The notes below the pieces were generated by a model, which made no database searches, was not told the origin of the DNA, and saw nothing but the letters and a program-made list of their open reading frames with translations. From the NCBI RefSeq assembly GCF_963921235.1, contig NC_086097.1, forward strand, positions 102,178,001-102,242,000: a stretch of DNA of 64,000 bases, written 5' to 3'. The stretch is from Mobula hypostoma (lineage: Eukaryota). Both the position numbers and the translations under genes were made by a program. Positions 1-64,000 of this stretch are shown here, piece after piece. Within the stretch, counting starts at the first letter, position 1. Each line of letters opens with the position of its first letter.

Positions 1-240
1 TTTTGCTCTTAATATATCTCTGGAAGACCTTGGGATTCACCTTCACCTTGTCTCCTACAGCAACCTCCTGCTTTCTTTTAGCCTCCTCATTTCCTTCTCT
101 TGCATTTCTTATTCTCCTCAAATAACTCTTCTGCTCCTTCCTGCCTATACCTGCTATTTCTGATACCATCAAAATTGGCCTTTCTCCAATTTAGAATCCC
201 AAGCCAAGGACCAGACCTATCTTTCTTGACACTAATGGCA
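1..240 (-). mobile_element. CR1 LINE ORF2 fragment
   Basis: ctgataccatcaaaattggcctttctc recurs in the CR1 copy near 35515. Confidence 0.5.
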
Positions 241-359
241 GGGTGTTAAAAAACTTACCACTATGTTGCCTGGACTTGAAGGCCTGAATTACAAGGTAAT
301 TTTATGTAGACCAGGATTTTATTCTCTGGAACGCAGCAGATTGTAGGTTGACAATCCTG

Positions 360-1745
360 AGAGGAGATTGTGGAAAGGGCACGTAATAAGGGTAATGTCC
401 CAATTGTAATAGGGGACTTCAATATGCAAGGGGATTGGAAAAATCAGGTTGGTATTGGATGACAAGACAGGGAATTTGTTGAGTGCCTATGAGATGGCTT
501 TTTAGAGCAACCTGTGCTTAAGCCTACTCAGGGAAAGGCCATCTTAGATTGGCTGTTGTGTTATAACACAGATCTTATTAATCAGCTTAACGTAAAGGAA
601 GCCTCAGGAGGCAGTGATCATAATATGATGGAACTCGTATTGCAATTTGAGAGGGAGAAGCACAAATCATATGTATCAGTATCACAATGGAATAAAGAAT
701 TACAGAGGCACAAGAGAGTAGATTGCCCAGGTGGATTGGAGGAGAGTACTGGTGGGGATGATGGCAGAGCAAAAGAGATGGCTGAGGTTTCTGGGATTAG
801 TTCACAAGGCACAGGGTACTTATGCCCCACATAAATTCTCAAATGGCAGGGCTAGGCAACCATGACTGACAAGGGAAGTTAAGGACTGCATAAAAGCCAA
901 GGAAAGGGCATATAAGGGTAGCAAAAATCGGTAAGAAGTTGGATGATTGGGAAGCTTTTAAAATCCAACAAAAGGCAACTGAAAAAAGCTAAAAGAAGGG
1001 AAAAGACAAAATATGAAGGCAAACAAGCTGATAAAATAAAGCAGGATACCACAAGTTTTTTTCAGTTATATAAAGAATAAAAGGAAAATGAGAGTTAGAC
1101 ATATAGAAACACAGAAAACCTACAGCACAATACAGGCCCTTTGGCAAACAGCATGTTGAGTGTGTTGTTTTGACCCCAGCTTATGCAGGGTATTTTGTGT
1201 TTGGGACTACATCCCAGATTTCTGAAACAGGTTGCTGAAGAGATAATGGATGTATTGGTCATGATTTTTAAAGAATCACTTGACTCTGGCATGATCCTGG
1301 AGGACTGGAAAATTGAAAATGTCACTCCACTCTTTAAGAAGGGAGGAAGACAAAAGAGAGGAAATTATTGGTCAGTTAGCCTAACCTCAGCAGCTAGGAA
1401 AGTGTTGAAGTCTATTATTAAGGATGAGGTTTCAGGATACTTGGAGACTAATGATAAAATAAGTCAAAGTCAGCATGGTTTCTGTAAAGGGAAATCTTGC
1501 CTGACAAATCTAATGAAGAGTTCTTCAAGGAAGTAATAAGCAAGGTGGACAAAGGAGAGTCAGTGGATGTCATTTCCTTGGATATTCAAAAGCTCTTTGA
1601 TAAGGTGCCTCACATGAGGCTGCTTAACAAGATAAACCCAGGGGCGTTACAGGAAAGATACTGGCATGGATAGAGGAAAGGCTCGCGGGCAGGAGGCAGT
1701 GAGTGGGAATAAAGGGGCCTTTTCTATTGGGACTGCTACTTTTCA
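360..1745 (+). mobile_element. CR1 LINE ORF2 (endonuclease end plus RT), degraded
   Basis: GDFN, SDHN, EDWKIENVTPLFKKGGRQKRGNY and SQHGFCKGKSCLTNL motifs with frameshifts. A short inverted CR1 tail piece sits near 1097-1145. Confidence 0.9.
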
Positions 1746-1749
1746 TATT

Positions 1750-2386
1750 ACATAGAAACACAGAAAACCTACAGCACAATACAGGCCCTTCAGCCCACAA
1801 TGTTGTGCCATACATGTACTTACTTTAGAAATTACCTAGATTTACCCAGAGCTCGCTATTTTTCTAAGCTCCATGTACCTACCTAGGAATCGCTTAAAAG
1901 ACCCTATCGTATCCGCCTCCACCACCATCACTGGCAGCCCATTCCACGCACTCACCACTCACTGCGTATAAAAATTACCCCTGACATCTCCTCTGTCCCT
2001 ACTTCCAAGCACCTTATAATTGTGCCTTCTCGTGTTAGCCAATTCAGCCCTGGGAAAAAGCCTCTGACTATCCACACGACCAATGCCTCTCATCATCTTA
2101 AACATTCTGTTGGGTCACCTCTCATCCTCCGTCGCTCCAAGGAAAGAAGACCACGTTCACTCAACTTACTCTCATAAGGCATGCTCCCCAATCCAGGCAA
2201 CATCCATGTAAATCTCCTCTGCACCCTTGCTATAGTTTCCACATCCTTCCTGTAGCGAGGTGACCAGAACTGAACACAGTACTCCAAGTGGTGTCTGACC
2301 AGGGTCCTATTTAGTTGTAACATTACCTCTCGGCTCTTAAACTCAATCCCATGGTTGATGAAGGCCAATGCACCATATGCCTTCTT
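1750..2386 (-). mobile_element. 5'-truncated CR1 3' end inserted in the preceding CR1
   Basis: RTLVRHHLEYCVQFWSP...LERRRMRGD, plus the CR1 3' tail ending ...tttctgtgtttctatgt. Confidence 0.9.
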
Positions 2387-2737
2387 ATAATATTGCTTGT
2401 CAATGATTTAGATAATGGAATTGATGGTTTTGTGGCAAAATTTGCAAATGATATGAAGATAGGTGGAGGTGTAGGTAGCACTGAGGAAGCAATGCAATTC
2501 CAGTAGGACTTGGACAAACTGGAAGAATGGACAAAAAGTGGCAGATGGAATACAGTGTTGGGAAATGTATGATAATACATTTTGATAAAAGGAACAATAG
2601 TGCAGACTATCATCTAAATGGGGAGAAAATTCAAACATCAGAGGGACTTGGGAGTCCTCGTGCAAGGCTCCCAGAAGGTTAATTTACAGGTTGAGTCAGT
2701 GGTAAAGAAGGCAAGTGCAATGTTGGCATTTATTTAG
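2387..2737 (+). mobile_element. CR1 RT continuation
   Basis: NDLDNGIDGFVAKFANDMKIGG and RDLGVLV motifs. Confidence 0.85.
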
Positions 2738-3805
2738 TGAAAGCGATTGACAAAGCAGTCCCTCAATCTATGTCGAGTCTGACCATCTGTAGAGGAGGCC
2801 ACATTGGCAGCAATGGATACAGTAGACGGCTCCAACAGATTCACAGGTGAATGGATAGATGTAGCATTTCTGCCGCTTGTAGGGCAAGTGCCAGGAGGAA
2901 GATTAGGGACAAATGGACAAAGGAATCATGGAGGGAGCATTGCCTGCAGAACGCCTGGGGGGGGTGGTGAAGATGTAATTGGTGGTAGGGTCCCGTTGAA
3001 GATGGCGGAGAATAAGGTGTTGAATGCAGAGGTGCATGGGTGGTGGGTGAGAACAAGAGGAACACAATCCCTGTTAAGGCAGAGGGAAGATGTGGTGAGC
3101 ACGGATGCCCGGAAATGGAAGAGATGTGGGTGAGAGCAGCATCTATGGTGGAGGAAGGGAATCTCCATTCTTTGAAGGAGGAGGATATCTTTAATGTCCT
3201 GGAAAGGAAAGCTTCATCCAGGAAACAGATATGGCAGAGACAAAGGAACTGAGAAAAGGGAATAGCATTTTTACAGGAATCAGGGTGGAAAGAGATTGAG
3301 TCTAGATAGTTGTGGGAATCGGTAAGTTGATAAAATTTATCAATATACAGTTTGTGTCCAGAGATGGTGTTGGAGAGATGAAGAAACAGGACAGAGGTGT
3401 TAGAAATGGACCAAGTGAATTTAACGGCAGGGTGGAAGTTGATGAAATTGATGAGCTCAGTGTGGATGCAGGAAGCAGCTAGAGTTGTCAATGTAATGCA
3501 GAAAGAGCTGGGGAGCGTTACCAGAGAAGGTCTGGAAAATGAACTGTTGTACATAGCCAATGAAAAGGCAGGCGTACTAGGGTCTATGCGGGTGCCCATG
3601 GCCACACCTTGACTTTGGAGAAAGTGGAAGGAGCCAAAAGAGAAGTTGTTGAGTGTGAGGACCAGTTCCGCCAGACAGAGGAGGGGGTGGTGGAGGAAGA
3701 CTGGTCAGGACTATTGTCAGAAAGAAGTGGCGGGCTTTAAGGCCTTCTTGATGGGAGATAGAAGTGTATTCAACTGGACGTCCATGGTGAAAATGAGGTG
3801 ATCAA
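2738..3805 (-). mobile_element. Penelope-like element RT fragment
   Basis: MAMGTR, NFHPAVKFTWSIS and YQLTDSHNYLD..SFHP.SCKNAIPFSQFL; same family as 22776-24772. Confidence 0.9.
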
Positions 3806-3890
3806 GTTAAAGGCAAAGTAGGACGTAGAGATAACGCAGGAAGGAGAAAGGAAACAAAAACAGCAGGAGATGTGAACAGAAGGAACAAGA

Positions 3891-4054
3891 GGGGATATAC
3901 GAGAGACTGCAAACGCTGGAAACTGGACAACAATCAGCACGCTGGAGGAACTCAGCAGGATCTACAGGAGGAAGGGGATTGCTGACATTTCAGGTCTTGA
4001 TCCGAAACCTCCACAGATGCTACCTGACCTGCTGAGCTCCTCCAGCAGATTGCT
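3891..4054. mobile_element. Old Penelope-derived fold-back mini-insertion
   Basis: gctggaggaactcagcagg ... cctgctgagctcctccagc inverted arms; possible TSD gaacaaga at 3883-3890 and 4055-4062. Confidence 0.65.
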
Positions 4055-4247
4055 GAACAAGATAACTGGAGATAGATCAAATTGGAACTTAGGATCTCAT
4101 ACTATAAGTATACAGCACACATGCAAATTATTTTGACTGTAATCGATTACTCAAGATGAGAGGCTTTATTTTTCCTTCTTTTTAGAGGTGGAAGGTTTAA
4201 CATACACAATTACCGCTGAAGGGAAAAATAAAATCTATCAAACTTAC

Positions 4248-4587
4248 TTGATCGGCTTAGGCAGAATTTGGGTGTAGTCCTTGGGGTGACAGGTTGGGAT
4301 GAGTTGGTTGACGCTGACAAGATGGCATTGAAGTAAAGTCCTGAGCCCTCGCGCATGGGGCTGAGAATAGGAGGAGGGGTGTAGGGCGGAGGCTGGAAGT
4401 TCCTGTCCACAGGGTGCTCAGGCAGTCTGACCGGCGAGCGAAGGTTGCTCTGATAGAGGGTACCAGGTGGGTAGGCAATGACTGAGACGTGGTTGTGCGG
4501 CTTGGGTGGAATGAAGAGAGGCTCCGGCCTGGGCCGCCGTTTTAGTTTGGCTGTAAGGTTCATCTGACCTCTGGAGAGTTCGACCTC
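4248..4587 (-). CDS. MIDEAS: MIDEAS-like internal coding exon (340 nt, phase 0/1) with the conserved pre-ELM2 motifs
   Basis: Acceptor catttctgcAG|GAGGTC and donor GATCAA|GTAAGT. Peptide RPRPEPLFIP...YQSNLRSPVRLPEHP...PPYTPPPILSPMREGSGLYFNAI matches MIDEAS RPRPEPLIIP...YQSHLRSPVRLADHP...PPYTPPPILSPVREGSGLYFNAI better than TRERF1. Confidence 0.95.
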
Positions 4588-5462
4588 CTGCAGAAATGGA
4601 CATCACACACAGAAGTTATGATGCAGCTGAAACCTGCCACACAGGGTCAGTCTCTTCAGCCCAACTGGCCTATGCCACCCAAGACTCGGGTCTAAGCCAG
4701 CACTATCAGCCCACAAATCCCTTAAACCTTTCCTATCCATATACCCATCCAAATATTGTTTAAATGTTGTTAGTGTACCTTCCTCTGTCAGCTAGTTCCA
4801 CATATTGACCACTCTTGCAAGTGTCTAACATTCAAATTGTTCATGTGTACACTATTACGATTCTCAGCAAAGTAGCTAGTCCTTTACCCATTTCGAACGA
4901 CACCCCTATGGTCTCAGGTTCAACTGTTCAGTCACAGACATTTAACCGCCAGTTCACGTGCAAAGTCAAACTGCTGCTTCATGTGGCCTATCCTTTTCTG
5001 CAAGGGAACTACAGAACCAGATGGGCTTTTATAACAAATCAGTGGCTTCAAAGTTACCATTACTGAGACCAACAATTTAAATCACCAAATATCATCTGCA
5101 TTAGATAACATTTTTCCCAGGTTACGATGAGATGGGGAAGGAAATCAGGCAAGTGTTACCTGGAAACACTAATGCAGTAACCCTCAACTGTACAGTGCAC
5201 TTTAACAAGAGGGTCAGTCTGATGCTCATACTGCAGTACCAGATGAATTGACTCTGGGTAATAATGTGATTGGCTTAGAAGCTCAGAGGGAAAATCCTGT
5301 ATGCTTGTACCAAGACCATCATAAACAGTCACTTTATTGGGGCAACTAACCATTAGTCACGAATACCTGTATATTTTATGTGTTGATCAGTTCTTCCTCG
5401 GCTGAATAACCCACACCAGATCAGTCTACTGGTACTCTGTTCAGATCATAACACCCCTTCAG

Positions 5463-5770
5463 ATATCATCATCGCGTGCCATGTCATATGATGTGCGTGA
5501 TCATGGTCTACTACCAGAATTGTTCTTGGCCAATTTTTCTACAGAAGTGGTTTACTATTGCCTTCTTTTGAGCAGTTTCTTTACAAGACGGGTGGCCTCA
5601 GCCATTATCAATATTCTTCAGAGATTATCTGCCTGGAGTCAGTGCTCCTCTCATGGCTTCAAGTGATCCTGATTGGGGGCTAACAGGTGCTACACCTTGC
5701 CCAAGGTGGCCTGCATGCCAGCGAAGGGAAGCAGCGCCTTGCGGTAAAGGCAAATCTCCACCCCACACCT
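5463..5770 (-). mobile_element. RTE-related short interspersed element
   Basis: agtggtttactattgccttc motif shared with the SINE at 20370; (cat)n-type end. Confidence 0.5.
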
Positions 5771-6246
5771 GCCCCCCCATCAGATAATCCCTCCAAAACC
5801 CAGCACAGGAGCTAATCAGTTGCTAACTATGACAACCACAGGATAAAAACTGTTACCTAACCATGTTCAAGAACATAAAGCATTCAAACAATTCCACAAT
5901 ATTTTCCATCTCGAGCATCTGCACATCTACTGCTGAAGCTCTCCTCCCCAACTGTTATCACAACTTCCACACTCTCTTGGTCTATTCCCATCCTCCACTT
6001 CAACTCCTCTTAAATGTTACAGCACCTGACCAGACCCAGAATAAATTCCTCAATTTTCACTTTGTAGCCTAGCCTCAGTTTCAAAGTGCTTACTTTTAAT
6101 TTCAAATCCAGACATGCCCTTGCCTTTTCCCACCTTCCCAACCCTACCCACACTTCCTTCTTTCCAAAGCAACCCTGAACTCCCTGTACTCCCCAGAAAA
6201 TTACATTTACCAGTAACATATTCAAATATACCTTTCCACTTAAAAA

Positions 6247-8388
6247 AAATAGGAGTAGAATTAGGCCAGTTGACCCATCAAGTCTGATCCGATATTTCAT
6301 CATGACTGATCCAATTTCCCTCTCAGCCCCAATCTCCTGCCTTCTCCCCATATCCCTTCATACCCTGACGAAATCAGAAACCATCAACCTCTGCCTTAAA
6401 CATAGATAAGGATTTGGCCTCCTGTCCATGGCAAAGAATTCCACAGATTCACCACTCTCTGGAGAAATAAATTCCTCATCTCCATTCTAGAAGGACACCC
6501 ATCTAATTTGAGGCTGTCTCCTCTGGTCTTAGATTCTCCCACCATAGGAAACATCCACTCAACAAGGCCTTTCACTATTCGATAGGTTTCAATAAGGTCA
6601 CCCCTCATTCTTCTGAATTCTAGTGAATACAGGCCCAGAGCCATCAAACACTCTTCAAGTGGGAAGCTAGTCAATCCTGGAATCATTTTTGTGAATCTCC
6701 TTTGAACCCTCTCCAGTTTCAGCACAGCCTTTCCAAGATAAGGGGCCCAAAACTGCTCACAATACTCCAAGTGAGGCCTCACTAGTGCTTTATAAAGTCT
6801 CAACATTACATCCTTGCTTCTATATTCTAGTCCTCTTGAAATGAATGCTGACATCACATTTGCCTTCCTCACCACAGACTCAACCTGCAAATTAACTTTT
6901 AGGGAATCCTGCACAAGGACTCCCAAGTCCCTTTGCACCTCAGATTTTTTTTCATTTTCTCTCCATTTAGAAAATAGTCAACCCTTTCATTTCTACTACC
7001 AAAGTGCATGACCAAACACTTCCCAACACAATATTCCATCTACCATTTCTTTGCCTATTCTCCTAATCCTTCTGTAGCCTATTTCCTCAAAACTACTTGC
7101 CCCTCCACCTATCTTCATATCATCTGCAAACTTTGCAACAAAGCCATCAATTCCATCATCCAAATCAGTGACATATAACGTAAATATAATCAGTCCCAAC
7201 ACAGACCCCTGTGGAACACCAATAGTCACCAGCAGCAAACCAGCAAAGGTTCCCTTTATTCCCACACTTTGCCTCCTGCCAGCAGCCACTGCTTTATCCA
7301 TGCTAGAATCTTTCCTTTAATACCTTGGGCTCGTAGCTTGTTTAGCAGTCTCGTGTGTGGCACCTTGTCAAAGCCTTCTGAAAATCCAAGTACACAACAT
7401 CATCCGACTCTACTTTGTCTACCCTGCTTATTAGTTCTTCAGAGAATTCCAACAGAATTGCCAGGCAAGGTTTTCCCTTGAGGAAACCATGCTGACTATA
7501 GCCTATTTTCTCATGTGCCTCCAAGTACCCCGAAACATCATCCTTAATAATCAGCTCCAACATCTTCCCAACCACTGAGGTCAGACTAACTGGCCTATAG
7601 TTTCCTTTCTTCTGTCTCCCTCCCTTCTTGAAGGGTGGATTGACATTTGCAATTTTCCAGTCTTCCAGAACCATTACCGAATCGAGTGCTTTCTGAGAAA
7701 TCATTTCTAATGCCCCAAATCTCTTCAGCTACCTCTTTTAGAACTCTGGGGTGCACACATCTGGTCCAGGTGACTTATCTACCTTAAGACCTTTCAGTTT
7801 CCCAAGAACCTTCTCTCTAGTTATGATAACTTCACACACTTCATGCCCCTGGCACCTGGTACTTCCACCATACTGCAGTATCTTCCATAGTGAAGACTGA
7901 TGCAAAATTTCACTGTCCCCCATTAGTACCTCTCCAGCATCATCTTCCAGTGGTCTGATATCCACTCCTGCCTCTCTTTTACACTTTATGTATCCGAAGA
8001 AACTTTTGGTATCCTCTTTAACATCATTGGCTAGTTTACTTTCATATTCCATCTTTACCTTCTTAATGACCTTTTTAGTTGCCTTCTGTTCGTTTTTAAA
8101 AGCTTCCCCATCCTCTAACTTCCCGCTAATTTTTGTTCTATTATATGCCCTCTCTTTAGCTATTATGTTAGCTTTTACTTCTTGCTAGCCACAGTTGTGT
8201 CATCTTTCCTTTAGAATACCTCTTCCTCTTTGGATGCATATATCCTACACCTTCCAAGTTGCTTCCAGAAATTCCAGCCATTGCACCTCTGCCATCATCC
8301 CTGCCAGAGTTCTTTTCCAATCAGTTCTGGCCAATTTCCCTCTCATGCCTCTGTAATTCCCTTTACTCCACTGTGATACCGATACATT
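6247..8388 (-). mobile_element. CR1 LINE ORF2 3' half plus 3' UTR
   Basis: [49 protein letters not shown] and RVVNLWNSLP across several frameshifted ORFs. Confidence 0.95.
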
Positions 8389-8429
8389 GTCTTACCTCAC
8401 CCACCTTCTCTATACTACTGACATCCTTC

Positions 8430-8588
8430 CGCTAATTTGCCATTGTCAACTAACTTAGTGACACGTCACTGGGACGTGCAAGCGCACGGTCAGGAGGAGT
8501 GTGCAAACTCCACACAGGCAAAACCCAAGGTCGGGACTGAACCTGTGTAGCTGCAGCTGTGAGGCAGTAGCTCTACTCGCTGTGACAA
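8430..8588 (-). mobile_element. V-SINE (HE1-like) remnant
   Basis: Minus strand has a B-box-like ggttcagtcc followed by gtgtggagtttgcac, the V-domain motif. Confidence 0.65.
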
Positions 8589-9033
8589 TCTGTCAACCAG
8601 AGGAAGATTTGCACAGATCTATGTAGTGCTGAGTGAAACCTGTCCATTTATCATTCTAGCATCTCACTTCAAACATCCCTCCCTCATTTCCTCACAGCCA
8701 TCTCCAAATTTCAGATGCTGTTTAAAGTTTCCCTCTTCAAAGTAAATTTATTATCGAAGTACCTATATATTACCATACACTACCCTGAGATTCATTTTCT
8801 TGCAAGTACTTATGGGGCGGGGGAGGGAAGAAATACAACAGAATTTACAAATAACTATACATAAACAGGCAAAAGCTGACAAATAATCTGAGTGTAAAAG
8901 CCAAACTGCAAATCACTTATCCTAGTCTCTTTACATTGGCTCTATGTCGGATTTCAAGCTGATAATGCACACTACCCAAATAGCTATGTTTGAAGTACTG
9001 CATCAACATGAGATTGGCGTGAAACTATATTAC

Positions 9034-9315
9034 CTGCATGGAGGGCCCAGAACCTCGACTCAATCTGCGCTTGCGGGTGGTCAGTGGAGAGGAATTCAGC
9101 TCGGACAGGTCACCTTCAGTTGACGGGTTCGTTTGAGATTCTTCTCCTCCTTTTTGGTTGATGTTTCTGACGGGCACCGACACGGGTATGACCAGTGGTA
9201 TCAGGCAGCTGTCATCCAGCCGGCCTACAGCTGGAGCACCTTCTGCCAGAGTGCCCGTATCCTTCAAGTGCTCTGACATCCCCTTCCTCTCCTCCTGGGG
9301 ATCATTCTCCTGAGT
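9034..9315 (-). CDS. MIDEAS: MIDEAS-like internal coding exon (282 nt, phase 0/0)
   Basis: Acceptor tgtctttgctttcAG|ACTCAG and donor ATGCAG|GTAATA. Peptide DDSCLIPLVIPVSVPVR...PLTTRKRRLSR matches MIDEAS EDSGMVPLIIPVSVPVR...SVIVTRRRSTR. Confidence 0.9.
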
Positions 9316-9985
9316 CTGAAAGCAAAGACAACATGTCTTCTCAGAGCTGACATTCTCACATTTACTAACGTCATGGGATGCTGATCTGCTCATCCATCAT
9401 TCAGAATATTTCCACCAGTTCCATGCCCCCACTTATTTCCCTACAAACACGTCTTTCAACTTTTTCCCTATCCCTGTCCACCTTCCTGATACTTGACAGC
9501 CTCAGAATAATTTGCAGTGCTCAACTTGCAAACTCCACACAAACAATATCTGAGCTCAGGATTGAACTTGAGTTGCTGCAGTTACTACTGGCCCTACTAG
9601 CTGTGCAGTTTAGAGCAAGGTTTGTACAGACTGATGCAGCACATGAGCACCCTGGAAATGTGTACTTAGCCCCCTGCTTTACGTGCTTTACACCTAAACT
9701 GTGTGGCTAAGTACAGCTCCAACACCATATACAAATTTGCTGATAGCATCACTGTTGTGGCAGTATCAAAGGTGGTGATGAATCAGAATACAACAGGGAG
9801 GTTGAAAACTTGGCTAGGTGATGTAATAACAACAACCTCTCACTCAATGTCAATAACACTAAGGAACAGACTGTAGACTTCAGAAGAGGAAAACCAGAGG
9901 TCCATCAGCCAGTAATCAATCATCAGAGTGTCAGAGGTGCAGAGGGTCAATCACTTTAAGTTCCTGGGTGTCACTATGTCAGAGA

Positions 9986-10174
9986 CACAAAATAATCTGC
10001 AGATGCTGGGGTCAAAGCAACACTCACAACACGCTGGAGGAACTCAGCAGGTGGGGCAGCATCCGTGGAAAAGATCGGTCGATGTTTCGGCCCCGAAGGG
10101 CTCCAGCCCGAAACGTCGACCGATCTTTTCCACAGATGCTGCCCGACCTGCTGATTTCCTCCAGCGTGTTGTGA
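9986..10174 (-). mobile_element. Penelope-derived fold-back mini-insertion with 18-bp TSD
   Basis: TSD gtgtcactatgtcagaga at 9968-9985 and 10175-10192. Inverted arms of about 70 bp are centred on the hammerhead remnant cgaagggctccagcccGAAACGTCgac. Confidence 0.9.
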
Positions 10175-10293
10175 GTGTCACTATGTCAGAGAACCTGTCC
10201 TGGGCCCATCATATAAATATAATTGCAAAGAAAGCACAACAACGCCTCTACTTCCTTAGGAGTCTGCAGAGGTTCAGCATGTCATCAAAAACC

Positions 10294-10892
10294 TATTACG
10301 GGAGGAGAGAGAGCAGCGCATCGCACACGTGCGCAGCCCTCCGGTGAAAAATGATATTGTATCTGTTAAATAGGGGCCGTGGACAATTCTGATTTGATGG
10401 AGAATGGATGTGAAAGCACAGAGGAACATCTGGAGAAATTTCTGAAACGCTCGTTCGCTGCTGTCATTACTAGGCCTCAAAATCCCCGGCTTTGCCTGCT
10501 GTTGGCAACCAAGGTTGAGGTCAAATCGTTCAGACAGAGCTGGCGCTCAGTACTCGGTGTCGGAGAGCTGATCAGAGCTCAAAGTTTTCGGATGACTCAG
10601 AGTCGGACTGTGGTCGGCATGGCAGGGAGAGTTCTTCCTTCTCCCGCTTGTGTGAGATGTGGGACATTTGAGAGACTTTGAACTTTTACTGTGCTCATGG
10701 ACTTCTTCATCAAGTTATGGTATTGTTGCACTGTTGTAACTATATGTTATTATTATGTGGTTTTGTCAGTTTTTTCAGTCTTGGTCTGTCCTGTGTTTTG
10801 TGATATCGCACCGGAGAAAATATTGTATCATTTCTTAATGCATGCATTACTAAATGACAATAAAAGAGGACTACGTGTCTTCATAATCTAAA
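10294..10892 (+). mobile_element. Unclassified non-coding retroposed element
   Basis: Flanked by aaaaacc duplication; ends atgacaataaaag...ctaaaaaaaa; splits the Rex1 frame. Confidence 0.7.
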
Positions 10893-11269
10893 AAAAAACC
10901 CTTGGCAAACTTCTATATATGTGTGGTGGAAAGTGTACTGACTGGCTGTATTACAGCCTGGTGTGGGAACACCAATGCCTTTGAGTGGAAAATCCTACAA
11001 AAGATAGTACTGTGCCATCACGGGTAAAACCCTCCCAATCACATCTATACCAAACGTTGCTGTAGGAAAGCAGCAACCAGCCATTGTCACCACCCAGGCC
11101 ATGCTCTTTTCTCTCTGCTGCCATCAGGTAAAAGGTACAGGTGCCTCAGGACTCACACCATCAGGTTCAGGATCAGTTACTACTCCTCAACCATCAGGTT
11201 CTTGAACAAAAGGGGATACTTATGCACATTTAAGGACTCCGTAATATTTCATGCTTATTATTTAGTTTT

Positions 11270-11322
11270 GTCTTTCTTTCTTTCTTTCTCTTTCTTTCTT
11301 TATTTCTTTCTGTCTGTCTTTC
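11270..11322. repeat. (TTTC)n/(TCTG)n microsatellite
   Basis: Direct reading. Confidence 0.85.
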
Positions 11323-11324
11323 TT

Positions 11325-11518
11325 GTCATCCACTTCGCCTAGTCCCATCTCCAGCCATCTCGACTCGGTCTTGCCACTGGATCCAGATGGGAATTGGGAA
11401 GAGAGAGTGAGGCTGACGTTGCACAACTCTCCCTCACTTAAATCCAAATCACACGCTAGTCTCGACACCATCAATGGTGTCGAGGTCTTCATCAATGACG
11501 ACGATGAACGAACAACAA
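11325..11518 (+). mobile_element. Short element related to the 3' part of the 16480-16920 element
   Basis: Shared ctggatcc...tgcacaac...ctcacttaaatcca blocks and a simple-repeat tail. Confidence 0.45.
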
Positions 11519-11999
11519 TTTATATCTGTATTTGTACAGTTTGTTTGCAGTTTATAGTTATTGTTCTATAGATTTGCTAAGTATGCCTGTAGAAAAAGAA
11601 TCTCAGGGTTGAATGTGGTGACGTGTATGTACTCTGATAATAAATTTTACTTTGAACAGAGTGAAAGTGATTACGCTCCACATGTCCCTCCCAGTATACT
11701 TCACATCAGTCTATTACAAACAGCCCAAACTTCTCACTTTCCTGGACTAATTTAGCTTTCCCTTAAATGAATACTGACTAACTTCTTTAAAAATTGTGTT
11801 ATTCCCTGGGCAAAGAAACTTCTCCTAAACTTTTGTTTTAATTCATTGGCAACCACAATATTTTTGGCTTTACATTGGTTCCACAGAAGTGCAAGATTTA
11901 TTCTATGACTTTACATTTGGTATTTTTATACTTTTGTCATTAGTGTACTGGCAAGGAACATTACGGCCTTTGGAAAGTCACAGGAGCAGAGGGAAATGG

Positions 12000-13490
12000 G
12001 ACCACCTCTCTGGAGTTGGCATGGGCCTGACAGACTACCTCCGATGCTGCACTGAATATGATGGTGCTGAACTGCTACTATCCACGTGGTGAAGGGTCCC
12101 CTCCACTGCTATCACATGGGGAGAATTTGGATTCTGACCCAGCCCAGCATTAATGAACAAACAGTAATATGCCTTCAAGTGAAGATGTACAACTGCAAGA
12201 GTTGGGGATCCCATAAATCTGCTGTCCTCAATAGAATCCTTGGCTTTGATACTGTCGACGGTCAACAATGCAGCCAGTTTATGAGAAGCTAAGGGACTGC
12301 AATGTGCTTCTCAATTGGTCTGCTATGCTTCAGGAATGTTTTTAGAGCTGCACCCCAAGTGAACCCTTGGCATCAAGGCAGCTTTTGATTGAGTATGTTA
12401 TCTAGAAGTCATGAGAATCACAGGGAAACCCCTCCACTGGTTGGAATCACACCTAGGTTGTGTTTTTTTTAATGAAGTGCAATCGTGAACAGCCAGATCA
12501 GAAATGCTGATCAAGTCAACTAGTTCCCAAAGAGAATCCTGATAGGCCAATCAGATGGTTCACTGCTGCTCACTGATAGAACAGAAAAAAATCATATGTA
12601 CAATTAAGAAACATTAAAAAAATAGTGGAAATACTGGAGTTATGATGATCATGGTGAAGTCTGCTGGAGAGAGACATTTATACACATGCTGTCCTCCGTA
12701 ATTCAAAGAGTGGTTAGAGATTAGTCACCTCAGCCACAGGACATTTCTCCAGAAGTTCCTCAGGGTAGTACACTAGATCCAATCAGTCAGCTACTTCATC
12801 CTTTGACCTCAAGGTCATAAGCGGGGATGTCTGTCAACCATTACCCAATGTTGAGGCAGTTGGTAAAATCCCATCTTCACCAGAACGCTCTGGTGCAGCT
12901 CTAGACTGCCATCACAGCAAGTACCCTCACATCAGGCAGTGCTGTCGAGTCTGGTGCAGCATTCCCTCACAGTATCAGGAAACCACAGCAAGCTCACGGC
13001 AGCAGAAAAGGTTCGTAGCTACAGATAAACATCACTATGTGTCCAGGATAAAGAAGCAGGCAGGAGTGATCACTGCAGATACTACACATCCAGGAAACCA
13101 CATTTTTCTAAAGCTCCCTTCTGACCATCTTAAAAGTGTCTGCACCCAGGCAGTTAATCTGATCAACTATTCTAGCTAGCCACCTACCCCACCCACCTCT
13201 ATTACTTCAATCACTGCACAGCAAACACTTTCTATAATGCTGTTTACATTGCAAACACATGCTAGCATTTATGTATTTTGGCAAATGTATTCCATATTCT
13301 TTATAACTGTTGAACATTGTTGTATTTTGTTACATGTCAGGCCTACACATCACAGCAGCTTTCTAACACATGTAAACGTATATGGCAAATAAATTTAGTG
13401 CTTGATGTTCAGTTCTATTCACGACTCTCCAGATAACAAAGCAGTGAATATCCAGCCTGGGCTAAGAGCTGGCAACTGACACTGCCACCA
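12000..13490 (+). mobile_element. Ancient CR1/L2-group LINE remnants (continue at 14400-15200)
   Basis: Degenerate IKAAFD, LHWLES and VPQGS motifs; its 3' end at 15030-15195 recurs at 48200-48400. Confidence 0.5.
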
Positions 13491-14352
13491 TGCATAGTCA
13501 TACTTTATTGATCCCGGGGGAAATTGGTTTTCGTTACAGTGGCATCATAAATAGTAATAGTAATACTACTATTAGTAAATAGTAATAGTCATGGAAATAA
13601 TAAATAGTAATAGAATAGTAATAGAAAAATAGTAATAAATAGTTAACTAGTAATATGTAAATTATGCCAGTAAATTATGAAATAAGTCCAGGACCAGCCT
13701 ATCGGCTCAGGGTGTCTGACCTTCCAAGGGAGGAGTTGTAAAGTTTGATGGCCACAGGCAGGAATGACTTCTTATGACGCTCTGTGCTGCATCTTGGAGG
13801 AATGAGTCTCTGACTGAATGTACTCCTGTGCCCACCCAGTACGTTATGTAGTGGATGGGAGACATTAACCAAGATGGCATGCAACTTGGACAGCATCCTC
13901 TTTTCAGACACCACCGTGAGAGAGTCCAGTTCCATCCCCACAACATCACTGGCCTTACGAATGAGTTTGTTGATTCTGTTGGTGTCTGCTACCCTTAGCC
14001 TGCTGCCCCAGCGCACAACAGCAAACATGATAGCACTGGCCACCACAGACTCGTAGAACATCCTCAGCATCGTCCGGCAGATGTTAAAGGACCTCAGTCT
14101 CCTCAGGAAATAGAGATGGCTCTGACCCTTCCTGTAGACAGCCTCAGTGTTGTTTGATCAGTCCAGTTTATTGTAAATTCGTATTGCCAGGTAGTTGTAA
14201 TCCTCCACCATGTCCACACTGACCCCCTGGATGGAAACAGGGGTCACCGGTACCTTAGCTCTCCTCAGGTCTACCACCAGCTCCTTACTCTTTTTCACAT
14301 TAAGCTGCAGATAATTCTGCTCACACCATGTGACAAAGTTTCCCACCGTAGG
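13491..14352 (-). mobile_element. Young Rex1/Babar LINE 3' fragment
   Basis: LQLNVKKSKELVVDLRR and FYESVVASAIMFAVV...SFLPVAIKLYN; tail aataaagtatgactatg; probable TSD acactgccacca. Confidence 0.9.
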
Positions 14353-16479
14353 AAGGAAACTTTGTACACACTGCCACCACACAAGTGCCAGTCAATACCC
14401 AGCCTGGGCTAAGAGCTGGCAACTGACACTGCCACCACACAAGTGCCAGTGTCAATGACAAAAAACTCTGATCACCCCGACACTCAATAAACAGCATTAC
14501 TGTCAGTAAGTTCTCCCACGATCGATGCTTCAGTGTTATGCTCAGAACCCCAGTAACTTACTGAGGTAGCCGAATGTACAATGTGACTGCAAGAGCAGCT
14601 CAGAGGCAAGGAATCCTGTGATGAGTATTGCACAGAGTAACCTCCAAAACCTGCAAACCAGTTACAAAGCTCGACAGGAGTGCAATAAAGCATACTCCAC
14701 TTGCCTGAATTAGTGTAGTTTCAACAACATTCAGGAAGCTCAACATCATACAGAACATAGCAGCCCAGTGGTAGTATCACATCCACAACCATCTCTCACT
14801 CCACCACTGATTCACAGTCATAGAAGTTTCTACCATCTACAGGAAACACTGCAGTAACTCATCGAGACACCCAGACAGCACCTTCCAAACCCACAAGCTC
14901 CACCAACTGGAGGTGGCAAAAGTTGGAAACAGCACCTGGAACAGGGGTTCCCAACCTGGGATCCACAGACCTCTTTGTTAATGGGAGGGATTCACGGCAT
15001 CAAAAAGGTAGGGAAGTTTAATCACCATTTTAATCACCATTCCTTCATCGTCACTGGGTCAAGATCCTGAAACGTTCTTTCCCAACAGTACCATAGGTGT
15101 GCCCACACCGTAAAAATGCAGCTGTTCAAAAGGCATCTTGGGACCAGGGATGGACAATTATATGCTGAAGCCCACAGCCTTTGAATAGAAAGAAATTCAA
15201 CCAAGTGAATGCTCATTATTCTACCCCATTCCTCACTTACATTCTGTAGATGGTGTTGGGGTTTTGGAAGTCATGAAGTCAGCAACTCATCCTAGGAAAC
15301 ACAGCTTTTGTAACCACAGAATTTCTGGCACCTTGCAAACTTGCACTTGCACAAAGGTAGCACGTGCATGGGACCAATCTCCTTCAAAGCAAAACTCCAT
15401 TCAGACTGAAAAATGCATTGCTTTTCCTTCATTGTCACTGGATCCAAATCCTGGTATTTCCCTTAGCCAAAAGGGCAGTAATAGCTCAAGATGGTTCACA
15501 ATCACCTTCTCAAGGGGCAGGCAGTAAATCCTGGGTATGTTCAGATCCCTGTGATGGTACTACAGTTGGAAGTCAAGAGAGATCTCCAGTCTCTCTTGTC
15601 GGAAACTGTCAATGTCTGGCACCAGCATTATCAGACAATTATCACTCCATACCCGATGTTGTTCAGATCTTACTTCTACAGGTGAGGACCAAATTCTCAG
15701 TTCACAAATTGCAAACAGGATTAAGCATGGTACAATTACCTCTAAACATCCCCAATTTTGATCTAGTGAAAGAGGGAAATTTATTAATAAAGCAACTTAA
15801 GATAAGTGATTTGGAAATTCTCCTGGTAAGTTCTTGGAACAATGTTCTGGGGCTAGGTAACAGCCACACTAATTTTCATTCACACCATAAAGTCTGGGGC
15901 TGCGATGGTGCACAGTTTCCTCCTACTCCCACCTTTCTTTAGCATCAGTCAAGTGGCCCAGGTAACTAAATGGAGCTAAACTTTTACAGAAAACGATAAA
16001 TGAAGCAGTACATCTGCAAAGACAGAAACAGTCAACAACAGTGACACCAAACTTCTATGTGCCTGTCATTTTAATTTTCCATTCCACTCCCTCTCCGACT
16101 GTTCCAGCAAGCTTGAGGAACAAAGTCTAGACACATTGCAGCCCTTGAGACGCTACGATTTCAGGTAATCAACTGGTGTCAGAACTGAAGAGTTTTTATA
16201 GTTACCTACGTGTAACAGTGACTTAGTTTCTCACTCCGCAGATGCTGCTTGATCTGTTGATTATTTCCAGCAGTTCATGAGTTCTGCATCTCATTGTTCT
16301 AGTGCTGTTATTTTTTCTTCTCCCTCTGCTCTCATCTTTCTATCCTTCACTTACAGTCCTCCAGACAAATTAACTACAATTAACAAGCATTTAACGCTGC
16401 CTTTTGGGTAGCAACAACAGCATTGCTAACGCGTGGACAGTATTAATCCTCAACCTATTACAGATCTATTTCAGGTCAG

Positions 16480-16920
16480 GTCACTCATCTGAGTGCTACT
16501 GGAACCATGTAACCCAGTACTACCTGTCGCATGGTTGGGTGGTCGGCGACTAAACCGGCTCCCCCACTGGGCTTGCCTGGTGAGGAGAGAGACTAGACAT
16601 CCTGCAGGACGAGAAACAAGACCTGTCAAAGGGCAGATGAACCCTCTTGTAGGGTCAACGGCCATCTAGCAAATACGTGCCGTGAAACGTGGAAAGGGCA
16701 TCCCTTGCATAGAAACTTAGTCTGGCCATTCACTGCAACAGAACTTCCCCCAGCCGTCTTCGACCCCACCATGTCGCTGGATCCGGGAGGAGATGTCGAG
16801 AGGGTGGGTCTGGACCTGTGCAACCCCCTACTCACCTAAAATCCACTCTCGCACACGCTGTTCCTTTCTGAGGAGTGGGGTACCACCCCACTAACTGACT
16901 GAAAGGAACCATCATCATCC
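16480..16920 (+). mobile_element. GC-rich non-coding element, probably RTE-derived and non-autonomous
   Basis: CpG-rich block with no ORF, ending in (cat)n. Confidence 0.5.
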
Positions 16921-17985
16921 TATGGGATGGATAGCCAGAGAGAGAGATTACAGACATGCCCCTTGTTCTCTCTAGCCATCCCATTCTCTGATGATATGCC
17001 ATCAAAAACTGACTCTTCTCTCCGTCAGAGCTGCCTGAGCACAGTACCTTCAGTATCCCATTTCGATCTCAGATTTTCAACATCTGCATTTTTCAATGAA
17101 ACTACACAAACTACTGGTGTGTGGTGTTAGATTACCAGAGGATTAATCCAGAGGCTACCACAGTGATTCCCAATGGGGGTGTTAGGAGAAGTAGAAGTTG
17201 TCAGGGGGTGTTCAAGATTGTTGGGCTGGGGGGGTGGGAGCAGTGCCCTAACTTGTGGCACAAGACAAAACCAGACCGACCACTGGAGTGAAAAAAATGG
17301 GATGAGGCACTAGGACCACAGCTCTGCAGCGGTGAACACTCGTCATCACAACCCACCTGAAAATTGGCAACCTCATCCAACCTTACCAACCAGACAGACA
17401 TAATTGTGGATGGATACATTAGCAACCAAGGTGCTCAACAGTTCCCCTTGATTCGCAGCATGGAATGAGTTCATGCAATTTAACAATTGGTGAATCAAGT
17501 ACACCCTCTCAACTTTCTCTACAGACCTACAGAAAACCGGTCGCGCAACAATACAGCGCTGGCCAGAAGCAAACGGTGAAATAAAGCCAATCAGTGAACC
17601 TGCCAAACCTGAGGATTCCTCAAGGTGTTCAAAGTGACCTAGGCTTCATATATGCAGTCAAGAACCATCTCTGGGGACCTTACCACCACACCAACTGGAT
17701 TAGTATAAAACTAGCTTGCCAAACACCAGCTCTATTCTGACTAATTCAGATTCCAATCTGAATCCTTGTCAATGTAATTTTCACTGTTGTGATTGTCTTC
17801 ATCTTCGCCTCACTGTTCATTTGCGTTCCATCTGTTTCAACTCACTGCCATTGTCAACATCTGATAGGCATTCCCAGCTTGGTTCAATTTTTTTTACTTT
17901 AATTTAGCCTCATTAAGGATGGATAAATACGTATGGCACGATCTCTACGAGTCTGAAGCTGGTGAAGCCTTTAATTCTAATCTAA

Positions 17986-20726
17986 ATGTGCAATAATAAC
18001 AGGATTGTTGAGATGGGAGATCTTAATTTCCCCAGCATTGATTGACGTCTCCATAGAGCAAGGGGTTCAGATGGGGTGGAGTTTGTTAGGTGTGTTCAGG
18101 AAGGCTTCCTGACACAATATGTAGATAAACCTGCAGGAGGAAAAGCTGTACTTGATCTGGTATTGGGAAATGAACCTGGTCAGGTGTCAAGTCTCTCAGT
18201 GGGAGAGCATTTTGGAGATAGTGATCACAATTCTATCTCCTTTATCACAGCATTGGAGAGGGATAGGAACAGACAAGTCAGGAAAATTGGAGTAATGGGA
18301 AATATGAAGCTATCAGTCAGGAACTTGGAAGCATAAATTGGGAGCAGACATTCTCAGGGAAACGTACGGCAGAAGTGTGGCCAATGTTCAGGGGATATTT
18401 GTGTGGCATTCTGAGTAGGTACGTTCCAATGAGACAGGGAAAGGATGGTAGGGTACAGGAACCGTGATGTACAAAAGCTTTTGAAAACCTAGACAAGAAA
18501 ACAAGAGCTTACAAAAGGTTCAAAAAACTAGGTAATGATAGAGATCGAGAAGATTATAAGGCTAGCAGGAAGGAGCTTAAGAATGAAATTCGGAGAGCGA
18601 GAAGGGGCCGTGAGAAGGCATTGGCGGGCAGGATTAAGGAAAACCTCAAGGCATTCTACAAGTATGTGAAGAGCAAGAGGATAAAACGTGAGAGAATAGG
18701 ACCAATCAAGTGCGACAGTGGAAAAGAGTGTATGGAACCAGAGGAGACAGCAGAGGTACTTAATAAATACTTTGCTTCAGTATTCACTATGGAAATGGAT
18801 CTTGGCGATTGTAGGGATGACTTTAAGCGGGCTGAAAAGCTTGAGCATGTAGACATTAAGAAAGAGGATGTGCTGGAGCTTTTGGAAAGCATCAAGAGGG
18901 ATAAGCCTCTGGGACCAGGTGAGATGTACCCCAGGCTACTGTGGAAGACAAGGCAGGAGATTGCTGAGCCTCTGGCAATAATCTTTACATCATCAATGGG
19001 ACGGGAGAGGTTCCGGAGGATTGGAGGGTTGCAGATGTTGTTCCTTTGTTCAAGAAAGGGAGTAGAGATAGCCCAGGAAATTATAGACCAGTGAGTGTTA
19101 CCTCTGCCTATCAGTTGATGGAGAAGATCCTGAGAGGCAGGATTTATGAACATTTGGAGAAGTATAATATGATTAGGAATTGTCAGCATGGCTTTGTCAA
19201 AAGCAGGTCATGCCTTACGAGCCTGACTGGATTTTTTTGAGGATGTGAATAAACACATTGACAAAGATAAGGCAGTAGATGTAGTGTATATGGATTTCAG
19301 CAAGGCATTTGATAAGGTACCCCATACAAGGCTTATTGAGAAAGTAAGGAGGCATGGGATCCAAGGGGACCTTGCTTTGTGGATCCAGAATTAGTTTGCC
19401 CACAGAAGGCGAAGAATGGTTGTAGACGAGTCATATTCTGCATGGAGGTCGGTCACCAGTGGTGTGCCTCAGGGATCTGTTCTGGGACCCCTTCTCTTCA
19501 TGATTTTTATAAATGACCTGGATGAGGAAGTGGAGGGGATAGGTTAGTAAATTCACTGATGACACAAAGTTTGGGTATTGTGGATAGAGTGGAGGGCTGT
19601 CAGAGGTTATAGCGGGACATTGATAGGATGCAAATATGGGCTGAGAAGTGGCAGATGAAGTTCAACCCAGATAAGTGTGAGGTGGTTCATTTTGGTAGGT
19701 CAAATATGATGGCAGAATATAGTATTAATGGTATGATTCTTGGCAGTGTGGAGGATCAAAGGGATCTTGGAGTCTAAGTTCATAGGACACTCAAAACTGC
19801 TGCGCAGGTTGACTCTGTGGTTAAGAAGGCATACGGTGCATTGGCCTTCATCAACCGTGAGATTGAGTTCAAGAGCCGAGAGGTAATGTTACAGCTATAT
19901 AGGACCCTGGTCAGACCCCACTTGGAGTACTGTGCTCAGTTCTGGTCAGCTCACTAGAGGAAGGATATGGAAACTATAGAGAGGGTGCAGAGGAGATTTA
20001 CAAGGATGTTGCTTGGATTGGGAAGCATGAGAATAGGTTGAGTGAACTCGGCCTTTTCTCCTTGGAGAGACGGAGAATGAGATGTGACCTGATAGAGGTG
20101 TATAAGATGATGAGAGGCATTGATCGTGTGGATAGTCAGAGGCTTTTTCCTAGGGCTGAAATGGCTAACACTCTGGAGGTCACAGTTTTAAGGTGCTTGG
20201 AGGTAGGTACAGAGGAGAAATCAGGGGTAAGTTTTTTTTACGCAGAGAGTGGTGAGTGCATGGAATGGGCTGCCGGCAATGGTGGTGGAGGCAGATACGA
20301 CAGGGTGCTTTAAGAGACTCCTGGACAGGTACCTGGAGCTTAGAAAACTAGAGGGCTATGGTAACCCTAAATAATAACACAGGACGCATCCGGAATTTTT
20401 CCGGGTAGCAGACAACTTCCTCCCACGCCATTCTGACCTAGTTGGAATTCGTGTACGAGGCAAGTTACAGCAGTGGTTTGCCACTGCCTTCTGCTGGGTG
20501 AGTTTTTCTCCCCCAAGGAGATCACCAGCTCTTAACCCCGCACGGATGGAAAGCGTGCCGGGGGGAGCCGGCTGGGTTTGAACTTCGGAACCTCTGCCCC
20601 GCAGTCCAGCACTGATGCCACTACGCCACCAGCCAGCCCTAGGTAATTTCAAAAGTAAGTACATGTTTGGCATGGTATTGTGGTTCGAAGGGCCTGTATT
20701 GCGCTGTAGATTTTCTATGTTTCTAA
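17986..20726 (+). mobile_element. CR1 LINE, most of ORF2 plus 3' tail, inserted into the hAT
   Basis: LDLVLGN, SDHN, PGNYRPVS, QHGFVKSRSCLT and LERRRMR motifs; tail ...ttttctatgtttcta. Confidence 0.95.
20370..20636 (-). mobile_element. tRNA-derived SINE with RTE-type body, inserted in the CR1 3' UTR
   Basis: A box TGGCGTAGTGG (20628-20618), B box GTTCAAACC (20583-20575), GAAGGCAGTGGCAAACCACT motif, TSD cccta. Confidence 0.85.
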
Positions 20727-21082
20727 GAAACAGAAACTACAGGAAGTGCGCCAATACAATGTTACCTATGATTTTATTCCATTCCAATCATATCCGCAAC
20801 ACCCTATGTGTCTGATTTATAATACTGTACTGTCTAATGAAGCCACGAAACCATCCAGATTGTAGGAACACTTCCGTAAAAGACAGCCTGAAAAGGCTAT
20901 TTATGTTATTACTTAGTTCCAGAAGATGAAAGCAGCATTTAAAAACCATTGTACATTCGAGTCATTTGCCAAGAAAGCTAAAGATGATAGTGGTCTCTTT
21001 GCTTCTTGTAACAGTTCCAAAATGATAGCAAAAGTGAAAGGTTAATAATGCCTGCTTATCAGTAATGTTCACCACTGTTCTC

Positions 21083-22709
21083 TTTTTTCTTTATTAATCT
21101 TTTTATTGATTTAGAGAAAACATATATACAGACAAGGGGAGAACTATCTCAAATACATATCAGCAACAATATAAACAAAAGATGAAATAGATATCATAAT
21201 CATACATAGTAATAAGCAAATATGCAATATATAATTAAAAAGGACAACTAATTCTCCTCTTATCAATTCATAAAGAGAGGGAAAAAAACTTTAAATTTAA
21301 AATGAAAGGGGGAAAAAAAAACCACTGCACTTAAAAAAAAAATGGGGACTGGGCAGTCCATTTGGAGGATACAACCAAGAAAAAAGGAAAGACTTTCTGA
21401 TCGAATCTAAAACTTCAAAAAAAATAAAATAATTGGAAGAGTAATAAATCAAATCAAATGAAAATATAGAATAAAAGGTCGCCATATTTACCCAAATTTA
21501 AAGGATGTATCAAATGTCCGACTTCTTATTTTCTCTAAATTTAAACAGGACGTAATGGAGGAAAGCCAATAAAAGACAGTAGGTAGATTAGAATCCTTCT
21601 ACTTCAGTAAAATGGCTCTCCTAGACAATAAAGTTGAAAAGGCTATCATACATTGAGCGGAAACAGGAATATTTCCTGCTTCCGATGGGATAATCCCAAA
21701 AATTGCCGTAAGTAAATTAGGCTGTAAATCCAGATCCAAGACTTTTGAAAGCATTTTAAAAACATCTCTCCAAAAGTTATCTAGCTTTATACAAGACCAA
21801 AACATATGAGTTAAAATGGCCACCTCAATATTACATCTGTCACAAATAGGATTAATATTGGAAAAAATACGCACTAGTTTATCCTTTGACATATAAGCCC
21901 AATGCACTACCTTGAACTGTATCAAGGAATGACAGGCACAGATAGATGAGTTATCAACCAAATGAAAAATTTTACTCCATTGATTATCTGAAAATGACTC
22001 TTGAAATTCCGATTCCCAAGAACGTTTAATTTTATCATTAGATATCACTCATGAATTCAATAACCGTTTATAGATTATAGCTATCAACCCTTTTCGAAAT
22101 GGTTTAAACTGAAAGGGAGCATCTGTCATATTCGGTGGATAAGCAGAAGGGTAATTTGGTAACAAACCACGTAAAAAATTCCTAATTTGTAAATACCCAA
22201 AAAAGTGTGCATTAGATAAATCATATTTATCCACTAACTGAGAAAAAGACATTAAACAATCCCCTAAAAACAAATCTGAAGTTATTATTCTCTTGGTTTT
22301 CCAAATTAAAAAGGCCTTAACTGATGGTTTAAAAAAATAATTGAGATGGTTATTACTAGAAAGAATAAAATTATTTAACTCAAAAAATCTATGAAACTGA
22401 AACCAAATTCTTAATGTATGTTTAATAATGGGATTAAAATCTTGTCTACTAATTGTAGAAAACAAAAAGGGAAGAGGAGCTCCCAGTAAAGATGCCAAAG
22501 AGAACCCCTTCACCGAGTTTTCCTCCAATTCCAACCATGAAGGACATTCATGTATGTCTGAATAATGAATCCAAAAAGTAATATATCAAATATTAATTGC
22601 CCAGTAATACATTCTAAAATTTGGCAAAGCCATACCACCATCTTTTTTTAATTTCTGCAATAAGGGTTTACTCAATCTACGATTTTTATTGTTCCAAATA
22701 TAAGATAAG
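21083..22709 (-). mobile_element. L1/Tx1-clade LINE, 5'-truncated
   Basis: C-terminal zinc-binding region QFKVVH...CDRC...THMFWSC; A-rich 3' end; 12-bp TSD accactgttctc (21071-21082 and 22710-22721). Confidence 0.9.
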
Positions 22710-22775
22710 ACCACTGTTCTCCATAGCTCTTCATATTGACGAAACGAGTGAAGTCATTGGGCATCAACTATGAAC

Positions 22776-24772
22776 AAGAGAAAATTTTCAGATGCTGGAA
22801 ATACGAGCAAACACACACAAAATGCTGGAGGAACTCAGCAGGCCAGGCAGCATCTATGGAAAAGAGCACAGTCGATGTTTCGGGCCGAGACCCTTACGCA
22901 GGACTGGACAGAAAATGCTGAGTAGATTTAAAAGGTGAGAGAGACAACCTGGAGGGGGAGGGATGAAGTAAAGAGCTGGGCAGTTGATTGGTGAAAGACA
23001 CAGAAGACCATGGAAGAAAGAAAAAGAGGGGAGGAGCACCAGAGGAAGTCGATGGGCGGGCAAACTGATAAGTTGAGAGAGGAAAATGGGATGGGGAATA
23101 GAGAGAGAAAGCGGGTGTGGGGAGGCATTACCGGAAGTTTGAGAAATTAATGTTCATGTCATCAGGTGGCAGCTACCCAAATGGAATACAAGGTGTTGTT
23201 CCTCCAACCTGAGTGTGCCCTCATCACAACAGTGGAGAAGGCCATGGATGGACATATTGGAATGGGAATGGGAAATAGAATTAAAATGGGTGGTTACTGG
23301 GAGATCCCACTTTTTCTGGCGGGTGGAGCGTACATAATCGGTGAAGCAGTCTCTCAGTCTGCATCGGGTCTCACCGATATACAGGAGGCCACACTGGGAC
23401 AACAGAACACAGTAACTGACCACAACAGACTCACAGGTGAAGTGTCACCTCATCTGAAAGGGCTGCTTAGAGCCCTGAACGGTAGTGAGGGAGGTGTAGA
23501 GGCTGATGTAGCACTTGTTCCACTTGCAAGGATAAGTGCCAGGAGGGAGATCAATGGGGAGGGACGAGTGGACAAGGGAGTCACGTAGGGAGCAATCCCT
23601 GCGGAAAACAGAAAGTGCGGAGAGGGAAGATGTGCTTGGTGGTGGGATCCCGTGGAGAGGGTGGAAGCTTCAGAGAATTATTTGCTGGACGCGGAGGCTG
23701 GTGGGGTGGTAGGTGAGGGCAAGAGGAACCCTATCTCTAGTAGGGTGGTAGGAGGATGGGGTGAGGGCATACGTGCATGAAATGGAAGAGATGCAGTTGA
23801 GGGCAGCATTGATGGTACAGGAAGGGAAGACCCTTTATTTGTAAAAGGAGGGCATCTCCTTCATTCTAGAAGAAAAGCCTCATTCTGCGAGCAGGTGTGG
23901 TGGAGACAGAAGAGCTGAGAGAAGGGGATGGTGTTTTTACAAGTAACAGGGTGGGGAGAGGTATAGTCTAGGTAGCTGAGAGAGTCTGTGGATTTATAAT
24001 AGACATCAGTAGATAAGCTGTCTCCAGAGATAGAGACAGTGAGATCAAAAAAGGGCAGGGAGGTGTCAGAAATGGACCAGGTAAATTTGAGGGCAGGGTG
24101 GAAACTAGAGGAAAAGTGGATGACGAGCTCTACATGGTTGCAGGAAGCAGCTTCAATGCAGTCGTCGATGTGGTCGAGGAAAAGTGGGGGATGGACACTA
24201 GTGTAGGCTTGGAACATAGACTGTTCTACATAGCCAACGAACAGGCAGGCATAGCTAGGACCCATGTGAGTGCCCATGGCTAGATCTTTTGTTTGAAGGA
24301 AGTGGGAGGAGCCAAAGGAGAAATTATTTAGAGTGAGGACAAGTTCCACTAGGTGGAGGAGAGAGTTAGTGGAAGGGAACTTGTTAGGTCTGGTTCCAGA
24401 AAGAAACAGAGAGCTTTGAGGCCTTCCTGATGGGGGATGGAGGTGTATAGGGACTGGGCATCCATAGTGAAAATAAGATGATGGAGGCCAGGGAACTTAA
24501 AATCATTGAAAAGATCCAGAGCATGTGAAGTGTCACGGATGTAGGTGGGAAGGGACTGAACCAGGGGGATAAAACAGAGTCGAAGGGGCAGGAACAAGCT
24601 GAAACAATGGGTCTATCTGGACAAGTGGGTTTGTGGATCTTGGGCAGGAGGTAGAAACGGGAGGTATGGGGTGCAGGAACCATGAGGTTGGTGGCGGTGG
24701 ATGGGAGATCTCCAGAATCAATAACGTTGGTGATGGTGTGAGAGACAATGGCCTGGTGTTCTTTAGTGGGGT
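22776..24772 (-). mobile_element. Penelope-like retroelement (RT + GIY-YIG endonuclease + pLTR), degraded
   Basis: FYLLPKIHK, FTMDAQSLYTSIPHQEG and AMGTHMGPSYACLF; GIY-YIG CGLLYIGET.CRL; 3' pLTR with a hammerhead motif. Confidence 0.95.
22869..22906 (-). ncRNA. Decayed minimal type I hammerhead ribozyme in the Penelope pLTR
   Basis: CAGUC-CUGcguA-AGGGUCUCGGCCC-GAAAC-AUC-GACUG: stem I CAGUC/GACUG, stem II and GAAA are intact; the CUGANGA box is mutated. Confidence 0.7.
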
Positions 24773-27289
24773 TATGAACTAAGCACAGAGCTACAAAGAT
24801 AAAACAGAATTTTGGATACAACTGGATGGGTCAACTGCACAAAACAATGAGCCATTGCTAATGGTGTATGTACAGTTTATCAGAAATGGAAAACTTTACG
24901 AAGAGATTCTCTTTTGTAAGTTAAAAACAAGTATCAACAGAGAATCAATCTACAACAAGCTCAAAATGTTTATTGAGGATAAAAGTCTTCTGATTAGGAA
25001 CACGATTTCTCGTGCAACAGATGAAGCATCACATATGACAGGTCGCCATGCTGGTTTAGTGGCATTCATGAATAGAAAAATTCTAAGTCTGTTTGCAATC
25101 CATTGTGTCATTCATCAACATCTCACAGCCAAAAACCTCAGCCAGTAACTTTTTTCAACCATGACTCTTGTAGTATCTGCTATCAACAAAATTAAAGCTC
25201 ATCTATTAAACAGCAGAATATTTCACCAGTTACGCTAAAACAACAATGAAGAGTTTGAACACTTGCTTCTTCACACTGAAGTGCACTGGCTGTCAAAAGG
25301 CCGCTGCTTAAAATGTTTCTTTGATCTTTTTGACACTATGTTTGAATTTTTGCTCAAAGTCAACAAGAGCTTGGGAAACAAGACTGAACATCCACATGGA
25401 GGTGTGGCATATTAGCTGATCTGTATGACGTAATGAACATTCTAAATAAGAAACTGCAGGGTCAGAATTTCAATTTAATCCACGCAAAAAGTGCAGTGTC
25501 CATTTTTAGTAGAAAACTGGAAATGTATAAGCAAAACATTGGGAGAAGAATGTTCTCAGTTTCCCTACATGGAAAATATGGTACTTTCACAGACAGAGAT
25601 TTTCAAGAGTGCTGCTTACACCTGCAGTCACCGAAAAAGCATTTTCAGAAACGATTTAAGAATTTGAATGATCTGGAAATTCCAGACTCGGTAATTAACC
25701 CATTTCTTTGCAAGGTAGAAGAACAGGAAGAAAGCTTGCAAAAAAAAATATTAAAATTCAGAATGATGAAGAAGCAAAAATGCTTTTCTAAAATGTTGGG
25801 TTTTGTGGTATGTGGCTACACTGTCATACAAAGTTTGCTGGTTTTTGGAGAAGAGCCAAATTGCTCTTCATCGTATTTCCATCCTCCTACCTCGTTTAAA
25901 GAGGCTTCAGTACAGTGCACCACATACTCACAAAAACAGAAACTACTTGGACATTGTTACACGTGGGGACTTAAGGCTTTTGCTGTCACAACTTGAACCA
26001 GATGTTTCAACTCTTGCTAAAAACCAGTAAGCACAAGGATCACATTATATTGAAGCTGCTGTACAGTGCACAGGTACAGTGTAAGCTAGGTTTAATTTTC
26101 TCATGTTAGCATATGGTAGATATGTTTTTACACTATGAAAGTTTATTGTACCTAAGAGGGATGTTGGCATTTCTGAAGCTGCTTTAGGGGACATGAGATT
26201 AAAAACGTTAGGAAAACATTGGGCTAACCTAATCATATGGAGAGAAAACTAAACCCCTGGAAAATTTCAAATAACTTGACTAATTTCTCTCCCTTTCAAG
26301 CAGCAACTTCCAGGCCATCTCAGAGACCATTTTCCTTATCAACCTTCTCATCTTTCTTTAAACCTCTTCCCCTAGGTTCTGACCCCTGTTAAGGGAAACA
26401 GGCCCTTCCTCATAACCCTGTCTCAAGCCCTTAACAGCTTATACTCCCCTCCGTCTCATTCAGCCTTTCCTCATAACTACAATTCTCCTGACTTGGCAGT
26501 GCTGTCCTCTGCACCCTTTCCATTTAGTGATCAGAAATGCACATCACAAAGCTAACCAACACATCCTCTCAGGTTTTTATCATCTATGCGATCTGGGGGG
26601 GGGGGCCTCCTTTTCAACCATGCATTAAGCAGTCTTTCTCGCTTTGCAAATGTATGCTCCAAGGTTAACCTTTCCATTCATTGTGTATTCCTTGCCTTGT
26701 TGCATCTTCCCAAATGCAGTACTTTGTTTCAATTCCGTTTGCCACTCATGGTAGAGTCCACCTTCCTGCACCCTGAAGCTTGTTAGCTGCAAGTATCATC
26801 GCCACGCATCTTTATACTGTAAACGATTCGTATCAGTGAGCATGCGATGAGAGAGCAGCAGAGGCAACATTACAGAAAGGATGTGGCTTTTTCTAACACA
26901 GTTGATTTACATTGAAATGTATTAAGCCCCAAGGAACCCCAGCTGATATCCTTATAGTCAAGGGAAATCTTCTCTGTTTCTCTCTCTTGGATAGGCACGT
27001 GCGTGTGCACAGAATGAAGGAATATGGACGCTGAAGGGGTCAATTTAATTACATCTTTAAGTCACAGTTTAATGAGTTTGATACAACATTGTGGGCTGGA
27101 AGCCTGCTCCTGTGATGTTCTGTTCAAAGTTCTAAAAGACACAATCATTATCCTTTGCTTTCTATTCCTTGGCTGGTTTGTACCTCGCTTAACATTCTTT
27201 TGTACTTCTATACACCTTCCTTTTCCAACCAGCTTACGCGGGTCCTCATCAAATTTTTGCTGAAATCTACTCACACTACGTCACTGCCT

Positions 27290-28190
27290 TCATCTGGCTG
27301 CTGTGGTTTCAATTACAACTTGGCATTCAACACCATCATCCCGAGTGTTAGTCGCCAAACTTTTCAGCCTGGGCTTTTGTACCTTCCTCCGCAAAGGGAC
27401 CCTCAACTTCCTCATCGGTAGACCACAGTCTCTACAGATGGGTGATAACATCTCCACCTCAATGAAAATTAATACAGGCACATCTCAACAATGCATGCTT
27501 AGCCCACTGTTCTACTCTCTCTACACTCATGAATGTGGGGCTAAGCACAGTTCAAATGCCATTTATAAATTCACAGATGAAACCAATATTGTTGACAAAA
27601 TCTCAGAGGGCGATGACAAGGGAGATGGATCGTTGATTTAATGGGGTCACAACGACAACCTGGCACTCAATGCCAACAAGCCAAGGAATTAATTGTGGAC
27701 TCCAAGAAGGGGAGGTCAGGAGAACACACACCAGTGCTCAGTGAGTGGAAAGGAGGAGGAGATTCAGCATCTCACCAAAGACTCTTGCAAATTTCTACAC
27801 ATGTCCAGCGGAGAGCATTACGACCGGTTGCATCATCACTTGCAACACAGGCACCAATGCGCAGTGTAGACTCGGCCAACGACAAGGACATCTTCAGCAG
27901 GCAGTGCCTCAAGAAGATGGCATCCATCTTTAAGGACCACCACCATTCAGGAGATGCCCTCTTTCTGTTACAATCATCAGTGACAAGTTACAGGAGCCTG
28001 ATGACCCACTCTCAATCATCTTGAAACAGCTCCTCCCCCTCTTCCAACGGATCTCTGAATGATTCATGAATGCTAGCTCATTATTCCTTCTTTTTGTACT
28101 TTTTAAAATAATTTATTTATATTTTTGAACCTTACTGCAGCTGCTAAACAACAAACTTCATGTTGTAAGACAGTAATAATAAACATTTTT
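27290..28190 (+). mobile_element. Degraded Rex1/Babar LINE
   Basis: LSPLFYSLYTHEC..SSNAIYKFTD and CLKKMASIFKD motifs. Confidence 0.8.
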
Positions 28191-29462
28191 AAATAACAGT
28201 ACAATAAAAGAAATTCCCTAACAATCTTACACACTCCTATGGCCAGAGAAAATTAAAAAGTGAGATCAGAGTTCCTTCATTTTCCTCCCTCACAGGACCA
28301 TCCTGGAATTTATTCATCTAGGCCTGACTTATAAAGATCTCAAATCCTTAATACTTTTACCAAAATTACCAAGCAGTATTTCACTCCTCGTGCACTAACA
28401 ATAACATCAGCATCATCCCGCTCTTCTGTAAGGACAGTCACAGTGTATTAATAAAGAATTCCACCCACACCCTCTGCCTCCACACAGGTTACCTTCATCA
28501 TCCCCAATAGTCCATATTCATTCCTTTGTCATCCTCATCTTCATCATGAATTTATTAATCATCTTTGCATTTTCCATCTGCCATGTTAGCTGCCAGAGTT
28601 TTTTCATGCTATCTCTTTGTTTTTCTAATTCCCTTTTAATTTCATCCCAATACTTTCTAAACTCTTCCAGTGTGGCACAGCCCTCAATGCTATGCCAAAC
28701 TAATTAAGCTAATGACTCCCAATCTGGGAACATCCCCTGAATTTCTTACCCAGCACCTTCCAAGACCAATTTACCTTCACGCTGCTGTTTGCAGTCTGTC
28801 ACTAAATCATTCTTGACTCCTGCCTCCAATTTTCAGTTCTGCCTTTGTGCATCCAAATCTCACGCATTTTCCCATTGTACTGCCAAGCTATTGTCAACCC
28901 TCCCTAACAGCATGACTAAACCCAGCTGAACGTTTGTCCTAAATCCTGAAGCACAACTTTCAGAATGTCCAGATGCACTTCCCTGAACCAGTCCCGATGC
29001 CCAGGAACTGGAAGCCCTCCCGCCTTCAACCTTTCTCCAGTCTGAATTGTCTGTACCCACTAGCAGTGACGTCAGCAATAATCCACATACTTAAGAGCTT
29101 AATAGTTTTCTTGTTTAATTAATACCTGCTGGAAGGCCTCATCCTACCAAAGTTGCTGGTACCAACAAAAACCTCAGCTTTTGGTTGTTGAACACCCTAC
29201 ACCAAAATATTCTGCTCCTGCAGCTTCAGAATCCTTGTATGTTTCCACAACCTTCCTCTCCATGTCTGCACAGCTAAACCACTGTGGTGCTGCTTCTGAG
29301 AGGAACCCTCTCCCTGTTGAGTATTCAGGATCAAATACTGCTCAGGGAACAACGCGTCCTCCAGGACGCCTGGTGTTTTTGGTCTGCATCTGTCACCTTG
29401 CTGCATACAGGTATGCACTTGAGCTGTGGTACGAGCCGTCAGTAAATCCGATGGATTGCAGT

Positions 29463-29962
29463 GTCATAGTCATAGTCATACTTTATTGATCCCGGGGAAA
29501 TTGGTTTTCATTACAGTTGCACCATAAATAATTAAATAGTAATAAAACCATAAATAGTTAAATAGTAATATGTAAATTATGCCAGGAAATAAGTCCAGGA
29601 CCAGCCTATTGGCTCAGGGTGTCTGACCCTCCAAGGGAGGAGTTGTAAAGTTTGATGGCCACAGGCAGGAATGACTTCCTATGACGCTCTGTGTTGCACC
29701 TGGGTGGAATGAGTCTCTGGCTGAATGTACTCCTGTGCCCACCCAGTACATTATGTAGTGGATGGGAGACATTGTCAAAGATGGCATGCAACTTCAACAG
29801 CATCCTCTTTTCAGACACCACCATCAGAGAGTCCAGTTCCATCCCCACAACATCACTGGCCTTGCGTATGAGTTTGTTGATTCTGTTGGTGTCTGCAACC
29901 CTCAGCCTGCTGTCCCAGCACACAACAGCAAACACGATCACACTAGCCACCACAGACTCGCT
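29463..29962 (-). mobile_element. Young Rex1/Babar 3' fragment, same subfamily as 13491-14352
   Basis: Near-identical ORF C-terminus and (atgact)n tail. Confidence 0.9.
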
Positions 29963-30403
29963 ACTCAATCTCAAAATTCTTGAGTCTGAGCCCCTAATGC
30001 CGCTTGCACTATAGCTGCCCCAGTCAGAGAAAACATACATTGAAATATAACCCTATGTTTAAGAGATGTATTGGAAAGCCACTGGAATTTGTGTTTAGAG
30101 ACACATTTGTATTTCTAGTAGTAGGGCGAAGACAAGAACACAGGCATTCAGGTTACAACAGGGTTCCTTTCCCGTGAGCTGTACCCCAAACTGTTTGAAA
30201 GCCAGAAATGACCAGAGACGGTGTGTGGGAGAGGGTCACAGTGACAACTGAGTTGGGAGAGCGAGCAGGTATGGGAAGAACAGCCGCTAGCTAGCCTCAG
30301 CGAACAAATCTGCTCAGCCCCACCCAGCCAACGCTCCATTCTCACCCAGCAGGCTCGTAACAGCTGGCAAATCCACCCCATCTTTCCCGCTGGTTTTTAA
30401 ATA

Positions 30404-31135
30404 CAGTGAATTTTGGCTAATTGCAACTAGTACATGTTGGCCCAATTAAGCAGCTGCCCCAGTTAGCTGAAGTTTCATGGATATAGTTAAAAAGGTGTAA
30501 AAAGACATTAGGTATTTAAATGAAATACAGAACAAATTAGAACTACTGCAGTATTATAAAACTGTGCATTAGTTCCTAATACTTACCTGAGGGATTCAAC
30601 CGTGTCGTGTTCTTTTGACTGTAAATGAACAAAATCCACACAAACATCCAATGCAGATAATGGTCTGCCATAACACAATGCAATCACATCCTCCAAAAAT
30701 CTTCATCGCAACGTTCAGGATGATTGTCATACTTTCAAACTTTTTATAGTTTCTAACTTATTGAAGTAGTGAAATCATTTCGTTTTCATTCCCAGTCATT
30801 TCTGACATTTCCAAGCCTGAATGTTTGAAACTGCAGTGAGAGAAGCAGTTCTGAGTTGTCACTGCTTTTTGAACACAAACACACACACGTGAGGCTATTT
30901 AAAAACTGCTCACTTGAAGCACAGTGTACTGTCTGAAAGCCATGCACACACACGTGACTGGTGCTAGTTAGAAACTGTTCAGCAAAAGGCTCCTATCCCC
31001 AACTAAGAGGCGTAGTGTCCCAAATAAATGAAGGGAATCCAGGCTATTTTCTCGATTATTTTTGGTTCTTTAATAATTATCCCAAATAAACGAGTGCTCC
31101 AATTAACCAAAGGCCTAATTAATTGGAATCCACTG
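30404..31135. mobile_element. Tigger/pogo-type non-autonomous DNA transposon (MITE)
   Basis: TA-cagtgaattttggctaatt ... aattaattggaatccactg-TA imperfect TIRs with TA TSD. Confidence 0.75.
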
Positions 31136-31529
31136 TATAGCTTTGTATGTACAGGATATCCACGGGTTGTGCATTCATAACCTCAAGGGCCTGTACAAGT
31201 GATAAAGATCTGAAATGCAATGTCTGAATGAATGTTGGAACTCAGCACCAGCTTCCAACAGGACTTTGTTAAAATGCCTGAGCAGGGAAGAATAGTTACT
31301 TTGAAAAGCCATAAAAGGTACAATGGGCTTAATAGCCAACCTCCTCTCTATAATGGACATGGACATGCAATTTAAAGAAAAAATTCATCAGAATTTGTAC
31401 GTGGGGGCATGTTTGTGTCTCTACAATAAGTGCTTTATTTGAGTTTAGTTTGAGTTTGGGGTTTCAATGAGCTGGGGAGGCAACAGAGACTATTGTTTGT
31501 TGGTCTGTGTCACTGTTTACTGTTGTGCA

Positions 31530-31652
31530 CAGCAGGTCAAGCAGCATCTGTGGAGCAGAGAGACAGTTGATGTTTAGGCTCAAGACACTGCGTCACTGCC
31601 TTAATCTGCTGAGCTCCTCCAGTAAGTTGTATTTGCTCCATATTACAGCATC
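31530..31652. mobile_element. Old Penelope pLTR fold-back remnant
   Basis: agcaggtcaagcagcatctgtgg ... ctgctgagctcctccag...cagcatct. Confidence 0.55.
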
Positions 31653-32005
31653 TTCAGGCCCTTGTGCTTAGAGTCTCAGAGAAGTACAGCAGAAAACCAG
31701 GCCCTTCAGCTCCCCTAGTCCATGCTGGACCAAACTGTATAGTCATATCGACCATAGTCCTACCATTCACATACCTATCCAAACTTCTCTTAAATGTTGA
31801 AATCGAGCTGCATGCACCACTGGCAGCTCGTTCCACACTCTCACCCTCTAAGTGAAGCGTCCCCACATGGTCCCCTTAAACACTTCACCTTCCACCCTTA
31901 ATCCATAGCCCCTAGTTGTAGTCCCAACCAAACTCGGTGCAAAAAGCCTGCTTGCTTAGACCCCTCATAATTTTGTACATCTCCACCAAATCTCCCCTCG
32001 GTCTT

Positions 32006-32943
32006 AGAACATAAGAAATAGAAGCAGGAGTCGGCCATCTGGCCCATCGAGCCTGCTCCACCATTCCAATAAGATCATGGCTGATCTGGCCATGGACTCA
32101 TCTCCACCTACCTGCCTTTTTCCCATAACCCTCAATTCCCCTACTTTAAAAAAAACTATCCGACCTTGTCTTAAATATATTTACTGAGATAGCCTCCACT
32201 GCTTCATTGGGTAGAGAATTCCACAGATTCACCACTCTCTGGGCAAACCAGTTCCTCCTCATCTCCGTCCTAAATTTACTCCCTCGAATCTTGAGACTAT
32301 GACCCCCAGTTCTAGTCTCACCTACTAGTGGAAATAACTTTATCTTATCTATCCCTTTCATTATTTTATATGTTTCTATAAGATTTCCTCTCATTCTTCT
32401 AAATCCAGCAAATACAGTCCAAGGCAACCTCAATCTCTCTTCATTGTCTAACCCCCTCATCTCTGGAATCGACCTGGTGAACCTCCTCTGCACTGCCTCC
32501 AAAGCCAGTGTATCCTGCTTCAAGTAAGGAGACCAGAAACGCACAGAGTACTCCAGGTGTGGCCTCACCAGTACCCTGTACAGTTGCAGCAAAACATTCC
32601 TGGTCTTAAATTCAATCCCTCTAGCAATGAAGGCCAACATTCCATTTGCCTTCTTGATGGCCTGCTGCACCTGCAAACCAACCTTTTGTGATTCATGCAC
32701 AAGCACTCCCAAGTCCCTCTGCACAGCAGTATGCTGCAATCTTTGACAATTTAAATAATAACCCGCTTTTTCATTTTTCCTTCCAAAGTGGATGCCCTCG
32801 CATTTACCAACTTTTCATTCCAACTGCCAGACCCTTGCCCACTCACTTAACCTAGCTATATCTCTCTGCAGACTCTCCTGAACAACTTGCTTTTCCACTC
32901 AATTTAGAGTCATCAGCAAACTTAGTTACACTATGTTCACTAT
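32006..32943 (-). mobile_element. Younger CR1 3' fragment
   Basis: 197-aa ORF RDLGVLV..LYRVLVRPHLEY..NLWNSLP; TSD gtctt. Confidence 0.9.
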
Positions 32944-33034
32944 GTCTTCTATGTTCCAAAGAATAAAGTCCCAAGCTATTCAATCTTCCTTATGACACAG
33001 GTACTTCAAACCCAGCCACATCCTTGTAAATTTT

Positions 33035-33222
33035 AAACACTAACAAGAGAAAATCTGCAGATGCTGGAAATCCAAGCAACACACTCAAAATGCTGGAAGA
33101 ACTCAGCAGGCCAGGCAGCATCTATGGAAAAGAGTACAGTCAATGTTTTGGCCCAAAACATTGACTGCATTCTTTTACTAGATGCTGCCTGGCCTGCGGA
33201 GTTCCTTCAGCATTTTGTGTGT
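33035..33222 (-). mobile_element. Penelope-derived fold-back mini-insertion with ~14-bp TSD
   Basis: TSD tccttgtaa(a)tttt on both sides; hairpin apex caatgttttgg|cccaaaacattg corresponds to hammerhead stem II/GAAAC. Confidence 0.85.
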
Positions 33223-33366
33223 TCCTTGTAATTTTCTGCTGTACTCTTTCAACCTTATTTACATCTTTCCTATAAGTAGGTAACCAAAACTGCACACACT
33301 ACTCTAAATTAGGCTTCAACAACACTTCATACAACTTCAACATAACATCTCATCTCCTGTACTGAA

Positions 33367-34015
33367 TGATAAAGTTTAAGGGAATGGGGGATTCTCAGAT
33401 CCCTGTAAACAATGTATAAAGTACTGACTATGTCTGTGACTGCAGTGTGTTTGAATAATGTCTCACAGCTGCTTTCTTTGGAGTAAGATAAGGGTTAAAG
33501 TTCACCCAGATCCACATCAGATGTCTCTGGGCTTTTCACACCTTTTGATTTTGACAAAATTGGACAGAACATTCCTTTCTTAATTAAAGCATAAATTTGA
33601 CAGATGTTCTTATCTTTGTAATTAAGTTGTGGCTCCAGCAAACCAGGTAGGACATTCTTTTCTTTAATTAAGGTGGCTGGAGTGTCTAACAATTTGATTG
33701 TACTTTTGTATCAATAGTCCATTGACTTGAGCGGAATAGTTATCAAACTGATTGCCCTTTGTATCAATAGTCCATTGACTTGGCCGGAATGGTTATCAAA
33801 CTGATTGTTCTTTTGTATCAGTGGCCTTATAACTTCTGACAATTCTGACATCAGGCAGTGAACTTGTAGAACCGCCGGGGAGATGAGAAAGGGTCTCTCC
33901 CTGATGTCCAGTCCAAGTTCACTCGCCGGCTGAGCTCGAAGAAATAAACGGGTGAAAAGATAAGTAACGATCTTTTTGTGCTGTCGTTATTTGATCTAGC
34001 AAAGTTACGTTTACA
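33367..34015 (+). mobile_element. Solo LTR (ERV- or Gypsy-type)
   Basis: TG...CA ends with imperfect inverted termini (tgataaagt/acgtttaca), gaa(t) duplication of the CR1 host, 53-bp direct repeats, TATA-like ttataa and AATAAA near 33943. Confidence 0.75.
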
Positions 34016-35787
34016 GAATACTTTGATTTATGAAGATCGATGTGCTAAAAGCTTTCTTTACAACCCTACCTGTGACACCACTTTCAATTAATTATGGACG
34101 TGTATTCACTGATCCCTTTATTCAACTACACTCCTTCACTATGCAAGACCCACCCTGGTCTGTCCTCTCACCGTGCAACACCTCACACTTGTCTGCATTA
34201 AATTTCATCTGCCATTTTTTAGCTCCTTTTTCCCGCTGACGGAGAAACCTCTACAAGCTATGATAGTCTTCCTCACTGTTCCCCAAATCCTCTATCTTGG
34301 TGTCATCCACAGATTTGCTGATCCAGTTAACCACATTATCATCCAGATCATTGATAAAGATGACAAACAACAATGGACCCAGCACCGATCCCTGCGGCAC
34401 TCCACCAGTCACTGGCCTCCAGTCAGAGAGGCAACCATCTACTACCACTCTCTGGCTTCTCCCACAAAGCCACTGCCTAATCCAATTTACTACCTCATCT
34501 TGAATGCCGAGCAACTGAACTTTCTTGACCAACCTCCCGTGAGGGAACTTGTCATATGCTTTGCTAAAATCCATGTAGACAACATCCACTGTCTTGCCTT
34601 TATCAACTTCCCTCATAACTTCCTGGAAAAACTAAGATTCATTAGACGTGAGCTACCACACACAAAGCCATGAAGACTATCCCTGATCAGTCCACATCTA
34701 TCCAAATACTCATATATCCACCTGGTCCCTTAGAAAACCCTCCAATAACTTTCCCACTACTGATGTGGGGCTCACCGGCCTATAATTTCCTGGTTTATTT
34801 TTAAAGCCTTTCTTAAACAGCAGAACAACATTAGCTATCCTCCAATCCCTCGGAACCTCAACAGGCATTAAAGATGATTTAAATATCTCTGCTAGGACCC
34901 CTTCAATTTCTGCACTTGCTTCCCACAGGGTCCAAGGAAACACCTTGTCACCCCCTGGGGATTTATCCACCCTAATTTTCCTCAAGATAGCAAACACCTC
35001 CTCCTCTGTAATCTGTATAGGGTCCATGACTTCACTGCAGTTTTGCCTCACTTCTATAGACTCTGTCTCTTGAGTAAATACAGATGCAAAAAATCCATTT
35101 AAGGCCTCCCCCATCTCTTCTGGCTCCACACATGGATTACCATTCTGATCTGCCAGAGGACCAATTTTGTCCCTGCAAACCTTTTGCTCTTAACATATCT
35201 GTAGAATCCCTTAGGATTTTCCTTCACCTTGTCTGCAAGGGAAACCTCCTGCCTTCTTTCAATCATCCTGATTTCTTGAATGTTCTCTTGCATTTCTTAT
35301 ACTCCATAAGCACTTCATTTATTCCTACTTTTTTTAAAATTATTAAATATCCCTTGAAAACCAAACTTCTCTAAACACGTTATTTTTTACCTTATATCCT
35401 AATAGGCACATTCAAGCTTTGTACTCTCAAAATTTCACTTTTCAAGGTCTCCCACTTGACAAGTATAACTTTGCCAGAAAACAGCCTGTCCCAATCCCCA
35501 CTTTCCAGATCCTTTCTGATACCATCAAAATTGGCCTTTCTCTAATTTAGAATCTCAAACCATGGACCAAACTTATCTTTTTGCATACTTACCCTGAAAT
35601 TAATGGCATTGTGGTCACTGGATGCGAAGTGTTGCCCTACACAAACTTCTGACACCTGCTCTGTCTCATTGCCTAACGGCAGATAAAGTATTGCACACTC
35701 TGTTGGGACTTCTACGTACTGATTAAGGAAACTTTCCTGAATACATTTGACAACCTCTATCCTGTGCATTTCTTTTACAATATATGA

Positions 35788-36920
35788 ATTCCAAATAAAC
35801 TGATTCCAAAGCTCTAGAACCTGGGCCTTAGCACTCAGATCTGCAGCTGGATCTTCAACTTCCTCACAGACAGGACCCAGGCTGTAAAAATAGGGGACAA
35901 GCTCTCCTCTACAATCACTCTGAGCACCGGTGCCCCACAAGGCTGTGTACTCAGCCCCTGCTGTACTCACTGTACACCCATGATTGTGTAGTCAAGTTTC
36001 CATCAAACTCAATATATAAGTTTGCTGATGACACAACAATTGTAGGCCGTATCTCGGGTAATAATGAGTTTGAGTACAGAGAGGAAATTAAGAACCTGGT
36101 GGCATGGTGCGAAGACAATAACCTATCCCTCAACGTCAGCAAGACGAAGGAATTGGTTGTTGACTTCAGAAGGAGTAGTGGACCGCACGACCCAATTTAC
36201 ATCAGTGGTGCGCAAGTGGAACAGGTCAAAAGCTTTAAGTTCCTCGAGGTCAATATCACAAATGACCTGACTTGGTCCAACCAAGCAGAGTCCACTGCCA
36301 AGAAGGCCCACCAGCACCTCTACTTCCTGAGAAAACTGAAGAAATTTGGCCTGTCCCCTAAAACCCTCACTAATTTTTATAGATGCACCATAGAAAGCAT
36401 TCTTCTAGGGTGCATCACAACCTGGTATGGAAGTTGTCCTGTCCAAGATCGGAAGAAGCTACAGAAGATCGTGAACACAGCGCAGCACATCACACAAACC
36501 AATCTTCCATCCGTGGACTCACTTTACACCACACGCTGTCGGAGCAGTGCTGCCAGGATAATCAAGGACACGATCCACCCAGCCAACACACTTTTCGTCC
36601 CTCTTCCCTCCGGGAGAAGGCTCAGGAGCTTGAAGACTCGTACGGCCAGATTTGGGAACAGCTTCTTTCCAACTGTGATAAGACTGCTGAACGGATCCTG
36701 ACCGGGATCTGGGCCGCATCCTCCAAATATCCGGACCTGCCTCTCGGTTTTTTTGCACTACCTTACTTTCCATTTTTCTATTTTCTATTTATGATTTATA
36801 ATTTAAATTTTAATATTTACTATCGATTTGTAATCCAGGGAGTGAGAAGTGCAGAATCAAATATCGCTGTGATGATTGTACGTTCTAGTATCGATTGTTT
36901 GGCGACAATAAAATATAAAG
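35788..36920 (+). mobile_element. Young Rex1/Babar LINE 3' part
   Basis: TGAPQGCVL and KFADDTT; 200-aa open C-terminus WCEDNNLSLNVSKTKELVVDFRR...SFFPTVIRLLN; aataaa tail. Confidence 0.92.
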
Positions 36921-37769
36921 TCTTCCAGTCACTATGTGGAAAGTTAAAAATCACCTCCTATAACAACCTTATGGTTCTTGCAACAGCCTGTGATCTCTAC
37001 AGATTTGTTCCTCTAAATCCCACAGACTGTTGGGTGGTCTATAATCTCACCCCATTAACATGGTCATACCTTTCTTATTCCTCAGTTCCACCCATAAATC
37101 CTGACTAGACGAGTTCTCCAGTCTGTCCTGACTGAGCACTACCATGACATTTTCCAACTAGTAACACCACCCCTCCCCCTTTAATCCTTCCTGCTCCGTC
37201 ATGTCTAAAACAGAACCCCGGAATATTGAGCTGCAGTCCTGCCCCTCCCTCACTAATCATAATTCTATCAGTTAATCCATGTCCTAAGCTCATCTGCCTT
37301 TCCTACAATACTTCCTGCACTGAAATATACGCAGCTTCATGCTCAACGTTTTGAGTCCTGATTTTGTCAGAGGTCTGAACAACACCCGTCTTCACAACCT
37401 CTCCACTATCTATGCTGGCCCTCTGGTTCCCATGCCTCTGCAAGTCTAGTTTAAACCACCTCCCCCCTCCCCCCAATGCAGCACCAGTAAACCTCCCCCT
37501 TAGGATATTTGTCCCCTTCAGTTCATGTGCAGTTTCCACTGTTCAGCATTGGCTTTGTCATGGGATATCTTCACTGCATCGCAAAGCCCTAGGCAAATCC
37601 TTGCTCAGGCGGCCCCAGAAAGAGCAATCCTGGAAGCAGTCTGCACAAATATGACCTGCCTTGCTACCCCATTGTTGCTTATTTTACTTACAGAACAAAG
37701 AGGGACCACTTGGTATGCTATCACAGCCAAAGTTTTGCCCACACATCTGGACAGGTTACTAACCTATGA

Positions 37770-38590
37770 TGCATCAATGTCTTTACTTTCTTGGCAGCTT
37801 AAGGAGGTGAAGCTTGTCACAAAACACTAACAAGCTTCTTTCAATGTACTGTTAAAAGTATGCTGACTGCTTGCATCATGGGCTGGGATGGCAATTTGGA
37901 TGTGCAAAACTGCAGACGGTAATGGGCTCCGCCTTACACCTTGCGGACATACCCTTCCCCACCATCAGTAGGAACCTCATGAGGCACTCACAACATGCTG
38001 GAGTAACTCAGCAGGTCGGGCAGCATCCGTGGAAACGATCAGTCAACGTTTCGGGCCAGAACCCTTCCTCCTGTCGAAGGGTTCCAGCCCGAAACGTTGA
38101 CTGATCATTTCCACGGATGCTGCCCGAGCTGCTGAGTTCCTCCAGCGAGTTGTGAATGTTGCTTTGACCCCAGCATCTGTAAAGTATTTTGTGTTCGCAT
38201 GAGGCACTGCCCCAAGGAGGCAACATCCAAAGGCCCTCACTATCCACACCATGCCACTTTCTTGTAGCCCCCTCTGGGCAGGAAGAACAAACACAGATTT
38301 CCACAGCACTAGGTTCAGGGACAGCTACTGCCCTTCAACCATTTGGTTCTCCAACTAACAAGCACAAGCCTGATGACTGCAGTAGATCAATACTACAACC
38401 ACGAGGCAATCTGCACTAAAATAGATTTTGTTTTGTTTTATGTTGTTTCGTGTAAAATTGTGCATAATCTACGTTTAATTTAGGAATTTCTTGTGAATAC
38501 TGCCCGTAAGATACCATGTACCTGTGATGCACTGCAACTAAGATTCTCATTGCTCCTGTGGTTACATCTGACAATAAACACAGCTATGAC
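37770..38590 (+). mobile_element. Degraded Rex1/Babar 3' end
   Basis: Degenerate C-terminal motifs; tail tgacaataaac. Confidence 0.6.
37989..38197 (+). mobile_element. Penelope-derived fold-back mini-insertion with 11-bp TSD
   Basis: TSD catgaggcact (37978-37988, 38198-38208). Apex next to CTGtCGA-agggttccagccc-GAAAC-GTT-gactg (38071-38103). Confidence 0.9.
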
Positions 38591-39126
38591 TAGTCATCTT
38601 CTGCACAAGAGGACTGTTCCACTGAACACCACTTGGAAACTTCTGTGGTAGTTAAAGTACATGACATTGAGTAACTCCCATCCACCCCAATAAACGAGAG
38701 CAACCAAATTTTATCTCAGTTACCAAACTGTCTCAATAAGGCAACTGTAAACTAAAGCTCCAATCCAGATGGCTTAACATGTATTACAGATCAATGCGCT
38801 AAAGTAATGCTGAGGGTGCCAATTCCAGACGAGCATTTGAACTGAAGTCCTATCTTGCTGCCTCGAGGAGCCAAGAGTTCTTCCTTAGTATCCTGACCAG
38901 TAATTAACTCCAAAGTACCACCCCAAAACTATATTATTACTTGGTTTGCTGGCTGTTGAATAGTTAGCAATAACTGCACCGTGCAGCTCTCAGATTCTAA
39001 AATACAAGCACTTTCTACATAGGGCAAGAGGTGGGGGATGAGGAATCTTCCCAAAGTTTATAAAAGTAAGTCAATAGTGTTCATGTGCTGCAGAAGGTGA
39101 AAAAAATTGTAAAAGGCAAAACTGAC

Positions 39127-41031
39127 CTCAGTGGAGGAGTTCTGATCAGACAAGACTTGTTGTGGTTGGAGACCATTTGCTTCATTAGAAGTTCCTCCTC
39201 CCTTTCTTGCAGTTTGTATAACACTCTCTGTTGTCTCTTGAACCTCTGAAGAAGTCTCCTGAGCAGACTTTTGACTGCTTTGATTCACTTGGATTTTCTC
39301 ATGTCCTCTCTCCCTCCGGATGTCCTCATTTGTCTGAGTGTGTGCTTGAATGTTCTTGGGTTGAACTAAATCCACCCCAAACAGTTTGTGTTGGTTCTGT
39401 GCACCACGATTTGATGGCATGTTCAGCAATTTTTGGAGCTCTGGCCCATATGCTTGTGGCCAACGCTGGTTGGTGCTTTCTCTAGGGCTACATTCATTTC
39501 CCAGTCTGTGCAGCTCAAAAAGGCAGGGTTTCACTTTTCTTTCCTTGAGGGCACATCGGGTCTGCTTTGCTAAGGGTGTTTGAAACTCAGTCTCCATTTT
39601 GCGTAGCGGGTGTTCTTGCTTATGGCCACCTGTGGACCTCTGCATTCCTTTGATGATCTGCGCATCGGAAGGCTGTTGCAACTGAGATGGTGCTGAAACC
39701 ATCAGATGTGTGGGTGGATCTGGACCCTGGTTTGTCTGAATTCTGTGGAGACCGAGAGACTGGGGTGGCTGTTGGTGAGGGAAGAACTGCTGGAACAGGT
39801 GCTGCTGACATGCAGCTTGTGATGGACGGCTATAAACAGAAAGAAGTGACGGCTGGCGAGATTGATGGAATATATTTAATACTGAGTTTGGCGGCAAGTC
39901 CGGCTTCTGACACTGTCCATATGGAAACTGGAAGAATTGATGATGAATCAAAGTTTCATTACTTGTCTGTGGCTGCTGGAACTCCTGGTGATGCAACAGT
40001 TGAGTCTGCTGGTTTTGGGGTTGGGTCTGCTTGTATTGCCGTTGGTTCTGCTGGTGCTGATGCTGCAGTCTGATCTGTTGTTGGTGCTGATGCTGGAGCT
40101 GAGTCTGCTGGGATGGCAGCTGCATCTGGACATGTGCTTTGGTTGTTTGGTGTTGATGCTGCAGTTGATTGTTCTGCTGAGATTCATGTAGTAGCTGATT
40201 CTGGTGCTGCAACTGGTTCTGCTGGGACTGCTGCTGCAGTTGGGTCTGCTGGGACTGCTGCTGCAACTGGTTCTGCTGGGACTGCTGCTGCAACTGGTTC
40301 TGCTGGGACTGCTGCTGCAACTGGGTCTGCTGGGACTGCTGCTGCAGTTGGGTCTGCTGGGACAGGTGTTGGTGATGATGCTGAAATAGGTTCTGATGGA
40401 TTTGATGCAGTTGTGGTTTTGGTAGCTCAGTTAATAAGTGAATTGGTTGCTTGGCCAGCCTCTTTGCTAAGTGGGCTTTCTCGTCCATCTGTTTTATTGC
40501 ATCCGCAAATAAGCCCAGCTGGGATCCAGTGCCCTTGTTCTCCTGCTGACTTTGGAGAGATTCGTGCAACAAGTGGGTTGAGCTCCCTTGTTTAGCAAGA
40601 GTGTTTAGAAAGGGTCCTGGAGCACTGCTTGAAGCTCCACTACTGGGACAGAAAGGGACTGCACTTTGACTCCATGACACAGCATGGCCAGCTGGCTGCC
40701 AGTTCAGCCCACCCTTGGCAGGCAAGTGATCGACCAGAACGGAGGCTGTCCAGTTTGGTGGCACGGTGCCATCTTTGGTCACATTCTCCTGGTCCATTTC
40801 CACATTCACAGCAGCCACTGGATGGCAGTGCACACCGGTAATGGGGGCTGTGGGTTTGGGGGGTTGTTGTGGCTCGACCATACCCTCCGAGACCCTCACT
40901 TCCCCATGCAACATTCCGTTCCTTCTTTGCCGATTTGGGCTTGGTTGAGTTGCTCTGGTATTCTCAGTGAAAAATGAAATCTGCTTGCCTCTCCGCTTAG
41001 CTGAGCTTTTGCCCGGGGCCTGGGCACTCAT
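39127..41031 (-). CDS. MIDEAS: MIDEAS/ELMSAN1-like, first coding exon (635 codons, Q-rich low-complexity N-terminus)
   Basis: Open frame of about 2 kb. ATG at 41031 has A at -3 (the ORF-track start at 41097 is a GTG). MSAQAPGKSSAKRRGKQISF resembles MIDEAS MNLQAQPKAQNKRKRCLF, and SVIQTARKGGGTSNEANGL resembles GVIQSTRRRRRASQEANLL. Phase-0 donor GAG|GTCAGT at 39127/39126. Confidence 0.85.
40201..40362 (-). repeat. Coding tandem repeat, 6 x 27 bp encoding SQQ(T/N)QLQQQ
   Basis: Six consecutive 9-aa units are visible in both DNA and translation. Confidence 0.95.
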
Positions 41032-41288
41032 GCTTAGAGTGGCATTTATGGCAGTAATTGTGGGTAAGAGTATATTTTGTTTTTTTTTAAGATTCACTCC
41101 TCACCTCTTTCAGTTTTGAGATTGTTGTTCCTTGCAAGCTCAATGTCTCCAATTAAAAATACGGCATCCAAAAGCCAGCAGTGAATCATGAATGTCTGTC
41201 AGAGCTCCACCATACGAAACTAAGTTCCACAGGGGTAACTTTCACTGTCACTAGTCACTTGCAAAGACTCAGAGAGGAACTTGTCAAC
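41032..41288 (-). other. MIDEAS: 5' UTR part of the first coding exon (predicted acceptor at 41289-41290)
   Basis: Minus strand reads tttgacttttgttgttgttccAG|gttgacaag, a pyrimidine-rich tract plus AG 257 nt upstream of the ATG. Confidence 0.55.
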
Positions 41289-42759
41289 CTGGAACAACAA
41301 CAAAAGTCAAACATTAGCAAGTCTATCCTCTGATGCAGAGAAGAATATAATTTTAGCCAAACAACACCACCCCCACCAACAGTGCATAGAACACCTGTCC
41401 CACCAATGGTGCAAAACAGGACAGAAATGTTTTTTAAAAGTTTGGAAAGGATTACTAAAACATCTGACACTAACATGGTTTGCATCACATGCTTAGATTA
41501 TCCTTTCACAGCAAAAAACAACTAGAGAAGACTAAAATATGCGTGGGTTGTGCTCCAGTCTCAACAGCGAAGTTTGGGAGGCCAAAGTCTTGCTGAAAGG
41601 TTCCATCTGCCGAGAGCTAAAACAACTGCTGCTGCCAGATCTTCCGGAACTCACTCCACAGTGCAGCAAATGTGCAGGGCTTCTCCGAGCTCACTATTGT
41701 TGGTGTGATTAGTCTGGCCTGTCGCTGCATGCGCTCTTAGCCTGTGGAATGTGACACAATGCCAGTGCGCAGTTGTACTTCTGCAAATGTAACTCTAAAC
41801 TTTAAAACTAATCGTCACACTGAAGTTTGGATTGCACTTGTTTTCGCCAAAAACGAAGTGCAGTACGAGACACACATGTAGCTGCACCTCTGCAGGACCT
41901 GGAACCCAATCTGAATCAGTTTGGCTTTCTCTCAAATGCTGAGGAATAATATTGTTCATGGCAGCCATGAGGAGGAAGAGGAGGGCAGCAACAGAAGTTG
42001 CATGTTCCACAACCCCCTCCCCCCAACCTCTACACCGCTGGTCAATCCAACGCCTAGCTTGCGTCCAAAGCAGTGAGGAGGAACTGGCTAACTCAGAGTA
42101 GTTGAGGTGAACAGTGTAGGTGCTTTTAACAGGAAGTCACATATATGTACAAAGGAGAAGGGAATAGAAAGATATACCGATAGAGAGATCAAGACAGAGA
42201 TAAAGACAGCCTGACACCCAGGCAGGAATGGCCAATTTGTTTTATTAATTCTATTCAATTCCCATGATCTACAACTGGCAAAGATCATACACAGGAATTA
42301 ACATTTGCACTCCCTTATTTCAGCATTAACCAGGCACAACGTCTCTGAATAATACAGGAGCACTAATTACTGTATGCCTTTTGGCACACAGACTTGTTGC
42401 TGATACAGTGACACTCAACAAAAGATCATGTAAGATATTGATTTTCTTGTTACTTATTTCAGTGGTGCTGGCTGAACATTGAAATTTGCAGACTAGCTGA
42501 ATTTCTTCCTTGCAACAGTCACTACCTGTTGAAAGCAGTTTGGTCATGAAAGGCACTATACAAAAATGCACATTGGTCTGTGAGCACAAGGATAATGGGG
42601 TCTAATCCAACACAAACTGAGGATCAGTGTTTGTACAGCTATCCAAGAACTACCAGTATTTTTACTAGCATGGAAACAACATTTGACAAGGAACATTACC
42701 AAATTATACTGCCCAGGGTCCACAACAAACATTAGAGCACTTTTAAAAAAGCACTGCAA

Positions 42760-44980
42760 ACTATTCTTACCCCAACCCATTTTACTCTCCCCACATCTCC
42801 TTTAACTTCCCTTGAACCCCGACACTCACCAACATCCCAAAGGCCAATTAACTCAGCTACCTGCACACCTTTGAGATGCGAGAGGAAACCGGAACACTTA
42901 AGGGAAACCATGCAGCCACAGGGAGCACATACACTCACACAGACAGACACAGGGAGAACACACACACACACACACACACACACAGTCAGACAGACACAGG
43001 GAGAACACACACTCACACAGACAGATACAGGGTGAACACACACTCACACGAACAGACAGACACAGGAAGAACACACACTCACACAGACAGACACAGGGAG
43101 AACACGCTCACTCACACAGACAGACACAGGGAGAACACACACTCACGCAGACAGACACAGGGAGAACACACACTCACTCACACAGACAGACACAAGGAGA
43201 ACACACACTCACGCAGACAGACACAGGGAGAACACACTCACAGACACAGGGAGAACACACACTCACACAGACACAGAGTGAACACACACTCACAGGGAGA
43301 ACACACACTCACACAGACAGACACAGGGAGAACACACACTCACAGGGAGAACACACACTCACTCACACAGACAGACACAGGGAGAACACACACTCACTCA
43401 CACAGACAGACACAAGGAGAACACACACTCACACAGACAGACACAGGGAGAACACACACTCACGCAGACAGACAGACACAAGGAGAACACACACTCACGC
43501 AGACAGACACAGGGAGAACACACTCACAGACACAGGGAGAACACACACTCACAGGGAGAACACACACTCACTCACACAGACAGACACAGGGAGAACACAC
43601 ACTCACGCAGACAGACACAGGGAGAACACACACTCACGCAGACAGACAGACACAGGGAGAACACACACTCACTCACAAGACAGACAGGGAGAACACACAC
43701 TCACAGGGAGAACACACACTCACTCACACAGACAGACACAGGGAGAACACACACTCACACACAGACAGACACAGGGAGAACACACACTCACTCACACAGA
43801 CAGACACAAGGAGAACACACACTCACTCACACAGACACAGGGAGAACACACACTCACGCAGACACAGGGAGAACACACACTCACGCAGACAGACAGACAC
43901 AAGGAGAACACACACTCACGCAGACAGACAGACACAAGGAGAACACACACTCACGCAGACAGACACAAGGAGAACACACACTCACGCAGACACAGGGAGA
44001 ACACACACTCACTCACACAGACAGACACAAGGAGAACACACACTCACGCAACAGACACAGGGAGAACACACTCACTCACAGGGTGAACACACACTCACAC
44101 AGACAGACACAGAGTGAACACACACTCACACAGACACAGGGAGAACACACACTCACAGGGAGAACACACACTCACACAGACAGACACAGGGAGAACACAC
44201 ACTCACGCAGACAGACACAGGGAGAACACACACTCACGCAGACAGACACAGGGAGAACACACACTCACGCAGACAGACAGACACAGGGAGAACACACACT
44301 CACTCACAAGACAGACACGGAGAACACACACTCACAGGGAGAACACACACACACTCACACAGACACAAGGAGAACACACACTCACGCAACAGACACAGGG
44401 AGAACACACTCACAGACACAGGGAGAACACACACTCACGCAGACAGACAGACACGGAGAACACACACTCACACAGACACAGGGAGAACACACACTCACAG
44501 GGAGAACATACACTCACACAGACAGACACAGGGAGAACACACACTCACTCACACAGACAGACACAGGGAGAACACTCACTCACACAGACAGACACAGGGA
44601 GAACACACACTCACGCAGACAGACACAGGGAGAACACACACTCACTCACACAGACAGACACAAGGAGAACACACACTCACGCAGACAGACACAGGGAGAA
44701 CACACACTCACGCAGACAGACAGACACAAGGAGAACACACACTCACGCATACAGACACAAGGAGAACACACACTCACTCACACAGACAGACACAAGGAGA
44801 ACACACACTCACGCAACAGACACAGGGAGAACACACCCTCACGCAGACAGACAGACACGGAGAACACACACTCACACATACACACAGGGAGAACACACAC
44901 TCACACACACACACACACACAGGGAGAACATAGACTCACACAGACAGACAAGAACACAGTCACACAGACAGCCACAGGGG

Positions 44981-45022
<42 letters not shown>

Positions 45023-45471
45023 GGAGAACATATACACACTCACACAGGGAGAACACACACTCACAGACAGACACGGAGAACACAAAGTCACAGATACAGG
45101 GAGTACATACACTCACACAGAGACAGACACAGGGAGAACACACACTCACACAGATACAGGGAGAAAACACACCCACCCAGACACAGGGAGAACACACACT
45201 CACACAGACAGACACAGGGAGAACACACACTCACACAGACACAGGGAGAACACACACAGCCACAGGGGGAACACACACACACGGAGAACATACACACACA
45301 CACAGAGAACATACACACACACACAGACAGACACAGGGAGAACACACACACACACACACACACACAGACACAGGGAGAACATACACACACACACACAGAT
45401 AGCACTCAGGGTCAGGATCGAACCCAGGCTGCTGGAGCCATGTGGTAGCAAGCCTGCCTACTGCACCACCC
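42760..45471 (-). mobile_element. V-SINE (HE1-like) split by a minisatellite expansion
   Basis: A box ggtggtgcagtagg (45470-45457), B box GGTTCGATCC (45424-45415); the V-domain resumes (ccggtttcctctc) near 42890. Confidence 0.8.
42917..45400. repeat. ~2.5 kb compound minisatellite, unit ~acacagggagaacacacactcacacagacag (about 19-35 bp variants)
   Basis: Direct reading; almost no T on the + strand. Confidence 0.97.
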
Positions 45472-45764
45472 TTCCATCCTTTCTGGAAAATGACTGACAG
45501 GCAAATCCTGGGGGAAATACAGGCACTATCACACACTATGGAGTGATCCTCTTCAGCGGTACTTTTGCAAGATTTAAAAAGTCATAGTTTACTTTGGGCA
45601 AAAGACACCATCCAGTTTCAAACGATTCATGGACTTTATACTAATTCACTTGGCTGCATTAATGGTATTATTGTAGAAACATCCTGCCATGGCGCTCCAA
45701 CTCTCAGCCTACCATCACACTAGCAACAAAGCAAAATAAATGCACAATCTGTGAAACTGAGTAA

Positions 45765-45935
45765 GAACAGGGAATACCAGATATACTCAACAGTCAGAGA
45801 CCATCTCTGGCAACAGAGGCAGTCAATGTGTCAGGCCACATACCTCTAGGAAAGGTCAGCCTGGGGCATTAACTCAGTTTTCCTCTCTCCACAGATGCTG
45901 CCTGCCCTGATGAGTGTTTCCACCAGTTTCTTTTT
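45765..45935. mobile_element. Old Penelope pLTR fold-back remnant
   Basis: ctcaacagtcag...catctctgg versus ccacagatgctgcctgccctgatgagt. Confidence 0.45.
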
Positions 45936-46779
45936 AATGCAGTTGCAATCCCATACTTTCCCTCCACCACCTTCTCCCTTAACAGGAAAATGGAGCCAGA
46001 GACCAGCACTGATTATAACCAAATGTCCGGCACCCACTGATTTGGCTATAGTTTCTGAACTTCAATTACAGCACTATGAACCATTGTACCATCAACAGCA
46101 AGCCGACAATCTGCACACGTGAATTTCTGAGGTGACACTTTCTGCGTTGGTCAATGCGCTGGCCTCGTGCATTCAGCTAAACACTCAAATGGACACGCGA
46201 CTCAGTGGCGTTCAGATCTGGATGCAATTATTGCTGTCTAAGTGGAATTTACATGCCCTCTTGATGGGTTTCCCCAGCTGCTCCAATTTCCAACCACATC
46301 CCAAACACATTCTGGTCAGTGAATTCACTCCTGCAGTAGAGCCAGTCTAAAAGAAAGAATAAGCTGCAGAGATACAGAGAAATAAGGAATCAGAAATTGA
46401 GTCTAATGGGATTGTTCTGCTGGGAGCAATAAGCCACTCAATGGGCCAAATGACCACCTTCTCCTTCATGTTAAACTGGGCAAGGCAGTAAACTCAAATA
46501 GACAAGCGTTATCAGTGTTCCTCTGATGAACTCTGTTCCAAGTCAGAGAGGCAGGGCCGCAAGGCCAGGGAGGTCAAATATCTGCAATAAACCTACCAGG
46601 GACTCTGCTTTGAAACGTCACACTTATTCTGGAAATTCTTCAATTGGTAATTCCTTGACAGCACACTGTTAAAGTAAAGAGAGCTCGTCTGGTTCAATCA
46701 GGAGCAGACCACCAGCCGTGCTCATGCAATACCTGCAGAAGTATATATAGTCTCCATAGCACAAAAACTAAAAGGTGCA

Positions 46780-47222
46780 GAAAAATTGGAAAGGATGAGA
46801 CCAAAACTGTGAGATTATGTGTACAAGGAAAAAACTGAACCTGCTGAAGTTTTCCACCTAGAAAAACTGAAGAGTTCTGAGTGATTCAATAAGGCTTTAT
46901 TATAAAACTTCAATGTGGTAAACTTAAGAGATGCTTCTACTACAGACCAGAAAAAGAGGTCATAAATAAGAAAGCTGTTAATAAATCAGATAAAGAAACC
47001 TCAAGATTTCTTTATTTGGGAAGTGGTTAGAATGCAGAGCACACCACAAGGAAGAGGTGTGGCAAATAACAGGTGTTTCAGGGAAGACGACAGATAATCC
47101 TGGAAGAGGAATGGGAACTGAAGAGGGCATCAAAAGCTGGGAAGAAGTTTTTGTGTGGAATAAACAATGGCAGGCACTGGTTGAGCTGAACGGGCTGTTT
47201 CTAAGTTGTGCATTTTATTGCA
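46780..47222 (+). mobile_element. Ancient CR1 3' fragment
   Basis: Degenerate CR1 tail ...gagctgaacgggctgtttctaagttgtg. Confidence 0.55.
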
Positions 47223-48102
47223 TAATGTCCCACAGCTCCTCACAGGAAAACCAGCATACAAAGCTACACATCAATTCTTCCATCTGCCTGTGTGGTTTGT
47301 AATGAACCACTGCCTGAAAGGAGGGGGAAATGGAACAATTTAAGGAAGGAGTTACAGGCCTTCAACCTCAGATGAGGTGTATCAGCCAACGCCGAGGAAG
47401 ATGCACAAAAAGTTGAAAACGGGGAACATAAGCAATCTTAGTCATTACTAATACCTAAAAACTTTGTGAAGTATCAAGCATAAGGCTGTTATACTAAATA
47501 CCCTATTTGCCTCCATGGACAACCCATACATCAGTCCAAAATATCACAATGTAAAACATCCGTAGTTATTTGGACAATCAGTGTCCTTTATGCAGTCACA
47601 GTACACAGACAATATTCAAAGTAACCCTATTTGATTTGTCTTCCAAATTGATGGGTCAATAGGATAATGTGTTAGATTCAAGTCAGGAGTGAGGTGAAAT
47701 ACTCGCCACTTGCCTGGATGAGTGCAGCTTCAATAACACTCAGGCAACTCTGCACCATACAGGACACAGTAACCCACTCACCATCCAGTGCGTGTCATCA
47801 CTAAAACTCATTAGTCAGCCCTTTCTAAACCCATGACCTCTACCAGGTCTGGTTTCCTCCCACATTCCACAGACCTACGAGCTAGGCTTAGTAACTTGTG
47901 GGCATAATATGTCAGTGCAGGAAGCACGGTGTCACTTATGTGCTGCCCCAGAACATCCTCCACAGAAACGACATGCATTACTGTATGTTACGATGCACGT
48001 GACAAATAAGGCTAATCATTAAAAAAGGCGAGAGCAACAGCAGTATGGGAAGCAACACACACAGAATGCCAGAGGAACTCCGCAGGCAAGGCAGCATCTC
48101 AA

Positions 48103-48140
48103 CAGTCTACATTTCAAGCCAAAACCCTTCAGCAGGACTG
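48103..48140 (-). ncRNA. Decayed hammerhead motif in a Penelope pLTR fragment (~48050-48175)
   Basis: CAGUC-CUGcUGA-AGGGUUUUGGCUU-GAAAU-GUA-GACUG, the same 38-nt layout as 22869-22906. Confidence 0.65.
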
Positions 48141-48799
48141 GAGAAAAAAAAAAGATGAGTCGGAGTTAGAAGGTAGTATGGGAACATCACCACCAAGCCT
48201 CATGGCGCCCTACCTTGGAAATATATCACTGTTCCTTCACTGGAAGTCCTGGAACTCCCTCTCTAACAGCACTGTTGGTATACCCACAACAAGGACTGCA
48301 ACAATTCCAGACAGCTCACCAACACCTTAGGTCAGCTAAGGACGGGCAACTAAAAACCAGCTCAGACTGTGAAGCCAACATCCTTGAATGAATTTTAAAA
48401 AAATGCTGGGCTGCTAAGTTAAATGCAATTTCTGTTCTTTCTGTCATGTTATAGGAGAGGAGACTTCAGGAAAGTAGTACAGACATAATCTGGATCCTAA
48501 TGAGCATTCTCACAGCCATGTCCAAAACTCCGGCTTTGTGCCAACAAATCTAGCAGTTTTCCAACACTCCCAATGTTTCTAACACAGGCACCAATGCCAG
48601 TGGGAAAGCCTGTCCAAAGATCTCACATAATTACCTACCGCTTCAGACTTAAATTCAATATTTTCTTGCAGCCAGACACCCCTAGTTAGGAGAGCAAGAT
48701 CTTTTATTTTGCCACAATTTGCTTATACGGACTGAGTAGTTTGGACTATTGATTTGGAGAATGAATTCACAATCAGTACAACAGCCGGGGTATTAGTGT

Positions 48800-49450
48800 T
48801 ATTTAAATATCTAGAATAAGGCAGCCAGTATTCATGATAGAGGCCATAAAACTACCAGATTGCTGAGAGTTGGGGGAAGGTGACCTACATGATGATTCCA
48901 CACCACCACAGAGTATGGTCTCAAATAGCAGAAGGTGCTGCAGAGCAGTGCCCTGGGACCAACCACCTTCATCTGCTTTATCACTGACATCCCTTCCATC
49001 ACAAAGATGCTGTTGATGGATGCACAAGGTTCTCAGGTGATGAAACGACCATGCCAGCATGCAGCAAGACCTAGGCAGCACCCGGGCATGGGCTGATAAC
49101 ACACAAAAACAGGCAACAACCAACTCGGACAGAAAAGATATGGACCAGTATTTTGGACTGTATTGCAAAGGGGTTGGAATTCAAAAACAACTGTACAGGG
49201 TATTGTTGAGACCAAACTTGGAATACTATGTAGTTTTGATCAAAGAAAAATATAAAAGTATTTGAGGCAGTACAAAGGAGATTCACCAGGCTAATTCCTG
49301 GGATGAAAGGGCTATCTTATCAAGAGAGGCTGGACTGCATGAGTTTGTTTTCCTTGGAATTTAGAAAAAAATGAGGGATGACCTTGTTTAAACATATATA
49401 GAGGCTTGACGAAGTAGATGCTGAGGAGTTTTCACTAGTGAAGTGTCTGG
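48800..49450 (+). mobile_element. Ancient CR1 RT fragment
   Basis: LYRVLLRPNLEYYV and EAVQRRFTRLIPGMKGLSY motifs. Confidence 0.65.
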
Positions 49451-51960
49451 GGAGAAGGGTGGGTGTGGGTGAAACAGGAAGGTAGTGGGTATCCTGGGAG
49501 CTCATTAAGTGCCAGGCTGGGACCAGTTTTGTTTAAACAGTCGATTTTCAGACTAAGCACTATTGAATGTAGAAACAGTTAGAGCCGCATTGCATTCTAA
49601 TAAGTCATTCTTAGAGTATGTTGGGCTGAAGGAAGTGCACCCACGTGCCCAAGTTTCCCAACCACTCAGTAAGACATTACATTAGCCCGTTCAATAGACA
49701 CAAAAGATCCTATATTACTCTTCTGATGAGGTCCACGGAGTTCCCTTCAGTGACCTAACTGATATTAATCCCTTAATCAAGACTAAAACAAATGTCATTA
49801 TCACATTGCAGCCCATGGGATCTCGGTGTGCCCTTATTGGACACTCAATTTCCCATATTTAAAATTAAGAGGTATGTCACTGACTACAAGGCATTTTTGA
49901 GATGTCCTTAGTTTGTGAAAGGCAAAGTGCAAATCACAGTTCATCCTTCCTGCAATTCTTTACCCAGATCCCCAATTCAATGAAACAAATAAACTGTGAA
50001 ATTCTACCCAGAGCAACGGATGGGATTTAATATGCATAGAACTCCAGAAGAACCTTTGTACATTGGATTCCTGAACTTGAGAGAGCTGCTCGGCTGCCAA
50101 AGTGACAGACCGTGGAAACAAGATACCATATTCTTGCCACAACAGCAGCTGTGACCCCTTCCAGATACTTCTCTAGTTACAAAGAGAATTAGATTTACCC
50201 TCCTGGTTTTGATTGCCTGCTTGGGGTGGGAGGTAGTGGGAGAAACTGGTATGTGGACTAATTAAACTAGCAGCATGAAACAGAACTAACTGAGGGCAAT
50301 TTTGCCTCTAAAATGCACGTGGTAGAGCAGGGGAAAAGCCACTTAACTTCTCAAGCCTGTCCTTGTGGTTGTGGCTAATCTGCCCCTACTCTGAATTCCA
50401 CTTCTATGCCAGGTCCCCATTTCCCTCAATTCTCTTCAAAATTTTATTTACCTCCTCTTTAAATGCAACCAGTGAGCTAGCCTTCCCAACTTTCCAGGGT
50501 AGAGTGTTCCAGAAGCTCACCACCCCGTCAGAAGAAATTAATCGAGTTTATAGTGAAGTAGCAAATCTTTCATCCGAACAGGTCTAAGGAGTTTTTAAAT
50601 AAGCACAAGAGTGCTCCAGCCGTTCTAATAATGACCAATTACAAAGCCACCAGTTTCACACATTGGATCTAAAGAAAAGCAATAGGTCCCCCCTGTATTG
50701 TGTTCCGTTCTGGGAGCCAGACATCGGAGGAAATTAGAGACCAGGCAAAAGTACAGAGAAGATTTATGTCAATGGTAACAGAGAAAAGTATCAGTTGTAC
50801 AGAGAAACATGGCATTAGCCTCCTTAAAGTTGATAAGGGGTAGTGATTCCTAAAGATATTTGAAAGTACTGAAGCAGGAAGAAACACTCTGAGTGGACAG
50901 GTTAGTTCAAAACAAGGTGAGGATCAATGGGAACTGACCAGAGGGATGCAGCTACACCTGGAATATGTCGTCTGAAGAGCTGATGGAAACAGATATCACT
51001 GACATAAAAAAGGTATACATATATAGTAAAGCACAAGAATAGGCTGTTCAGCCTGTAAAGTCCGTGCTGACGATGATGTCAATTTAAACTGCACATCTGC
51101 CATAGTCCCTCCCTCACTGTCTGTTCATGTGCCTGTGAAAATGCTGCTTCAACACTGCTAATGTGTTTGCTTCTACCACTGCACCAAGCAGCCATTACAA
51201 CTTTGTGTTAAAAACCTCAAATCTTCTTTAATTGCCCCTCCACCTCCCCTTAAAGCTGTACTCTTGAATAGTATTTGCTATTTCCACCAAGGACCTGACC
51301 AACGATGCTCTCATTATTCTGCAAGCTTCAAATTGCTCTCCCCCAGAAAACAATCCAACACAACACACTCGAGTCCAGGAAGCATCCACATTCTTCCTGT
51401 AATGTACTGACCAGAACTGACACGATGCTCCAAGCGAGGTCCAGCCAAGTTTTAATAGCAGCAACATGACTCTGACTTTTATAATCAATGAGTCAGAATC
51501 AGGTTTAATATCACTGGCAAATGTAAAATATGTTGTTTCGTGGCAGCAGTACAATACACAATATAAGATATAAATTACAATAACTATACATAAAAAAAGA
51601 AAATTAAATTAAATGTAATGCAAAAAGAGAAGAAAGAATTACCAAGGTAGTGTTCATGGGATCATTGTCCATTCAGAAAGAAATACAGTGCCTGTAAAAA
51701 GTACTCATCTTCCTCCCCCTCCCCCTTGAACATTTTCATGTTTTATTGTTTTACAACATTGAATCACAGTGGAATTAATTTGGCTCTTTTGACACTGATC
51801 AACAGAAAAACTCTTTCATATCAAAATGAAAAGAAATCTCTACAAAGTGATCTAAATTAATTACAAATATAAAACACAAAATAATTGATTGCATAAGTGT
51901 TCACTCCCTTTTCAATTGACTGTAGTAAAATACACCTGTATCTGGAAGGTCCAACTGCTG

Positions 51961-53905
51961 GCTGAACAGGGTTGTACGGTGGCTGGTGGTTGTGGAAAGA
52001 GAAAGTTGAGTTGTGACTGGAAAATGGCGGGAAGGGAGAGAACATCAAGGAAAGAGCCAAGCTGCTGAAGGAAGTTTTTGGTGAAAGTGGAAGTGAACTA
52101 GAGACGGAAGTCAGTGGGAAAGAGGAACGGAATGGAAAGAGGAAGAAAAGAAAGCAGAGCTACGGGATATCAGACTCTGAGGAGTCAGCGGATGATCAAA
52201 GCAGGACAGCAAAACAATGGAAAGAAGATGAGATTAAAGCAATCATAAAACTAAGTGAAGACGGGGTGTCTTTTGGTGATTGGAACCCGATTCATTTGAT
52301 GAAGATGCTCAACAAAATTATAGGTGAGGTTAAAGGAGCAAAGACTTTACGAAATGGATCGCTATTAGTGATATGTCGGGATAGTGCCCAGCAAGGTAAA
52401 GTGCTAAGATTATGTAAAATAGATGGCAAAGTACAATGCTCAGTACCCAACAATAGAAAGTGGACTAGAAGAGTTATTTCGGGGATACCAACAAAAGTTA
52501 CTATGGATGAGATTAAACAGAACATAAAAGGAGCAAAAATTATTGAGGCCAGATGTTTGAAAGTTACAAGAAACAGGAAAAAGTGTGATAGTTTATCAGT
52601 AATGATTAACTTTGATGAAGAGAGATTGCCGACTAATGTTTACTCAGGGTATGTGTGTTATGCAGTTAGAATATATATACCACCGCCTTTAAGATGCTAT
52701 AAATGTCAGAAATTCGGACACATTGCGGCAGTTTGCAGAGGAAAACAAAGATGTGGGAGATGTGCTGGAGAACATGAATATGGGAAATGTGAAGTGGGAG
52801 CTAGGCTGAAATGCTGCAATTGTGACGAGGAACACAGCGCAGCTTATTGAGGGTGCACTTACAGAAGAAGGCAGCTGAGACAATATGTAAAAGTAACTCA
52901 AGGAATCAGTTATGCAGAGGCAGTGAAAGAATTTGATGAAAAAAGGCTGTCAAGCAAACAAGTACAGGGAATAATAAACTGGTGAATTGTGAGAGCTGTA
53001 ATATGAAAAATAAGGATACACTATTAATGAGTAGAAAGGAGTTCGTGCTTTTTATGGTGGATGCAATTAATTGTTCAGCGCAAACAAGCAAAAGAACTGG
53101 GAAAATTAAAATCATCAAGTCTGCAGAAAAGTATCTTGGTATTAAAGGAATTAGGTGGGAAGAAGTCAAAGAAACGCTGAATGGAGGATCCAACAGTTCA
53201 CAGGCAGGGGAAATGGAATCTTAATGGCAGTATATTTATCGTAAATGGTCGAGAACTTATGAAATGTTTCAGAATTTAAGGAAAATCCTCAGATTTTATG
53301 GTTGAAGCCCAGCGTAAATGTGCAGAACTCCAACAACAAAGAAGTACCCGACAAGAACAACGGTGAATTGGAAAATGGAGGAAATTATTACAAGGATACA
53401 AAAGGAAAAGGAATTTGTTGCAAAGTGAATTATCTACATTCAGATTATAAAATGAAAACATGGAAGCAAATGAAGAAGAACTCTGAGGTCTCAGTAAACA
53501 ACTGCAGGCTACGATCCAAGAAAAGGAAAGCATGGAAAAGCAGATAGACTTGGAAAAACAACAATTTTAAAAGTACAACGTGCGATAATTACTATTCTTT
53601 AACAAGACGATTTTAGTCTTACAAGTGATGTAGATGAAATCAATGTAACTGAGGTAATGCAACTACATGAAAACGTGACATAATTAGGGAAGAATAGCAG
53701 TTTGCGGCATTATCTAATGAGCGCATCAAGTATTCATGAGGAATTGCAACTACACAGTGATGCTAATAGAGAACTGCAGGCTGAACTAGATTGTCTAAAG
53801 TAGGGAACTCCAGGACATATTTGGTTGGAATACCACAAGTCTAGCAGGTGGCAGTAATGCACTGAAAACTGGTTGCCAACCGCCATAAAACAAAAAAGAA
53901 TAGAA
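51961..53905 (+). mobile_element. Nimb/I-clade LINE derivative (ORF1 plus 3' tail, ORF2 missing)
   Basis: ORF1 with three CCHC knuckles (RCYKCQKFGH..C, CGRCAGEH...C, CCNCDEEH); 3' end ggtggcagtaatgcac...gttgccaaccgcc plus an A/AAG-rich tail. Confidence 0.8.
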
Positions 53906-53951
53906 GGTGGTCCAGTTGCATGTGAGTCAATATCCTGGCAAAAACTACACC

Positions 53952-54943
53952 ATGAAGACAAAAGAACACTCCAAGCAACTCTGTGAAAAGGTTATTGAAA
54001 AGCACAAGTCAAGAGATGGATACAAGAAAATTTCCAAGTCACTAAAGATCCTTTGGAATACAGTTAAGTCAATCATCAAGAAATGGAAAGAATATGGCAC
54101 AGTTGTAAATCTGCCTAGATCAGGTTATCCTCAAAAACTGAGTGACTGTGCAAGAAGGGGACTAGTGAGGGAGGCCACCAAGAGACCTATGACAACTCTG
54201 GAGGAGTTACAAGCTTCAGTGGTTGAGATGGGAGAGACTGTGCATACAACAGCTGTTGCCCAGGTGCTTCACCAGTCACAGCTTTATGGGAGAGTGGCAA
54301 AGAGAAAGCCACTGCTGGGGAAAAAAATAACTCACACGAAATCTTCGCTAGAGTTTGCCAACAGGTATGTGGGAGACTCTGAAGTCAGCTGGAAGGAGGT
54401 TCTATGGTCTGATGAAACCAAAATTGAGTTTTTTGACCATCAGACTAAATGCTAAATTTGGTCAGAAACACACCATCCCTACTGTGAAGCACGGTGGTGG
54501 CTGCATCAAGCTGTGGGGATGCTTCAGTGCAGCAGGCCGTGGAAGGCTTGTGAAGGTAGAGGGTAAAATGAATGCAGCAAAATGCAAGGAAGACCCAGAG
54601 GAAAACCTGATGCAGTCTGCAAGAGAACTGTGACTTGGGAGAAGATTTGTTTTCCAGTAAGACAATGACCCCAAACATAAAGCCAAAGCTACACAGGAAT
54701 GGCTTAAAAACAACAAAGTTAATGTCCTGGAGTGGCCAAGTCAGAGCCCAGACCTCAATCCTATTGAGAATTTGTGACTGGTCTTGAAAAGGGCTGTTCA
54801 CTCATGATCCACATAAACCTTGGGCAGTCTTGTTAGGAAGAATGGGGAAAATTGCAGTGTCCAGATGTGCAAAGCTGACAGAGACCGATCCACACAGACT
54901 CACGGCTGTAATTGCTGCCAAAGGTGCATCTACTAAATACTGA
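53952..54943 (+). pseudogene. Tc1 DDE transposase, disrupted
   Basis: [51 protein letters not shown] and AKGASTKY*; has stops and a deletion. Confidence 0.92.
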
Positions 54944-55160
54944 CTTGAAGGGGGAATATACTTATGCAATCAATTATTTTGTGTTTTATATTTGCAATTA
55001 ACTTAGATCACTTTGTAGAGATCTGTTTTCACTTTGATATGAAAGTCTTTTTCTCTTGATCAGTGTCCAAAAAAAGCCAAATTAAATCCCCACTGTGATT
55101 CAATGTTATAAAACATGGAAACTTCTGGGGGGGGGGGGGATACTTTTTATAGACACTGTA

Positions 55161-56330
55161 TGATGGTGGAGAGGAAATAGATGGTCCTGAAATATCAAGT
55201 GTGTGCCTTCAGGCTCATGTACTTCCTTCCAGATGGTAGCAATGAGAAGAGGGCATGTCCTGGCTGATGGGGGTCCTTCCAAAGGTGTCCTGGATGCTGG
55301 GGAGGCTGATGGAGCTGGCTGAGTTTACAACTTTCTGATCCTGTGCAGTGGCCCCTCCATACCAGACAGTGATGCAGCCCATTAGAATGTTCTCCACTGC
55401 ACATCCGTAAAAATTTGCGAGTATCTTTGGTGACATACCAAATCTCCTCAGACTCCTAATGAAATACAGCCACTGCCATGCCTTCTTTGTAAATGCACTG
55501 ATATGCTGGGTCCAGGATGGATCTTGAGAGGTGTTGACACCCAGGCACTTGAAACTGCTCACCCTTTCCACTTCTGATCCCTCGATGAGGACTGGTGTTT
55601 GTTCCCTTGACTTGTTCTTCCTGAAGTCCATAGTCGATTCCTTGGTCTTACTGGTGTTGAGTGCAAGGTTGTTGTGACAGCACTCCACTATCGATCCAGC
55701 TAATCTCTCTGTCTTCTGTGCCCCTCATCATCACCATCTGAAATTCTGCCAACAATAGTCATGTCATTGGGAAATTCATAGATGGCATTTGAGCTATGCC
55801 TACCCAACAATTATGGGTATAGAGAGAGAGTAGAGCAGTGGGCTAAACACACATCCTTGAGGTGCACCAGTGTTGATTGTCAGTGAGGTGGAGATGTTAT
55901 TTCCAATCCACACAGACTGTGGTCTCCCGATGAGGAAGTCACTGGTCCAGTGACAGAGAGGTCCAGAGGCCCAGGTTTGGAGCTTGTTGATTAGAACTGA
56001 GGTATGATGATGTTGAATGCTGAGCTGTAGTCAATTAACAGCAGCCTGACATGGGTATTGTCCAGGTAATCCAAGTCCAAATGGAGACCAGTGAGATTGC
56101 ATCTGCTGTAGACCTATTGTGGCAATAGGCAAATTACAACAGGTCCAGGACCTTGCATAGGCAGAAGTTGGTCATCAACCTCTCAAAGCACTTCATCAAA
56201 ATAAATGTGAGTGTAACTGGGCAACAGTCACTGACATGGCTCACCCTGCTCTTGGGCACTGGTTTGATTGTTGGCAACCTATGACGGGCAAGCATGCCAT
56301 AGGCATTTTTACCAGCTGATCTGATGTTGC
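55161..56330 (-). mobile_element. Rex1/Babar LINE (its 3' UTR continues at ~51485-51683, split by the Tc1)
   Basis: NNLALNTSKTKE..DFRK, FKCLGV, LYFIRSLRRFG and MKCFERL motifs. Confidence 0.85.
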
Positions 56331-56549
56331 TACTTTTAGTGTCTTGTGGCTTTGCACCCAAGACCACTCCAAGATCCTGCTACCTACTACATACTTTCCT
56401 CCTTGCATATGGCCTCATTTCACATCAGCAACATTTTACATTTGTCTGGACTGAGCTCCATCTACCACTTTACTGCCTATTTTTCTGTTGATAATCTTCC
56501 TCACCATCCACAACTTAATTTTTATGTAGTCTATTGAGGAGGGTCTCAG

Positions 56550-56913
56550 AATTGACCATGGATATTGTCTTAGCTGTCTAGATACACATACCCAGGCAGT
56601 ACGATATGGAGAGCAAACTGTTCCCCATGTAGCAAGCTCCCCCCCCCCCCACCCCCCACACACATCTGATGAACCTAAAGGAACGGCAGAGGCCGAAACA
56701 GTCTGGCACCAGCAGCATCGCAGGAGTTGCCAGTCAGCATTGAGTTCAATGTAGGGCTGCCTCAGGGACTCCAGCTCCAGATTTTTCCCTCTGGATTTAC
56801 TCCCAAAGTCTTCCCCATGAGTGGGTATAGCCACAAGGCAAAGGAGGTTTGAGATCAGGGTTTTCCTTCTCCTAGATGAGCTGCCAAGCACGGCTGATGA
56901 GCCCCATCTGCCC
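56550..56913 (-). mobile_element. RTE-type non-autonomous short element
   Basis: Minus-strand start gggcagatggggctcatcagcc...catctaggagaaggaaaac resembles RTE 5' UTR motifs; no coding similarity. Confidence 0.55.
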
Positions 56914-58589
56914 AAAGTGGAACATCACTGGTTAGAGAACTCCAGTCAGAATAATACCCCCTCCACCACCACCTTCCATCTTCTAAGGAAAAGCCAAATC
57001 TTAATCCAATCTATCAAGTCATCAATTATCTGTGGAGTTTCAATTTCAAATGTACCATCACTATACCTTTCAATGCAGGTGCTTTATAAAATGGTGAAAA
57101 TTCTATTTGCATTATACGTTTTCCTTTTCTTTATAACATGGTACTTTGATCCAAAGGTTTAAGGCACACGATGACTTGGTAGACCAGATTCAAAACTGCA
57201 CCAACAGTATATAATTACTACAGCATGCTTTTGGAACACCTTGTGAAATACCAAGTTATTGTTGGAAGACAGTATGGGTATCTGTATTTGTTTTCTGACA
57301 ATTTATGCAAATACATAATGCCTATTGGTGTAAAACTGGCAACATTCAACCATGTATTTGTTTCTATTTGCACAATATCAAACCAACAGCAGAGGAGATG
57401 CCAGATCTTTGAAAGCACAAATCAATTTGTCCTAATCTGTTGCTATATTTTCCACAAAATTGCTTCTTTTTCTTTATCAAAGCCACTGATTAGATCATTC
57501 ATGAATGTGACAGGTTGAACAATGCCAGCACATCCATTTCAGTCTTCCCACCTTCCATCAATGTTTCTCCATCCAGCTGGACTCTGCCGTACTTGCCTGG
57601 CTCTATGTTGTTTTCCAACTTGAGTCCGAGTCATCCACAGCAGCCTTGCTACACAACCCAACATCAGTACCTCTGGTGTTTCCATCTTTGGCCCCTCCTG
57701 CAACTCATCTGCAGGTTGCATATGGCATGACCATGCAAAAATACCAGTCCTACCTCTCACAGCTTTACCTCCTCTCTTCCTCCTCCAGAGCCTTAAACTG
57801 ACCGATCACTCGTAATGGACAGCAGAAACATGCACAAGTAAAAATAGGGAAGCCTGAAGTTATTGACTTTGGATCTGGGTGAAATCTGTTCCACTGCCAT
57901 CAGCTCTCCAGCCCTCGACCATCATTCTGAAGCTGAATGGGACTGCCTACTATCTTGGTATCACATATGACTCAAAGATGAACTTTCTGCCAAAGTCAGC
58001 ATTGATGCCATCACCAAATCGTCCATTTCCATCTGATAAAGCTTCCTGATTCACCAACCTTTCACACAGAAAATATCTGATTTTTCACTTGCCACTATTT
58101 TCCTCACTTTCCTTTTCACAGAAATCAAAATAAAAGGTATTTCCACATTTCTCTTGACACACTAAAGGTGTAATTGTGCTGGAGAGAGTACAGATGAGGT
58201 TCAACACGAGAAAATATTTCAGCAACCTAAAATAGAAGATTTTAAGAGGGAATTATTTACTCCCTCATTTAAATTTCTCAGCTGATCTTTCACCTCAGCA
58301 CCACTTTCTCCCACTAATTCCAGATCTCTCGATTCCCTTAACAGGTAAAAATGTAATGACCTTTCTCCTGAATATATTGACGACAGTCTCTATAACCCTA
58401 TTTATCAGAGAATTCCAAAGAGTTAACAATCTTGAGCTAACCATTTTTTTTTCTCACATCTTTGCAAAATTAGCTCCATATTCACAGACAGTGGCCCTGG
58501 TTCCAGACAACAGATTTTACTTTGACTGTATATTCTTAGTACCTGTCTGCATCTTCCTCATAGCCCGTTCTGTACTGTCAGAGAGATAA

Positions 58590-58822
58590 CATAGCAGTCA
58601 GCGTCATGTTATTATGGGCCAGCAACCAGAGTTTAATCACCACCACTGTTTGTACGTTCTCCTTGCAACCACATCGGTTTCCTCCCACAGTCCAAAGCTG
58701 CACCAGTTAGTAGGTTAACCAGTCATTGTAAATAGTCCTGCGACTAGGCTGGGATTAAACAGATGGGTTTTTAGGTGGGTCAAAAGAGCCAGTTTTGCAC
58801 CGTAACTCCAACCAAAATAAAA
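58590..58822 (+). mobile_element. V-SINE remnant
   Basis: tttgtacgttctcc...ggtttcctcccacagtccaaag motif and an A-rich tail. Confidence 0.65.
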
Positions 58823-60290
58823 TTTGTATGTCTTGTACTTAACACCCTCGTCCAACAATCAATACTGTGAACAGCTAAGGTCCAAATCAGATCATTTTGT
58901 TGTTTTAAATCAAATAAATTAAATCTTCTGTATTTTTTTTTAAATCTTTCTCTAACAAAGTCATTCTTTTCCAGTGATATAAATGGAGACGATGGAAGTG
59001 CCATGTGGTCTTGTATGCTCATTTAGCCTCAAGTGGTAACTGCTTTTCTCCCCACAAATTCTGCCTGACCTGCTGTGTATTTCTGGCTATTATTGCAGCA
59101 CAGGTACATCAGGATATTCCCCCAGCCCATGTTCTGAGAAACTACAGGTCTTCACCAAAAGAACACTTTGACACCAGCCTATTTGCTGTGCAGAATATGG
59201 CATGTTTGACCAGGAGTCCCAAGCTCTTGCAAAGATACAGAACTAAACACTGGCAACTTTGTGTCAGCGTGGCAGGTCTTCAACTGAGACCCATGTAGGA
59301 CCTTGTAGTTAACCAACCAATCTATCAAATACAATTGTGGAATCACACTGGTTTTAGAACAGGAGAACATTCAATCTATTGTGTCCGTGCTAGCTCTCTA
59401 CCAGAGCATCTCAACAGATCCATCCCTAGGAGATGCAAGACGCTGATGCTGCAGTCGGGAGTTAACTGCTCAGAAACTCTGCTGGTCAAGCAGCATCTGT
59501 AGAGGCAAGATGACCAGTCTACAGGTGACACAGCTGCTGATAAGAGGCTGTAGTACACTGTCTCAAAATCCGCAGCACTTTCTCCATTACCTTGCTAAAG
59601 TTTTCCTCACCATTTATCTATCCAATTCCTCGCTGAAGGCCACAATGGATCCTGCCTCCACCTCATCAGCTGGTAATGTACAATGCAAAAAGGTTTATCT
59701 TTGTTACCATTTTTAAATTTTCTTCCCTTTTATTTCTGACCTCTAGAACTTGACACTAACAGTGGAAATAGCCTCACACCACCCACTCAATCCAGATTCA
59801 TTTTGTATACTTCCTTTAAATCTTTCTCTTCTCCAAGAAAAACAGTTGCAGACATCCTAATCTATCAAAGTAACTAATCTCTCATCTCAGGAACCATTCC
59901 CAAAAATATTTTCTGGACTCTCCTCAATACCTCCATATTATTCCTCACAAAGCTCCAGCTGAGGACTGAGTCATCTTTTACAAAGGTTCTCTACTTTTAT
60001 TCTCCATGACTCGACTGACAAAGCCCAGATTTCTAAGATTCATACAGCTGGGAATGAGGCCATTTAACCCATCGTGTTTACACTGGCCAGTAGGTACCCT
60101 TCCAAATTAATCCCATCTTCCAGTGCTGAGTAACGTATGGATCTATTTCTTTTAGAGCAATGACCTGGCCCCCCCCCCCAGCACTACGCATTGATCTTTT
60201 GACTACGCATGTGCATGGTTCTCCCTCTCACTCGTGAATACAGCAGTTAAAGCCATTTCCCATGTACGTGCCTTATTTAATCGATATGTA

Positions 60291-60497
60291 ACATACATCA
60301 AAGTTGCTGGTGAACGCAGCAGGCCAGGCAGCATCTATAGGAAGAGGCGCAGTCGACGTTTCAGGCCGAGAAGAGTCTCGGCCTGAAACGTCGACTGCGC
60401 CTCTTCCTACAGATGCTGCCTGGCCTGCTGCGTTCACCAGCAACTTTGATGTGTGTTGCTTGAATTTCCAGCATCTGCAGAATTCCTGTTGTTTGCG
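60291..60497 (+). mobile_element. Very young Penelope-derived fold-back mini-insertion inside the Gypsy LTR
   Basis: 15-bp perfect TSD tttaatcgatatgta (60276-60290, 60498-60512); ~82-bp arms with 2 mismatches around a 4-nt loop (60372-60375); 40-nt unpaired tail. Confidence 0.95.
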
Positions 60498-60850
60498 TTT
60501 AATCGATATGTAGTTCTGCACAGAAACAACAAATTGGTGACAAGTATGAACCTGTATGTCAGAGAACATCACCAACTGCACTGACGGTTACGAGACTAAA
60601 CAGTGAGAGTTAAACAACACATGAAAGCCGTCACAGACGCTAACAAAGGCGTGAGTACAGCATAGTACACAGGGAAAGATGCACTGAATTTAAAGTGAAA
60701 ATAAGGCGGTGATGGCTTCACTCAGGAAAGCTGATAAATTGGGTGGTGTTAATGAAGGCTGGGAGTCATATCGAGAGGGTGGAACCGTATAAACATTTAA
60801 CACGAACAATGTGGAGGAGCAAATGAAAGCTCCTGCACAGCTTAGTTTAA

Positions 60851-61273
60851 TGGTGCACGAACATACAGTCTCTTGCACAACTGAGTAACCTCACAAATGG
60901 TGCGCGAACATACAGTCTCTTGCACAACTGAGTAACCTCACAAATGGTGCGCGAACATACAGTCTCTTGCACAACTGAGTAACCTCACAAATGGTGCGCG
61001 AACATACAGTCTCTTGCACAACTGAGTAACCTCACAAATGGTGCGCGAACATACAGTCTCTTGCACAACTGAGTAACCTCACAAATGGTGCGCGAACATA
61101 CAGTCTCTTGCACAACTGAGTAACCTCACAAATGGTGCGCGAACATACAGTCTCTTGCACAACTGAGTAACCTCACAAATGGTGCGCGAACATACAGTCT
61201 CTTGCACAACTGAGTAACCTCACAAATGGTGCGCGAACATACAGTCTCTTACACAACTTAGTAACCTCACAAA
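60851..61273 (+). repeat. Tandem repeat, 9 x 47 bp, inside Gypsy gag
   Basis: Unit tggtgcgcgaacatacagtctcttgcacaactgagtaacctcacaaa, head-to-tail, no spacers. Confidence 0.97.
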
Positions 61274-63019
61274 GCCTCGCCAAAATCGTTACATTTTTTA
61301 CAAAATCACTTGAGTCTTAAACTGCTGGTAATAGCTGAGAAATTTAGATTTTACAAAAGGAACAAATCAAAAGATGAAAGCATTTCTGAATACATTGTAG
61401 AACTGTGCAGTTTCCCAGTACTGCGACTTTAGAGATGAACTTTATCATACATTAAGGGACAGGTTTGTATGTGACATGCATTGTCAAAGCACTCAGAAGA
61501 GGCTACTATCCAAAAGAGACCTAACCTCAGAATGGGAATTGACCATTACAATGTATTTAGAGACTGTAGAAAAAGAGGTTAGAATGTGAAATGTACAAAA
61601 TGTCCCCGAATGGTGCAAAAAGACAAATGCTCTCAATGTGGCCAATCCTCCCATGATAAAAATGGCTGTTAGTTCAAAGAAAGTCTGCAGAAACTGTTAC
61701 AAACAATGTCACGTAGAGAGAAATATGCTAGACAGACCAAAAGCACAACCATGTGAAAAGTCTTAAACACAAAACTAAGCAAATGTATAAAGTTAGCAAA
61801 TGTAAAACAGAATCAGACAACATAGAGTCTGACAGGTGAACTGTTATGACTAGAACTGCATAGTATAACTGAGGCAGATCACAATAGATGTGTCTGGTTT
61901 AAAACTAAAAATGGAGCTGGATACAGGATCAGCTCTGTCCATAATTCCAGAGGCTGACTACAGACTCTTTTCTAAAGACCTACACTGGCGACAAAGTGTC
62001 TCCATAAGGCAAACAGAAAGCAGATGATGTATGGATGCCAAACACAACAGTTGGAGCTTTGTGTGTTGAAAAGTGGAGGGCCAGCACTTTTTGAACGTGG
62101 TTTTGAAAACTCCAATGAGACTGGTACTCAATCAAAGCTCTCAATGTGAGATCAATAGGCAACAGCAGCCTAAATGGTAGCACTCAACAGAGACAGGCAC
62201 AGCCGCTTAATGCTAAAGAGGTGTTTGAGAAAGGGAAAAAATATGGTAAATTCAAAGGCACGAAGGCCAGAATTGAACAGCAACACCAAGATTTCATAAA
62301 GCACATCCAGTAGCTTGCAAACTCCATCCTAAAATGGATGCCGAACTGCAGAGCTTGGGGGCGTCTGGAATTCCTTCCAAGGTTGAGTTGGACGATTAAG
62401 CCATGCCCATTGTCCTGGTGATCAAGGAGGGAAGATCTGAGCCGTTGGGATGCTGGGATTTCAAAGTGACCATCAATCCAGTGGCTACATACTGTGCAGT
62501 ATACCCTGTCACAAATAGAAGGCTTTTTCTTTGCATCTTTGGCAGGTGGGGAGGGATTTTCAAAGACTGCCTATTTGCAAATGGAGACCAAGGAGTCAAA
62601 CAAAGTTTCTCACAATCAACACTCACAAGGGACTGTTCCAGTAGAATTATCTCATCTTTGGCATTGCATCAGCTCCAGCAATTTGGCAAAGAGCAATGGA
62701 CCAAGAGCTCCAAGATATCCCAGGAACACAGTGTTGCCAGTCACAATGCTGTCATCAAGGTAAGAATGGTAAAGAGCGCCTCCAAACCCTTGGAGAAGTG
62801 TTAACCCAGCAGAGTGAGTATGGGCTGTGTGCAGAGAGAAATGGGTTTTTCAAGAATGAAATTTCATTGTGGACATGTCATTGACAAGCAGGGCTTACGT
62901 AAGTCACAAGAGAAGACTGAAGCAGTGCTACAGGCACCCAAACCAGAAAATGTGTCACAACCCAAGTCATACTTGGGCCTCGTAAACTAGTACCACCAGT
63001 TTCTCCCAAAAATTACTAC

Positions 63020-63478
63020 AGAACTGGGATTAACATACAAGGAGCATTTGACAGCTTTGGGCCTATACTCACTGGAGTTTAGAAGAATCCAGGGGGATCT
63101 CATTGAAACCTACCAAAAGTTGAAAGGACTGAATAGGGTGGATATAGAGAGGATGTTTCCTATGATGGGGATATCCAGAACTAGAGGGCACAGCCTCAAA
63201 GTTGAGGGATGACCTTTCAGAACAAAGACAAGAAGGTTTTTTTTTTATATATATATAAGTAGTGTGGTATATCTGGGCTACTCTGCCACAGACTGCGGTA
63301 GAGGCCAAGTCCCTGCATATATTTAAGGTGGAAATTGATTGTTTCCTGATCAGTCAGGACATCAAAGGATATGGTGAGGCAGGTGTATGGGGTTGAGTGG
63401 GATCCAGGATCAGACATGATAGAATGGTGGAGCAGTATCGATGGACTGAATGGCCTCATTCTGCTCCTATGTCCTATG
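63020..63478 (+). mobile_element. CR1 3' fragment inserted in Gypsy pol
   Basis: LGLYSLEFRRIQGDLIETY motif; tail ...ctgctcctatgtcctatgg. Confidence 0.9.
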
Positions 63479-64000
63479 GCACTCATTGAACACAGGAGCA
63501 AAGGGAGCATGGTCAGAAAGATGTGAAAAAGTATTAAAGGAAGCAAAGACTAATAACATCTGATGGTCTGCTCACCCATTAACCCATCCCTGCCCATCAG
63601 ACTGGCATGCAATGTGTCGCCTTATGGCATTGGAGCCGTTTTGTCACACATTATGAAAGATGGATCTGTGTTCGCTTTAACGTCACTGAGCGCAGAATGC
63701 AACTAAGCACAGATCAACCGAGAGGCCCTTAGTCTAGTATGGGCAATAAAGAAGTTCCACCACTACCTCTATGGATAAAAGTTTACATTAGTGACAGATC
63801 ACCAACCAGTGTCCAGTTCTCAATCCCAGGAAGGGAATTCCAGTGATGACATCTACCCGGTTACAACATTGGGCATTGTTCCTAGGAGCCACTCTTATGA
63901 CCTAAGCAACACAGCAATGGTGATGGCTTGTCATGTCTTCCACTACTGGCAACTGAAGAAAAGTCTTCATACTGTGACCCAGCAGGAGTGTTCCACACCG

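Follow-up and report, generated by a model that had tools for sequence, protein, structure and literature searches.

Penelope-like elements (PLEs) are known for insertions in which an inverted partial pLTR is combined with a one-sided tail and a target-site duplication (TSD) (PMC3846280, PMC8557442, PMC8969392), and an earlier note on the DNA studied here rightly named the inverted partial pLTR among their known features. The minimal hammerhead ribozymes (HHRs) published for these elements carry one additional base following A9, and their helix III is reduced to a palindromic remnant; in Schistosoma pairs of HHRs occur on opposite strands 100-700 bp apart (PMC4209133). For a PLE of the anole, the purified protein cuts and extends both strands, and two internal start sites bound the tail (PMC11167929). 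This protein is predicted to dimerise, works on uncleaved RNA and helps its own HHR; mutation of the HHR leaves insertion in vitro unaltered, and no RNA-seq reads were found to end at the cut site (PMC11167929). What happens during PLE integration once priming has taken place, and what the minimal HHR is for, are called open questions in this literature (PMC11167929, PMC8557442). Here we describe short palindromic PLE insertions in a 64-kb stretch of Mobula DNA, hereafter the window, and the positions at which their arms are joined.

The parent element and its hammerhead motif

The PLE from which the insertions derive lies at 22773..24782 on the minus strand, is 5'-truncated and frameshifted, lacks an inverted arm, and consists of a reverse transcriptase (RT), a Zn-finger-like linker, a GIY-YIG endonuclease, a 3' UTR, an HHR and a tail. 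RT motifs, the Cys-rich linker and the GIY-YIG region are readable in its translation, and 72 protein relatives were found at E<=1e-10, with ray and shark gene models as the closest RT relatives (59-73% identity among the top ten matches). Relatives with RVT_1 and GIY-YIG aligned collinearly by tblastn through the RT and the endonuclease, down to 23172, and a protein atlas placed pieces of the element in eukaryotic clusters where RVT_1 (in 11-42% of members) and HTH_animal occur. An RT followed by a C-terminal GIY-YIG endonuclease is the arrangement of EN+ elements. A direct Pfam scan and a PDB search did not recognise the decayed pieces, and a peptide encoded by the pLTR or tail had no significant match to any of the 72 relatives. 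The CX2-5CxxC linker that marks Neptune and Nematis (PMC8557442) is present before the endonuclease in a fragment at 3040, decayed in the main element and found in 9 of 13 relatives checked. On the sequence of this linker, which Nematis also has, the parent is assigned as a Neptune-type PLE. The family is extremely abundant in related genomes, where, in two DNA runs, 182,918 and 163,328 contigs align to 600 bp of the element.

A 38-nt minimal type I hammerhead motif occupies 22869..22906 (minus strand) in a copy that is mutated in its core, and we take the cut to fall between 22874 and 22873, following the usual hammerhead numbering. Positions are given hereafter relative to this predicted cut, with +1 as the first base past it, which places the motif at -33 to +5. 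The motif folds with five pairs in helix I and four in helix II (-10.5 kcal/mol, z -1.39). The family displays the features of a minimal HHR, namely the core boxes, helix I, helix II, the extra base after A9 and a palindromic 15.2-16.2, and among contigs from related runs the commonest variants have the core sequence that is lost from the 22773 copy. No HHR copy in the window is free of mutation or truncation; only two retain both strands of helix I, and these are identical there. An Rfam scan gave no hammerhead match, returning only generic hairpin matches below the gathering score.

Two signals that resemble splice acceptors lie close to the motif. A pyrimidine tract that ends in YAG and is followed by ATG occupies 22854-22868 (minus strand) and the matching parts of the arms, ~18-20 nt downstream of the cut, and is found in all three sequence groups described below despite their differing tracts; it looks like a 3' splice site. 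The HHR core, ~45 nt upstream of this signal, opens with a pentamer that we take to be branch-point-like. The second signal, at 48135-48170 and at 22904-22935 (minus strand), comprises a branch-like motif, a T-rich tract and an AG, ends in helix I at -31, and corresponds in position to the end of the Penelope intron of D. virilis (PMC4209133).

Palindromic insertions in the window

An unbiased scan of the window for inverted repeats returned six pairs, and the four best are the arms of four hairpin insertions: 60290-60371/60376-60457 (98%), 37985-38067/38076-38158 (90%), 10013-10090/10108-10185 (91%) and 33081-33124/33179-33222 (91%). The remaining two pairs (76%) are not PLE sequence. Each insertion is 188-209 bp long and consists of a TSD of 11-18 bp, a tail-less inverted arm, a direct arm, a tail of 38-46 nt and the second TSD, so that the shared design attributed to these copies in the earlier note is upheld. 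All four thus combine an inverted truncated copy, a tail on one side only and a TSD, as in defined PLE insertions with an inverted pLTR, with tails that compare with 30-40 bp in that definition, and all four have two fixed start points. By BLASTN the arms align with the end of the element at 22773-22906 (73-90%), which bears out their proposed origin from the 3' end of a Penelope element.

The copy under study is enclosed by TSDs at 60276..60290 (15 bp, its final base also assignable to the arm) and 60498..60512. Between them lie the tail-less inverted arm at 60291..60371 (minus strand, ~+63 to -15/-17), the direct arm at 60370..60457 (plus strand, starting at -21/-23), which has 2-nt microhomology with the inverted arm, and the tail at 60458..60497 (plus strand). 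This copy folds as a single hairpin that leaves the 40-nt tail unpaired (-176 kcal/mol, z -26). The others, with their TSDs, occupy 37978..38208 (insertion 37989-38197, plus strand), 33021..33235 (33035-33222, minus strand, with a near-perfect apex at ~-8 to -13) and 9968..10192 (9986-10174, minus strand, within an older repeat). The TSDs are exact over 18 bp (9968/10175), 11 bp (37978/38198) and 15 bp (60276/60498), and extend over 13 bp with one mismatch at 33021/33223; exact repeats of at least 11 bp occurred anywhere in an equal scan area at 14 of 400 random positions. A paralogous repeat at 55643-55426 matches the flanks of the 9986 copy with exactly 207 nt missing between them, the sum of a 189-nt insert and the 18-bp TSD, which confirmed the paralogue as its empty site. 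In three copies the TSD matches the element by 1-4 bases at the tail-less end.

The four hairpins fall into three sequence groups, one of which is shared by 9986 and 37989 (88-90% alike), and within three of the four the arms are 9-12% apart. For the 60291 copy we used BLAST identities (82-83%), as MAFFT values were lowered by local misalignment.

A profile search of the window recovered the four clear hairpins together with three older copies that also have two arms, and it found copies with one arm at 22773, 48022, 59023, 59472, 16215 and, weakly, 1149; the reversed window gave nothing better than E=3.6. The older copies comprise a palindrome at 3883..4062 (copy 3891-4054, minus strand, apex by eye at ~-11 to -17), a second at 45750..45935 (apex by eye at ~-22) and an asymmetric copy at 31520..31660 (plus strand), whose tail-less arm reaches ~-29 and whose tail arm starts at ~+28, outside the motif. 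The 3891-4054 copy has a candidate TSD of 8 bp, a length of at least 8 bp being reached at 45 of 400 random positions, and no TSD was found for the copies at 31530 and 45765. The single-arm copy at 48022..48174 (minus strand) is not inverted, spans the whole HHR and reaches ~-63. No PLE palindrome with longer arms was present among 18 inverted pairs within 8 kb in the window.

The window also holds an older PLE fragment at 2750-3860 (minus strand, 70% identical to the main element), which has no 3' end of its own and lies immediately next to the old 3891-4054 hairpin. A 47-bp tandem array at 60849-61273 (9 copies, 99% matched) lies 340 bp from the 60291 copy, a CA-rich minisatellite of 2.5 kb at 42913-45399 is the source of long spurious ORFs, and an open frame of 680 codons at 39058-41100 contains 21-, 27- and 54-bp repeats and has no Pfam match. 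Loci returned by pattern scans of viral (6), metagenome (12) and prokaryote (9) collections were rejected as chance, because the match of all 27 to the arm profile extended little past the seed, with 19 bits as the best score; viral contigs also gave no match in another motif scan or in a protein scan.

Junction positions within the hammerhead motif

Tail-less arms begin between +58 and +63, whereas the tails end near +100. The starts of the two arms are therefore ~40 nt apart, yet their ends fall within one template interval. At 60291 the tail arm ends at -21..-23 and the tail-less arm at -15..-17, and at 37989 the corresponding positions are -28..-30 and -24..-26, each junction with 2-nt microhomology. 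At 33035 the tail arm ends at -8..-10 and the tail-less arm at -11..-13, with a 2-nt overlap at present and an apex that is one base short of a perfect palindrome and sits on a self-complementary 4-mer. At 9986 the ends are -10..-13 and -24, without clear microhomology. In three copies the tail-less arm exceeds the tail arm in length, namely 9986 (by 11-14 nt), 33035 (by 1-5 nt) and the old 31530 copy. All eight arm ends of the clear hairpins lie inside the 38-nt motif, ~8-30 nt upstream of the predicted cut, and no arm contains the whole motif, which agrees with the earlier claim that the hairpin turns within the HHR and leaves it incomplete. The extension of this claim to the older copies stood at 3891 and 45765 and failed at 31530, where the tail arm starts ~28 nt downstream of the cut, so that six of seven palindromes conform. 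Because all eight arms hold the predicted cut site together with ~8-30 bases upstream of it, the template was uncleaved.

The four junctions differ from one another, even within the group formed by 9986 and 37989, and two further sequence groups are represented; the diversity of subfamilies and junctions that had been reported for these copies was thus recovered, and four separate events are indicated. Based on the comparison proposed in the earlier note, in which identical junctions would mark a propagating family and varied ones new formation, the four hairpins in the window look to have been made de novo. Both arms at 33035 carry three CpG-type changes, one of which affects a conserved G of the core (probability by chance ~1e-4 to 2e-3), and this points to either a single template, which would then already have had a degraded HHR and still gave the same apex, or a later correction of one arm by the other. 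Past these shared apex changes, 4 of the 12 bases that follow are unlike between the 33035 arms (33135-33165).

The statistics on junction position draw on four clear copies (seven with the old ones) in one 64-kb window, and the HHR was chosen as landmark after the data had been seen. Mean arm lengths, taken as maximal extents, are 75.5-92 nt. Compared with a shifted exponential, the spread of the four apices is too small (p=0.002 at a detection offset of 30 nt; p=0.0005-0.008 over offsets 0-50), as is that of all seven (5e-6 to 0.0015; the positions of the three old copies were judged by eye). For all four to fall within the 38-nt motif, the best-case exponential probability is 0.004-0.09. 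A flat model in which arm length was confined to 25-100 nt gave p=0.066 for four of four and 0.067 for at least six of seven; under it the probability that all four lie in -10..-30 is 0.006, for a narrower interval picked after the fact. The comparison with random truncation that the earlier note had called for is thus divided, since in the window the observed clustering beats memoryless truncation (p ~0.002, n=4) but not a model in which long palindromes are lost (p ~0.07).

The supply of microhomology was also compared along the element. Its density in the HHR bin is average (rank 25 of 50 element bins), and inverted microhomology of at least 2 nt has a density of 0.077 there, compared with 0.031-0.049 in five bins from -72 to -261 (~1.6-2.5x). 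The bin at +6..+43 equals the HHR bin in microhomology, yet holds none of the eight clear arm ends and one old one. Because of this bin, microhomology supply alone is insufficient to account for the cluster, and composition thus aids the clustering on the upstream side only. Taken together, these results are suggestive of a positional bias of the junctions toward the HHR (n=4-7).

Contigs of four runs were aligned to the element, and 2 of the 15 joints listed (663 in total) change strand; neither corresponds to an apex. Contig depth follows similarity to the reference copy, and the frequent break points at 22860-22866 and 22895 are positions where that copy differs from the majority, for which reasons we drew no junction statistics from the contigs. 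At 22773/22810 an opposite-strand joint brings the tail end together with the tail-less start; the four runs have 6, 4, 1 and 1 contigs with this joint, a hint that related genomes contain two-armed units arranged tail to tail or in tandem at other sites.

Possible routes of formation and comparison with known systems

From the layout and junction positions observed in the copies, we infer a mode of priming and a cause of the stop. Our preference, held tentatively and at a little short of even confidence, is for priming from two ends on an RNA that had not been cleaved, followed by stalling within the 5' half of the HHR and by end-to-end joining of the two cDNAs. Each hairpin would then be a one-off PLE integration product that was dead on arrival. 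A staggered break of the target left the TSDs of 11-18 bp, and of the two arms one begins distally, at the tail end (~+100), and the other proximally, at +58 to +63. The endonuclease would nick both target strands, and each 3' end would prime reverse transcription at one of two internal start sites. Both cDNAs would pass the predicted cut and tend to stall ~8-30 nt beyond it, the likeliest cause being a protein-bound or paired structure of the ribonucleoprotein (RNP) rather than cutting. Their 3' ends would be joined head to head through 0-2 nt of microhomology and then filled in, and the poorly self-complementary stretch just upstream may further reduce joints there. The single-arm copy at 48022 and the long element at 22773 both pass the HHR, which, like the CpG-type changes shared by the 33035 arms, speaks against a simple account based on the ribozyme. 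The HHR fold is of moderate stability, matched by 24 of 193 windows, and the equally stable stretch at +19..+58 was passed in every copy, so that folding energy alone would be a weak roadblock.

The same de novo origin might have produced the cluster without any role for the HHR, an account to which we give an appreciable chance, well below that of stalling. Short products would dominate, long perfect palindromes, which are unstable, would be deleted or missed, and the pyrimidine-rich UTR upstream would offer little microhomology. The p value of ~0.07 under the capped flat model and the lower density of inverted microhomology at -72 to -261 are in its favor, together with the unchanged in vitro insertion by anole HHR mutants (PMC11167929) and the inverted copies that Naiad PLEs, which lack an HHR, also make (PMC8557442). 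Arm ends are nevertheless scarce at +6..+43 despite equal microhomology, and the probability of 0.006 for -10..-30 also speaks against this account, within the limits of an interval chosen afterwards. If the bias reflects length and survival only, the hairpins are ordinary repeat debris. A fixed RNA boundary near -30, as a transcription start or a splice acceptor in stem I, could likewise limit the cDNAs, with ends trimmed by 0-20 nt; no arm of the seven palindromes extends beyond -30, both copies that retain the region have a polypyrimidine tract and AG at -33..-31, and it is at the 5' end of helix I that the intron of D. virilis Penelope terminates (PMC4209133). We think this quite improbable, as upstream-exon sequence is present at no apex, the copies at 48022 and 22773 pass -30, and no splice was seen among the 15 of 663 contig joints listed. 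The suggestion in the earlier note that the RNA end made by self-cleavage sets the stop has proximity to the cut site in its favor and is contradicted by all eight arms, which, given the predicted scissile bond, hold the ~8-30 nt that a cleaved 3' product lacks; in the anole study, too, no RNA-seq reads were found to end at the cut site (PMC11167929), and we assign this suggestion almost no probability.

That note had also proposed that reverse transcription stops and folds back, in which case a single cDNA primed at the tail would stop in the HHR, prime itself, copy back to the tail boundary and join the target. The 60291 copy fits this scheme with a 2-nt stem, a 4-nt loop and the longer tail arm, the two arms of one copy share private states, and self-priming has been proposed for junction palindromes of PLEs (PMC3846280). 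The scheme needs the tail arm to reach furthest, however, and therefore fails at 9986, 33035 and the old 31530 copy; a third clear copy, 37989, would need a 2-nt loop, and priming in stem I or stem II would be expected to yield junctions other than the four observed. Simple fold-back is thus doubtful, and we regard it as unlikely overall. The joining of two cDNAs is favored over it because the tail-less arm reaches further in two of the four copies. The apices of palindromes can be deleted later, and such deletions could be the source of the arm asymmetry. A propagating, non-autonomous family of retrozyme-like palindromes could account for the similar size and layout of all copies, non-autonomous PLE derivatives exist (bioRxiv 10.64898/2026.07.22.740005, PMC8557442), and the joint of tail end to tail-less start, present in two DNA runs (6 and 4 contigs), is compatible with it. 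Its probability is nonetheless very low, since the arms are incomplete HHRs locked in a hairpin of -176 kcal/mol, all four junctions differ, both copies of one sequence group included, and the window contains no tandem array of the hairpin unit. The common internal junction of a MITE- or SINE-like family is likewise absent from the window, and the retrozyme-like alternative raised in the earlier note finds no tandem units, complete HHRs or common junction.

Returning to the two-ended priming that we favor, an additional and rather improbable reading is that the HHR acts as an assembly site rather than mainly as a cutter, its palindromic helix III remnant pairing RNAs or pLTR copies in a dimeric RNP. 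Two RTs moving from opposite target strands would then meet just beyond the RNA contact, where the cDNA ends would be joined. A homodimer-energy scan did not single out the helix III palindrome and therefore gave this reading no support. Were it true, PLEs would have a cleavage-independent HHR function and the head-to-head inverted pLTR of the whole class would be explained. Short two-armed insertions of such abundance could supply many cDNA end points, which bear on fold-back versus two-ended priming and on the HHR as a roadblock.

In L1 twin priming both target strands act as primers, and the inversion is joined through short microhomology within one TSD, as here. The inverted and direct parts of an L1 inversion cover different stretches of the RNA, whereas the arms of the hairpins overlap almost wholly on the template, and we therefore rejected an L1-type product. 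Non-LTR retrozymes resemble the hairpins in being short, non-coding and derived from a PLE pLTR with HHR sequence, and differ from them as head-to-tail tandem units with complete HHRs, the hairpins being single head-to-head units with incomplete ones (bioRxiv 10.64898/2026.07.22.740005). Retrozymes have at least two tandem units with complete HHRs, and the hairpin unit appeared in 0 of 28 tandem-repeat rows in the window.

Like the minimal HHRs of metazoan PLEs, the motif has the core boxes, the extra base after A9, a G-C closing pair, a short helix I and the palindromic helix III remnant; unlike them, the hairpin motifs are shortened at the 5' side so that neither arm is complete, and helix II has only four pairs (PMC4209133). 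The Poseidon PLE of Anolis carolinensis (PAc) shares with the hairpins two internal RT starts that bound the tail, extension of both strands, an HHR a little upstream of the start sites and the use of uncleaved RNA (PMC11167929). It belongs to a different clade, as judged by the Neptune-type linker of the Mobula element, and its proximal start region is an AC-rich loop, compared with a UG-rich sense strand here (22806-22820) (PMC11167929). A literature search, which took in few subscription journals and few older Penelope papers, found no published mapping of PLE inversion junctions onto the HHR. The insertions are most like the inverted-pLTR insertions of endonuclease-bearing PLEs such as Pen2a_Av, which have a head-to-head inverted 5'-truncated copy, a one-sided tail of 30-40 bp, a TSD and a small overlap or palindrome at the junction (PMC3846280, PMC8557442). 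In contrast to the arms of 181-218 bp in Adineta, the hairpin arms measure ~70-90 nt, no ORF follows them, and their junctions cluster in the HHR. Taken together, the hairpins are the shortest form of the known PLE insertion pattern, with a modest, suggestive positional bias in addition.
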